From Takakia lepidozioides (lineage: Eukaryota > Plantae > Bryophyta): a DNA stretch of 64,000 nt. A program made the translations under genes and the position numbers. Shown here in pieces: positions 1-64,000 of this stretch. Position 1 is the stretch's first letter, and each line of letters opens with the position of its first letter. Under the pieces are notes generated by a model that saw only the letters and a program-made list of their open reading frames with translations, ran no database searches and was not told the origin of the DNA. The stretch covers positions 52,638,001 through 52,702,000 of the forward strand of contig CM060734.1 in assembly GCA_030704615.1 (NCBI GenBank), given 5' to 3'.

Positions 1-23
1 AAGGGATGTGTCAAAGACAAACC

Positions 24-497
24 TTAGTAATGATCACCCCAATTATAGTGAACGGTAGTGGCTGCGAAGTATATGCCATTGGTCATAACGGTCCAGGTGC
101 ACTTAGCGCAGTAAGGAAAGATCTCAACGTACTGGTTGCCTGCCCAAACGGGAAAATGAGTACTTGGATAGCCAGGAGCCTGAAAATCACATGCAAATAG
201 GGTTCTTCCCCAAAAATTCTGATGGAACCCAAAACTCCACAGCTGGCCCGGAACAATTGTAACCCAGCCAAGGCTATCATCTCCAGAGGCGCAGTGGACT
301 TGAATGTTCTCCTTCAGGTCGTTGTAGATGTGTACGGTGCACTCTGGAGTGAGAGATATGAGAGAAGAGGACCCCTGCACTCGCCCCTGCAGAGCCACCC
401 CGGTGTCCTCACAGTGTACCTGCTTGCTTAGTAGTATTATCACCACGAGAGCACACACCATGTGGCCCACTCCGGGCTTCAGCTTCAAGGAAGCCAT
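24..497 (-). CDS. S-protein homologue (plant self-incompatibility S1 / SPH family), secreted, copy 1
   Basis: 157-aa intronless ORF with a hydrophobic signal peptide, then TVHIYNDL..IQVHCASGDDSLG..WSFGFHQNFWGRTLFACDF..FPVW..C..CTW..GIY, the S1/SPH pattern. Confidence 0.9.
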   Translation of the reverse strand: MASLKLKPGVGHMVCALVVIILLSKQVHCEDTGVALQGRVQGSSSLISLTPECTVHIYNDLKENIQVHCASGDDSLGWVTIVPGQLWSFGFHQNFWGRTLFACDFQAPGYPSTHFPVWAGNQYVEIFPYCAKCTWTVMTNGIYFAATTVHYNWGDHY

Positions 498-649
498 GGC
501 TGCACGTCGCTACAGATAGCCTCTGTACTTGACCTGCAACAAGAAGCGCACTACAAGAGAACCCACGGAAGAATCTCAGAATGAAACCAGTCGCTGTGGC
601 AGCAGCGAAAGAGACGTCCCAATGAAGAGGAAGGAGAAGCACAGCGCGG

Positions 650-657
650 TTTATATA
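650..657 (-). promoter_or_regulatory. TATA box of SPH copy 1
   Basis: TATATAAA on - strand about 150 bp upstream of the ATG; same position in copy 3 (11708-11715). Confidence 0.6.
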
Positions 658-2626
658 CTACCCACGCCCGCACTGCTGCCGTCTCCGCCCCCGAGGAATC
701 GTGCACTCTGATATTTTGAGCCTAAGTATAGAAATGCTCTGCGGTTTTTCCTTCACGAATTTGGTAACGGCCGCAACCGAGAATATCTGTGAGCGATTCT
801 CGAGCGATTCTGGAGGTGCGCCCGACGACTTGCGGCGGTTACCCAAATACGTAATTAGGTTTCGATAAGTTCTAGCAAATCCTGCAGTTGCTTGGGCGGA
901 AGCTGCTGCCTTTGCCACCGACATAATTAAAAATACAAGTAAGTCCAGGAACAACATTGCATAGTGATCTTCAGTCTGCTTTCAGAAGTGCTTTTCATAA
1001 TGAATAAGCCCCCCAAGTTTGGGTGGCCCTGTTCATTCTAGAGTGGTCCAGGAATTAGAGGGGAGGGGGGGTATACAATAAGGCATATGTAGAGGGATTT
1101 CAAGAAATGAAGGGTTCCACAGTCGACACCGAACGAGCCATTCAGAGCTCAACTCGACAGTCTTCTTGAAAATATGGTACCTTTGATTTAAATATCTAAG
1201 GGATCATGGAGGGGTCGAAACAAATTGGAGTCCAGAAGAAAAAATCTGAGAAATTATTGGGTTGGCACATGCTTGATGATTGAATGTCACATCCACCCTT
1301 ATTTTTACTATGCTTTTGGTTTCATATGCTATGGCAGCTCAAGTGTCCACATCAATTCATGGACTGAGGCCACATGTCTAAGGCATCGGGACTTAAAAAG
1401 TGGGCCCATCGAAAACTGGGGCCAATACATAAATTCAAAGATTAATATCGAGTGAAATTGACAACTATAAAGGGGTGACAGCGGCGTCACTGTGACTTGT
1501 CATGGAAAGGCTTCCGACCCTGTCACGTCGTGACCTTGTTTTGTGTTGTTACCACTACTCCTCCGATCAGCTCCAATATGCGGTCGCTAAAGCCAGTGAG
1601 GATGCCATACACACACCCCACAATTTGATGTTTAATTCAGAAAGCTGGGTGCAGATTTATTAAAAGCAACTTCAGTACCCACTCACAACTACCAAGTATG
1701 CACGCAATTGGAAAGACTTTTAATACACAGAACAAAGGGTACTTGGAATACCCAGCAGCATGTATATTAAATGCAACAAGGATCACTGATCCTTACAAGG
1801 TCCTTAGGCAAGGACGTGCACTCTTCTACAGCTTGGAGAGACACATGCACACTCAGTCCGCTTATGAAGCTCAGCTAGCCACAGGACAAGAGAGAGTGAC
1901 CAGACTACATCACCAGCCTTAGTGCTACAGGAACTGGGCAGGAGCCTCGCTCTCATGATGGGTTCCTGTAGCCGCCCTGATTCAAACTGAGCTTGGCTGT
2001 CCCGAGGTGGTGGGTGCAGGCACTTCATGCCGTATAGCCGCGGTAGCTATTTCTGATAAGAACTTCACTTGAAACAGCCGCTACCCACAAAAAGGCCCAG
2101 AGTAATTAAGGTCCCTGGCTTCCAGACAAGCTTTGCAGCATACAAGCCAAGACTCATGATATATTCAAGACACTGAAGTGAATGTAATTGGTCTAGTTTA
2201 GCAATACTGATCTTTTCTAATGTGGCTTCAAATGTTGGAGCATGCTTCCAACCGACTCTGAACTATAAGAGAGAACATTCTCCTCCAAACATACCAAGTA
2301 AAAGTGGGAAGAGGGTGGGAAGACGGAAAATGAAGGGTCACAAAGACTATGATAAACTCCTGCACTCATCGCGTGTGACAGTAAGTCACCCCTTCCCACT
2401 ACGATTCTATATCCATGCGTCTTTGCAGCAATGCAAGTTAATTACACAACATGAATAAGAACGTGTTGTATATACAGCTTTATTCATATGTACAGTACAC
2501 AATAAACCAGCGCACTGGCAGGATAGTTGATCCCAGACCATATGTACTACAGCAGTTTTATTCCTTCAATTAACCCTTCCAAGGACAGACTAGGGAATCT
2601 CTAGGCCACCATACAAATTGACATAC

Positions 2627-3076
2627 TTACAACGACATTTGACCCCAAGGATACTCAAAAACATAATCGTTCAGTACAATTCCACTGATATACACATTCC
2701 AGACACAGTCCTGGCAAATCCAGGGTAACTGGTACTTGCGACCTGCCCATACAGGAAAATGAGTTTTTGGAAATCCAGTGGCCTGGAAATCACATGCAAA
2801 CAACGTTGATCCCCAGATATTCTGGGTGAACCCGAACCCCCAACCTTCGGAGGGAGCAAGCGTATGCCAGCCAAGGCGATCGTCAGCGGAGGCACAATGG
2901 ACTTGAATTGTCGTCGTGAGGCTATTGACGATATTGACTGTGTCCCTTTCCAAAAAGGTGTTGATGATGGTTCGCTCGGTGTCCTCACAACTCATGATTT
3001 GGAACATGAATACCTGCAGTATCAAGAGAACACAAACCATGTCAGTCACTCCGAGCTTCATCTTCGGCTCGCCCAT
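2627..3076 (-). CDS. S-protein homologue (SPH/S1), secreted, copy 2 (more divergent)
   Basis: ATG at 3076 (MGEPKMKLGVTDMVCVLLILQ); VHCASADDRLGW..WGFGFTQNIWGSTLFACDF..FPVW..CQDCVW. Confidence 0.88.
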   Translation of the reverse strand: MGEPKMKLGVTDMVCVLLILQVFMFQIMSCEDTERTIINTFLERDTVNIVNSLTTTIQVHCASADDRLGWHTLAPSEGWGFGFTQNIWGSTLFACDFQATGFPKTHFPVWAGRKYQLPWICQDCVWNVYISGIVLNDYVFEYPWGQMSL

Positions 3077-4257
3077 CGCTGCAGCTGAAAGAAATCTAGA
3101 TTCGCCGAAGCAGGTGTAGGTGAGGCCAAGATGAAGTACAGCAATAAAGCGCAAACAGTCTGGGAGGTGAGAAGAAGAGCGCCAGCTAGGAATAGTTTCT
3201 AAGTTTCCCTATTAGTACTGAAGGCATGCCAAACTTCAGGGGGGTGTGCGAGGGGGGATCAGTGTCTAAAGAACGAAGCCTCACCCACAACTGTCAGCAA
3301 GCGCAGGGGTTCTATGATAGTATGCAGGCAGCCATAGATGCTGAGCCTATGCTCAGATACTTCATACTCTTTTAAATTTCCCTAGCGCTTGTGCTGGCTG
3401 CCCTAGGAGGTTTTATCTTTAGCTTCACTTTCACTTTCACTTTCACCCAATAACCAATTGGATTGTTGACGAGATGAGCAGTGAAGCAGCTCGGCAGCTC
3501 ACTTTCTTGGGCCCACTTTGGAACCTGCTCAGTTTTTCAGTCCCGGAAGTTCTGATCGGAATGCGATGGGATTGCATGGGTGATCACAACGAAGAGACGT
3601 TTCATATGTTTTCATGAATTTTCTAATTCACTGTCGCTGGTGAAAGGGCCCGCTTAAGTTCCCCTCACAAGATATTTATGTTGTTACATAATATACTCGT
3701 GAGCTCTACCCAATATTGGTTTCTTGTAGACTGAACGAGTAAATTCATAATTTGCTTGCAACATTTTTCACATCAACCCAACTTCCATCTCTGAAAAGAA
3801 AATGGAATAATGAGGAAGATTCCAACCCAACAAAGACAGGGAGGGAGCACGGGTAGGGAATCCATCATATAACAACAGTGAGGCTACAGTTAGGAAGACT
3901 TCCTTCCGAAGCAGGCATAAGTTGCAAAGCCATTTGAGGTGAAGATCGCGGAGAGGTCATCGTAAAGTGAGTGCGTTAAAAGTGAGTTGTAAACTTGTGA
4001 TTGAAAGATAGATTCATTTAAGAGTTCCGCGATGTATATAAACATGCTAAAAACTAGGCAACTGATATTTCAAATGAATCCGAAGCTACTCTACTTGTGG
4101 CTGCCCAGTTTTGGATGTTTTTGTCATCGTTTCCGCGCTAACATGAGAGCCGTTGCCACGAGCGACGAATGCTGCGGCCCGTCACCGTCACCGTCCATAG
4201 TGACGGCCTGCGAGTGATCGGGCTGCAGCAACCATTCTGTGCCCATGTGGCATCTAT

Positions 4258-4677
4258 TGTAGAAAAACTCAAAGCACACAATACTATCTAGAAGAGCAAT
4301 TCAAAGATTCAGGCAATCAAAACACACGATGGTATCATAGCACTTTACACTACTGCAATTCCACCATAAGGCATCAACATACAAAGAAGTTTTCAGCACC
4401 TCAAAGACTCTATGTAGTAAGCCTAAATACTATTCGCAGTAACGATTGCTCGGCGCAGGCGGGAGTCTAGTAATTCAAACTAATGCTATCACTATCCATC
4501 CGTAAATAGTATGCAGTAGCAACACCTTGGCCAACTGCATGTCTCCGTTAAATCCTAGGGTAACCTAATTGGCCTCTGACTTAGATATTCCGTCATGGAA
4601 TAAATCAGTGTAACTCGTAACTTTTGATGACTTGCAGTAACATGGTCACACTGCGATTTCTACCAGAAAAAACAACA
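4258..4677 (-). repeat. 3' LTR of copia element (420 bp)
   Basis: TGTAGAAAAAC...AAACAACA; about 14 substitutions and 2 indels versus 9096-9527 (hand count). Confidence 0.93.
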
Positions 4678-4689
4678 CTCCCACTCACT
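4678..4689 (-). other. Polypurine tract of copia element
   Basis: AGTGAGTGGGAG directly precedes the 3' LTR on the - strand. Confidence 0.75.
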
Positions 4690-4757
4690 GGTTATTCCAT
4701 GGCAAGAGAAAAAGATCCTACGAAACAAAAGGAATAGCCAATGTGTGCACAAAAAAC

Positions 4758-7700
4758 TCACACTAAGATTGGTTGCTCTATCAGTCCAAGCATGCTACGG
4801 AATTGATTAAACTTGTCAGCGGTAAGAGGCTTCGTTAAGATATCTGCGATCTGTGCATTCGTGTTCATATACGTCATCTGGATTGCACCCTGTGCCTGAA
4901 AATCTCGCAGCATATGATATTGCACATCAATGTGCTTTGTTCTTTGATGAAACTCCGGATTCAAGACCAATCGGATTGCACTTTGATTGTTTAAATATAA
5001 GGGAGTAGGGTCATTCTGTGTGTGCCCAAGATCAGACAGCAACCTTCGTAACCAGATTGTCTCCTTCGCAGTTAAACAGGCTGCTATGTACTCTGACTCT
5101 GTCGTGGAACCTGCTGTGCACATTTGTTTTCTGCTCACCCACGTAACAGCTGCTTAATTGAGTAATGTGACGCTCCCACTTCTAGATCGTCGATCGTCCA
5201 AGTCCCCTGCATAGTCAGCATCAGCAAAAGCCGTAAGAGTGTTTGAATTCTTGCAACGTGAGTAGCACAGACGATAGTTTGTTGTCCCCCTGAGATATTT
5301 GAATATCCTCTTTATAGCTGTGCAATGAATTCGCTTGGGATTCTGTGAATACTTGGCCACAAGGCTGACCGCATATGCAATGTCTGGCCGTGTGCCAATC
5401 ATGGCGAACATCAAGCTCCCAACTGCCTGTTGGTAAGGAAACTCATGTTCATCTTCTTCATCTTCACCTCTTGGTAGATGCAACTGCACATTGGGATCTG
5501 CAGGTGTACTCACTGTATGTGCATCCCCAAATCCAAATTTTTGGATTATGAACATCACGTATCGGTGTTGGTCTATGATGATCGATCGCAATCCCCTGTT
5601 TCTTTCAATGTGAAGGCCAACATAGCATTCGGCGCTTCCAGCTTTAACTTCAAATTCCTTGTTAAGAAAACTGATTATACCATCCAATATTTCTTTGCTC
5701 TCCGAGCAACCTAGCTCGTCATCCACAAAAATGGTGGTGAATAACTTTGGCGCTGAGTTGCGAAAATACACATAGGGGTCTGCTGCGCTGGGTTGTAGGT
5801 CATATTTGACCAGAAAATCATTGAACCTCGTGTTCCATGCCCTCGATGCTTGATGAAGTCCATATAATTTTTTTAATAGTCTACAGACTTTCTTTTCTTC
5901 TCCTGGCTTTACATAGCCTCTGGGCTGATCCATATATATCTCATCCTGTAACCATGCAGGAAAGCGGTTTTTATATCGAACTGAATCATTTCCAGATCCT
6001 CAGCGGCAGCCACTGCTAATAGGGTTCTGATTGAATCGAATTTCGCAACGGGGGCAAAAGTTTCTTGAAAATCAATTCCATACTCCTATGAGTATCCTTT
6101 TGCAACCAACCGGACTTTATACCTCTCAATATTCCCATCTGCTCGAGGCTTTACCTTGTATACCCATTTGCACTTCACTGTGTGTCTTCCCTTTGGCAGA
6201 TCAACAAGCATCCACGTTTCATTTTTATGTAACGAGTCAATTTTTTCCTTCATTGCTAGCTCCCACTTAGCTCGATCAGGAGACATCATCGCCTCCTCAT
6301 ACCGTTTTGGCTCCTCTGGTAATGGTATGTATTCAGTTATTCCAGCAAACGTAGGGTAATTACTCTCCCACTCGCCGAATGCCTGTGGTGGCCGTCGAGA
6401 TCGACGTACTTCTGTTCCTTGACTTTGCAAGCAACTTGGTGCAACCCGCTCAGGCCCTGTGTTTGCTACATGAATTTCGCCTTCATCCATGGCAATAGGT
6501 AGATCCACTACTAGCTGAAGCTCAGGATGCTCATTATGCTGATCAATCGTATTCCCCTCAAAATTTTGTACTTCTGGAGTCATTTTGTCTCCCACTCCCT
6601 CAAGTACCATAGTGCATGTGTTAGGTCTGCTCATCATTTCTTCGATGGGTGAAGAATTACGGTTACCCTTCTCATCTTCTAACACATCACGGCTGATGAC
6701 TATGTGCTGTTGCTCAATATCCCATAGCCGATACGTCTTAGATTCCACACTGTAACCAAGAAATATGCATTTTTTGCTCTTGGCATCCAATTTCTTTCTC
6801 AGCTCTTTGAGTACATGTGAATATGCCATGCTACCAAACACTCGTAGATGGCTGATGTCAGGTTTCTTCCCATTCCAGGCCTCCAAAGGTGTTTTCCTAT
6901 TCAACACCATGGTTCCCGTTCGATTTAGGGTGTATGCAGCTGTAGTGGCAACTTTTGCCCAGAAATTAGGACTGAGACCTTTTGCTTGCAGCATACATCT
7001 AACTCTTTCAACCAGAGTTCTATTGTCCTTTTCGATGACACCATTTTGCTCTTGGGAATATGGCGCTGTAAGTTCCTGCCGAATTCCATTTTCTTCAAGG
7101 AAAGTCTTAAATTTTGCGCTCAAGAATTCTCCTCTGTCGCTTCTAAGCTTTCTCACTGCATGTCCTGTCTCTATCTCTGATTCCACACATAGCTGCTTGA
7201 AGAACTTGAGAACTTCTCATTTTGTTTTCATGCAATACAAGATCCTATAGCTGTTGTGATCATCTTTAAACATGACAAAATGTTTGAAACCTCCATGCGA
7301 GTCTACATTCATTGTACACACATCAGCATGGTAGAACTCTCCAGGAGTCTGAAACCCTCTCACGTTCTTCATTTATTGGAAACGCAACTTTTTGATTCTT
7401 GCCCATGGCACAACCTTCACAGAACTCTAGATCTGCATTAGGGTTCAGTATTTTCATATCATCGACAATTTGTGTTTTCTCCATTTGTTTAATCATGTCA
7501 ACACTAATATGTCCAAGTCGATCATGCCACGTTTGAAGACTTGCTCCCCCAGTTGCTTGCAGAGATTCTCCCGTAATCACTTTGATTTGCAGTTTCCAAA
7601 CGTTTCCCTCTCTCACTCCAGTCATTATAAGAGTCCCCTTCCCTGATTTGCATACAGTTTACAAGTACGCTTATCATAGATGACGATGTAATCTCTGTCT

Positions 7701-8959
7701 ACAGCCTTCGCTACTGAGAACAGATTCTTTCTGAGGTTGGGTACAAACAACACGTTGTGTATTGTTCCCTTTCTCCACTCACTTCGTGCTAGGGTTAGGA
7801 TATCTATATCCCCTATTCCACTTGCCCATACTGTAACATCAGTGGCAACTTGTACTCCCCAACGATGAGATTCAATCTTCTTAAGATTTTTGAACCATTG
7901 TATCTTATTGGTCATGTGCTCAGATGCAGCACTGTCCGAGTACCAGGATATATCGTCTTTATCGCCAACTTTCTCTCCAATTGACGTGCTGTTGTACACT
8001 GCTGCATTAACATTGCTAATATGTACAATCTTTACCAGATCATTGACAATGTTCTGATCAGTGTTTTTTCCTTGTGTCACTGAGCCATCATCGACATGCT
8101 CTCTTTCTTCACGATAAAATGCAGTGTCAGCATAGGCATCGCTCATCTTAATGGATTCCACCATGTTAGCAGCGATACTCTTCGTACATTCTCGCTCCCA
8201 GTGCCCAACTTCACCGTAGGTGTTGCACCTCGTTTTCTTTTTTAACTCAGCTATTCTTTCAGCTCCCTCCTTCTTCTGCTCCTTTGTCAGAAAACTTCTA
8301 CCGCTTGTGGATGAGTTATGTCTTCCTTTGACATGCTTTGTGAAGAAAGCTTTATCCATGACATCCTCTGTGTTTCCTCGCGCTTTTCTCAACGCTTCTT
8401 TCTTGAGTAACCTAGATTGCAAGTTGTTCAACGTCCTCTCGGCAGCGGGTACACTATCCCATGCATCTAAGATGTTCTCATAGCTTGGAGGTAAAGTGCA
8501 CACTATCTTTGCCATGATAGCTGATTCAGTCATCTTCTCACCAAGATCACTCAATTGTTTTGCCATCAGTTCTATCTTGCTGATATAACTGGAGATGCTC
8601 TCATTTTCTTCCATCTTGAGATGATACATTTTGCTTTGTAAGACATGAATGTTCTCGGTAGCATTTTGCTCATGAACTGCCACTAGTTTCGCCCACATCT
8701 CTACTGAGTTTGTGCAGTTTACCAACTGTTGCAGGTGATTCTTATCTACTCCTTGAGTAATATACATGCAGGCATTGCTGTCCCTATCATCCCATTTGTC
8801 TTTATCCGAGGCCACTGCTCTCAAATCCTTCCCACTGACAAGAGACCATAGCTTCTTGGCTCTTAGGAGAATCATCATTTGAAACTTCCATAGAGAAAAA
8901 TTCTCTCCTGAAAATCTCTCTATCTGCATCACATCTTTCGATGTGGTAACTGAACTCAT
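4758..8959 (-). pseudogene. Copia gag-pol polyprotein, disrupted
   Basis: Gag FSGENFSLWKFQM; zinc knuckle CNTYGEVGHWEREC (one Cys lost); protease WYSDSAASEHM; WHDRLGH..CEGC; integrase LRSDRGEF/EQNGVIE; RT FVDD; RNase H DADYAGDLDDRRS. Split by stops and frameshifts. Confidence 0.93.
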
Positions 8960-9081
8960 CTTTGCTGCTATTTCCTAGATCTCTCTGCTAGTTCTAGTTT
9001 CAATCGTGAACAAAATCAAGAAAGAACTCTCAGAAATAAAATTCATCACGAAAGCACTCTATGACTGAGCTGCAAACGTTT

Positions 9082-9095
9082 GTGGGCCCATAACC
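9082..9095 (-). other. Primer-binding site complementary to the anticodon arm of tRNAi-Met (half-tRNA type)
   Basis: GGTTATGGGCCCAC abuts the 5' LTR; complementary to GUGGGCCCAUAACC of plant initiator tRNA-Met. Confidence 0.85.
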
Positions 9096-9527
9096 TGTAG
9101 AAAAACTCAAAGCACAAAATACTATCTAGAACAGCAATTCAAAGATTCAGGCAATCAAAACACACGATTGGTATCATAGCACTTTACACTACTGCAATTC
9201 CACCATAAGGCATCAACATACAAAGAAGTTTTCAGCACCTCAAAGACTCTATGTAGTAAGCCTAAATACTATTCGTAGTAACGATTGCTCGGCGATGGCG
9301 GGAGTCTAGTAATTCAAAATAATGCTGTCACTATCCATCCGTAAATAGTACACAGTAGCAACACCTTGGCAACACCTTGGCCAACTGCATGTCTCTGTTA
9401 AATCCTAGTGTAACCTAGTTGGCCTCTCACTTAGATATTCCGTCATGGAATAAATCAGTGTAACTCGTAACTCTTGATGACTTGCAGTAACATGGTCACA
9501 CTGCGATTTCTACCAGAAAAAACAACA
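9096..9527 (-). repeat. 5' LTR of copia element (432 bp)
   Basis: Partner of 4258-4677; carries an 11-bp tandem duplication CAACACCTTGG. Confidence 0.93.
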
Positions 9528-9719
9528 TCTCTCCCTCTCAAGCTTCCTCAGGTGGTTGTTCAGGTCGAGCCGCTGAAGCTGCTCGCGTCTCGTCGATGCC
9601 CTCTCAATCTCAAGCTTCTACAGTGCTGGCTCAAACTCGCATCCCTCCTTGTCAACCTTCTTCCGGTAGTTACTATGTTATCTGTTTCTGGCCCGCCATT
9701 TCAAGGACTTGAAAACCGG

Positions 9720-9820
9720 TAAACCCAATCCCTCACCTACGTCTTCCATTATGAGGATAAAAAATGCTTGGCAACTTATCTGCACGAAGCTTTGACCCTT
9801 AAGGCAATCCCTTGAGTAGT
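9720..9820 (+). mobile_element. 3'-terminal fragment of a LINE family
   Basis: GTCTTCCATTATGAGGAT..AAATGCTTGGCAACTTA.CTGCACGA.GC aligns with 48543-48620 and 17458-17512. Confidence 0.6.
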
Positions 9821-11096
9821 ACTTGCGCAGGGTGCCTTTTGGAGTTTTGACTTGGAAAATGGCAGTGTATAGTGGAGGTAAGGACATATCTTTCAGCCCG
9901 GCGGGTGCTGGAATAGTTGTAGGCAGAATCATGGAGTAGAGGCAGAGTCGAGAGAGTAATTGAGACCAGTATGGGAGTTGAAGAGTTTAACAAGAACACG
10001 ATTTTGATAGATGGAAGTGATGAAGTTTCATGACCAGTTACTCCAAAGAGGAAGTGATCAGCTGAGTGAATGTGGTGACGTCGTTTGCTGTTTTTGTAGA
10101 GCTGGAAAATGAACGATGAGGCTGAGTTGATCTAACATTAACCTGCCGTTAGAGTAGATGCATGAATGTGGGAAATAGGGAAGCAGCTCCGCAGAAAGAA
10201 CAGTATGCAGGTAAGGCTCAAGCGGAATCTTCGTGATGAAGGGGGAAATCAGTGGGCTCTAAGCAAGGAAACATTTTCAGCTAGAAGATCTGCGACCTGA
10301 AATTGCAAGTGTAGTCGACTTCACTTTACAAGTACTTAGGGGCTATCCTATTCCATCCATTTTCTTTCCGCAACAACATTGACAAGCTTTGTACAGATCA
10401 CTACCAACTACACTATGCACAACACTAGAATACCCTATCGGCTCCGCCCAACCTCATCACCATGCATCATCTTCATAATCTCTGTCATATGTCATGATTG
10501 TCCCTCAATACAGGAGGGTCTGCACTGATCTGCGAAACTACCTAGAAAATGTAGGCTGCCCATGATAGAGAGGAGCAATTCTTAGCACACATCCATCTCC
10601 TATGCAGCCTCCCTCTTCCACGTCGATCAGTGAGACTAGCCTACAAAATCGAGAGAGAGTCCATCTCCTGTGCAGCCCCCCTCTGAAGTCCACGTCGAGG
10701 TATGGCTCTGGCACGTAATCCAGCTGCAGTAGCCACCTCCGACTAACCTTCATCTACAACATCTCCTTTACATGTCTAAAAAGTAGGATCTTCATATCTC
10801 ATCCACACAATGTAGTCTAAGCCATCTGAGTATTCTATGTTCATATGCTTCTCTTGCCAAATCCTTGCATCTTAATAATCGAAGAAATGAAATTAACATA
10901 CAACTGTGGCTCCAACCGTTTACTTGATCATTCTTTTATTTAGCGTGACAATATTGCAAAGAGATTGCAAAGTTCGGCCTCATAGTTCACATCAGAGCTG
11001 ATCAAGTTCATGAACATTGTGTAGATTGGCATGTCGCGATGGCACGGTCATCTACAGCACTATTTTGCATTGTCATGGATGTGGCCACGACAAACC

Positions 11097-11564
11097 TTAG
11101 TAATGATCACCCCAATCGTAGTGAATGCTAGAGCCTTTGAAGTAGATGCCATCGGTCATAACTACCCAAGTGCATTTACTGCAGTAAGGAAAGACCTTCA
11201 CGTACGGGCGGCCTGCCCAAACAGGAAAATGAGAATCTGGATAGCCAAGAGCCTCAAAATCACATGCAAATAAGGTTCTTCCAAAAAAATTCTGATGGAA
11301 CCCAAAACCCCACAGCTGGCCCGGAACAATTGTAACCCAGCCAAGGCTATCGTCTGCAGAGGCGCAGCGGACTTGAATGTTCTCATTCAGGCTGTTGTAG
11401 ATGTGTACAGTGCACTCCGGACTGAGAGATATGAGATCAGAAGAGGACCCCTGCAGAGCCACCTCGGTGTCCTCACAGTGTACCTGCTTCCCTACTAGCT
11501 GCATTATCACCACGATAGCACACACCATGTGGCCCACCCCGAGCTTCAGTTTCCAGGAAGCCAT
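11097..11564 (-). CDS. S-protein homologue (SPH/S1), secreted, copy 3
   Basis: ATG at 11564 (MASWKLKLGVGHMVCAIVV); close paralogue of copy 1, ends HYDWGDHY. Confidence 0.9.
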   Translation of the reverse strand: MASWKLKLGVGHMVCAIVVIMQLVGKQVHCEDTEVALQGSSSDLISLSPECTVHIYNSLNENIQVRCASADDSLGWVTIVPGQLWGFGFHQNFFGRTLFACDFEALGYPDSHFPVWAGRPYVKVFPYCSKCTWVVMTDGIYFKGSSIHYDWGDHY

Positions 11565-11707
11565 GGCTGTCACTGTAGCCTTTGTACTTGACCTGCAACA
11601 AATAAGCACCAGAAAAGACCCCACGCAAGAATCTCAGAATGAAACCAGTCGCTGTGCAGGCAGCGAAAGAGACCTCCCAATGAAGAGGAACAAGAAGCAC
11701 AGCGCGG

Positions 11708-11715
11708 TTTATATA
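11708..11715 (-). promoter_or_regulatory. TATA box of SPH copy 3
   Basis: TATATAAA on - strand, conserved with 650-657. Confidence 0.6.
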
Positions 11716-13190
11716 CTACCCACGCCCGCACTGCTGCCGTCTCCGCCCCCGAGGAATCGTGCACTCTGATATTTTGAGCCTAAGTATAGAACTTGCTCTG
11801 CAGATCAGTGCGAGCAGACTCCGCGCGAGACACTCGGCTTGTTCCTTCACGAATTTGGTAACGGCCGCCACCGAGAATATCTGTGAGCGATTCTCGAGCG
11901 ATTCTGGAGATGCGCCCGACGACTTGCGACCGTTACCCAATATATAATTAGGTGTCGATAAGTTCTCGCAAATCATATCATGGAAACAGTTCGTATTATG
12001 TGCCAGAACTGATAATGTCGTCTCTGGCATGGAAACCATTTGACCTAATTATCTCGAATGAGGGTCGTTGCTTGGGGGAAGCTGCTGCCGCCTCTGCCAC
12101 CTACCTTGAAGAAGTTGTAGAAGTTGTAGCCCAGTGGTAATGGGCATACTCCACTTGGGAAGTGATTGTGGGTTCAATCCACCTATTGTGAAGGTAATCA
12201 TCCACTAGGTCCTGTAAGATGGAGGGCAAGCTCTGTGGTGCACTACTGACTTGGGATAAGACAAATTTGGCATGTGAAAGGATAATCTTCTGAAGCCAAG
12301 TTTTGCTCCATTCCAGTGCAGTAGTTGTGACCATCCAATAGCTGAAAGCGTTCAGATTGATAAGAGAGCCTAGAATCCAACCAATCTTAGCTCTCTTGAA
12401 CCAACTCTTGACACAAGTCATAACTTCAAACAAACACCTAAATTCTATGGCTCCAGTCTGCGATGTCCCAAAGGAATCTCTCATAGGTTAGTTGATGAGG
12501 GCTAGACACCTGGTACATACATGAAATCGATCCCATATGGAGATCAAAACTGTGAAATGCGGTGATAAAATCAGTATGCTACTGTACTGTCATCAGATTG
12601 GGTGGTACTTACCTTGAAGCTCATCCGCACCTAAATACCCACTCCATCAGTAGCTTTCAACCTTTTTCTTTGTGAACCTGGGTGCATTTACTCGTCAATG
12701 AAACAAGATACACATCTAACCTGCTTTGGCATTGAGTCTCACCTGTTTCACTCCGTTGAAGCAACCAAACATGTGTCTTCCTCACCCCAACACAATCTTC
12801 TAACCGGAAGTTGAGTGGAATTATTAGATACAACTGCCAAGGGCAAGCATGTAGGGACTGAAGGTAGCACTCCCTTCCCCAGCAGTCAAGTGCTCAGCCA
12901 CATTTCTTTAGTCACATTCTCTCAGTCAGGTTTCTTTTTTTCCTGAATACTGACATGCATGGGCATTCTTTCTATTCCAGAATAATCCAAATCTAGGAAT
13001 AATCTGAATTTTAGAGCTTAACAACCATCAACAAGGTTTGTCATTCCGAATCACTGAATTCTTTTCTGTAGTGAGGTCCTCCAAGATTGTCAGTGACATT
13101 ATTTACCTGTCCCTTCAGATTGATTGGCAACGGATTCATTGGTCACGTTTGACAGGTTTCGGAGCCACCTTAGAATTAGCCCACTTGGAG

Positions 13191-16100
13191 TTAAATGAGC
13201 ACCCGGTTGCAGATGTGAATCTGAACCCTCGGAGTTCTTTCTTTCGGAAATGCCAGGCACGACAGATGCTTCCCCTGCTGGGAAGTGGCCACCCCTCCAT
13301 TTCTCAAACTGTCTGAACCTTGGCCCTTGTTTGACAAATGACAGGGACGTAAATGGGACGCACTGCTGACCGGCAGATTAAGCTTTGTAAGTATTGCTTG
13401 CTCTTGTTGTGTATCTGCGATTGTGGTGAAGGGAAACTTTTCATTTCAGTGTAATTACTGCAGAAGGACCACCAAGTATGGAATATCAGATATTGTTCAA
13501 AAACAATCATTTGGTTTGGATACATTCCTCGTCTGGGTTCTCCGCAAAGCTGGAATGAAGGGCGTTGCCCATCCCATCTAGAATAGCTGATGTTGTCATG
13601 GAGGATTCCATGCAGAGAACTGCCGCAATAGCATCGGCCTGTCTCACTTCCCTTTGGAACATGAGCCTTGCATGTGCTGAACCCAAAACATGCCCACATG
13701 CCCGCAGAGATTGGGTGCTGGATGAAGAGGGTATACTTGAGCAGCACATAACAGTTTACAGATCTATACGACAAGCACAAGGAATGGAAATGAGTTTCTT
13801 TACAGAAACAGTCACATAAAATCCTGGTTAAACACAAGCATGTCTGGCAGTGTTGGAAGACTCAAGGGTCACTTTACTAGAGAAAGGGAGGGACACTTTT
13901 AAAATCAAGATATCACTTGTACCTTGTGCAAGCCTGATCAAACTTTCAAGCATACGTATTGTGGTCCTAGCTGCAGTCATTTAGCAGAAGACCCACATCA
14001 GTTCCTAAGTTTAGTGTCTGACTATGAAGAAGCACCTGGTGTATGTGACCACTCATGCAGGGAAGGTGAAAAATACTTTGATCCGTACTTAGCATGTCCA
14101 CTGAACAGACTAAAAGAAACAAGGAAACTTACAACTTCCACATGAAACTCACAGAGCTTGGGGGCCTATCAAAATACTAGACAACCAAACAGGCCTAAAA
14201 GAATGCTCAATGCTAAGAATTTCGGGAGACAGTCATGAGAGCTAGCTGACAAGCTCACTCAACAACAACATTGGCTGCAAGGACACAGATTTAGCAGATG
14301 AACACTTGCATCTGCTGGCTTTCAATGAGGATTTACAAATAAGGATACAGGGTATACAAACCCTGAATCCATTGAATCAGTTCCAAATGACCTTGCACTG
14401 AGGCAGAAGGGATGTGGAAGGAGATCAGGTACCAGCATTAAGGGAAGGTGATCGCCTCTGCAACTGGTAGTAGCTACTGAGTACTTTCTCAGCCTCACTC
14501 GTCAGAACTGGTTTGAACTCCTGGCGCACATATCGGATATAACTGCCAGTCACAGCAAACCAAAATGCTGGTTTGGTTATAGACAGCTGGTTGAAAGAAT
14601 GGCCATGATCTTCCACTGATTTTCAAATTTCAAATAATCTCTTCACCTGCTCGCACGGCCTGGAAAAGTAATTTTGAACCAAGAAGATTTGCTTCTAACA
14701 CGGCTAGCAAATTAGTGCCGATCACAAGAAAGGAACCCACACACAGACCTGGCCATGACAAATGTTACCTCTGCAGCATTGCCATAGTCCATATCCCAGT
14801 CAAGTCACCACCTCCACCTGAACTCTGCGGCTTTTTCTCCTGCAGGCAACCTCATCCATTACAAAGCAAATGAGTCTTACTGATGCACTCCAACTGCCAT
14901 TTCTCTCACCCAACCTCACCATTTCCTCCCAGGTATTCCCCTCCCGGGAGGACATGCTGCCAGGAATTGGTTAGCGTATATGTCCCTAAGGAGTTTCAGA
15001 TCTAGTAGACTTTCAGACTTTTTGCACATGCATGATTATCTATAAGAGGTAAGGAGTAGGATGATGAACTACGAAGCAGTCTGCAGGTAGAAACTGAAAC
15101 CCAGTATCAGGATGGCTAGAAGAAAGAACTTGCCTCTGACAAGATGTGTGATGAGACAATATCGTCCCACTCAGGATTTTTTGTGTCCAAAAGGACCAGG
15201 ACAATGTCGAACCGGCTCAACAGTGGTCCCGACAACGTTGTGTTCATGGTCAGAGCTGTTATATTGTGTTAAGGGGACAAAAATTATTCCCTGGGTGCAA
15301 TTTGTTGTAACATCATTGCACCCAGTTCGACCTGGAAAGATACTGATGAAATATCAAGATAAAATTTACATACTAACAACCACAGAGAGACTGCTGTATT
15401 AAAACCCTCCACTGTACTTTGGGCCTTTCGATGCCAGTACATAACAAAGCTCATACTATCTGACTTGGCGACTGCTTGGATACGTTGAGCAGGGTTATAA
15501 TGCCCCTTAGGATTGGTGACTCCAAACACAGTTGTCCTCGTGTTGAGTGTCATCAGTAGGCCAGCCTGCAATACATCACAACAGTAAAAAATATTTAGTG
15601 TCACAACTGGAGCAGTTCACCAAGGTATCCCTTCAATGACCATGCTATCCTATCTAGTCATTCAATGACTCTGGACACATCTGCCTGTGTCACTCCCCTG
15701 CACTTCTCCCCCTTTTCCCCATTCTTTAATATACACTCGTCTGACAAGCTCTTTGGGCTTCCTCTGGAGGTTATTATCTCTTCCTTTCTTAGTCCCTCTC
15801 ATGTGCCAAAGCAAGAGCGACATAGCAGATTTAAAGTACCTTTGCAACACTGATGCTTTGTTGTTCCATAGCTTCATGTATTGTAGTTCAGTCTGACTCC
15901 CGAATGCTACATAGAGATGTCTGTGTTAGTCTCCAGTTGGTCACTTACAACACAACCAGTGACCTCACGACATAGTTTGACAGACCAAGAGATGGGGGAA
16001 GCAACCTTCTCTCCACTGCAGCCACTTACTACACATAATTACAAATTACAAGTGGCAACCACAGAATTGACCAATGAAGTTACAGCACAAAACTCTCGCA

Positions 16101-17720
16101 AATGCTCTAAAATAAATCCAAACTGAGTAAACTTCTTATTGTGTCACTGTATTTACAGTCAACTTCTTAGTCCGAGGAAGAGCCCAGAACCTCATATCTC
16201 TACAGAATGTAGGATGTGACTATATATTCTCTGTGGAAGATACCGATTGGAGGATACTGGATCAAACACAAACGTAGTAAACAACTGCATGCCAGACTCA
16301 AAGTTGTAGTTCCTAGTATCATATAAAGTGGGTCCATGAGGAACTTTCGTAGCTTGAATGGTTATAGGTCTTATGTACTACCTGTCAAACTCATCAATGC
16401 AGCAGAGGCCGCCATCTGCCAACACCAGTGCCCCAGCTTCCAGCATCCACTCTCCCGATTTCAAATTACCACATACAGATAACCTCAGCAACAACTCAAG
16501 CGCTCTGTAATACGTGGACCATTACCACTACAATGAGGTGGTATTTGAAGTGACTTGTTACCTCCATCCTTGACAGCAGTAAGTGTGAGGCCGGCACTGG
16601 TGCTGCCAAGGCCTGTAGTCATTACCGATCGATGACTCAGCTTTGCCGCATACTTAAGAAACCGTGACTTGCCCGTTCCTGTCATAAACCAAAAGTTGCA
16701 ATCAACAGATGCTTAACAACTTAACAGGGGAACATCTATGAATACATGCATGACTCATCCACTTACCATGGTGGCATGCATCAGCATGTGCCTACCAATT
16801 TCATTTTCAACAAAGAATATTGCTTGTAGGTTGTTTATCAAATCTTGCTATGGTTTCTGTGGACGTTATTGATCTTCCAAAATTATACAGTGCATTAATT
16901 GTAGTGGTTTATGTTATACTGCAACTTACCCACATCAATTTTTATAACAGTTCTACAAGGGTGCCATTTTAGCACGAGTGGCAAAGTAGTATACATTCGG
17001 AACCCCAACAAGAGCTATACTGATGAAAACCTTTTAGTGGGATATAACTTGGACAGACAAAAACCAATCACTGACCTGGGTCACCAATGAGAAGGAGATG
17101 GGATTCACCGCGAACCCTTGTGCCCGATGCATCCACATGTTGAACTCCCCCGATCAATGTGAGTGCAACTGTGAAGTCCAATGGAAGGATTTTAGGCACA
17201 ATTACAAGCAATCAGGCAAAACCCAACCCAACACATAAGAAATGCTTCAAACTATGCTTGCAGTTTAGTATTATACAGATGGCATAGGGAAAACACAACA
17301 TTCTAACCAATTAATTCTCCTGCTTTCCTCCCGCACAAACCTGCCTGTGAAGAATCTTACAGATTTCATTCCCAAGCCCTAGTTCACATCTTCACTCATG
17401 GTTAGTCATCTACAAGGAGGTCGAAGTCTGTCTCGGGCTTTAACTTTACCTTTCTTTCTTGGCAGCTTACGTGCACGAGGCCTTGACCCTTAGGCAATCC
17501 CTTAAGCAGTAGTTGCTTTTGGGCTGCTTTTTGGCTCTGGTTTTCTCCTCTCTCTTGTTTTTTCCATTTTGTCCCGTAAGCTCTTTGAGCTTTCCGTGGA
17601 CGTTATTTCATTTCATTTCATTTCTTGTTACACAGCACATGGGCTATGTGAGACCTGCAAGCTTCACCATAAATAAGCCATACACCTGGGGACAGATGTT
17701 TTGCAAGATAGTGTTGCGAC
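13191..17720 (-). pseudogene. MCM9: MCM9 helicase, 3' half (exons 9-20, AAA+ domain), disrupted
   Basis: Exons 17720-17655 (RNTILQNICPQVYGLF), 17168-17076, 16678-16562 (Walker A GDPGTGKS across the junction), 16454-16382 (Walker B CIDEFD; acceptor is GG), 15906-15840 (in-frame TGA at 15890-15888), 15565-15484, 15255-15134 (LLSRFD; GC donor), 14839-14769, 14542-14433, 13970-13923 (RTTIRMLESLIRLAQ), 13676-13524, 13414-13191. Confidence 0.93.
17458..17624 (+). mobile_element. LINE 3' end with (TTTCA)n tail in an MCM9 intron
   Basis: Aligns with 9768-9820, 48570-48680 and, inverted, 21505-21601; ends in ATTTC repeats. Confidence 0.65.
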
Positions 17721-17988
17721 CTGGGCACAAACAAACAAGGAAAGTTTTGAAGAACTGTATCTAAATGCTTGAAAGGTCGGAATGAATTCCTTGAGGATGT
17801 TTATGGTCTGCACAATAGTTTCAAGTGGGAAATTCTTATAGCTTCTGACCATGTGCCTCACTACATAGGCTTTGGTTTGATCATGAGTGATATAGGATAC
17901 ATGATAAGAAAGAGTCTCGCAAATGGAGCACAAACAATTACAAACTTCAGATAAACAAAAGAATCTTCCAGGGAAATAAGGAACTAAC

Positions 17989-18097
17989 AGCCGATGGAGG
18001 TGCGCCGGCCATGAAACCGAAGCGCCAACAGAAACTCGGAGATATGAAAGACGACCAGCGCACCCAACATCCACCATAGTTGCTTGATCGGACTCAT
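17989..18097 (-). pseudogene. ICMT: Isoprenylcysteine carboxyl methyltransferase exon 1, detached from the rest of the gene
   Basis: MSPIKQLWWMLGALVVFHISEFLLALRFHGRRTSIG resembles the plant STE14/ICMT N-terminus (RQLxQM..FFHISEY.LA..HG); followed by a GTTAGT donor, phase 1. Confidence 0.82.
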
Positions 18098-18885
18098 CCC
18101 CGTTTCTGATCCCCAAGCTTCGATTTTAGAGTGTACATCCATTGTAACGTGCAGTGCTGTTACATGTGCTGCTTCTATCAGCGAATTCCGAGTCTTCTGA
18201 AACAGGGCATCAATTTCGTTCTTCACCTTCACAAACAAATTTGTTATTCTTGCAGACATGACATGAAATACCCATCTACAGCTTGCGATCAGACAGGGAC
18301 TGTGAGAGATATCGATCTGAAAGTCAACGATGATGATCCATGGTGGACAAGCGGATGGGTGGACGATGAACGAAAAGTGGTTTTCGTCGTAGCGCATACT
18401 GTAGGGTTCTTGCTGTTTTCCCGCCTAATTCCTCAAAACCGCAACGTGGCATTTGGCCCAACCCCTGGAAGGCCGAGTGATTTATTAGAGAGATCACTGA
18501 TCTCCGCCGAAACCACGTTGGATTCATCGGATATGTTCACTGGATGATGCAAATCTGTGGGCGATTTTCCCAGTCAAAATTGTCCATAGCACTCATTTCG
18601 TGACTTACAGCATGTCTGAACAGAAATGGGCGGCGAATTGAACTTGAAGATATGTGGGTGCTCATGTGAGAAGATGCTACATAGTCACTTTGCCTGGGTG
18701 GAAATTTGGCGCCTAGATTGATGAAGAGGTCCGTGTCAGGTGTTTGTGTATGCGAGAAACCAGGAGAGAAGCAGAAGAAAGAGGAGAAGGAGAAGATCGG
18801 GAGCTAGAGCTACAGAGACTTTATGTGTTGAGGGAGTGCAATCTATGAGTTTGAAACGAAAGTGCTGCGAAGAATACAGGGGGCC
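18098..18885. promoter_or_regulatory. Bidirectional ICMT/MCM9 promoter region with E2F sites
   Basis: About 790 bp between divergent starts; TTTCCCGCC at 18417-18425 and TTTGGCGC at 18705-18712, typical of MCM gene promoters. Confidence 0.65.
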
Positions 18886-21800
18886 ATGTGAGTCAAGCGG
18901 CAGAGGCGGGGGCAGTGCTTGATACAGAGTATGTTGGAGTATTCCAGCAGTTTTTAGAGCACCACCATGCTGAAGCTCTTGAATCGCTTCTTCTTGCAGA
19001 CGACGACTCACGGCATTACCCTCTCATTGTTCAGTAAGTCCTCATTTTGGAAGAGAAAACATCAAAATTGTGCATTGGGTTGGAGGGTAGAAATGGTTGT
19101 ATGATTGTGTCAAGCCAACTTGGCAGAGGGGGAGGGAGAGAGGATAGAGTGAGGGAGGCAGGTCGTAAGGGGGGGTCGAGGGAGACAGTCTGAATTGTCT
19201 GAATTGTGCTTTTCTTGGGCATGTGCAAATTCTTCTGTTTGTGTTTGCGAAAATCCGAGAAGAAGTCTGAGGAAGAATCGATAAGTGCTGGAAAGGTGGA
19301 GGGCTCAATGATGGATGCAATTCAAATTCAGGTTATGCTGTGCAGGTATTCTGAATTTTTGGATGCCAGCCCAGCTATCGCCAACCTTGTGTACTTCTAT
19401 CCTGCCAAACTCCTTTCACTGTTCGATGTTGCAGCACGGGAGGCCCAGGTAACTTGATTACTTAAATTACTGCTTCATGTGAATAGCTTTGGGGACCCTT
19501 AATAAGGAGGGGCTCTGCTCTTTGGATTTGCAGGCTGTGGTTTTATATTCTCATAAGCAGCCCAAAAGTATGTCCGTGAAAGATAATGTGCATGTTCAAC
19601 TAAGTGTGCATGGCTCAGCTATGGAATGCCCTGGTATGTGCTATTTACTACTTGGCTTCTTCTTTCATGTTGTGATGTGTCAGAGTAGACTGTACTAAAG
19701 GAATTGTAGCTATACTCCGACGCACATGTCTCTGAGCAGGGTTCTCAGTATGTGATGCATAGACTGAACCTCTTTAGTTGTGGGTTGCCTTTCTAAGGAA
19801 ACAGTATCTTAGGTGTATGTAAAACCAGATGGAGATTAGAATTTTCTAAAGTGGAAAAATGGCCACCCTGGCCATAATGGTACATTATGCACATAGCTGT
19901 CAGGTTCTTACGAAAAGGCAGAAAGCTAGTAAGAGAAGCCAGTTAAAGAGTCTAATGGAGTAACTCCTACATCCTTAAAGAAAGCACCCAAGTGTCTAAG
20001 CATAGCTATCAGAAATCCTGCTGGCTACAACCTCAAAGCCTTATCTGTAGTTGCAACTTCCTTGTCAGAAACGCGTCCCAACATTGGACACATCCGGTGG
20101 GAGCATGTTGGTGAGCTACTAACACTCAAAGGGACTGTCATTCGGTCGGGTGGGATCAAAATACTTGAGGGGGAACGTGAATATGAATGCACTAAGTGCA
20201 AGCACAGGTGCGAGTTTCCCCAACTTGCCCCTTTGATTGGATATCTCCAGCAGTCATCTGTGGAAGTCTTATTCCTATTAGGTCTTTAATGGACACCGAA
20301 AAGCATCCCATCTGTACCCGGAGTTAGGGTCTATATCCCTTTTATGCTCACCCACTTATCTCCTGGAAAATCTGCAACAAATGTTGGGAAGAGAAGTCAA
20401 AAGATAACCTGTTTGTGAGGTAGGTATCCTAGAAAATATGCCATGCATGATTCAAGTGAAGTGGAGACACAACGAAAGGGATGTCACAGACAGATTGGCG
20501 TTGGCCCAAATTTCTGGCAAATCACCACGTGGCCTCTATCTCCTTCGACAGGGTGTGTCTGAAATGGATTTGTGCTGTTTCAGCTCTTATAGAGATGAGT
20601 GGGCATGTCCAGATTCAAGGTTGAACCAGAGTTGGAGATGGGTAATTCCCTTCAGCTACCAGCAATCTGCCCCTCTCAGGTTTGGAAAATTTCAGTGTGT
20701 GTCACCGGGGTACACCTCCTGTGTCCACCACATCAGCAGATTTATGTATTGTGTTTTCCTAGAGACAAATATATATGGATACATGCACAGATGAATTGAC
20801 TGACTACTGGACACCTGCATTGTCACACATAGATAAAAAGTTGATGAGTCTGCCAGAAAGATGGACCAGACAGCCATACAAAACTTGACAAGTATACTGT
20901 TATGTGTTACAACATGTGCAAGGGTGCATTGAGCTAGGAAGGTGTGGAATTAGTTCCAATTTCATCTGCTAAAATGCCAATCGGAGGATTTCTACCATGG
21001 GTTTCTTCTGCCTTCTGTTGGAAATATATCTTTGTCTGCGCCTGCACACTTGAAGAGAGGCAAGAGTTCGTAACGTCAGAATGTCCACAGGAATCCTTCA
21101 GTGTTATGGAACAAGAGTTGTAACAAATAAGGAAACAATTTAGAGGTAGTGAGAGACTGGAAGGAAGAAGAAATGAAACTTTGTAATGTCTGCAGAAAGC
21201 TCGAAGAGCTTCTGGGACAAGAAAAGAAAGAAACAAGAAAGACATAGTGCCCTCCACAAGCAGCCCAAAGGCTCAAGGGATTGTCCAACAGTCATCACCT
21301 CATGTAGATAAGCTGCCAAGCTTTTCTGGTCCTCCTATGGAAGACATAGATTGGGTATCACGGAATAGACAGTTGAAAGAAAGACATCTCTGCTTGCCAT
21401 AGCTTCAGGTCACCATCCTCAAGAGTGAGAAGAAAGTTTAGTATGTCCACCAGAAGAGGTCCCAAACATGAGAGGTAGGAAGAAAGGAAATGAGATGGTG
21501 CTTTATAACGTCCGCGGAAAGCTCATAGACCTTATGGGACAAAATGGAAGAGAACATGAGAGAGGGGAAACAAACCAGAGCCAAAAATAAAAACTATTGC
21601 TAGAGAAAGGGAGAATGGAGGAAATTTTGTGACATCTAATGGCGGTCACAAGGGCCATGGGAGAGAAAAGAAAAAGAAGGAAGAAAAAGGAGTGAAATGA
21701 AATGAAATGGTGCTTTACAACGAAAGGAGAAAGGAGAGGAAGAGGCATTGGCGCAGTGGGTGGGGTCCCCAACCATTCAGATCTGATGGTAGCATTTCCT

Positions 21801-22595
21801 TCTACCCCATGCTACTAACTTGAGTTTGGCTTCAAACTTGCAGCGAACAAAACCATGCACCGGTGGAAACTTTAGGTGTGTGGAAGAGACCACAGTCTGC
21901 CATGACTATCAGGAAATCAAAATCCAAGAGAGTATGCAGACGCTAGGAGTGGGCTGCGTGCCGCGATCAATTACTGTTGTCATTGAGAATGATCTGGTGG
22001 ATGTTGTCAAGGCAGGCGGTAAGTTTGAAATGGAAAACCTAGGGATGCTACTCATTATGTCAGCTTAGATGTTCCCAAGTCTATCGCCTCTTGAATTTGT
22101 GTTTCTCTGGTGTGAAGATGAGGTTGCTGTGACTGGGGTGCTATATGCCAAGTGGCAACCACATGTGAAAGACGTGCGCTGTGATCTAGAGCTTATGTTC
22201 CTTGCCAACTACATCAGGCAAATCTTTACTTGTCTCTGTGTTTTATGCTTTCTAGTGGAATGGACAATTGAAACCTTACTCACCTTTTTTTATCCTTTTT
22301 AATGGTTAGACAATTTCTCACCATATGTGGCTGCTAGTTCCTTATGTCTCGGTCATGAAATCAATCTTGGACTATGGTAATTTGTGTATTTAGAGGGATA
22401 GACTGGTCCAGACTACTGCTTTAAATGAAAGAGTGATATGCATAGGAAAAGTGAGATTAACAGATGCAATGTCATATGTGAGTCTTGGCTGTGACAGGAA
22501 AGCAAATGAACTGAAGGCATCTATTGATGTATCTGAGCCAGTGGTGCAGCAGTTTGAGCAGTTTTGGTGCTCCTTCTGTGATAACCCCTTAAAAG
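18886..22595 (+). pseudogene. MCM9: MCM9 helicase, 5' half (exons 1-8), on the opposite strand to its 3' half
   Basis: Exons about 18886-19033 (FLEHHHAEALESLLLADDDSRHYPLIVQ), 19346-19448, 19534-19633, 20069-20207 (LKGTVIRSG..YECTKCKH), 20613-20679, 21844-22018 (HDYQEIKIQE..PRSI..DLVDVVKAG), 22118-22217 (GC donor), 22498-22595 (FW..DNPLK, phase 1). The ATG at 18886 is out of frame with exon 1 by one base. Confidence 0.92.
21505..21601 (-). mobile_element. LINE 3'-UTR fragment in MCM9 intron 5
   Basis: Reverse complement aligns with 17528-17606 and 48616-48670. Confidence 0.6.
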
Positions 22596-24234
22596 GTTTG
22601 TGTTCAACCAGCTGGCTGTCTTCTTCGGGTATCTTTTCCTTTCAGAAGTTGAGATGCAGGTATTTGACACACGCAAGAGTGAGATCGAAGGGTTTGTGTG
22701 TCTCTACAACAGAGGGATGTACTCATTAGACTTTGCTTCTTGTAGCCTGGCGGCAATAGAGCCTGTGCCTGGAACAGTAAGGGGAAGTGGATGGGGGCCC
22801 ACTAGTGGATGAGCCTTTCCTAATGGTGGTGTCAACATGATTAGCTCTATATACTTTTGGAAGGAAGCTTTTGTATAGCATCAGTTGAGTTTTTTCTCAC
22901 CCTGTATCAGAAACAATGCAACCCACACCTTTCAACATTGGCTCTAGCGTTAAATGTTGCCAAAAAGAGGTGGAGTGACTCTTGTTTGGAAGAATACCCA
23001 TTATTGTCTATCATTTAGCTGGGTAAATGTACCATTCAAAGGTAGGCAAACTACTCATCGTTTGACCTTAGTGTAGGCCTAAGCATGAGAAGTTCCTTTG
23101 GTAGCCCATGAGCCCCACTTGTTCGTCACAGGTTGTGAGGGCTTCAGTCTATTCAACGGAGATCTCTAGGGACTTCAAAAACTCATGTCCTCTCTTCTAC
23201 CATCTTGGCTTGTTTCACAGGTCAGTGTTGTTTCTAAGGGGTACAGTGAGCAATCTTTTGGTATCTTTTCTTGTCCTTCTGAGCCAACTGGAGCCCCTAC
23301 CTCCTGTTACGATCTCGAATCTGCAGGAGACACATACTGTGGCTAGTCGAAGGACGTTCAGCAGCATCATCTCTTCAATATCGACTCTCCCTCTGAGCAG
23401 GAAAAGTGGAATTTTGTAGATCTGCCATTTGGACAAGCCATTAAGTTCAATTGTCCTTCAAGCCTTTTTCTCTCTCAGAAACAGAATTTGTACGCTGTCC
23501 ATCGTTCTCCAACAGACATAGTCGGCCTCTCTGTCTCCCTCTCTCTCAACTATGAACATAGCTGCTTCTTCCGAAGAACCTTCCTTCCATGCTTTGATAG
23601 ATGTGTTAAGGGTGTGTTACTCAAGTAATTTGCACATAAATATACCCCTGGTTAAGGGAAGATAGTGTGTACACTCTGCATAGGGGAGGTCTGGGACCAT
23701 TTGCTTCTTTGTTGAAATAAATTTCTCCATAATCAAAGAAATGTGAATGTGGACTAAGCAAGACTCGAGGGTCGAGAATGGAATTGCCACTATAGACTGT
23801 AAGATTTGTTATTTCTATTTATGGTCTTTCTCTTAGCTCTTTTACTTTAGTGATGAAAGTGGAAAGGCTACTATAGACTGTAAGCTTTGTTATGCCTAAG
23901 TAGGGTGTGTCTCTTAGCCCTTTTAGCAATAGAGCTCACAAATTGCTGGATCATCTTGTCCCCCATGTTTGCAATATGAAATTGAAACTTTTGAAGAATG
24001 AGACCTTCTCTCGGGTCTGTGTGTTAGCTGTGAGCCCCAACATTTGCTACAGGAAACTGAATGTTTGAAGCTCAAGACCTTTTCTTTGGAACATAAGTGC
24101 TATTAGCCTTATCCTGACCCGGGACCAACGTTGTTCATGGGACTGAGCATATGTGGTCGTCAAGTTGTAAAACTTGGCAGAACTATAGGGTGTTGGGTGT
24201 GGAAAGGCCGTCCAAACATACACCAATACATAGA

Positions 24235-25085
24235 GACTTCTTTGACATAGACCACGGTGTAGCTCAAGGATGTACCCTCTCCCCTCTGCTCTCCAATGTT
24301 TTCATCAATCAATTACGCAAGGTTGTGGAAAGTGAGGGACTGGGTTATGGGTGGGTGGTGCTACCATACCAGCCCTTATGTTTGCGGATGACTCCGCAGG
24401 CGTAGGGGAGACTCCATCCAATCTTCAGCAGTTGATTGATTGCGCAAAGAGATACTTTGACCTTTGGGGGCTAGAGGCTAACGTCAGTGAATGCGCAGTG
24501 GTGGGCATTCGACAACCGGGGGGAGGGAGGAGGCAACCTCAAGTGGCAGTGGAGAAGCCAAGAGATTCCTGTCCTCCCTTCCTACACATACCTTGGTATT
24601 GACTTTCCTCCAACTGTAATTTGGAAGCACGTATACAAAAAGTTGTTCAATCTGGGAAGTGCAAAGCGTTGGGTCTCACTAAATTTTTCCACTGCAGAGG
24701 GATCAACTGTGAAGTAAAAAAAACCATGCTTTGCCGCGTTATCAACCCTACCTTGGAGTACGCATCTGCAGTGTGGGTTGATAACTCCAACCAGGCTAAG
24801 TCCCTAGAGTCTATTCAAGTTGGGGTTCTCAAGGAGTGCCAGCATACTCCAAAACAGCTAATGTGGCTGTTTGAGGTGCGGCATTCCTCCCTTAAGCTCC
24901 CGACGAGATGAATTCAATTTTAGATGGTGGGGTCAGCTGCAGCGTATCAGTAATATCAGATATCCTAAAGTTAATCGACTCTATATCTTGGAAGCAGGAT
25001 CGCCCTGTCAAACAGGCTAAGTCCTGGCGGAAGAGGGTGGAAGAGATTTTCAAGGATCTGAATCTAATTCCGCAAGTCTTCTTCC
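24235..25085 (+). mobile_element. Non-LTR retrotransposon (LINE) reverse transcriptase fragment
   Basis: GVAQGCTLSPLLSNVFI..ALMFADD..LQQLIDC..YTYLGIDF..PTLEYASAVW, spread across frameshifted ORFs. Confidence 0.88.
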
Positions 25086-26041
25086 CTGACTTTCCAGTCT
25101 GTGACATGGTACTCATTCTCTCCCTCTCAAAATTGGGTGTTTCTCAATGGCCAGAATTCTACAGCAAGCAAAGTACTCTTTTGTCCTTGTTTTCCTGATT
25201 TCCGTTCTCAGGTGCACAGAAAGGTCAACAAGTACACTTAGCAGTAACTTGGAGGAACTAATGCTCAACTCTAATTTACACCATACTACTTGTGAGCCTC
25301 CAGGTCAACAAGTGGTACTCCAGGAGTATCCCAAGGGACCTTTAGCAAAGTCGAAAGTGCAACTAAGCCATAGGTACTTTCAAACAAGAAAGTAGCAAAT
25401 GGAACAACATAGTAAATGATCCATGAGGCGAGGTGACCATTTTCCAATTGCGATCCAGTCAGTGTCGTAAGCATCCTTGCGTAGGAGGGATGCCCTTGTC
25501 GCAAGTCTCAAATAAAGTGTTACCACACTTTTCTCCTTGCTAGTATCATTATGAGTATTAACGGTTAACCCTCCTTGGTCCAAAATTTGGGGTGAGTTCT
25601 TGTATCCATTATAACTTTAGGCAAAAGTTGGTTTAAAGGCAATCTGGGTTCTTCTGTTTGTATATATCTTAAGTGGCAGCAAAGGGTTCATAGAAGGAAT
25701 ATTTGAAGGCCCAAAACTGTTTTCAGGGGTGCTTGGCTTTCGCGCTCTCTTGTCCTCCCTACTAATGTGGGTGGATGGTCTATATGCTAAGGACTTGATT
25801 CAATAGCCCTAAGAATAAAAATGAGGAAGTAAGTCTATTATTCTAGATGAGCAAGTCTCTTCACGGATTGCATACATAGTCTTAAGCAAGGCGGGGCTGT
25901 AGAATTGCATAGCTCATCTAGAACTTTAGACATAGTCTTAGCTATAGAAGGGTACTCAAATAGATTCACTTGTATTAGTAGGACATTCAACCTTACTTGC
26001 ATGGAAGCTTACCTCTTAATAGCAAGAATTTGTTGTTACAG

Positions 26042-27034
26042 GTTTGTACGTCACCCTGGCTACTTGGGTTTTTTCATCTGGTCAGTGGGTACTCAGGTGT
26101 TGCTTTGCAATCCAGTTTGCACAGTTGGCTATGTTGTTGTCACATGGCGATTTTTCAACGACCGCATCCCATATCCTTTCCAACTTCCCTTACCAGAATG
26201 TTTGTCACTTGGTCATGAGGCATTCACGATTTACTATTGGTCTAAACTGCTTTTTCGGGAGGCTCTGATGTCTTTAAACTAGAGTCGTTTTTCTTATTTA
26301 GAACTGGTTTTGTCTCCAGAAACAAGAAAAATCACGAGGGTATAGAACCTTAGAAATAGGAGGCCCTTGTGTCTTTAACGTGGAGTCTTGTTTTCTTCAG
26401 TTCTACCATTTTTCTCCATAGAAAGACAAACAGTGGAATTTAAACCCATCTTGTTGTTACCATAGCCACTTACCAGAGGTTGTACAAACGTTTGGTCATA
26501 CGAAGTCATTCTTGCCTGCTATGTCCCTCGACTCCCTAAGTGGTTCATTCATTGATTCGATCTTGTGGCAGAGATGGAGGTTCACCATTGTGGAAGTCAC
26601 CATCAGTTGAGGAACTATTTTTGAGTTCTTATGTATAGAGTAATGTTTCCGTTTGAGAGCCCCAGAGCGAGGGCGGAGCCCAAGGTCTGGGTTGCAAAAA
26701 CCTTGTCTGGGCTCCTGTCAGCTTCTGACATGCAGACATAATCCATATCAGCGGGTGACCTTACACTTGTAAGGTTACCTTATGGGCATAAGGTGGCCCT
26801 CTGAAGCACACATATTGGATTCTGCCAGGGGACTGTCCCTACAAAAGGAAGGCAATTTTCTGGCAGATCTTTATGTATACGCGAGTGGTTGGTCTCTGAA
26901 GTCTTCATTTTCCAGATTGGGTACCTTAACATTTACGATTCAGATATGAGGAATATTTTCTACAACAATTTTTTGGGGAACACTACGAGGAATATGCACA
27001 AAAAGTGCCATCAGGCCTCCCCCTAATAAAGTGA
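26042..27034 (+). pseudogene. ICMT: ICMT last two exons (catalytic C-terminus); middle exon(s) not found
   Basis: 26042-26170 FVRHPGYLGFFIWSVGTQVLLCNP..WRFFNDRIP and 26944-27034 YEEYFLQQFFGEHYEEYAQKVPSGLPLIK*. Confidence 0.9.
26171..26943 (+). other. U12-type (minor spliceosome) intron with AT-AG termini
   Basis: 5' site ATATCCTTT; branch site CCTTAAC at 26924-26930, 13 nt before the 3' end; splicing restores RIP-YEE. Confidence 0.8.
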
Positions 27035-28618
27035 TCGTTCTTTGCAGAAGGTCTATTGCATACCATCTTCTCTAGGACTATTATGTGCAAAGTCATTTGG
27101 TATACGTATACGGCTTCTGTCCGAAAGGGGGCAGTAGCCACAAGGTATCCCAGCCATAGTCGGCGTCCTCTCTCTCTCTTTCCTCTCTCTCTCTTTTCAT
27201 ATACGGCAAGGAAGTTTATGCGTGAGCTAGGAGTGCCACAAATGTTACTCAACAAAATGGTTTATTGCCTGACAGGTGAAATGATAATAGTTTTGATGAA
27301 CATTGGGCTATTGTCATTGAAAGACTGAACACTTGGACAACAAAAGCCACATGCTTCTTGACCATAATGCTTTTTCCTAGCATAAGCAGAACTTGACATG
27401 CAGACATAAGACAATCAAGTCAGGTCAGCCTTGTTTGGATTTCCTGAGATATGTCATTGCATTGACATCAGGGCAACCACAATGTGGCGGTGGCTATCTG
27501 TTCTCGTAAGCTTTTCTTTTGCTGCACTATAGCCACTTCTCTCCTCCAAACATCATAAAACTATTACTGGGTGCAGTGCGGTTGGGGTATGTGATCCCCC
27601 AATTTCATACTCTGTGTTTCCGAAGTCTGCTCGTGTGTTTGGAACACAGCCTGCAATTTTGGTAGGGTTGCTTGGGCAAAGGTCAAGGAATTTTACTCAG
27701 CTTGAGATCGGTTGATGCACTGTCTATTGAGATTCACCTGCTCAGCTTATCAGGTGAGAGAATTTCGAGCGCTTGTGATCTGCAAATGTCGCTGTGATCA
27801 TTTTTTCTCTCACACCTCTACCAATGTGTCTGCTGTAAGTACTTTTAAGATTTTTTGTGATCTACTAACTGAAGGGCATAAAGGCTTTGGGAGTTTTGTC
27901 TGCAGCTTTGCTTTGAGGTTCTGAAGGCAGAAGATTAAGTCTTATCAATCATTTTGACTCCATGTGGGGCTGACTCCGGATTCTTTCACCTAACATTCAT
28001 TCCCAATCGAGGTTCCCCTAACCTTTGGTGGTCCCGGTTATATTTTGTAAGATTCCGTTGGTTTTTGGGGTGATGCATGTGACCGCTACAAATATCTAGC
28101 AGCTTGCTGCTCTCTACCCGCTCGCTCTCCTTCACCATCAATGAGAGAGAGATCAGAGATTGGGAAACTTCAAACTTCTTCACTTCAGAATTTTGAAATG
28201 AGGTCTGCCATACTGTCACCCTTCCTTCTTCTATCAGACGAGTTCCCTTTTTCTTACAGTCTTATTTGCTCCTTATTTGCTCTACCAACGTACTTGCTTG
28301 TAGAATAGCTCAAGGCACCAAGAATGAGCGGACCGTGTACCATCCGCTCCTATATCCTATCCGCCCTTATTCATAGTCTAACCATCATTCAAGTCTAGAC
28401 CAGCGCATTGATTTGTCTCAGATCACCTGCAAGTTCCGGTCCATGGCAGACCTTCCTTCCCTCTATTAAATCAGCAAGCTTGAGATCTGTATGGCTGTTC
28501 TGCACCGCATGCCGTACTTCACCAGAGATCTTGTCAACAACCTGTTTTCACCCTACAAATGTAACAAGATTTCCTTGCTCAAGTCTCACAGTTTTTGTTC
28601 TGGAGAATGTTTCGAAGG

Positions 28619-31600
28619 CTATCTTGTTTTCGTGGTGTTCATGGTCAATCCAAATCCAAATGGGAAAAGCGGATCGTAATGTTTGTCCCCAACGTTCATG
28701 GGTAGCTGGTCAACAGATCGAAACCATGTGTGAGGCAACTTCCCTACGAAATCATAATCCCCAAAAATCACATCGGCGATGCCATTGCCCTCACTGCCGG
28801 GGAGCCAAGCTGCAACAAACGCGTCTATCAAGGGCAAATGGGGTTCCACCACCAGCGGCCTTCCAGAAACCAGTACTACTAAACACTTGACCGAGCCACA
28901 GACATTTTTTACGATCTCAAGGCCTGGATGGGGGATGGTGAGGTTGAGGTTGTCACCCAATGTCTCTGCATAGGGTTGCTCTCCTATCACCACAATTGCA
29001 TAGGCGAATCCTTTGTCCTTGGAAAATTCTCTGTCGGGAAATGGCTCGTACACTACTTCTGTTGAGTCGCTCACTGCACTTTCAATGCCTTGCAAAATAG
29101 TTGTCCCTGCAGCCATAGAAAAACCCATATTCGTATGAAAAACCCATAACTCGTATCACTTTTGCTATGAAAGTTATAGTCACGTGACTACTTATACACA
29201 TGACATGCAGGTGGAGAGGGAACAGAAAGGGACAAAAGAGTCCTATACTGATATCGGGGACACTTGGAAGTTGAAGGATTTAAGCAAATGGAAGGAACGA
29301 GCAATCCTACCAAGTGTCGTGTTGCCCGGACTCCCTTGCCAAGTGATGGTCCATCCTCCACATTGCAAACCTATGTCATTGGCATGGGAGCCGGCGACCA
29401 GAATCTTGTGTGCATCTCTATCCAGAGGTAACAATGGGGCTGACTTCGCAGTCTTCCCATTTTTCAGCAGCACGATTGACTTGCGCACAGCCTCCCGCGC
29501 GAGCACCCTATGTGACTGAGCACCACCATGATAGAAATGCATTCAAATAAGGTTGGTGTTAGGCGACGAGTTCAGACAGGAAGTCTAGAGCGAGAAATCT
29601 CGCTATCACACAGATTAGCGGGGATACTGAACAACCTCGATACAACAGCATCTGAGTAGCTAATTGCACTGTAAAAAGCAGAAAGTATGTGAGCGAGGAT
29701 TACAAGTTGCCCGATAAGAGATGAGCGAAGCTTTCTGTCCGCAAGAGGCTTCTCAAAAAGACCCGTTTGGAACTTGACCCGTAAGATGCGGCTAACAGCA
29801 TCGTCAATCCGTGAGATGGGTATATTGCCTAACCGAACTTCGAGCAGTAGATCCTCGATAAAGGTAGTATAACTCTGACCATTACCCACCATCACCTGTA
29901 GCGCCATTGAAAATTTCGGGCCGGTTCATAGAATCAGTGCATTGTGATATGAGAAATATAGATCTCGTAGATAGAAAGAGAGAGGACTTCAGAAGCTTGA
30001 CTTCCAGCGATGTACATACAGAAACTTTATAATCTGCACTTAAGGCCCTGGGCATTGGACAACGTATGTACAGCAAACCAAGACATACTTAAAAGAAGAT
30101 TCCATTTAACAGTAACCTCGAGGTGGATAATGAATGCATCAATTTTTAGGCCTGCTTACCATGTCAATGCCTGCATGAATTGACGTGAAGACAGAGTAGG
30201 TGTAGTTAGCATCGGGTGGAGTTGTGATTCGATCAATCCCATCGTAGTCTGAGATCGTAAACCCCTGCCACAACATGTAGCACCACAAACAAATCAAGAC
30301 TAGGTCACATTGTGTCGATGCTGTAATTGTTCAAGGAAGTCTTACATTAACTCCAGTGGCCCAGAACTGGACCAGAAGACCTGCTACCACGGTCTCACTA
30401 GCGAGGAATCGGACATAAATCCTCAGCTAGAATTCGGATTGAGAGCACTTGTGGCACTGGTAGTGCAGGAAAGTGGGAACACTAGAGGTCCTTCCTCCAG
30501 GTATCAAGGTAGAGTAGACAAATGTTGGCATTGCAGGAAAATCGGAAACACTCGAGGTCCTTATGCTCCCGGGCGGTATCATTAGCTACAGGTCTTTGTG
30601 TAGTCTATCACCTCTCGCACATGCTACAGATGTGACTTGATTTAAGTCGTGCAGATCTTGGAAATTGTTCCATGAGATCATCTATGTCTAGAAACATTCA
30701 AGTACTAAGCCCATTGTCGACATTTGGGGTTTGCTTGAGATCTGCACAACAAACTACTTTGGAAGTCGTACCTTGAAGCCTATCTGGCCTTTAAGGACAT
30801 CAGTAATGAGAAAGTGGTTGGCGTGCATCTTTATGCCGTTCCAGCTGGAGTAGGAAACCATAATAGTAGACACACCCTTGGCAACGGCATCGAAATAGGC
30901 CTTCATGTGGATGTCCACCAGGCCTTGGTAGCTAATCACTGTGTTATTCTCGTCGATGCCCTTCGTTGTGCCTCCATCTCCTACAAAATGCTTTGCGCAG
31001 GCAGCAACCTTGCGGCTACTTGGGCCAACACATCCATCCCAGTCAGAGATGGATCATTGTGCGAGTGCTTATGCAGGTCTACATCGTGCTTGCATACTTC
31101 TATATGCGCATGTGTAAGTGATGGAGAATGCGGCAAAGGCCAGATAGATTTCAAATCACCATATAGACTTTGAGGTTTTTCTGGAAAGGTCCAACTGGAA
31201 ATTAACAATCAAACACTACATCAAGTAGGAAAGATCAGGAGAGATCGCGCACCGGTTTTTCACATAAGGTCCTTTCCACCCCGCTGGAGCCTCACCCTGC
31301 AGTCCGTCAATGATTGAGGTCATACTGCGAACCACTTCGGGGTTCTCGCTGTAGCTCTCGTAGCAGCGCCCCCACCTTGGGTCTCGACATACCTGCGCTC
31401 GACAAGTCAAAGCTCATAATTTTTAAAAATTCCTGAATGTTCAAATCCATCCTTCTTTGCTGGCCAGTGTCACGCGAAACTTGTAGTAATATGCAAGAGA
31501 TCTGAAACAGTGGGTTTAATGGTGTATTCATCTTGTTCAGGACTGTTGCAATGATTGAGCACTACTGCACCCTACGCAAGAGAGCTCCAGGTTGACCTGA

Positions 31601-33188
31601 CCTATAATTCAGGGCTGTTCAAATCAACAATTGTTAATTGACAAGCACTTTAGAAGATCTCGAAAAGTAGTCTTAATCTCAAAAGGTCGTGCTGCATACC
31701 GCAATGCAGGGAGCAAACACATACGAGATTCCAGTTGCCCGAACCTCGAGGGCTGTGGCAGTCCCTATACGCTTGACCAATTCAGGCTCCCTGTACAAAA
31801 AATCCAAGGTTACGTCGGGAGTGTCTGGAAGCAACATGCAACTACTGCACCCCGCAATTCTCACTCAGCAAAGATGGAGAATTTGAAAGAGAAATCTGCT
31901 CAAATTGAAGGAAGGACGAAAGCATGGATCCGACCACCAGATAGGATATAGTCTAAAGTTTATTGAAGGAGTAAGTTCAAATTCTTCTGGAAAAGAGCTC
32001 TAGCCTTCTTTCGGAAAGGGAATCTTGAAGGTGTTTTGGTCGCCCACCGTGTAGCACCGAGGCCAATGTTGTGGGGGAAGATGGTAGATCCATAGACACC
32101 ATTGTGCCCGTGAAGTGCGTCCATCCCATATATAAGTGGGATGCCTAGTCGCGTGCTCAGAGCTGCTTTCTGGTACCCATCAGTCATGTTCTCCCACTCG
32201 TATGATGTAGCTTCCGGTCTCGGCGCACTCCCCGGACTGCTTAGAATACTTCCTGCACAGGGATTTTCACAATTTCTTTAACGAATTGATGGTCGACTGA
32301 TCAGATAATCATTGAGTGTCAGACGGTCTGTTACTATGGCGAACTCTCCGACATGAATGATGGTCGATTGATCGGTACTATACCAAGTCGCAGATGTCTA
32401 GAACCTCCGTCCGAGAGTTCGAGATCGTACCGAGCAATGGAAGCTTGCTGTAATTGGTTATCAGCACTAATCTAACAAGGTATCTAGAAGACCTTTCCTG
32501 GATCCACAATTTCCATATCCCCTGCAAGCTTGCGATTATATGGTTCAAAGTAAGTAGTTGTCTAGATTGTTGACCAATTACTAGCTACAGCTGTTCAAAA
32601 TGCGGCTGCACTATTCCTCTTCGTTGTTTGATCAGCAGTCCAGTTTTTGAAAACTAAAGGCTGCAATGTCGCACATGCATATACTCAATAATGTGCATAA
32701 TTCTGTACATTCGAAGGTGTTTGAAAGATTTTCTACTAGTTAGTTTACCTTGAATCTTCTCCCTTCCCGAGGTCCCATTTCAGCTGATCATAAGGAGATC
32801 ATAAACCCCTTTCCCACACTCAGGACTTCCGGAACATAACAGGTCCAATTCCCAGGTCTCTCCTGCGGAGCCTCTGAGGATTTTCTGTCTATTTGAGAAG
32901 AATGGACACGTACTACGCTAGTGCTAAGCGTTGCATATACTCACCAATATGGTATTGCTTGATACCAGACGAGTTAGCGAAACCGCTGTCAACCTGTGTC
33001 ATTTGTCCAATTTTCTCCTTCAGCGTCATCCGAGAGAGAAGATCTTTGATCCGCACTTCAATGTGCTGCGATTTGTCCTTGTACAGAAGGTGCTCTTTCG
33101 TCGAATGTGCACCCGCCAAGCCACACACTAGAAGGAGTGCAAGAAATGCCAGTGACAAGTGAGTGTGCTGCAAATCTCTTCCCTCCAT
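28619..33188 (-). CDS. GH3 beta-glucosidase / beta-D-glucan exohydrolase, secreted, 9 exons, apparently intact
   Basis: Exons 33188-32945, 32252-32048, 31790-31700, 31392-31253, about 31015-30772, 30264-30160, 29895-29704, 29515-29311, 29106-28619. Motifs [35 protein letters not shown], nucleophile ISDYDGID, acid/base [11 protein letters not shown]. Confidence 0.95.
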
Positions 33189-33655
33189 TGTCCAGTTGTC
33201 CAACTTCGCCAGCAATCTGAGCAACCTAAGAAAGCCGTGGATGCTTGAGATTGGTCGTGATATCCAAGGAGGAGGTGAGAGAGATCTAGCACTTATCTAG
33301 CAAGAATTTCAATCGTCGATGTTGCACAACTGCTCTGCTGCAGGGGCGGTGGTGCATTTGGTACAACAACTCATTCCTTCGTCCAATTTATACATCTCTA
33401 GAGCACTGATTTGCGGGGGTAGAAGGAGATTGACCAGCTTGAATAGCTTGAATGTGGGTCCTATCTTGTGGGCCAGATCGCTGGAGTAGCTCCCGCTTTC
33501 ACGTGCTTAGAAGTGATACCCATCCTTGTGAGTTCCAACGCTACGATTCTATCTTTCTGATGTTAAGGATTGATTTCTCTTTGTCTCGATGGAGGGTCAA
33601 AGATGGGCGGGATTCAAAGTTGTCATTATTGTTGTTTGGCATCATAACGCTCGTG

Positions 33656-33953
33656 TAGGGAATTCCAAAAAGGCCTTGATGTGAAATGCATCGCAATTCA
33701 CTTGATCACCCCCTAAAAGTGCGCAATTCTATTGAATTGCAAGGGCAATTCAATTGAACTAACCCTAATCTGCAATTCAATTGAATTGTCGGCACACGAT
33801 TCAATTGAATTGTCAACTCGCAATTCAATTGAATTGCAAATTAGGGTTAGTTCAATTGAATTGCCCTTGCAATTCAATAGAATTGCGCACTTTTAGGGGG
33901 TGATCAAGTGAATTGCGATGCATTTCACATCAAGGCCTTTTTGGAATTCCCTA
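33656..33953. mobile_element. Foldback/MITE-like near-perfect palindrome
   Basis: 133-bp arms (33656-33788 and 33821-33953) with 1 mismatch and a 32-bp spacer; internal repeats of the palindrome CAATTCAATTGAATTG. Confidence 0.85.
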
Positions 33954-34083
33954 GTCGTGTCGTGATTGTGTTGCACAGCTGCTGCAGGATTTGCTGAGAA
34001 AAGTCTTCCGGTGTGTCCAACACTACATGGTGAAGAGTCTTTGAAGTAAAACATTTGGGCTTTGTTGGCTCCTCCCAAGTTAA

Positions 34084-34865
34084 CCCCTCAAGGACGACGC
34101 GACAGCGTCAGATTACTTGCCACGCTCCAGTTCCCATGGATGATAAGTGGATGAAGTGAACCTTGAAGATGAATTGTAGATGTCGGAGAGGAGCACATGT
34201 GAGAATTTACAGCGCCAAAAAATCATAAAAGCTCTGCCCCCTAGAATTTTGCAAAGTGCCAGGAAATCCAGCGTTAGAGCACAGTTGACCTGCTTACGTG
34301 GCAACCAAATGGGCAATCTTCAAGATAACATATGGGGCGGGAAATTTATCATAATGCCAAAAAATTTGGACAAGGCACCATGAAATGTTACTGTGCACTT
34401 ACTTACCAGAGGAATTGGGAAAACAAATGTCACCCCATGGGTGTACTTGGAAAGAAGCCAAAACAAGATAATTTACCCCCCAGATTTCACATACAAAGCA
34501 ACCTATCTGAATTTTTGGAATTTTGGTCTGATATTTTTTGGGGAGGCAGTAGTAGGTGCCATATAATCAGATTATGGAGGGCCTTTGTCTAGAAAGATTC
34601 AACTCCATACTTCAATTTTGTGGTCAAACAATTTTTTCCATGCAATTCTTGAATATATTTACAAATTGGGGCATATTAGTTTGTTATAATCTCCGGAATG
34701 CACCTGTCAATTTGCCTATATTTTTGACAGGACATGGATCTAGTAGATATGTATAAGTATAATGTTCATCCCCATGGATGACGGGGGTAAAGAAGTTACA
34801 CCCTTGTCTAAGAATGCACACTTTTTTAGTGGGCCCACCAAAAAAAATAGCTCGTCCTTTATGGG
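34084..34865. mobile_element. piggyBac-like non-autonomous element (TTAA-flanked)
   Basis: TTAA|CCCCTCAAGGACGA ... TCGTCCTTTATGGG|TTAA; TIRs match 12 of 14; related copy at about 43375-43804. Confidence 0.65.
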
Positions 34866-37800
34866 TTAATTCCTATAGCCTTTAAAGGTTGTACCATATC
34901 ACATTTTAGGTCATAACTTTTGGCAGATCTTAATAAATTTGGATGTTTTTTTCCGCACAATCAAATAATATGGCATGTCAAATCCTCTATTTTTATTTTT
35001 ATTTTAATTTATTTGTTTTTTAAAAAAACATCTCCAGCTGACCTCATGCCATTTACCCCAATAGATTGTAAGCTAGAACTTTATAAAACCAAATTTTAAG
35101 AAAATATGGGCCAAATGTGTTGCAGACTGTGAAAAGGCCCCCAGGCAAGCGCCCTCAATCCATGCCGCCTTCAGAGCTACGTGGCCCTGCCATGGCATCA
35201 TTTGTCAAAGCGACGAGCAAGATCTCTGCATATAGAACCCTCTCCCCCCCTAACGCTGGAGAAACCTCCACGGCCTCGCCAGAGTTTGAGAGAGATGTGA
35301 ATTGGAAACATATCAAACACCCTGCCACGACTTCCATGCTCAATTTTCGGTAGTTTGCTCTGATCATGGATTAGCTTCTCGATAATCGATGCTTAGAACA
35401 TGCTTGTATTGATTTATTACGGGCACTATCAGTGTGGCTAGATCCTCATGGTGTCAATAAGGTATTTTTTTTCCCCCTTGTTTGCAATAAATTTCCACAG
35501 CCACTGTCCCCTGTTTATTTTTATTAATAAACCAAAAGTGTAGAAAAAATATTTCATGAATGTGTAAGGTTCTCCGACTCAAAATATTGAGGAGGGGTTG
35601 TGATATATATGTGTGTCTTCAATTTGTACTTAAGTTAGGGATTACGAGGAGACAATACCAGGCAGCTCGCACTCTGAGTACCATGGAAAATCCTTAATAT
35701 ACCTCAGAGAACACCTTAACCCTAAATGCCCACAGGGTAATTTGACTTTCTACCAAAAAAAAATGACCCTATGTTGCAAGGTGCCGTTTTTTCACTCCCA
35801 AAAACTACTACCCCTTTGAAGTGGCCTGAGGCTAGCCACCTACCACCATTGAATTTGGTAGATTATAGTGTTTTTGGGCAATTATTTTTTAAAGGATATG
35901 TTTGGGAAAGAATCTTTCTTTGACCTTGAGGGGCTTTTTGAATTTTGCAGAATGACTACCCCAAATTTTCATAATCTATGTACAAATGCCAAGTGGATGC
36001 CAAATTTCACATTTAATCAAGATTTTATTGCATAGGTTGCTTTGTATGTGTTTTTGGGAGGGTTGAAACAACCTCCATAACAAGCACAATCAGACAATCA
36101 GACCCTCCAAAGCAGGCCATCCCAAAAACCTCCATTACACAAACATCCAACACTTTTCTGGAGCCATGGCCATTACGAAAAATCTAGAGGTCGCATGCCT
36201 GCTCCAAATGGCATGCACTAAATTGGAGAAGATCTACCACCTCATGCGCTATAATTATGCAGAAGGAACGAATGTAAGAAAGTTCATCTACAAAAGTTAC
36301 AATTGTTCATCCAAACAGATAAGGAAGGTAAGGTGGTAGAAGATGTATCTAAGCATGTAGATAATGTAGTCTACTTTTTTATTTGGGAAAGGTGACAGAC
36401 CTAAATTATTGATCATTCAATCGGTCCTAAAACCACAGGGTCAATATGCCTTCCACGCTGACCCCTTCTCCTTAATTTTATTTGAGAAAACAAGAAAGCA
36501 ACAAAAAACCAGGAAAAAATAACCTGGTGGAAGTAAGTAAGAAGTATTATTATGTCCATTGCCAAAAGAGTAAAAGTTAAAGTTTCTAGTGAATTTACAG
36601 AATGCAAAAAAAGGGTGAAAGGCCTATGGGTTCAGAGATTTCCAAATCAGAAACCCCTCTCACCTCCCCTCAAGGAAAATTTGCTCAAGTTTGTCTTGAT
36701 CTTGGTGTGTAGAGTAAACTGACCCTAATTTAGTAGCGTTGGACCATGGAGTACCTACGTTGGAAACATGTAAATTTGTGCATCGAAACTTAAAATGTAC
36801 TTGTGGAATATTTTGTGGTTTCGAGGATTGGAATATTGTCACCAGAATTTATAACTTGAACATTTTAGTCAAGTTGGGTAATCAGTTACTTCCACTTGGA
36901 GAATAATTCATTATGTTGGCATTCAAACACATTGGGCAGGATGCTTTGAGAAAAAAAAAAAAAAAAAAAAAACTCCCCAACCTTCATCGGTCTATGGAAT
37001 AGGGCCTCTTTTTTTCTTTTTTTAAACATTTTACTTCGTTTGGGTTTCCTTGTTGTCATACTTGGTTCCGCTATCATTACCAGTTGGACTTCCAAACCAC
37101 GTGGATTTTTTAGTTGGTGACTTAGACCAACAAGCATGCAACCACCTACACGTCCAATGACAACTAAGAAACCCCTTTTGAAATGCTCCATTTTCTTGGT
37201 CTTGGTTTGTAACGTACACTGACCGTGTTGCCAAAAGGTTAGTGTTGGAGCATGCAAAACGTTCCAAACGTGTAAAATTGTACAGCAAAGTTTAGAATAT
37301 TCCTGTGAATATCTTTTGGGCAGATTCCAAGAAAATTCACAAATTTTGTCTTATTGTGTAATAAACCAAGACTCACTAGAGCACAGGACTAGCCGCCAAC
37401 GATGACCCCGACATGGAGGTACGGGAAGCTCTAATAATTGTGGAGGATGAGGATTGGTTGCTGGTCTAGTCAGCAATGATCTGCTTTGGAAGTCCAACTC
37501 TTGGAGATGAGTTAAAGCTACCAACCTGCCTCGTGGATCAGTCTCGGATCAGTACGTCACTCACTGCGCCATGTATGATCAGTGCTCCCGTGAGCAACAA
37601 GGTAGGTTCACGTAAGCACAACACTGCCTACATGAATATTTGAGAGATGTTTGTGGACGAAATGAAACATGATTCCTTGTGCCAACGTGAGCCTGCGGGG
37701 GGTGGGAGTGACCTCCCGGCCCCACAGGTCCACGGTTGGCTTTTGCAGTTTGTGATTTTGATACTGTAAGCAAAGCCTTATCTGTAGATGTCAGAGCAGC

Positions 37801-39449
37801 AGTGCCGACATCATACTTTGTCTTAAACAGTGTCAATGTCAGCTACAATATGTCAGCTCCGTTCAGCGGATCATCGTGTATATTGGTGTGAGCCAAGAAC
37901 ATAGAAAACCCAGCTGGTTGAGTTTCATTCGTGGTAAGACGCCAGCAAATTGGAAGCCGGCACGGGAGTGCCATAAGCTCCTTAGCTTTGCTGACTATTT
38001 CAGGACCAGCCTTGCTTGGAGACCCTGTGTTGGGCATTTCCACCGTGGATACATCACACTGGACTGCTTTCTGAGGCCCAGCAATGCTGGCAAGTGGCTT
38101 GCCAAGGGTCGTACTTAATAAATACCTGCAATGACTTGGCTGTTGTTTCATCGGAAATCATCAGAGCTGCAAGCTGGATAGCTATATCGATTCCCGATGC
38201 AACTTCTGCTGCTGTGATGAGATCTCAGGCAATTGAACATGATGCATCACGGTTTAGTCCTACCACTGTATGGACAGTAAAATGGCACTAATATGGCTGT
38301 GAGGTGGTTCTGCCATTTTGTGACTCAGCTACAAGTATACTACGTCCCACATATAATTTGAGTTGTCACAAGTACAGATGTGTCATAGATCTATCAAACA
38401 AGGTAAAACAAATTCAGTGTACAGCATAGATTACAAGTGAGAATTTTAATGATGGTAAACAAAAACTACGTAACGCAATGGGAAGACCCGCTTAAAATCA
38501 ACAATTGGAGAACTTCTGTTGAAGATCAGTGATAATTTGATACTAGGTTATGCAGAACCCTGATTTCATTTTAGGGCTAGACTCTAGCATTATCACGAGA
38601 GAGAAACGATAACTTACTCTTGATATCCACAGAAAACATTGACTAGGCTCGAATCTTCCAAAGGCATGGTCATCACGAGATATTACAGCCGTTCTGGAGG
38701 TGGTATATGGTTTCAGCTCACCACGGTCAACCAAACATGCCATAGATCTTGTGCACGGCCAACAACAGACTAGCTACTTCGGATTGAGTTTGCTGGCGTT
38801 GATGACCTCATGGTAGAAAACATGAGGTTCATCATGGCACTGCTGTTATGCTAACCCACCTGCTGCAAAGAGTTGATGTACTCATTGACCATCTACAGAT
38901 GTAGCTTATGATATGGGGGAACGGCCCTTAACAGTTTGGGAGCAAATTGTGGGGCTTGCGGAACAAGCCTTGGTTTATGAAGACCATCCCTCTCAATTGA
39001 GCCTCTTATCTGGACTATTCAGTTCCCTCTTATATATTGAGTCTTAAATGCAATTTTTATTTGATGTGTAGAGTAGATATCGATTTACGTATTAAATATA
39101 TTGGTTGTCAAAATGATCCTGCACATGGACATGGGGGGTGTCTTTGAGATAAGGTCATGAAAACTGTCTGTGAATCCCTCTTCTCAATTGCTTTCAAAGA
39201 TTATCCATACAAGCAACTCCGCTGATGATGCTAGGGGGACTGTCAAGATGGTAGTTGAAAAACTGACGAGCTATCTTCAAACATTGCCTCCATCGAAACA
39301 GTGTAGCAAAAGTAGTATGAAAACGAATACAACAGATTTATGCACGTATCTAGAGGGGTTGATTTAGGTGATGTCTTTTTAGTCAGAGCCCCAAACTCTG
39401 ACTAGGCTTGCCTGCCTCTCCGGTACATGCAAAGTTCTCTGATGAATTC

Positions 39450-39730
39450 AAGTAAGATTTTCTTGAGTCTTACATTTTTTAGCATTCTTCTTCTGGAGAG
39501 TGTTTGAAAGGCTAGCTTGTATTCCCAGTGTTCATGGTCAATCCATATCCAAAAGGAAAAAACGGATCGTAGTGTTTATCCCCAACGTTCATGGGTAGCT
39601 GGTCAACAGATCGAAACCATGTGTGAGGCAGCTTCCCTACGAAATCATAATCCCCAAAAAATCACATCAGCAATGCCATTTGCCCTCACTGCTGGGGAGC
39701 CAAGCTGCAAAGAGCGCGTCCATCAAGGGC
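39450..39730 (-). pseudogene. Duplicated 3' end plus 3' UTR of the GH3 gene
   Basis: Aligns with 28560-28835 ([41 protein letters not shown]); two 1-bp insertions. Confidence 0.9.
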
Positions 39731-40490
39731 CCGCGCCCCTGCTGTGCATACCCTGCAAGCATCGCGTTGGGCAGTGTTAGAATGACATCTGGTACAATTC
39801 CATATTTGACGATGTCACCATGGGCCTCTTTCCACTTTTCCAGGGCTGCCAGGCTTGCACACACATTGCAAATGGAAACGAATGTGACCTGGTCTGGGTT
39901 CAACCCTTCCTGAATCATTCGCTCATAGGTCTCCAAAGCCTTCATCCTGCACCCTCGCTGAGCATATCCAGCGATCATCGCGTTCCACGAGATCACATCT
40001 CGTTCAGCCATATCGTTGAACACTCCCTTTGCATCCTCAATGCTCCCACATTTGGCATACATTTTTATCAGGGCAGTGCTCAGAATGGCATTTGGTACTA
40101 TTCCAGCTTTGAAGATGTCACCATGGATCTTTTTGCCCTTCTCCAGGGTTGCCAGGCTCACATATGCATTGCAAACACAAACAAATGTGATTTGGTTGGG
40201 CTTCACCCCTTCATGCATCATTAGCTCATAGGTCTCCAAGGCATTCTTACCACAACCATGCTTGCTAAGGCCTGCCATCATTATATTCCACATGATCAAA
40301 CCTTGTTTAGGCATTTTGTTGAACACTCAGTGTGCATCCACAATGCTCCCAATACATGTTAACAAGGGTGTTGCATAGAAAAACGTTGGGCTTGAATCCA
40401 CTTTGGATAATGTGAGCATGGACCTGTTTTCCGGCTTCTAAGCCTTTCATCTTGATGCACTTATGCAAGAGACAGACATAAGTACTCTTG
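39731..40490 (-). pseudogene. PLS-class PPR pseudogene, fused at its 3' end to the GH3 fragment
   Basis: P-L-S motifs (LIKMYAKCGSIEDAKGVFNDMAERDVISWNAMIAGYAQ); frameshift and TGA near 40330-40355; no E/DYW domain. Confidence 0.88.
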
Positions 40491-40765
40491 GTCCTCCCTC
40501 GGAAGCTGTGGTCATGGTGGAGCGCCTGATTTTATCAAATATGCCGCTGCCGCTGTTTCCAGTTGACCATCTACCCATGCAGGTTTCCTGTAGCTATCAA
40601 TCCACAGGGAATCATGGGCACTATTGTACCTGAAATCCGTCCCTCTTGGATGAATCTGGACCCACACTCCATCCCTGCTCTCCTTCAGCTATCCCTTCCT
40701 CAGCACCAATAATGCATAGACCTTGCCCTTGCTGCTAGAAGCTGACAATGACAGCTGAATTATTT

Positions 40766-40985
40766 TCTAGCAAACACCCAAACCCTACTGATCACACACT
40801 AGATCCTACTCTGAATTGGTCCCAAGACTTTAAAAATGTGCTTGGAAGAGAGAGAGAGAGAGAGGCTGACAATTTCCAAGAAAGCTTCGTGATGCATCTT
40901 GTTGTCTACTTCTCTGTAGTTTAACAGGCATTCACCTTTTCGCCTCGATTGTCTGACCATTGACTGGGGTCCAAGAAATATTCGT
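40766..40985. repeat. Duplicated PPR upstream region (partner 42496-42696)
   Basis: Shared ACCCTACT..CACACACT..CCCAAGAC..GAGAGAG..TGACAATTTCCA..GCATCTTGTTGTCT..CACCTTTT.GCCTCGATTGTC. Confidence 0.75.
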
Positions 40986-41209
40986 TCCAAAGCTTCTCCT
41001 CGTCTCTGTTTTCTGTTTTTGGATATTTGCCTGTTGCCCACCTTGGCAGTAACATGACACCATAGATCCACACAACGAGATAACTTTGCAGAATTCAACA
41101 TGAAACATTAGGGACGATTCTGATAAGAGGACAAAGCCCTGATCCAACCCTGCCAGCCTGCATGACTCCAAAGTACTGATGTCGCCAATCTCTAACAAAA
41201 TACACAAAT

Positions 41210-41740
41210 GAATGATCTCTAGGGCAGTGTTCAGAATGACTTCTGGTACAATTCCAGCTTTGACGATGTCACCATGGACCTCTTTCCCCTTTTCCAGAGC
41301 TCCCAGGCTTGCACATGCATTGCATACACAAACAAGTGTGATGTGGTTGTGCTCACCCCGTCGCGCAGCATTTGCTCATAGGTCTTCAGAGCATTCCTAC
41401 CACACCCATGTTTGGTAAATCCTGCCAACATTACATTCCACGTGATCAAAGATCGTTGAGGCATTCTGTTGAACACTTGGTGAGCATCCATAATGCTCCC
41501 GCGCTTAGCATACATGTTGACAAGGGTGTTGAGTAGAAAAACAATTGGCGTGAATCCACTAATTTGGATAATGTGAGTGTGCACCTGCTTTCCAGCTTCC
41601 AGACCTTCCATCTTGATGCACTTAAGCAAGAGACAGACATACACATCTGAATCTGCTGAAATGCCTATTTGGTTTAAAGTCTGTAGAGCCTCTGTCGCAG
41701 CATGCAAACATCTGGGCCTGCTTCTCCCCATGGTAGTCAA
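41210..41740 (-). pseudogene. Second PLS-class PPR pseudogene (N-terminal part only)
   Basis: YVCLLLKCIKMEGLEAGKQVH..LVNMYAKRGSIMDAHQVFNRM..WNVMLAGF; frameshift near 41350; truncated; paralogue of 39731-40490. Confidence 0.87.
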
Positions 41741-43374
41741 CTAATGCAAAATCCACAGTTGGAGCCAGGCTCTGAATAAGACTGCAACAAGTCAGAGTGC
41801 CACTGACACTGCACCGGAGAACCTGGCCATCGCCCATCTCCACCAACACAGCAAGGAAAACTCCCTTTGTCCACAGAACTACGTTGCAAGGGGAGCATCT
41901 GTATTGACATTGTCTCACTTGAATTTGTGGAATCCCCTCCTGTGCTTGAACATCTAAGTGCAATTTTTATGCATTTTATTCTTTCAATAATCAGAAAGAT
42001 CTGTCATAACCCACACATTTTCACAACCTAGAAAAAACCAATCAGGGTGGAGGCAGAAAGATCCAATCACAACCTAGAATTTTGGTATCCAGGTAGGAAA
42101 CTCGCCCTTGAGACTAGCACAATTGAAATTCATTGAGACCAAAAAGGTGAAGAATCTCACTCTATCACGCCCTAGTGCTCCATAGTGTTGCAATCCATTG
42201 CAGGAACCATCCTGCAGAATCAAGAAAGCCTTGACAATGAGCCATCTTTATTCCCTCCCAGAATAGTCTGGCTTAGGATGAGGATATGGTCGATACAACC
42301 CCTATTTCTCTGGAAGCCTGCCTGACCTTCACTGACTGTGAGAGAATGTACTCATAAGACGTTGTTTGCCGTAGCCTTGTGGCCATTGACCCCGAGCCCA
42401 GTGTGAGCAGAAACCAAAGGGACAGAACCTACCTCTGTCAGGGGCTGACATTGGTAGTAAGACTTACTTTTATACATAGAATAGCCCAGATTTGTTCTAG
42501 CAAAAACCCCAACCCTACTCTTCACACACTGGTTCCGCTGCTGAATTGCTCCCAAGACATAATGTGCTGAAGAGAGAGAGGATGACAATTTCCAGCAAAG
42601 ATTTGTAGTGCATCTTGTTGTCTGCTTCTCTATGTAAGCCACAGGCACTCACCTTTTTGCCTCGATTGTCCCACCATTGCCCAGAGTACATTCGTTTCCG
42701 TTGAATTGCGCAACACAATTCCGAGCCTGGATCCGACGGCGCATTCATTCAATACAGCGAATGTACAACCTGGGAAATTCCATGGAACTCCTGGAGCTTC
42801 TGAAGACACAATTCCGACCCCGTTTAATCCATGAAACACCGCACTTGAGCTTGAGCTCAAGAAGTCATTTTTGGTTTTTTCGGGCATTCCGGGCAGATTC
42901 CAAAGAAATTGACGACGACCATGACGTGTTTACGAAACGTGGCGATGATGACGTGGCACTATGGCACCCTATTCCTGCTCTACGCTAAACTAGCTTCCGA
43001 CCTTCGGTTGTCGCTAGAATTTATCTACATATCTTCAGGTGTTTTGTGGGCCCAAAAGACTCGCCCCCTTCACTTCCCCTACGCCGGGCACCCCTTGGTG
43101 GCTCACTCCAGCAAACTGACCCCGCCGGGGTAGGGGTCGCCCCACCCTGCGTGACCCATGTGCCACCCGCGAGCCCGCCACAACCACACGGGCCCGCATT
43201 CAAGTCCCAATTATCAAACAATGAGAAGCTTTTGAAACAGCCTCAAGATTTGTTGGGGCGGGTATGTCACTCGGGACGTGACCAGTCCAGTCCAGACCCT
43301 AGGGACCTGTAGAGTAGCTAAGAAAAGAGATTAAAAGCCCGCAGGGCCAGGGATTTTAAGGAAATCAAGCTGGC

Positions 43375-43804
43375 ATATACTACTTGGGTAAGAAGCCAAA
43401 TCATGATAAGTTAACCCCAGATTTCACATACAAAGCACCCCCCATAATTTTTGGCAGATTGGGGTGAAATTTGGTGTGAGGGATTGGGATGCGACCCTTC
43501 ACTAGAATATAGCACTTTTTCTCGCAGCAAAATTTTGGAACATGGATTCTTTGCTTGTTCAAACATGGAATTTTCCTTTGTTTTTTCCATTTTCCAAAAA
43601 GTGCACCGTCTTCAATTGTTATAATCTCCCAAACTAAATGGTGAAATCTCCCCAAATTTGGCCAAGTTGTCCTTCTGATAGGTAGGAATGAGTTTGTATG
43701 ATTCATCCACGTGGATGAACGTTGGTAGGCAGGTACATGCTGACGTGTGAGGGTGGGTCCCGGAGTTGTCCAAAAATCGACAAACTGCTCTCGTCGCTTA
43801 GGGG
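43375..43804. mobile_element. Second, partial copy of the piggyBac-like element family
   Basis: Collinear blocks shared with 34440-34865 (CCCCAGATTTCACATACAAAGCA; TTGTTATAATCTCC; TTCATCC.C.TGGATGA); ends TCGTCGCTTAGGGG|TTAA. Left end not resolved. Confidence 0.55.
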
Positions 43805-46263
43805 TTAACATTCATCCAGGGCAGACTGTAGCCCCCAGGCTGGTAGCCCTTAAATCGTGGATGCCCGCGGGCAGGGGCCTTCCCGAACGTGAAGAACGCT
43901 CGGGATTTATGTTCCTCCAATTGGAGCGGGAGTATTTCGAGGCATATTCCCGTCAGGATTTACTGTGAGCCGAGGCGGGATGGACTTGCTGGCAAGTAAG
44001 TCCATGGAGTGCGGATGGGCACGGCGGAGCAGCACACGTATATATAGCACAGCTGTTTTCCACAACTCTTTAGAGATACTCCAGGCACCCAAGATTATAG
44101 CCATTCCCTCCACCATGTGACAGGGTGTAACACTAAGATTTCTAAATCCATGTCACTAGTCCACTTCCGTTTTGTTCAGATTCTTCGTGTACCACAAAGC
44201 AATATGGTTTTGCACGGCCGTCCTCTCCAGGCACTAGCAATGTTACCTTCAATTGAGAGCTTGAGCTGAGGACGTCACTCACAAGTTCCCAGTTGGGACC
44301 CAGATCATGCACAAGAGCAAGGATCGCCTGGATCAAACCATAAATGTCAGGCATTGCCATCTGCTTAGTCCTCTTACTTTTCACATACGGAGGAGAGAAC
44401 TATGCAAGAATCTTTTCCTTATTTTCTCGACCCATATTATGCAGTGATTGATGGATATATGCACATGGAATGTAAGTATCCAATCAATTTTTATCCTTGT
44501 ACAAGATGATATGCATTGGGTTAAGTATTAGAGGAACAATTCCGAGGGCCACCCATGCATGCGACCAAGCTCAAGAGTTATTTACTGGCACCTCGGAAGC
44601 CAAGTTCATATACCTCAATGAGCTAAATGTAGTATTTGACTGTACTTTCCGACTGGGATGGTGTGAAATTTGATCTTTTTTTAATTGAGAGTCATCCGGA
44701 CTGAAGGTTCAAGCATAGCAATTTAGTTGACAAATATTGTGGTCCTTGTGAGTATCATAAAACGTACATGATATGTTCAGTTAAGAAAGACCTTTCTTTC
44801 CCAGGTGTATATGATGATATCAGATCTACTCCCAACACTTATAGAGTTAGGAGTTGGTTATGTCTTGTGTTTGATTTACTCAGGGAAGAGAGCTGCAGTG
44901 TTACATGTTTCAGTGCAAATGGCCACTGAATAATCCACACTAGTTCACCTCTTATACTGAAACAGGCAAAGGTTTGCAAAACACAAGCAACAACAAATGC
45001 AAGAAGACAATTCACTTTAATCACTCACGACTGTTCTTCAGATGAGGACCATGGAATGCCCATTCCAACAGGTGTAGTGACTGGGTCCTGCAAGCCGAAT
45101 GCCACCACAAGGCAAAAGTCATGAAGCATGAAATAACTCCAAATTTCTTCTAACTTAACAATTGCAACGCGTACCACTCCACGACAAGATACTTTTCAGA
45201 AGCACACAGTGGGAAAGGTCCAATCGGTCTTGTACAAAATCAACTTTCCTGATGTCAAAATGATGTGAAGCTTGTAACTGACAAACACTTCCACAAGCTT
45301 AGCCAAATATGCAGATATGATTAAATACACAAGTTCTTGCTATGCTGATTTGTCATTCCACTAATCTACATGCTCCATCTTAACCGTTGCGTCTTGGAAC
45401 ACAAATCAAAAATAAATAAAATTGCAAGGCTTGTTTTTCCGGCTGCGGTCACGATTACTGTTCTGTCTCATCAGTCTGCCTGGCACATTGGCAATCGGTG
45501 TGCCAACCTGTGAAGCAGATATGGTGATGGCTGCAGGAGCTGCCTCAGGATTCAAGTCAGAGGGTTGCTAAGTTATTAACTTGGGTTTCTTCGACAGTTG
45601 CTGCCCTGCCAGTCCTTGTGACCGTGGTGTCCCGGGTGTATCTGCTGCAGTACCTGTTACAGAATAAAGCAAGTGTCAGGCATGTTACATGCCTTACAGT
45701 GCCATCTCCTTCTCCTGATCAGGTTCTACAACTGGCAAAGCCCCAACCTACTTGTGGAATGTACCTGTCACTGCCACAGCCATTATGCTTACCATTGGAG
45801 CTCCCATGTACAATATAAAGCTTTTCTCTTTCCTTATCATCTGTTTTGAGCTTCCCCATCTTTAGCATAGCCTTTCAGCTTTAAAGATCCTAAGTGCCTC
45901 ACAACCTAATGCTTCGTTTTGTCCGACACTTGATTTATTCTGGAGAGATTCTTGGTATCCAACAATCTTCAAGAGTGACGAAAGAAAACTCAGTCCATGA
46001 CAATTCTTGATTTGATTCAAATGAAATGGCTGACATACAAGACAAAAAAAACTTTCAATGTTTCATCTAGCTAGCTACACTTCTGTGACTGGGCAATCTT
46101 GTAGGCTTGAAGGGTCTTATATGCAATCCATCCTAGTCCTCCTACTGAAATCATGGATAACCATGACCACTTGCCCATGCCATAGTTTCTGACCGAGGAG
46201 AATGGTTATATGGATATTTAGTAACGCAATAAACCTCATTACCATATTTGCACATGTCATAGC

Positions 46264-47291
46264 TCATGGAGGAGCCACACCGGGAAATCCTAGAATGCCA
46301 CCACTAGGATATCCTGGAAAGCCCCCACTGGGATATCCTGAAAAGCCGCCACTGGGATATGATGGAAAGCCGCCACTGGGATATGATGGAAAGCTACCAC
46401 TGGGATATGATGGAAAGCCACCACTTGGAAATCCTGGACCGATGCCGCCAAGAAACAAACCGGGATAACCTCCGAAATGTCCAAAACCTCCATACAGAGG
46501 AGGATGGTACAGGAATGGGTGTTTAGCATCGAAGTACTTCAGATTACCATATCCACTTGCCAATGCCACAGCTTCTAGAGGAGGCACACCGGCAAATCCG
46601 GGAAAGCCACCACTGGGATATCCTGGAAAGCCACCACTGGGAAATCCTGGAATGCCGCCGCCGGGAAACAAACCGGGATCACCTCCGAAATGTTCAATAC
46701 TTCCTCCTCCGCCATTGGGATATCCTGGAAAGCCACCACTGGGAAATCCTGGAATGCCGCCGCCGGGAAACAAACCGGGATCACCTCCGAAATGTCCAAT
46801 ACTTCCTCCTCCGCCACTGGGATGTCCTAGAAAGCCACCATTGGGATATCCTTGAAAACCGCCACTGGGATATCCTGGAAAGCCACTACTGGGAAATCCT
46901 GGAATGCTGCTGCCAGGAAACAAACCGGGATAACCTCCAACATGTCCAAGACTTCTAGACAGATGGTCCACGACTGGATGTTGACGTTTTTCACTATTAT
47001 TGAGGTTATTACCAATACCTCCATCAGGAATGCCTTCATCGCTTGGATTTCTACTCTGAGAACCATCACCATCAGGCCCTGGAGGACTTCCTAGGGCTCC
47101 AAGCTCATGACCCAGAGAAGGCCCAAAACTACTCAAAAGACTAGGATCACTAGGTTTGTTGATGAGGTCCAAATCACCTAGCACTACACCCTCTCAATCA
47201 TGCTTGCTCCCAACACCTTCGCTTGTAGCTTTACTAAGAAAATCAGAAACAAGAGGGAAGGCACCATACGAATTCGTTGCACAGTCTTCAT
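46264..47291 (-). pseudogene. Secreted Gly/Pro/aromatic-rich repeat protein nested in EAF1; frameshift after the signal peptide
   Basis: ATG at 47291 gives MKTVQRIRMVPSLLFLIFLVKLQAKVLGASMIE; an extra AG in GAGAG near 47192 shifts it out of the 306-codon (GGFPGYPS)n ORF. Confidence 0.7.
46280..46950. repeat. Coding tandem repeat: 24-bp units with a 102-bp higher-order unit
   Basis: GGAAAGCCACCACTGGGATATCCT units; 46621-46722 is repeated almost exactly from 46723. Confidence 0.9.
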
Positions 47292-47404
47292 TGCAAGCAA
47301 TCAATCCTTTAGCTGGACCTAAACCTCTCCCTCCCTTCCCAAATCTATAGCAAGCTCACGCAGACGCACACACAAGTTGTTGGTAAGCCGCTCCAAAGAC
47401 TTAG

Positions 47405-47412
47405 TTTATATA
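47405..47412 (-). promoter_or_regulatory. TATA box of the Gly-rich gene
   Basis: TATATAAA about 115 bp upstream of the ATG at 47291. Confidence 0.55.
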
Positions 47413-47989
47413 GTGACTGAAGGCCAAGGCCCTCGAAATGGTTGTCCAATTTTCCAGAAAAACAAAAAAGAAGCTCAGATGTCTTAAAAGTGAAATCACC
47501 TAAAGAGAACTTAATAGAAACAGAAAAAAGAAAAAGAGAAAGAAAACAGAGCCCTAAATATTGGATGCCTAGTTCAATGAAATGAATGGCTTACGTTGAA
47601 GCCTAAAAATCTAAATATAACTGATCTCCATCCATCTTATATAGTTTAAAATTCAAAATAGATGGAAAGTCTTTGAAGGCTAATGAAAACTAGTTTTTCA
47701 TCCATCTTTATGGATGACCAGTTGACACAAGTTAACATTTCATCCATCTAACTCCTTAGGGCGAATTTAAGATTTTTCATCCATCCATGAGGCAAAAAAC
47801 TCAAATAATCGGCTTCCATGAGTGTCGTTGACTTCATAATTTGGTGTCGTCCCTAATCTCCTTTCTTAAGCACCAAACTTGGTGACAAATTAAGATTCGC
47901 CATCCAATGGTGGTTTGAAGTTTCTTTCTGACTTTCTCGAAATCAAGGATAACTGGACAAGCATTTTTTCTCTCCAGGAAATTTTCTAC

Positions 47990-48680
47990 AGCCCTCACAC
48001 AGGCCCTCGATGCATTGGCTCTCATAGGTTGCAGCTGGAAACAGGGAAATGGTGTTCTAGAGATAGAACTCGAGACTCCTCAATCTGCATATTGGAGGAA
48101 GAGCACCACTTCTTCCGTGCTGGATATTGTGAGATATGTGAGAGATACAACTGCCTTTTTAAAGATACCCATTCCTTGGCAGAGGTCGTCAGCTTGAAGT
48201 CCACACTGTTTGAAGGCCACCTGCTTTGAGACCCTTCGTCTTAGGGCATCACTTGATCTGAACAAGTCATTTCTATGCTCTACCCTGTCAAATGGGGCCT
48301 CGTGGCCCTGGGGCACTATAAGTTTTCTTCTTTCATTATTTATTTCTTTTTGGGCTCCCCACAACCTACGGATAGAGACTGCCAGATGGGAAAACCTGCA
48401 ACGGGAGGACCACCTATGTCCAGCTTGCACAGGGCGCAACGGGGAACTTGAAACTGAAGAAAACTTCTTCTATTGCCCTCTATACCACGAGTTCCTCGGG
48501 AGATTCCACTGTCTATTCCGCGGAACCCAATCTCTCACTGAAGTCTTCCACTATGAGGATCAGAAATGCTTGGCAACTTACCTGCACGAGGCCTTCACCC
48601 TTAGACACTCACAGAGCAATAGTTTTTATTCTTGGCTCTGGTTTTGTTTCCTTTCTCATGTTTTTCTACAGTTCCTATGT
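47990..48680 (+). mobile_element. Two tandem LINE ORF2 C-terminal (Cys/His) fragments plus 3' UTR
   Basis: GSHRLQLETGKW..CILEEEHHFF and HNLRIETARWENLQREDHLCPAC..ETEENFFYCPLY, typical of RTE-X/L2-like ORF2 ends. Confidence 0.72.
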
Positions 48681-51614
48681 ATGTATGTCAATTGCACTGA
48701 CCAACACAGACAAAGAAAAACTGGCTGTTCTCTCTCCATACTCTTCCAATGAATGGATCAGACATGTAAAATGTTGAGATTCTCACACTACAAGATTAAA
48801 GTATAAAGTGACATGAACTTCAGGTCCAGCAGATCACTCTTACCGCCTCAACTGTGGCCCAGTGCAATTCCACAGAAGCTCGATAAGTCTCAATTGAGCC
48901 AGCAGGTATCACATAAAATAGCGATTCCTGGATCATTGTATGGAAATCATTTGAGTCAGCTTTCCCACAGATAGTACCAATTTGAACCTACAGATTTTGA
49001 CAATACCAAATTAGCTGAACAACTTGTCATAACCTGCTAGTGGATAGATTGTAAACTTGGTACCAACTTGGTCAGCCATGCATCTAAGAAAATGGACAGA
49101 CATGGAGATTCAAGTAGACAAGATTGATGAACAATAGCTGAAGTCATTGCATTGATGCCTGACTATGCACTCTCAATATCCTCGCAGTATTGGGGGTTTG
49201 AGGATATCGAGGTGCACCACAGGTACGGGTTAAATAGAAAGAGAACAGAGAAGGGCTATTATGAGTTGCATAGTCAAGCACTACTCATCGTCCCTTCTGG
49301 ACAAGAAACTGGAGCATACCTCAGTGAACTGGTCTTCCCATAACGGCTCCAAAACGCTACTGAAAGCCACTCAGGGGTTGCAGGAGCCTCAGCTTGTGCG
49401 ATCAGTTCACTGCCTAATGACTCCTTCAGAAAACGCTTGGCATAGTCATGGATTGGTAGAGACGTCTTCTTCAGCTTGGTACTGTCCACTGCCTTTCCCA
49501 ACACCTGAAAGATTCACGATGTCAAATCAAAGGATCTACACACACTGTAAATTGGTGTGAGTGAGAGCACAATTGCAAACATTAGGTGTGATTCCACCTA
49601 GCTTGCCATAGCTTTGTGGCCATAGAGCCATGCCTGGTTAACAGAGAACAGGAAAGAAAGGGGACAGGGGGACAGGAGGAGCACAGAATGCACCCAACTA
49701 CCTGCTTGTTCTAGTAGTGGGAACTGTGTGGTTGAAAAAGAAAGGAAGATAGACCTTAAATTATGGAGGACTCATGCATGGAGAAATCATGGAGAATCTG
49801 ATGTTTGTAAAGGGCCTCAAACAAACTCTAAAAATTATCATTCTCATCTTTGTGCAACTTTTCACACAAACTCTGAACGTCACCTGTCCTGCACCAGGGA
49901 CATCAACATCCATTGGATCAGCTTCAATATCGTGTATCTGAGCTTTCAGCTCGTGCAAAGGCCCAGTTTTCGGTTTGATCAACAATGCCTCAACTGAGCG
50001 CCAAAACTCATAAAAAGCATTTGACAGGAGGCGTGCCACTTTACGCTGTCCCTGATTCAACTCAGCTGCCAAAAAATCAGACTGCTGCCTTTCTTGCGCA
50101 ATCCACCGACAGAATTGGGCAGCAGCAGCTACTTTCCATAATCGCTCCTGCAAAGTTCCATTCACCAAATCAAGTTAAGGTGCAATGAAACCATGTATGA
50201 CCAATTGATGCCTCCTCAGAAACGAGAGGATCTCACAGAAAGGGACCAATGCAAGGTTAAAAACTCAAACTATTACTTTCTTGGCCACTGGGCAATGTAG
50301 TTTCGGACCCAGGTGCTGATGCTACCTAAGTACACCTGAAGGCCTGCGAGAATTACCACTGAAAGGGAACTTGGAAGGAGGGACCAGAAGACCCCATGTG
50401 ACTCAGAACCTGACAAGAATCGAAAGTCCCAAAAAAGTTTGAAAGTACCTGCATAACATCATTTGCCAGCCAAGCCATTTCTTCAAGTACAAAATCCCAG
50501 TGCGTCTTCACTTTGAAGGGGTCAGCCAGAGGCTCTCTCTCTGCCCACTCTGCTGTCTCCTTAATTGACGCCTACATGTTGGCACAAAAGACACAATTAA
50601 GATTTACAAAACCATCCTCAAAAGAAGGAAGTACCCCTTCTAAGGAAGGGGCTCTTGGACACTCACCTGGCCAACATCTTTGCTGCTGTCCAAGTACAAT
50701 CTGGAAAACTGGGTCCTTCACCCACTAACAAACAGCATCAGCTACACAATTGTCAATAATTGTTCTTCGCCAACTGCACTATCATACTATTTCGTTGAAT
50801 CATACATCCAACTGCGTCTTTCCTTTCATGGAAGTTGCTGGATATTAGGATGCAACCATCTCCACCAAGAAACAGTTGGCAGCGATTAGATTCCAGCAGC
50901 CCTCACACTTAGAAGGTTAGTTGACTTGCTTAGACTGAAGAGTCTCTCATCATCCTAGTGCATGTCTACTGTTAGCTAATTCACAAGAAGAAGCCATACT
51001 GCACCACACCAGGTTCATCCCTCATTGATGCATGACACTCAAATCTCCACCGACTAGCAGAGCAAGTTCTACCAAACCCACCTAACACTCATGTGAGTTC
51101 ACAAAATCAGCTAAAACTGAAGGCCACTAAATCACCAAAACACTTCCGTGCTAATTTGTGCCTTGTTTGAAAATTGAACATATAATTCAAACAATAGAGA
51201 AACACAACTAGTTGCCCAACCTTGATATGTTCAGCCTCTTCTAGAATGAAATCTTCCGGCGCCTTCTTTTACTTTGGTGAAAGATCTGCCTTATGCCTCG
51301 CCACTTCAGATTTTACAGTTCAATCCCGCTCCCTCCCCCAAGGAAGTACTATACCTGGAAACCTGCTATCTGATGATGCACCAGCAAGTGAAGTCCGGCC
51401 TACAGTTCTAACCCCACCTAAAACAGCAGATGCTTGCCCTCTAGCCTTAATTTCTTCCTGAAATGTTGCAGCTTTGCAGCTTCCTCTACCCACAGACTCA
51501 GCACTTAATGCAGGGAGGATCAGTACAAATGCACTCCAGCTGAAAAGACGTAGTTATTAGGTGGGGCCACCCTTTCAACCACATTTCACAGAGTAAGCAT
51601 CTCCTTGTTGTACT

Positions 51615-51652
51615 TCTCTAGTAGCTCAGCGGTTAGAGCAAATGGTCGTTAA
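51615..51652 (+). other. 5' half of a tRNA-Asn(GTT)-like sequence (SINE head or organellar insert)
   Basis: TCTCTAGTAGCTCAGCGGTTAGAGCAAATGGTCGTTAA: D-arm and GTT loop; no T-arm. Confidence 0.5.
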
Positions 51653-52140
51653 GTGCACTGAATATATTGGTGGAGGACTTAGACCCAAGAACAATGAACT
51701 CTTCCTTGTCCCATGCCGCTTTGAGGTCTCATGTCATTTGGTTCTTCGATTCTCTATTCATCACTGGGTATCATGTCTTCATGATCCTCCTGACTATGGA
51801 AGTCTTGGGGTGAGCTGAGGATGAAAAAAGAGGGACGGGCTAAACCTTTACCTTGTCTTACATGCGACCACAGACTCTCACATACTGCTCACAATCAAAT
51901 ACACCTATAACCTCCTTTGGGAGGAATGCCCCCAATAGATAACGACAACACAGGTAACATTACCATACAGAGGGTAGACGTGGATATTCAGTACATCTCC
52001 ATAGAAGGGTGAGTTCTCACTAAATACTTTGCCTTCTGCAAGCAAGCTAAAAAAATTGGAAAGGATAGAACAGATATTGTGAAGAATCAGACATTGCTAC
52101 ATAATGCCCGCCAGACTAGGCATCTACTCCACACCACCTT

Positions 52141-54042
52141 TCAAGACTTTGGACTAACACTTTCACTAACTTTCTCTAATGAAGCATCATCTTTGCTTTC
52201 TGGTTGCTCTGATACAATCTCTGTTGCTTTTGTGTCTGTTGAGAGCTGGACAGGAGGAGAGCCTTCCCACGCTGCTGATTCTGCCACTGCCCAACAGTAC
52301 AGCAGGATAAAGCAGTTAAGAAGTCTAATCTAGGAATATGTTCTAGTAAGAAACCTAGTATCTTTGCCTTGTACCTTGACAACAGTTTTCCCTCTGCAAG
52401 AATCTGTAGCACTACCAAACTAGTTCAATGTACATGGAAGCTACAACTCTTTCACCAGACATCCCCTGAGGTTGAAAGGCAATTGAAATCCATCAAGCTG
52501 CCAAAAGCACTCACTGAAAAGCAAAGTGTGGCCAACTACCTTGCTTGGGAGGTGCTGGAGGTGGCTGAATTGGAGGTTGCTGAACTGTGGTGGGAGCTGA
52601 AGTAGGAGGTTTTGTGCTAGGGGATCGCAGTTCATCCAGACCTATCTCTTGCTCCAAAGTATTCTTGAACTCTCTTGATACTTGCTGCCCCCCACAGCCC
52701 ATCTAATGAGCTCCTCAACATCTTGAAGTGCTGAATTGAGCATCAAACTAACTGTTACTCCTTTGTAATGCACCTTCTTGATGAGCAGTAAATCTCACAT
52801 TCCTCAAGTGTGAGAACTCCATGTTCGTTTGAGGGCCTGTGTTCATGGCATTGAGCCTCTGGCTGATTGTACCCGGGGCATACCCTCAGAATGCCACCTT
52901 CAAAACCCCTACCTGAGAACAATGGGAGCCGACATGCATGCCTCTCTCACCTGGAGCTCTTGGATGGTTGGTTGGAAAGCACGAAGTGACCTCCCCAATG
53001 TGCGTGCCACCTGCATCCACATTAGCATGCTCACTGACGTTGCTCCTGATCTCGATTGTTATTGATCTCTGCTACCTGAAACCTCGTATGAGTGGTTGTG
53101 CATAGAAACATGCCTATAAAAGTAGGTACAAATTTGTGTGATTTAGTACATGCGGGTGAGGGAGAGACAGAGGGACAAATGTATGAAGTGGTGGGACTTG
53201 CCTTTGAGATTGAAGTTGATTCTTGGGCTTCAAGATTTCCCCAGAAAGATATTTATCCTAGGGTTCACCGAGGTGAGGATTTACTGCATTTAACGTTGTC
53301 TTGAACAGAGCAAAAAGGATTGCATGACAGCCTATACAATGCTTTCAGAGAAGGTCTCTTGTAACAAATACAATGCGTCAAAAGCTATTTACGGTCCTCA
53401 CTATCATGCCCACAAATGGGACTATAAACACCCTTTTCCAGTAGGATTGTGGGGAGAGCCGTATTTTGTTGTAGCGAAGTGGCCATAGATCCTACGCACA
53501 GTTTGGGCGGGAGAGAGGGAGAGAGAGAGTACCTCGGCAAGACCTTTGGGGCCAAACACAAGCAAAGCCACTACTGCTATAACCAATGCCTCTGGTGCCC
53601 CAACTCCCAGCAGCGATGCTTGCACTCCTCGTCCCCCAGTTAGCTTTATCTGCATGTTCTTTACTGTGCCACATAGAGAGAAGACAAAATTGACACAAAT
53701 TCAATTACTTGAAAAACACTAGCTGCCACAATTCTGCAGGGATGGTCAAAATATATAAGAAGAGTACTGCCTACCCTGCCTGGAAAGAGAAAAGGGCGGA
53801 CCAGTGATGAGCTGACCGAGGTGGGAGCGGCCTTCCCACGATACCATGGAGTTCAGCCTACTTGCTCCGAGTGACGCAGGGCCAGATCTGCTACAAGACC
53901 TGGGACGATTTGGGTATCTGGCGCATACTCGATGTAATTGAAGGCAGGCAAAGGAAAAACTATGGGTGCATAATTCCTCCCTGGTAACTGGAGAGGAGAG
54001 AAGTAGGTAAGGTCTTGAAAATGCAGCTCTAGCCATAGTCAT
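52141..54042 (-). CDS. HCF106: Thylakoid Tat translocase subunit TatB (HCF106), 5 exons
   Basis: Exons 54042-53775 (transit peptide), 53663-53533 (ASLLGVGAPEALVIAVVALLVFGPKGLAE), 53010-52951 (VARTLGRSLRAFQPTIQELQ), 52684-52540 (VSREFKNTLEQEIGLD), 52286-52141. The last junction is less certain. Confidence 0.88.
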
Positions 54043-54874
54043 ATCTGTTTTTTCAGCCCTTCAAAACCACCCAACGCTTTCTACAACCTCCTAAAGCTCT
54101 CTCCCTCTCTCCCTACACGAAATGAAAGCTACATCAAAGGGATTTTCCACAGCCTACTGCAGACCTCTCACTTTGCTATTGAGTATGCTAGCTTGTAATG
54201 GCTAGATTCCTTCTACCCACCTTTTCGACATTTGGATGAACAGACGTTGGATGATGACCGTTGAAAAAGGACTTGGATGAAACCAGCTGGAAACAATCTA
54301 GTTTTAAACTAAGTATTGTCTTATATTAACAGCTAGTTTATCTCTAAAATAGAATGAGGTGGCGTCCTATCCGGATAGACACCAAGATGGAATCCAAATA
54401 ACCAATCAGGGCTTGCCACTTGGTTAGATGAGATTGTGGGCCTTCGTTTATAAAAGAGATCAACACGACGCTTAAGGCGGCGGTGTACGTTTGGTGTGTG
54501 TAAACCCTATTGTACCTGTGTGTGATTCTTGGATGAAGAAGGTGTGAGTGAAGAGGTGATGTTAGTCTATGTGAATAATTCTAACTCCTCTTCGTTGGAT
54601 CCTGCCTATCTCGCTAGCCTGCTTTACCGAGCACACATCCCCATGATAGCTCAATACCCGTAGAGGAAGAGGAATAACGGGGTGGGCGAGAATCTTGGTG
54701 GAGATTGGGGGCAAGATTTTGTTAATCATTAGTTGCACATTCCTTCCTTGTACGTCAGGTAGTTGTACACTAACACTGTTATCGTGGCGGCGCTCTACTA
54801 TTTCAGTTCCCGCTCGTGTTTTTGCTTGCTCCTGGCTTTCACAGTATCTGCTTGCGTTTCTGTAACCTGCGGCA

Positions 54875-57800
54875 ATGGCCTCGTCTTCTACTCCGCCAAC
54901 TGACGCTGAGCTTAACGCGTACAAAGAAACTCCCGCTGGTCATTTTGAGTCGATTTTTGCCGGCATCGTGTTGATTATCCGCCTCTTGGTAAATTGGTCC
55001 TCGACACGCCTTCTGATCACTGGGTGGCTCAGTTTGAGTTGACCGCTGCGTTGGAGGGTCTGAAGCCCACCCACACTCCGCAAGAAGAAGCGGAGTAGCG
55101 GCGAATGTGCATCCAAGCTTTTGAAGGGGCCAGAGCGGCCAAGGCCCTGCAGCGTCTTTTTGCTGCGGAGATAGCACGCAAGCTTCCATTACCTGAGGCC
55201 AAAGACAAGCTCTTGAAGGGTTGGTGGCTCTCGTGGGCTGACGTTGGTGTTCCGCAGTTCACAGTAGCTGGGGAGGTTTCTGGCGAGTGCTAGAACTTCC
55301 TTCCGCCCAATTTACCCAGTGCGCATCGTCTGTGGGAGCTGGTGAAAGGTGGCAGTTCTCTTGTCTTGGCCAACCTGAGGCCTACCTGGAAACCTGACTA
55401 CAATGTGGACATAACTTCGGATGACCATGTTGCAGGCATTCCCGTCTCTCGCTTTCCTCATACTGTGCATGATATTTTGATTTTCCCTGCTATTGTGTTT
55501 AGGCAGGAAAGATTGGGTTACTACTTGCCTGGATTTCCTGTTAGTGATTATCCGGTGCATACACTGCTTGCTAAAAAGAAGCTTATCCGCTCCATTGTTC
55601 GAGTGGCTTTCTGGCTCAAAATGGACGAAGAACTATGGCACTTTCTGGGTGAAGGTGTTTACATGCTTCACAAACACAGATTCATAAGTGGCTATTGCAT
55701 CAAGGACTGGGAGTCCAAATTGCGGCCTGCACGATCCTCAAGCAGAAGGTAACCACTTTGTTTTTAACAGACATACTACAATGCCCGTCACTACTCGGTC
55801 TGGCAAGGAGCCATGGAATGTACTAGATGAGTTGGGTGATGTGGATCTTACTGATGATGTGAAAGTTGATAGTGACACTCTTCCTGATCCTATGTCTGAA
55901 ACCTTGTCTCCCGAGGAGCCACTGCCAGGTGATGATACCAGTCCGACCCAAGGGGTCCCTCTAGCCTCTGGTAATGTGCCTAACCTCAATATTCAGGGCA
56001 CTTGCGATGCCATGGCTACATTGTCTAGTTGTCCTGCTCTTATGCAGCTCTTTTTGGATAAGCAAGTAGGTTTGCCCTCAGTTACCAAGCTCAAGGAGGT
56101 CCATCGTGCTCACAAACGGCCTTATCCTGACTATGAGGTAGGCCAGGACTTTGACAACTTCCTCAATTTTTTTGAGATGAGTGTTAAATTCAATGAGCTG
56201 CCAGCTTCTATGATTACTGATTCCTTTCGTTTTTGTCTCAAAGGTGAGGCTCATGACCTCTTTGAAGCTAGTATCAAGGATCAGGGTGAGTTGGGAGTGG
56301 CCAAGCAGTTGGCACTTCAGTTGTTTCGTGCAGACACGCCCATCAACTACACCATGTCCGATCGTCCTTATCAACCTAGTGAGAGTATCTGGAAATACTA
56401 CACTGACTTGAAAACCACAATGGTCAAGGCCATTCCGGTACTTTCTGAACGCACTGCCATCCTTAAAACCTATTTCATTGTCGGATTACCTGTCTCTAAT
56501 CAAGTATACCTACAAAAACATCCTTATCGCAATGACAGGCATATGGTAGAGATGATGGATGAGCGCATGAGGTTTAAGAATGCTAAACTAGGCAAAAGTT
56601 GTCTGCATATTAACCCTATGACTTAACCTCCATATCACCTTTCTCTCATAGAACCAAAACAGAATCAAGAGCTGCATACTCAACTTCAGGCTGTCAGGGC
56701 AGAAGGATCCTAGAGGGCCGCACCTACCAAGCCTCCTCCTGCTGACTCTCATCGTGGCCACACTCAGACTGGCCCGCGGTATGAGGTTCAAGGTAAACGT
56801 GTGGCATGTTTCATTTGTGGATCACTTGAGCACTGGACCCGCTTCTGCACCTATGCCGCTCTTGTCCCTGGTATGATTGAAGAACACAAACGAATTCAAC
56901 GTGAACAGAGGGGCAAACAGCCTTTAAACGAACCAGATCGCTTGTGAAAGGGCCAAGCGGTCAGTATCCCACAAACCCTTCAAAGGATGACTCCATTGTT
57001 TCTGTGATGTTGTCCAATGAATTCAAATTGATGCATTGTGAAGCCAATAGGAAGCTTAGGAGGGAAAGAGTGCACCCTCTCATGACTCAATGTCATATAG
57101 GGCACCTATCGTTTTCATGTGTTGTTGACACACGTTGTACCATGTCTGTTGTTCCATTGTCCGTGGTTCGACTACTTGGTCTCAAACTCACTCCAGCCAC
57201 AGGTCTACAGGTGACCATTGCAGATGGCACACGTTATGAACCCTTAGGTTTGGTCACCATCCCTATTAAGGTCAGTTGCAAGTCGGTCACACTAACTTGT
57301 ATCGTTACCATTGGTAAGCAGTTGCTGTTAGGCTTGGATTGGATGTGTGCTGCAGGGGCCAAGATTGATGTGGTTGAAAACATCATGTGGCTTGCCAGTG
57401 GTAGCTCCTCCCCCCACAAGGTGCAACTCAACTATGTCTCCTTGCCTGCTGGTTGTGCCACTGCGCATCTCTCTCACATGCGAATCCTTGTTGCTGAAAC
57501 AAGACGGCAGGCTGGTGAGCAATACAACTGGACACATTACTTTAACTTTGCCAAGACGGCTCCTTCCACCTTGTATCAGTGGCAGCCACCTTTGCCTGGT
57601 AAGAAGAGTGGCCCTCCCATTCCAATCCCAAGTAACGCCACTCTTCTACGCAATCCCACTGAGTTTATTATACCTACCTCTTCCCAAAGGATTGTTTCTC
57701 TTGGCCTCACCTTTCTTTGTCCACAAGGTCGTTTCTTGAAGTCGAGGGGTGGAAACGCTTGATGCTTCCCAAACACTGTTTGATTGCATCTGGGGTTCTG

Positions 57801-60800
57801 GATCGGGGCTTTCGAGGGGGGCTCAGATTTCTTGTTGCCAACCCAGAACGCATACCTATCACCATCCGCACGGGTCAGGTCCTCGCGCGACTCACTGCCA
57901 CCCCATTGACAGATTTAGGAGAGGTGCAACATGCTTTAAGTTTTGTTGACATTGGCTTGTCTGATGATCCTGTAGATCAATTGCATCTCTTGGCACAATC
58001 AGTGGCTGCACCCAAGGTCAGTCCCCTCACTTATGCGCAATTTGTTCATCTTGACCAGGTCCTGACTGATATCAAAATGGGCTCTAGTCTCACTGAAAAT
58101 GAAAGGTCTCGTCTATATCATGTTATTCGTGACAATCTTGATGTTTTCAGTGCTGGTTCTCATGACTTGGGATGTACCGAGGTTCTACATCATGACATTG
58201 TCGCTGAGGGTAGCCCTGTCAAATAGTATGCTTATAGAGAAAGCGTCAAAGAGCGCGAGATTATGCAAACCGAACTGACCAAGATGCTTGATGCAGGAGT
58301 TATTAAACCCTCTATTTTCCCCTGGGCCACCCCCATCGTGTTGGTTGCCAAGAAAGATGGTACCACCCGTTTCTGTGTTGATTTCTGACGTCTCAATGCC
58401 CTAACCAAAAAGGATGTATATCCCTTACCTCGCATTAATGATACTTTGGATCAACTCAATGGTGCCACTCTCTTCTCTTCCTTGGATCTTGCTGCGGGCT
58501 ATTGGTAGGTTCCACTCACAGAGTCAGCCAAGGAGAAAACTGCGTTTACCTGTAAGATGGGCCTCTTTCAGTTTGAAACCATGCCTTTTGGATTATGTAA
58601 TGTCACTGCCACCTTTCAACGTCTGATGGATGTTGTTCTAGAGAACTTGCGCTGGGAATGTGCATTGGTATATGTTGATGACATCAACATTTACTCAGCT
58701 GACTTTGATTCTCATATACTGGATCTGAAGCGCGTTTTGTGCAGACTTAGAGGAGCAGGCCTCAAAGTGAAAGCCAAGAAATGTGATCTGTGCATGACGG
58801 AGCTTCATTTTCTTGGCCACCTTCTCTCAGCTAAAGGCATTAGCCCTGACCCTGTCAAAATTCAGGCTGTCTAGGAATATCCCACTCCACGTGATAAAAA
58901 TTGTGTCTGTGTTTTCCTTGGGTTAGCCTCTTACTATCGTCGTTTCATTAAACACTTTGCTCACATTGCTGCTGCGCTTAATCACTTGTTATGCAAAGAT
59001 GTTCGTTTTCTTTGGGGCAGGTCCCAAATCACTGCTTTTGAGAAATCAAAATTGCCCTCACCAGTGCACTCATTCTGGTCTTTCCAGACTTTTCACTGCC
59101 CTTTATTCTTCAGACTGATGCCTCTGACCTCGCTGTTTCAGCTATTCTATGCCAAAAGAGAGATGGCAGGGAACATATGGTGGCCTATGCTTCCAGGCGG
59201 CTTAACAAACATGAAAAGAACTATAGCATCATTGATAAAGAGGGCCTTGCAGTCATTTTTGGGGTGAAACATTTCAGGCAGTATCTCCATGGCTGCCCCT
59301 TTGTTATTCAGACTGATCATCTTCCGTTGAAGGCTCTCAAAACCCCACGAGCACTCTCAGGACGCTTGGCTCGGTGGTCACTTACTCTTCAAATGTTCGA
59401 GTACGACATTGAGTACAAGAAAGGCAAAGCCAACAGCAACGCCGATGCTCTCACACGCACTGAGACTAAGTCCTCTGCCCCTTATGTTACCTTAGATGAC
59501 CTTGCACACTGCTTACCATCTGGTGCTTCACCCTTGCCTTCTTCCTCTACTGACGGATCTGATTTACTTGTTTTGTTTGCCATTGTTCTTTTTCTTCCAC
59601 CTGATCTCATGTCTGAATGGGATTTGTTTTCCTTTTCTGCTGGTTGAGGTTGGTTTGGAGTGTTGTCCTATCACTGCGGTCATATTCTAGGTATGATCTC
59701 ACTCTCTCTTCTCTGATTGAACTGTCCATTTCTCCTTCTAGTTGTGGTTTTGGCACTGAATCCTCTCCATAGGGAAATTTGCTTTTGTGCTTCATTGTCC
59801 TTGGTTGCATCTTCATGAAGTCTCCCTTGTCATTCAGTTGAGCAAAAAGCCTTCCCCTGGAAATCACTGAGGCAGACACTCCGTTATGCTCACACTAACC
59901 CAAGGGTTGGCTATGGCAGCTGCAACCATGGAGGACCTACTTCACCAAGCCATCCTCCAGAAGTGTAAGACCGACACTCATCTGTCGGGCCTCTCTTCCC
60001 GTCTCCTCAGGCAAGTCAACTATCATATCCCCTCTCATCGGGAGCATGAAGGTAAGTTGCTTAAGGTAGTTCCTGTTCATGGGAGAGACTGTCGTGGAGG
60101 TCCCTACTAGGAGCTCTATGCCTGCATTGCTTGAGCTTTACCATTGCTCACTATATGCTGGTCATCTAGGCATTGACAAAATTGTCAAGCGACTCCAAGA
60201 AAAGTACCATTGGAAGGGGTTAACTAAGGATGTGGCAGATTTCATTTCTAAGTGTGTTCCATGTAAGTCTAAAACACTGCTGCCTAGGACCATAGCTCCT
60301 CTTAAATTACAACCAATTCCGGTGACTGAGATGTTTGCCCAAGTTGGTCTTGATCTTGTTGGACCCCTCCAAACTACGACTAAGGGCAATAACTACATTG
60401 GTGTGGCTACTGATTACCTGTCTAAGTGGGTTGAGATCCGCCCATTGGTTGCTAAGGACAGTGACGAGGTGGTTCAATTCTTCTTTGATGAAATCCTGCT
60501 ACGCCATGGTTGTCCCCTTGAAATTTTAACTGATCAGGGTACGGAATTTTGTAACCAGCTAATGGAGGTTGTGTGCTTTAATTTAGATGTCAAGCATCGA
60601 TTGACTGCTCCCTACAACCCCGCAACGGGCTTACAGAGAGATTCAACAAAACCATGTGCCAGTTGTTAGAAAAGAACGGGGCTCTCACTTAAGAATGGGA
60701 TGTTACTCTACCCATTCTCATATTTGCCTACAGGACCTCGGTACATGCCAGCACTCGCTTTTCCCCTTTTGAATTATTGGCTACCCCTCTTCATGTCCCT

Positions 60801-60900
60801 GTGCTTCAAACTCAGGTTGAGGAGCCCATCATATGGGAAGACTTTCTTACTCACCTCACTTCTCATCATTTGCGTTTATTAGAGACTGGCTAAACACAAC
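54875..60900 (+). mobile_element. Decayed Ty3/gypsy retrotransposon (extra ORF, gag, PR, dUTPase-like, RT, RH, IN); LTR pair not found
   Basis: Gag from 55781 with CFICGSLEHWTRFC; PR VVDTRC; RT MPFGL..YVDD; RH TDAS..VAYASR..TDH; IN H..GH..C..C, GLDLVGPL, TDQGTEF; many stops. Confidence 0.93.
56923..56929 (+). other. -1 ribosomal frameshift slippery site (T TTA AAC) at the gag/pol junction
   Basis: Heptamer is in gag phase; gag stops 5 codons later; the -1 frame is open into the protease ORF 56944-57762. Confidence 0.75.
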
Positions 60901-61142
60901 ATTCAGGTTTCTCAAGTTTCTCTAGGCCAGACTGTTTGTGTTCAGGTTGCACACCTCACAAGATAGGGTTTTTCCCCAACAAGGTTTTGCCCTTCGCTCA
61001 AATTGCAGAGCAAGGTTTTCCTTGTTGTGGTTTTTTCATCCTATCTTGGTGTAACCTTGAGTGACACTGCTCCCTATCTTGAGCCTAGTGTTTGTTAGAT
61101 AGCTCGCTGGAGCTCGCCTCTCTGTGTGCCAGGAGGCTTTAC

Positions 61143-61213
61143 AGGCTGGTAGCTCAGCTGGTAAGTGCACAGTATGTCGCCCTGGTGGTTCAGGGTTCGA
61201 ACCCCTTGCCCTG
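61143..61213 (+). other. Degenerate tRNA-like sequence with Pol III A and B boxes
   Basis: TAGCTCAGCTGG ... GGTTCGAACCC at tRNA spacing; acceptor and anticodon stems are imperfect. Confidence 0.55.
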
Positions 61214-61960
61214 TGCGGTGTGTGGATTGTTCGTGACCGGTTGGTCTGGTGGCAATGTTTCCCTCCTGTGTGCCTAATGGCTTATCTGAAAGGGGGTTAA
61301 TTTTTCCCCCTCCTTAAGGGCCTGAATTGTGACCAGTCGCTCCCAGGTTTCCTTTTATTTTTATTCTTTTAAAAAAAATCTTGACATTTATCCAGGGCAG
61401 ACTGGAGTCATGGATATCAAAGAAACATGAACTCTGGGGTGCAATTGTCTCGGTGTCATGCCATTAGATTGCACAATCATCTACCCTGTCGAATTAACCT
61501 TCGCCATTGAAAGACGGTCTCTTACAGACCGCCAATTTCCACTCACAGCCAACACTAAAAAAAGAATGTATTCATTGACTATTCTATGTGATTGTGTTAG
61601 ACACCACATTGTGGTTATGGTTCTGTGGGCTGTGCAGTTGTAAGCTTAGGACCCACCGTATCATTAAACTCATTTCAGATTGCCACTGGGCTCACGCAGC
61701 CAAAAATCCACTAAGAAGGGATTCTGTAGTGATTGATCATGTCGCATCTACCAATGTTCACTAACCATCTATCTTCAGCAGATGAAAGAGAAGGAGAAAC
61801 TATTTCATAACGTCCATAAGAACTTTAAAGGTATCACCGGGGAAATGAAAACTTTGTTGACATAAGACAGGAGTGAAAAGCTGTGATGGACCTCTGAGTT
61901 CCTGCCAAAGAGAGTGTGTGAGAGAAGAGTTCATTAACAGATTAGGAGTGGCTATGGCAG

Positions 61961-62093
61961 TTTGCTGCGGCAATGCTGGGACAAGGACCCCAATGAGTGC
62001 CCAACCTTTGCAAGCATCATTGTGCGCTTGGAGGCCATTCTATCAAATCGAGAAAAATTCGGAAGTCCCATGGAAATATTTCCGGGAAATTGA
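61961..62093 (+). pseudogene. Orphan last exon of a Raf-like/TKL protein kinase
   Basis: After a CAG acceptor: LLRQCWDKDPNECPTFASIIVRLEAIL, the subdomain XI pattern CW..DP..RPTF with Arg replaced by Cys. Confidence 0.7.
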
Positions 62094-62973
62094 TGTACCA
62101 TTCTCTGATTTTGCAACCTCACCTTTCAAATAGTGGATAGCTTCCAGTCAAGGCTCTACATGTATATTTTGTAAGAATATAATTACTCCTCTAGTTGCCT
62201 CTTATAGAAATGAGCGTATGCAATATTCAAACACTTTCAATTGGTGATACTTGTACACCAATGCTGAAAAAGTTAAAATTTTGGGGTTGGTCTTTTACAG
62301 ACTGAAATGCGTCTGTGTGACCTCTTAGGGCCTCTACTTGTACTTAGCCCTTGGCAAAGCCTGCCTAGTATGAAAAGCGCAGACCTCTTGGGCGTGATGT
62401 GGCACAAAGAAGCTGTTAAGATGAATCAATCTGTCACTCCACTTCTTTTCTCTTTTTCAAGCCTTTGTCATCCTTTGGGGGAAAAGGGCCGGTAAGAAGC
62501 CCTACATCTCTCCCACAAACTGTCACAAGGAGAAGAGTGTACGTGGATTGGAGGGAGCAGACTGCAGTTGAAGCTTCACAACTAATTCACTCCTTTCCCC
62601 TTTTCTTATTTTCACTCCTCCCAGACTAAAAGGTTTTAAAAGCAAAGCAGAGTGGAGGGATTGTCTAATTTCCTAAACTTCCCCGGTTCAGACTGGCTAC
62701 TCAAATGGCTACTCAAGGCTGTCTCTCTAATCAAGCTCATTACAGATCATATTCACTTTCATTTTCAAGCTTTGAGGAAGCTCCACCATCCACACCAGAA
62801 TTAGGACCACACTCTGATTTCCCACTACGGGCTATCAGAAGGTTGATATGCCAGATGAATGCCCTCAACAGTACATCATAGCCATATATCTCAGGAAATG
62901 GTAGATCAACCAAGTAGCTACGCAGATCAATGAATGAAGCAAGACACTCGCACCTTTCTAGTAACACATCGTT

Positions 62974-64000
62974 TCACCAGTAATCCCCACAAGAGCAAAC
63001 CCCATCTTCGAAATGGTGAAAGCGGTTAGCATCCCGTACAACAATTACTCGGCCAACAATCTTGGAGATGAACTTGATGGCGGTGTGACAGTCGCCACAC
63101 ACCCGAAGATTCTTGATGAGACGGAGAGGGGTCCCACGGGCCGTGCTGATCAGCCCAAAACCAATGGCCAGCTTCTCACTGTGGTGGCAAAGACAAAATT
63201 CCTTCTGCTCCTCACCCACATCATGCAATACAAAGCGCGTGTCAGGCACATACCCTGCCTCCTTCATCTCCCCTGACAATCTCCTCAGCTCAGCATGGAT
63301 ATCCTCAATTTTTGGATGCAATCTGTCATCTACAACAAAGGTGTGCACCCTGTTGTTGACCTCAATGCAGCAGCAACCTGGCTCCTTTCTGACCCCTCTG
63401 GCCTTCATTAATTTTCTCACCTTTGCACTATCATCCCACCTGCCAGCTGCGGCATAGATGTTTGATAGCAACACATAAGTTGCAGCGTCCTGTTCATCCC
63501 ACTTGAGAATAGATGTTGCCGCACGTTCAGCTATCTCCACATTGCAATGGATCCTGCAGGCCCCAAGCAAGGCCCGCCACACCACATCATTTGGTTTGAT
63601 TGGCATTTTGTTAATAAAGTCCTCTGCCTCATCCAATTGCCCCGCCCGGCCAAGAAGATCCACCATGCAGCCAAAGTGTTCCAGTGCTGGAGTGATGCCA
63701 TGATCTTGACTCAGGGAGTCAAAGTAGTATCTGCCTTCATCCACTAGACCAGCATGGCTACATGCAGAGAGAACACATATAAAAGTGATACTATTCAGCT
63801 TCAAGCCTTCCGCTTGCATTTCTTTCAATAGTTGCAGGACCTCCATATCATAACCATGCTGGGCATATCCTGCGATCATCACATTCCAGGACACAAGATT
63901 TCGTTCAGCCATATTGTCAAACACTCCCTTTGCATCCTTTATGCTTCCACCTTTGGCGTACATGTCCACGAGGGTATTGTTCAGAATGACATCTGGTACG
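62974..64000 (-). CDS. PLS-class PPR protein with E and DYW deaminase domains (organellar RNA editing factor), 5'-partial
   Basis: Frame is open to the window end; SACSHAGLVDEG, VWRALLGACRIH, YVLLSNIYAAAGRW, HSEKLA, NLRVCGDCH, RFHHF.DG.CSCGDYW. Confidence 0.96.
   Translation of the reverse strand, partial: VPDVILNNTLVDMYAKGGSIKDAKGVFDNMAERNLVSWNVMIAGYAQHGYDMEVLQLLKEMQAEGLKLNSITFICVLSACSHAGLVDEGRYYFDSLSQDHGITPALEHFGCMVDLLGRAGQLDEAEDFINKMPIKPNDVVWRALLGACRIHCNVEIAERAATSILKWDEQDAATYVLLSNIYAAAGRWDDSAKVRKLMKARGVRKEPGCCCIEVNNRVHTFVVDDRLHPKIEDIHAELRRLSGEMKEAGYVPDTRFVLHDVGEEQKEFCLCHHSEKLAIGFGLISTARGTPLRLIKNLRVCGDCHTAIKFISKIVGRVIVVRDANRFHHFEDGVCSCGDYW

What the first reader, a model, noticed from the sequence alone, without database searches (positions are those of the whole stretch)
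13191..27034. Inversion of a bidirectional promoter swaps the 5' ends of MCM9 and ICMT
Seen: MCM9 exons 1-8 are on + (18886-22595) and exons 9-20 on - (17720-13191). No exon is duplicated or missing, and the phases match (..PLK G | GT CGC = GRN). ICMT is split the opposite way: exon 1 on - (18097-17989), last exons on + (26042-27034). Inference: one inversion of the shared promoter plus 5' exons, with breakpoints in 17721-17988 and 22596-26041, made two reciprocal chimeric loci. Alternatives are a polymorphic or invertible switch, trans-splicing, or mis-assembly.
Basis: partly seen in the sequence, partly recalled or inferred. Interest (0 to 1): 0.88.

Follow-up and report, generated by a model that had tools for sequence, protein, structure and literature searches.

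The report
Inverted, decaying MCM9–ICMT locus in moss
In this moss-type genome assembly a 5.5-kb block holding the shared promoter, the first eight MCM9 exons and ICMT exon 1 lies inverted, but both genes are already dead here, and other accessions appear to keep the normal order, so this is most likely an ordinary lineage-specific gene-breaking inversion.

Summary
The layout is real in the assembly. MCM9 residues about 17-317 are on + (18867-22595) and residues about 318-650 on - (17720 down). Each exon occurs once and there are no N runs. ICMT exon 1 is on - (18097-17989) and its last two exons on + (26042-27034).

In the moss Ceratodon, MCM9 (-) and ICMT (+) are colinear divergent neighbours.

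- The MCM9 start codon is deleted (the ATG at 18886 reads ATG TGA); three other studies' runs carry an in-frame ATG there.
- Exon 13 has AGA>TGA (15890-15888).
- The exon 12 acceptor is AG>GG.
- Six of seven coding differences from another accession are non-synonymous, mostly derived in the window.
- ICMT exon 2 is absent from all 64 kb.

RNA contigs of another accession fit a normally spliced exon 7-8-9-10-11 mRNA to the base. They break from the window at 17889.

Best reading (0.6): a real inversion private to the assembled lineage, in an already or newly dead locus. Main rival (0.22): mis-orientation in the assembly. Functional chimeras, a switch or trans-splicing are unlikely.

The scan also noted MCM9 fragments elsewhere in this genome.

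The parts
13191..17720 (-). MCM9 3' half (exons 9 to last; AAA+ core and C-terminus). Exon 9 is 17720-17655, exon 10 is 17168-17076, exon 11 is 16678-16562.
   Evidence: tblastn. Exact boundaries. Best solved-structure match is human MCM9 residues 469-507.
15888..15890 (-). Premature stop TGA in MCM9 exon 13, at a codon that is AGA (Arg) in two other mosses.
   Evidence: (alignment A1).
16455..16456 (-). Lost acceptor of MCM9 exon 12. It reads GG where Ceratodon and L001 have AG. The next AG, 3 nt downstream, would delete one Gly.
   Evidence: model.
17721..17988 (.). Junction A (hybrid 268-nt interval). Contigs of other accessions break at 17889/17890.
   Evidence: the X4 contig ends at 17889. 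X5 has depth 0 at 17794, 17827 and 17852 but about 50 at 17889-17999. One X5 contig runs on from 17889 into 134 unlike letters. There is no splice site at 17889.
17989..18097 (-). ICMT exon 1 (ATG at 18097, donor T|GTTAGT, phase 1).
18098..18866 (.). Shared divergent promoter and 5' UTR region. RNA contigs reach 18370 on the ICMT side and 18724 on the MCM9 side.
   Evidence: table 8.
18866..18867 (+). Site of the missing MCM9 start codon. X4, X5 and X6 have ATG inserted here, in frame.
   Evidence: table 4.
18867..22595 (+). MCM9 5' half, 8 exons: 18867-19033, 19346-19448, 19534-19633, 20069-20207, 20613-20679, 21844-22018, 22118-22217 (GC donor), 22498-22595.
   Evidence: MCM_OB domain. Best solved-structure match is human MCM9 residues 175-239.
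22596..26041 (.). Junction B interval. The reads hint at a breakpoint near 23400-23486 (inferred). It holds a degenerate LINE-type reverse-transcriptase fragment at about 24118-25000 (+) and no ICMT exon 2.
26042..26170 (+). ICMT exon 3 (PF04140 core).
26944..27034 (+). ICMT exon 4 with stop codon. It is preceded by a U12-type intron.

Best explanation
The assembled accession carries a real, lineage-specific inversion of about 5.5 kb, from 17890 to roughly 23400-23490. The block holds the divergent promoter, ICMT exon 1 and MCM9 exons 1-8. The breaks lie in MCM9 intron 8 and in the intron after ICMT exon 1. No repeats flank them, which fits end-joining repair (inferred).

The locus is not a working pair of chimeras. 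In this lineage MCM9 is a pseudogene: its start codon is deleted, it has a nonsense codon, an acceptor is lost and constraint is relaxed. The ICMT copy lacks exon 2. Which lesion came first is unknown.

Other accessions of the same species label keep the start codon. They make a normally spliced MCM9 mRNA and appear to have the standard order.
For: Shown:
- Layout and exact exon phases.
- No N runs.
- No direct or inverted repeats shared by the two junction intervals.
- Ceratodon (two accessions) has colinear MCM9 (-) next to ICMT (+).
- A second bryophyte-like relative, L001 (a metagenome contig; 71-88% exon DNA identity to the window), has colinear MCM9 with a 190-nt intron 8.
- Independent lesions in the window: ATG missing while X4, X5 and X6 (three studies) have it; AGA>TGA in exon 13; acceptor AG>GG.
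- Six non-synonymous versus one synonymous difference from X4/X5 in the 5' half. The window is the derived state at L67I, L71V, R112Q and R264Q.
- ICMT exon 2 absent.

Inferred: - The X5 contig of 475 nt equals 1 + 100 (exon 7) + 98 (exon 8) + 276 nt. Exons 9+10+11 are 66+93+117 = 276.
- Its match runs two letters (GT) past exon 8 and stops at the third. This fits exon 9, which starts GTC.
- X5 coverage stops abruptly at 17889.
- A contig of the same depth (13.1) lies at 23487.
Against: - No reads of the assembled individual were available. All runs that hold the stretch differ from it by about 1.3%. The two junctions are therefore not confirmed by independent data.
- The X4 DNA contigs are only 270-600 nt. 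The output did not list any contig across 17889.
The joint and loose-end tables were truncated.
- An X4 contig bridges 23395 as in the window, so the exact position of the second breakpoint is uncertain.
Confidence: 0.6

Rival explanations
1. Assembly mis-orientation. The block of about 5.5 kb was placed backwards by the assembler, and the real genome of the assembled plant is colinear like Ceratodon. The point lesions may still be real.
For: - Every other sample that could be laid looks standard or uninformative.
- Contig breaks at 17889 in two runs coincide with a predicted junction.
- All exons and their splice phases fit perfectly once the block is flipped.
Against: - There are no gaps.
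- There are no repeats at either junction that could confuse an assembler.
- The gene carries three other lesions and relaxed constraint. A broken gene is therefore not implausible here.
- Real small inversions between accessions 1.3% apart are expected to be commoner than repeat-free inversion errors (my estimate).
Confidence: 0.22
2. The inverted order is shared by the species. A full-length MCM9 mRNA is made by trans-splicing of two divergent transcripts, as in Drosophila mod(mdg4).
For: - X5 RNA fits an exon 8-9-10-11 mRNA.
- An X4 DNA contig is continuous across 23395 as in the window (table 4).
- The exon 8 donor and exon 9 acceptor are intact.
Against: - X5 coverage drops from about 50 to 0 exactly at 17889. 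One contig leaves the window's sequence there. Standard order explains this and the inverted order does not.
- 23395 need not be the breakpoint.
- The window's own copy cannot yield a working protein (no ATG, TGA in exon 13).
Confidence: 0.05
3. The other accessions are inverted too, and their normal MCM9 mRNA comes from a second, intact MCM9 copy elsewhere in the genome.
For: Earlier notes of this scan list other MCM9 fragments on other pieces of this genome.
Against: - At every variant site X4 shows one allele only, at single-copy depth of about 80-140 (table 3). There is no sign of two near-identical loci.
- The noted copies are fragments described as broken.
Confidence: 0.06
4. A functional invertible promoter switch, or a maintained polymorphism, that yields useful ICMT-MCM9 and MCM9-ICMT chimeric proteins.
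Against: - There are no inverted repeats or recombinase sites at the junctions.
- The in-frame chimera would stop at the TGA in exon 13.
- The reciprocal joint is out of frame.
- RNA gives no support for either chimera.
Confidence: 0.02

Closest known systems
MCM9-ICMT neighbourhood of Ceratodon purpureus (loci L005, L006)
   Same: The same two genes lie in divergent orientation. The exon structures match: ICMT has 4 exons and MCM9 intron 8 falls at the same codon phase.
   Different: - Ceratodon is colinear and intact (MCM9 803 aa, ICMT 243 aa).
- Ceratodon has an extra 189-aa gene between the two.
- The window has the 5' block inverted, ICMT exon 2 missing and MCM9 disabled.
Gene-splitting intronic inversions such as the human F8 intron-22 inversion (established knowledge)
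   Same: An inversion with one break in an intron separates the promoter and 5' exons from the 3' exons and leaves every exon intact.
   Different: The F8 inversion arises by recombination between inverted repeats. Here no repeats lie at the junctions, and a second gene is cut by the other break.
Lineage-specific loss of MCM9 (not identified in Drosophila, PMC3536722; MCM8 and MCM9 as homologous-recombination repair factors, PMC10291252)
   Same: A dispensable repair helicase has been lost in one lineage.
   Different: Here the loss is caught early, within one species label. All exons are still recognisable and another accession still expresses the gene.
mod(mdg4) trans-splicing in Drosophila (established knowledge)
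   Same: Exons of one mRNA are encoded on opposite strands.
   Different: There is no evidence here that the joined mRNA and the inverted DNA occur in the same individual. The window's copy is not translatable.

Membership tests
MCM9 (MCM family helicase) | N-terminal OB-fold domain closest to MCM9 | tested here: met
   PF17207 E 6e-13. The best solved chains are human MCM9, E 2e-12, against 5e-8 or worse for other MCMs.
MCM9 (MCM family helicase) | AAA+ core with Walker A and B, closest to MCM9 rather than MCM8 | tested here: met
   GDPGTGKS and CCIDEFD are present. Human MCM9 scores E 1.4e-10 against MCM8 at 1e-4.
MCM9 (MCM family helicase) | Orthologous position | tested here: met
   It lies next to ICMT, as in Ceratodon.
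MCM9 (MCM family helicase) | Intact, translatable, colinear gene | tested here: not met
   No in-frame ATG. TGA in exon 13. Acceptor AG>GG. The two halves are on opposite strands. It is a pseudogene of MCM9, not a working member.
ICMT (PF04140) | C-terminal catalytic core | tested here: met
   PF04140 E 4e-16. Tribolium ICMT residues 201-248, E 4e-13.
ICMT (PF04140) | Complete coding exons (4 in mosses) | tested here: not met
   Exon 2 (profile positions 38-119) is absent from all six frames of the 64 kb. It is present in Ceratodon and in L004.
Gene-disrupting inversion (structural variant) | Outgroups show the colinear order | tested here: met
   Ceratodon, two accessions, and the metagenome relative L001.
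Gene-disrupting inversion (structural variant) | Junction-spanning reads from the individual that carries it | not testable with these tools
   No run matched the assembled individual; the share of words was at most 0.72.
Gene-disrupting inversion (structural variant) | Standard arrangement in other accessions | tested here: inconclusive
   It is inferred from X5 contig length arithmetic and the depth breaks at 17889. The joint itself was not listed in the truncated tables.
Nuclear trans-splicing of divergent halves | Joined mRNA and inverted DNA in the same individual | not testable with these tools
   The RNA (X5) and DNA (X4) runs are from different samples, and the contigs are too short.

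The most novel reading that the evidence does not exclude
The inverted order is the normal state in this species, and full-length MCM9 mRNA is produced by trans-splicing between two divergently transcribed half-genes. This would be a plant nuclear counterpart of Drosophila mod(mdg4).
Probability: 0.04. Interest if true: 0.85.

Novelty: new member of a known kind. Interest (0 to 1): 0.3.

Why it matters
If real, this is a clean, datable example of how a repair-helicase gene dies. Within one species label, one lineage keeps an expressed MCM9. Another shows a start-codon deletion, a nonsense codon, a lost splice site and an inversion that also cuts the neighbouring gene.

It is also a warning for annotation. 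Gene callers may output two chimeric or half-length proteins here that do not exist. It does not reveal a new mechanism.

Tried and rejected
- Repeats at the junctions that could drive recombination or confuse an assembler: none found. The only inverted repeats are two intronic copies of a very abundant SINE-like element (17458-17606 and 21271-21549). They do not sit at the breakpoints.
- ICMT exon 2: searched by profile in all six frames at E up to 200, and by relaxed tblastn. Nothing found.
- Catching same-species transcripts in the protein collections: the exon 8 piece gave no hit. The best hit of the OB exon among 1.8 billion representatives was 73% identical, so this organism is not in those collections.
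- Two metagenome scans, one for the window-form junction A and one for the spliced exon 8-exon 9 joint: no match. These are uninformative.
- Pfam on ten ORFs of the 22.6-25.5 kb interval: nothing beyond the weak reverse-transcriptase hit.
- A splice explanation for the break at 17889: rejected, because neither strand has a GT/AG or AT/AC site there.
- A breakpoint at 23395: rejected, because an X4 contig crosses it with only an extra T (table 4).
- Counting window-private changes at invariant sites of the 3' half: suggestive, but contaminated by exon-edge alignment artefacts. I use only R427* and T438S from it.
Exons were searched one by one by reference. Exons were concatenated only inside local scripts, to check frame and length.
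Full report
**What is in the window**

The 64-kb window has no N runs. Earlier notes place PPR-DYW genes at its far end, and a follow-up note on the same genome calls it a moss-type plant genome. The closest ICMT proteins are from mosses, in a cluster that includes Ceratodon purpureus.

I mapped two named MCM9 proteins, P0018 from Gossypium and P0025 from Cryptomeria, with tblastn.
- Residues about 17-317 lie on the + strand between 18915 and 22597.
- Residues about 318-650 lie on the - strand between 17778 and 13489.
- Every part occurs once in the window.

Splice-aware refinement and direct reading give eight + exons: 18867-19033, 19346-19448, 19534-19633, 20069-20207, 20613-20679, 21844-22018, 22118-22217 and 22498-22595. 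The first - exons are 17720-17655, 17168-17076 and 16678-16562. Exon 8 ends ...AAAAG|GT and exon 9 begins cccAG|GTCGC.

Both halves match human MCM9 best among solved structures, ahead of MCM8 and MCM2-7.

The ICMT parts are as follows.
- Exon 1 (ATG 18097 to 17989, donor T|GTTAGT) is on the - strand.
- The catalytic-core exon (26042-26170) is on the + strand.
- The last exon (26944-27034) is also on the + strand.

The observation therefore holds at the stated coordinates.

**What the ancestral state was**

In both sequenced Ceratodon accessions, MCM9 (803 aa, - strand, colinear) lies 3.8 kb upstream of ICMT (243 aa, + strand, four exons). A small gene sits between them. A second relative, on a 163-kb metagenome contig, also has a colinear MCM9, with a 190-nt intron between exons 8 and 9. 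The window thus differs from the moss ground plan by one inversion of the block that holds ICMT exon 1, the promoter region and MCM9 exons 1-8.

1. The ATG at 18886 reads ATG TGA. The MCM9 frame has an upstream stop at 18852 and no in-frame ATG in exon 1. Contigs from three other studies (X4, X5, X6) all carry an extra ATG after 18866. It falls exactly between two codons of the MCM9 frame and aligns with Met1 of the Cryptomeria protein. The assembled sequence has therefore lost precisely the start codon.
2. Exon 13 has TGA at 15890-15888. Ceratodon and the metagenome moss have AGA (Arg) there.
3. The acceptor of exon 12 reads GG where both relatives have AG. The next AG would delete one residue.
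4. Seven coding differences between the window and X4/X5 were listed for the 5' half. Six are non-synonymous. Polarised with other mosses and seed plants, the window is the derived state at L67I, L71V, R112Q and R264Q. X4 is derived at one site.
5. ICMT exon 2, about 82 codons, is a single exon in Ceratodon and in the Logan relative L004. It is missing from all six frames of the 64 kb.

The interval between MCM9 exon 8 and ICMT exon 3 instead holds unique sequence and a degenerate LINE-type reverse-transcriptase fragment.

Hence neither 'chimeric locus' can make a useful protein.
- The ICMT exon 1 to MCM9 exon 9 joint is in frame, but the product would end at the exon 13 stop.
- MCM9 exon 8 joined to the ICMT exon at 26042 would be out of frame, because exon 8 ends in phase 1 and that exon needs phase 2.

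**What public reads say**

I laid one stretch of 6,000 letters, 17600-23599. No run is the assembled individual: the best holders (X1-X4) have 0.72 of the words and differ by about 1.3%. All records are Logan contigs.

X4 (DNA) covers every bin at single-copy depth, but in pieces of only 270-600 nt.

X5 behaves as spliced RNA.
- One contig joins exon 1 to exon 2.
- Another carries exons 2-3-4.
- A 475-nt contig (record 15) carries exon 8. By the tool's own coordinates it consists of 1 nt of exon 6, exon 7 (100 nt, joined through the GC-AG intron), exon 8 (98 nt) and 276 further letters.
- Its match to the window runs two letters (GT) beyond exon 8 and fails at the third letter. Exon 9 starts GTC. 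The ICMT exon at 26042 starts GTTTGT, and the match would then have run on further.
- Exons 9, 10 and 11 are 66 + 93 + 117 = 276 nt.
- Both contig ends therefore fall on exon borders. I take this as strong indirect evidence that X5 makes the normal exon 7-8-9-10-11 mRNA.
- X5 has no depth at 22600-23199.

The second set of clues is at the junctions.
- X5 has no depth at 17794, 17827, 17840 and 17852, but about 50 at 17889-17999.
- An X5 contig (depth 13.1) matches 17889-17999 and then runs on for 134 letters unlike the window.
- Neither strand has a splice site at 17889.
- An X4 contig also ends exactly at 17889.
- A single X5 contig with the same depth figure, 13.1, lies at 23487, where it shares a 10-nt insertion with X4.
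- Depth arithmetic puts the start of that expressed block near 23435-23445.

Together these suggest that in X5, 17889 is adjacent to about 23.44 kb in the opposite orientation. That is the standard, non-inverted order, with MCM9 intron 8 about 1 kb long.

This is inference. The joint and loose-end tables were truncated, and I had only one call. An X4 contig crosses 23395 with only an added T, so 23395 itself is not a breakpoint.

**Weighing the explanations**

The standard order in other accessions leaves two main options for the window: a real inversion private to the assembled lineage, or an assembly mis-orientation.

For a real inversion:
- There are no gaps.
- Both junctions are unique sequence without shared repeats.
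- The gene shows three further independent lesions and relaxed constraint. Breaking it would cost nothing, or the break itself started the decay.

For an artefact:
- The junctions have no independent confirmation.
- The exons fit perfectly once the block is flipped.

I put the real inversion at 0.6 and the artefact at 0.22. Small shares go to three other readings: a second intact copy elsewhere, trans-splicing, and a functional switch. The window's own copy cannot be functional under any of these.

**Comparison with what is known**

Inversions that cut a gene within an intron and leave all exons intact are well known; the human F8 inversion is an example (established knowledge). The difference here is that there are no flanking repeats and that the second break cuts the neighbouring, divergently transcribed gene. 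MCM9 is a repair helicase that works with MCM8, and it has not been identified in Drosophila (PMC3536722, PMC10291252). This is a new member of a known kind. It is useful as a caught-in-the-act gene loss and as an annotation warning, not as a new mechanism.

Exons were searched one by one by reference. Exons were concatenated only in local scripts, to check frame and length.

Noticed in passing
window 17400-17626 (-) and 21130-21780 (+): These are copies of a SINE-like element of very high copy number. X4 depth reaches about 4e5 against about 130 for single-copy DNA, so there are thousands of copies. The element is also abundant in the RNA run X5. The two intronic copies are in inverted orientation in the window (arms 17562-17606 and 21505-21549, 91% complementary).
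   Followed up: partly
window 22218-22497: MCM9 intron 7 is a GC-AG intron (AG|GCAAAT ... gacAG|G). Its use is borne out by the X5 RNA contig that joins exon 7 to exon 8.
   Followed up: yes
window 26171-26943; L004 1356: The last ICMT intron looks like a U12-type intron. Its 5' site is ATATCCTTT and a CCTTAAC branch site lies 13 nt before the 3' AG. The relative L004 has GTATCCTTT. The window therefore has A at +1 with an AG 3' end, an unusual AT-AG pair that may be one more lesion.
   Followed up: partly
window 24118-25000 (+): This is a degenerate, frameshifted non-LTR reverse-transcriptase fragment (weak RVT_1 hit, FADD motif). It lies in the interval where ICMT exon 2 would be expected.
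   Followed up: partly
window 23763-23924: Two tandem copies of an 81-nt unit, 77% alike.
   Followed up: no
window about 23400-23599 and beyond: This block has high RNA depth in X5 (about 42-54). That is higher than the MCM9 exons and ICMT exon 1. It has no recognisable ORF or Pfam domain and may be part of a long unspliced transcript of the ICMT relic.
   Followed up: partly
window 18845-18922 (+): An upstream ORF of 25 codons sits in the MCM9 5' leader, out of frame with MCM9.
   Followed up: no
L005 7434-8812 (Ceratodon): A 189-aa gene without Pfam domains lies between MCM9 and ICMT in Ceratodon. It has no counterpart in the window. The Ceratodon genes downstream of ICMT (C2-domain, PLD) also have no match in the window.
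   Followed up: partly
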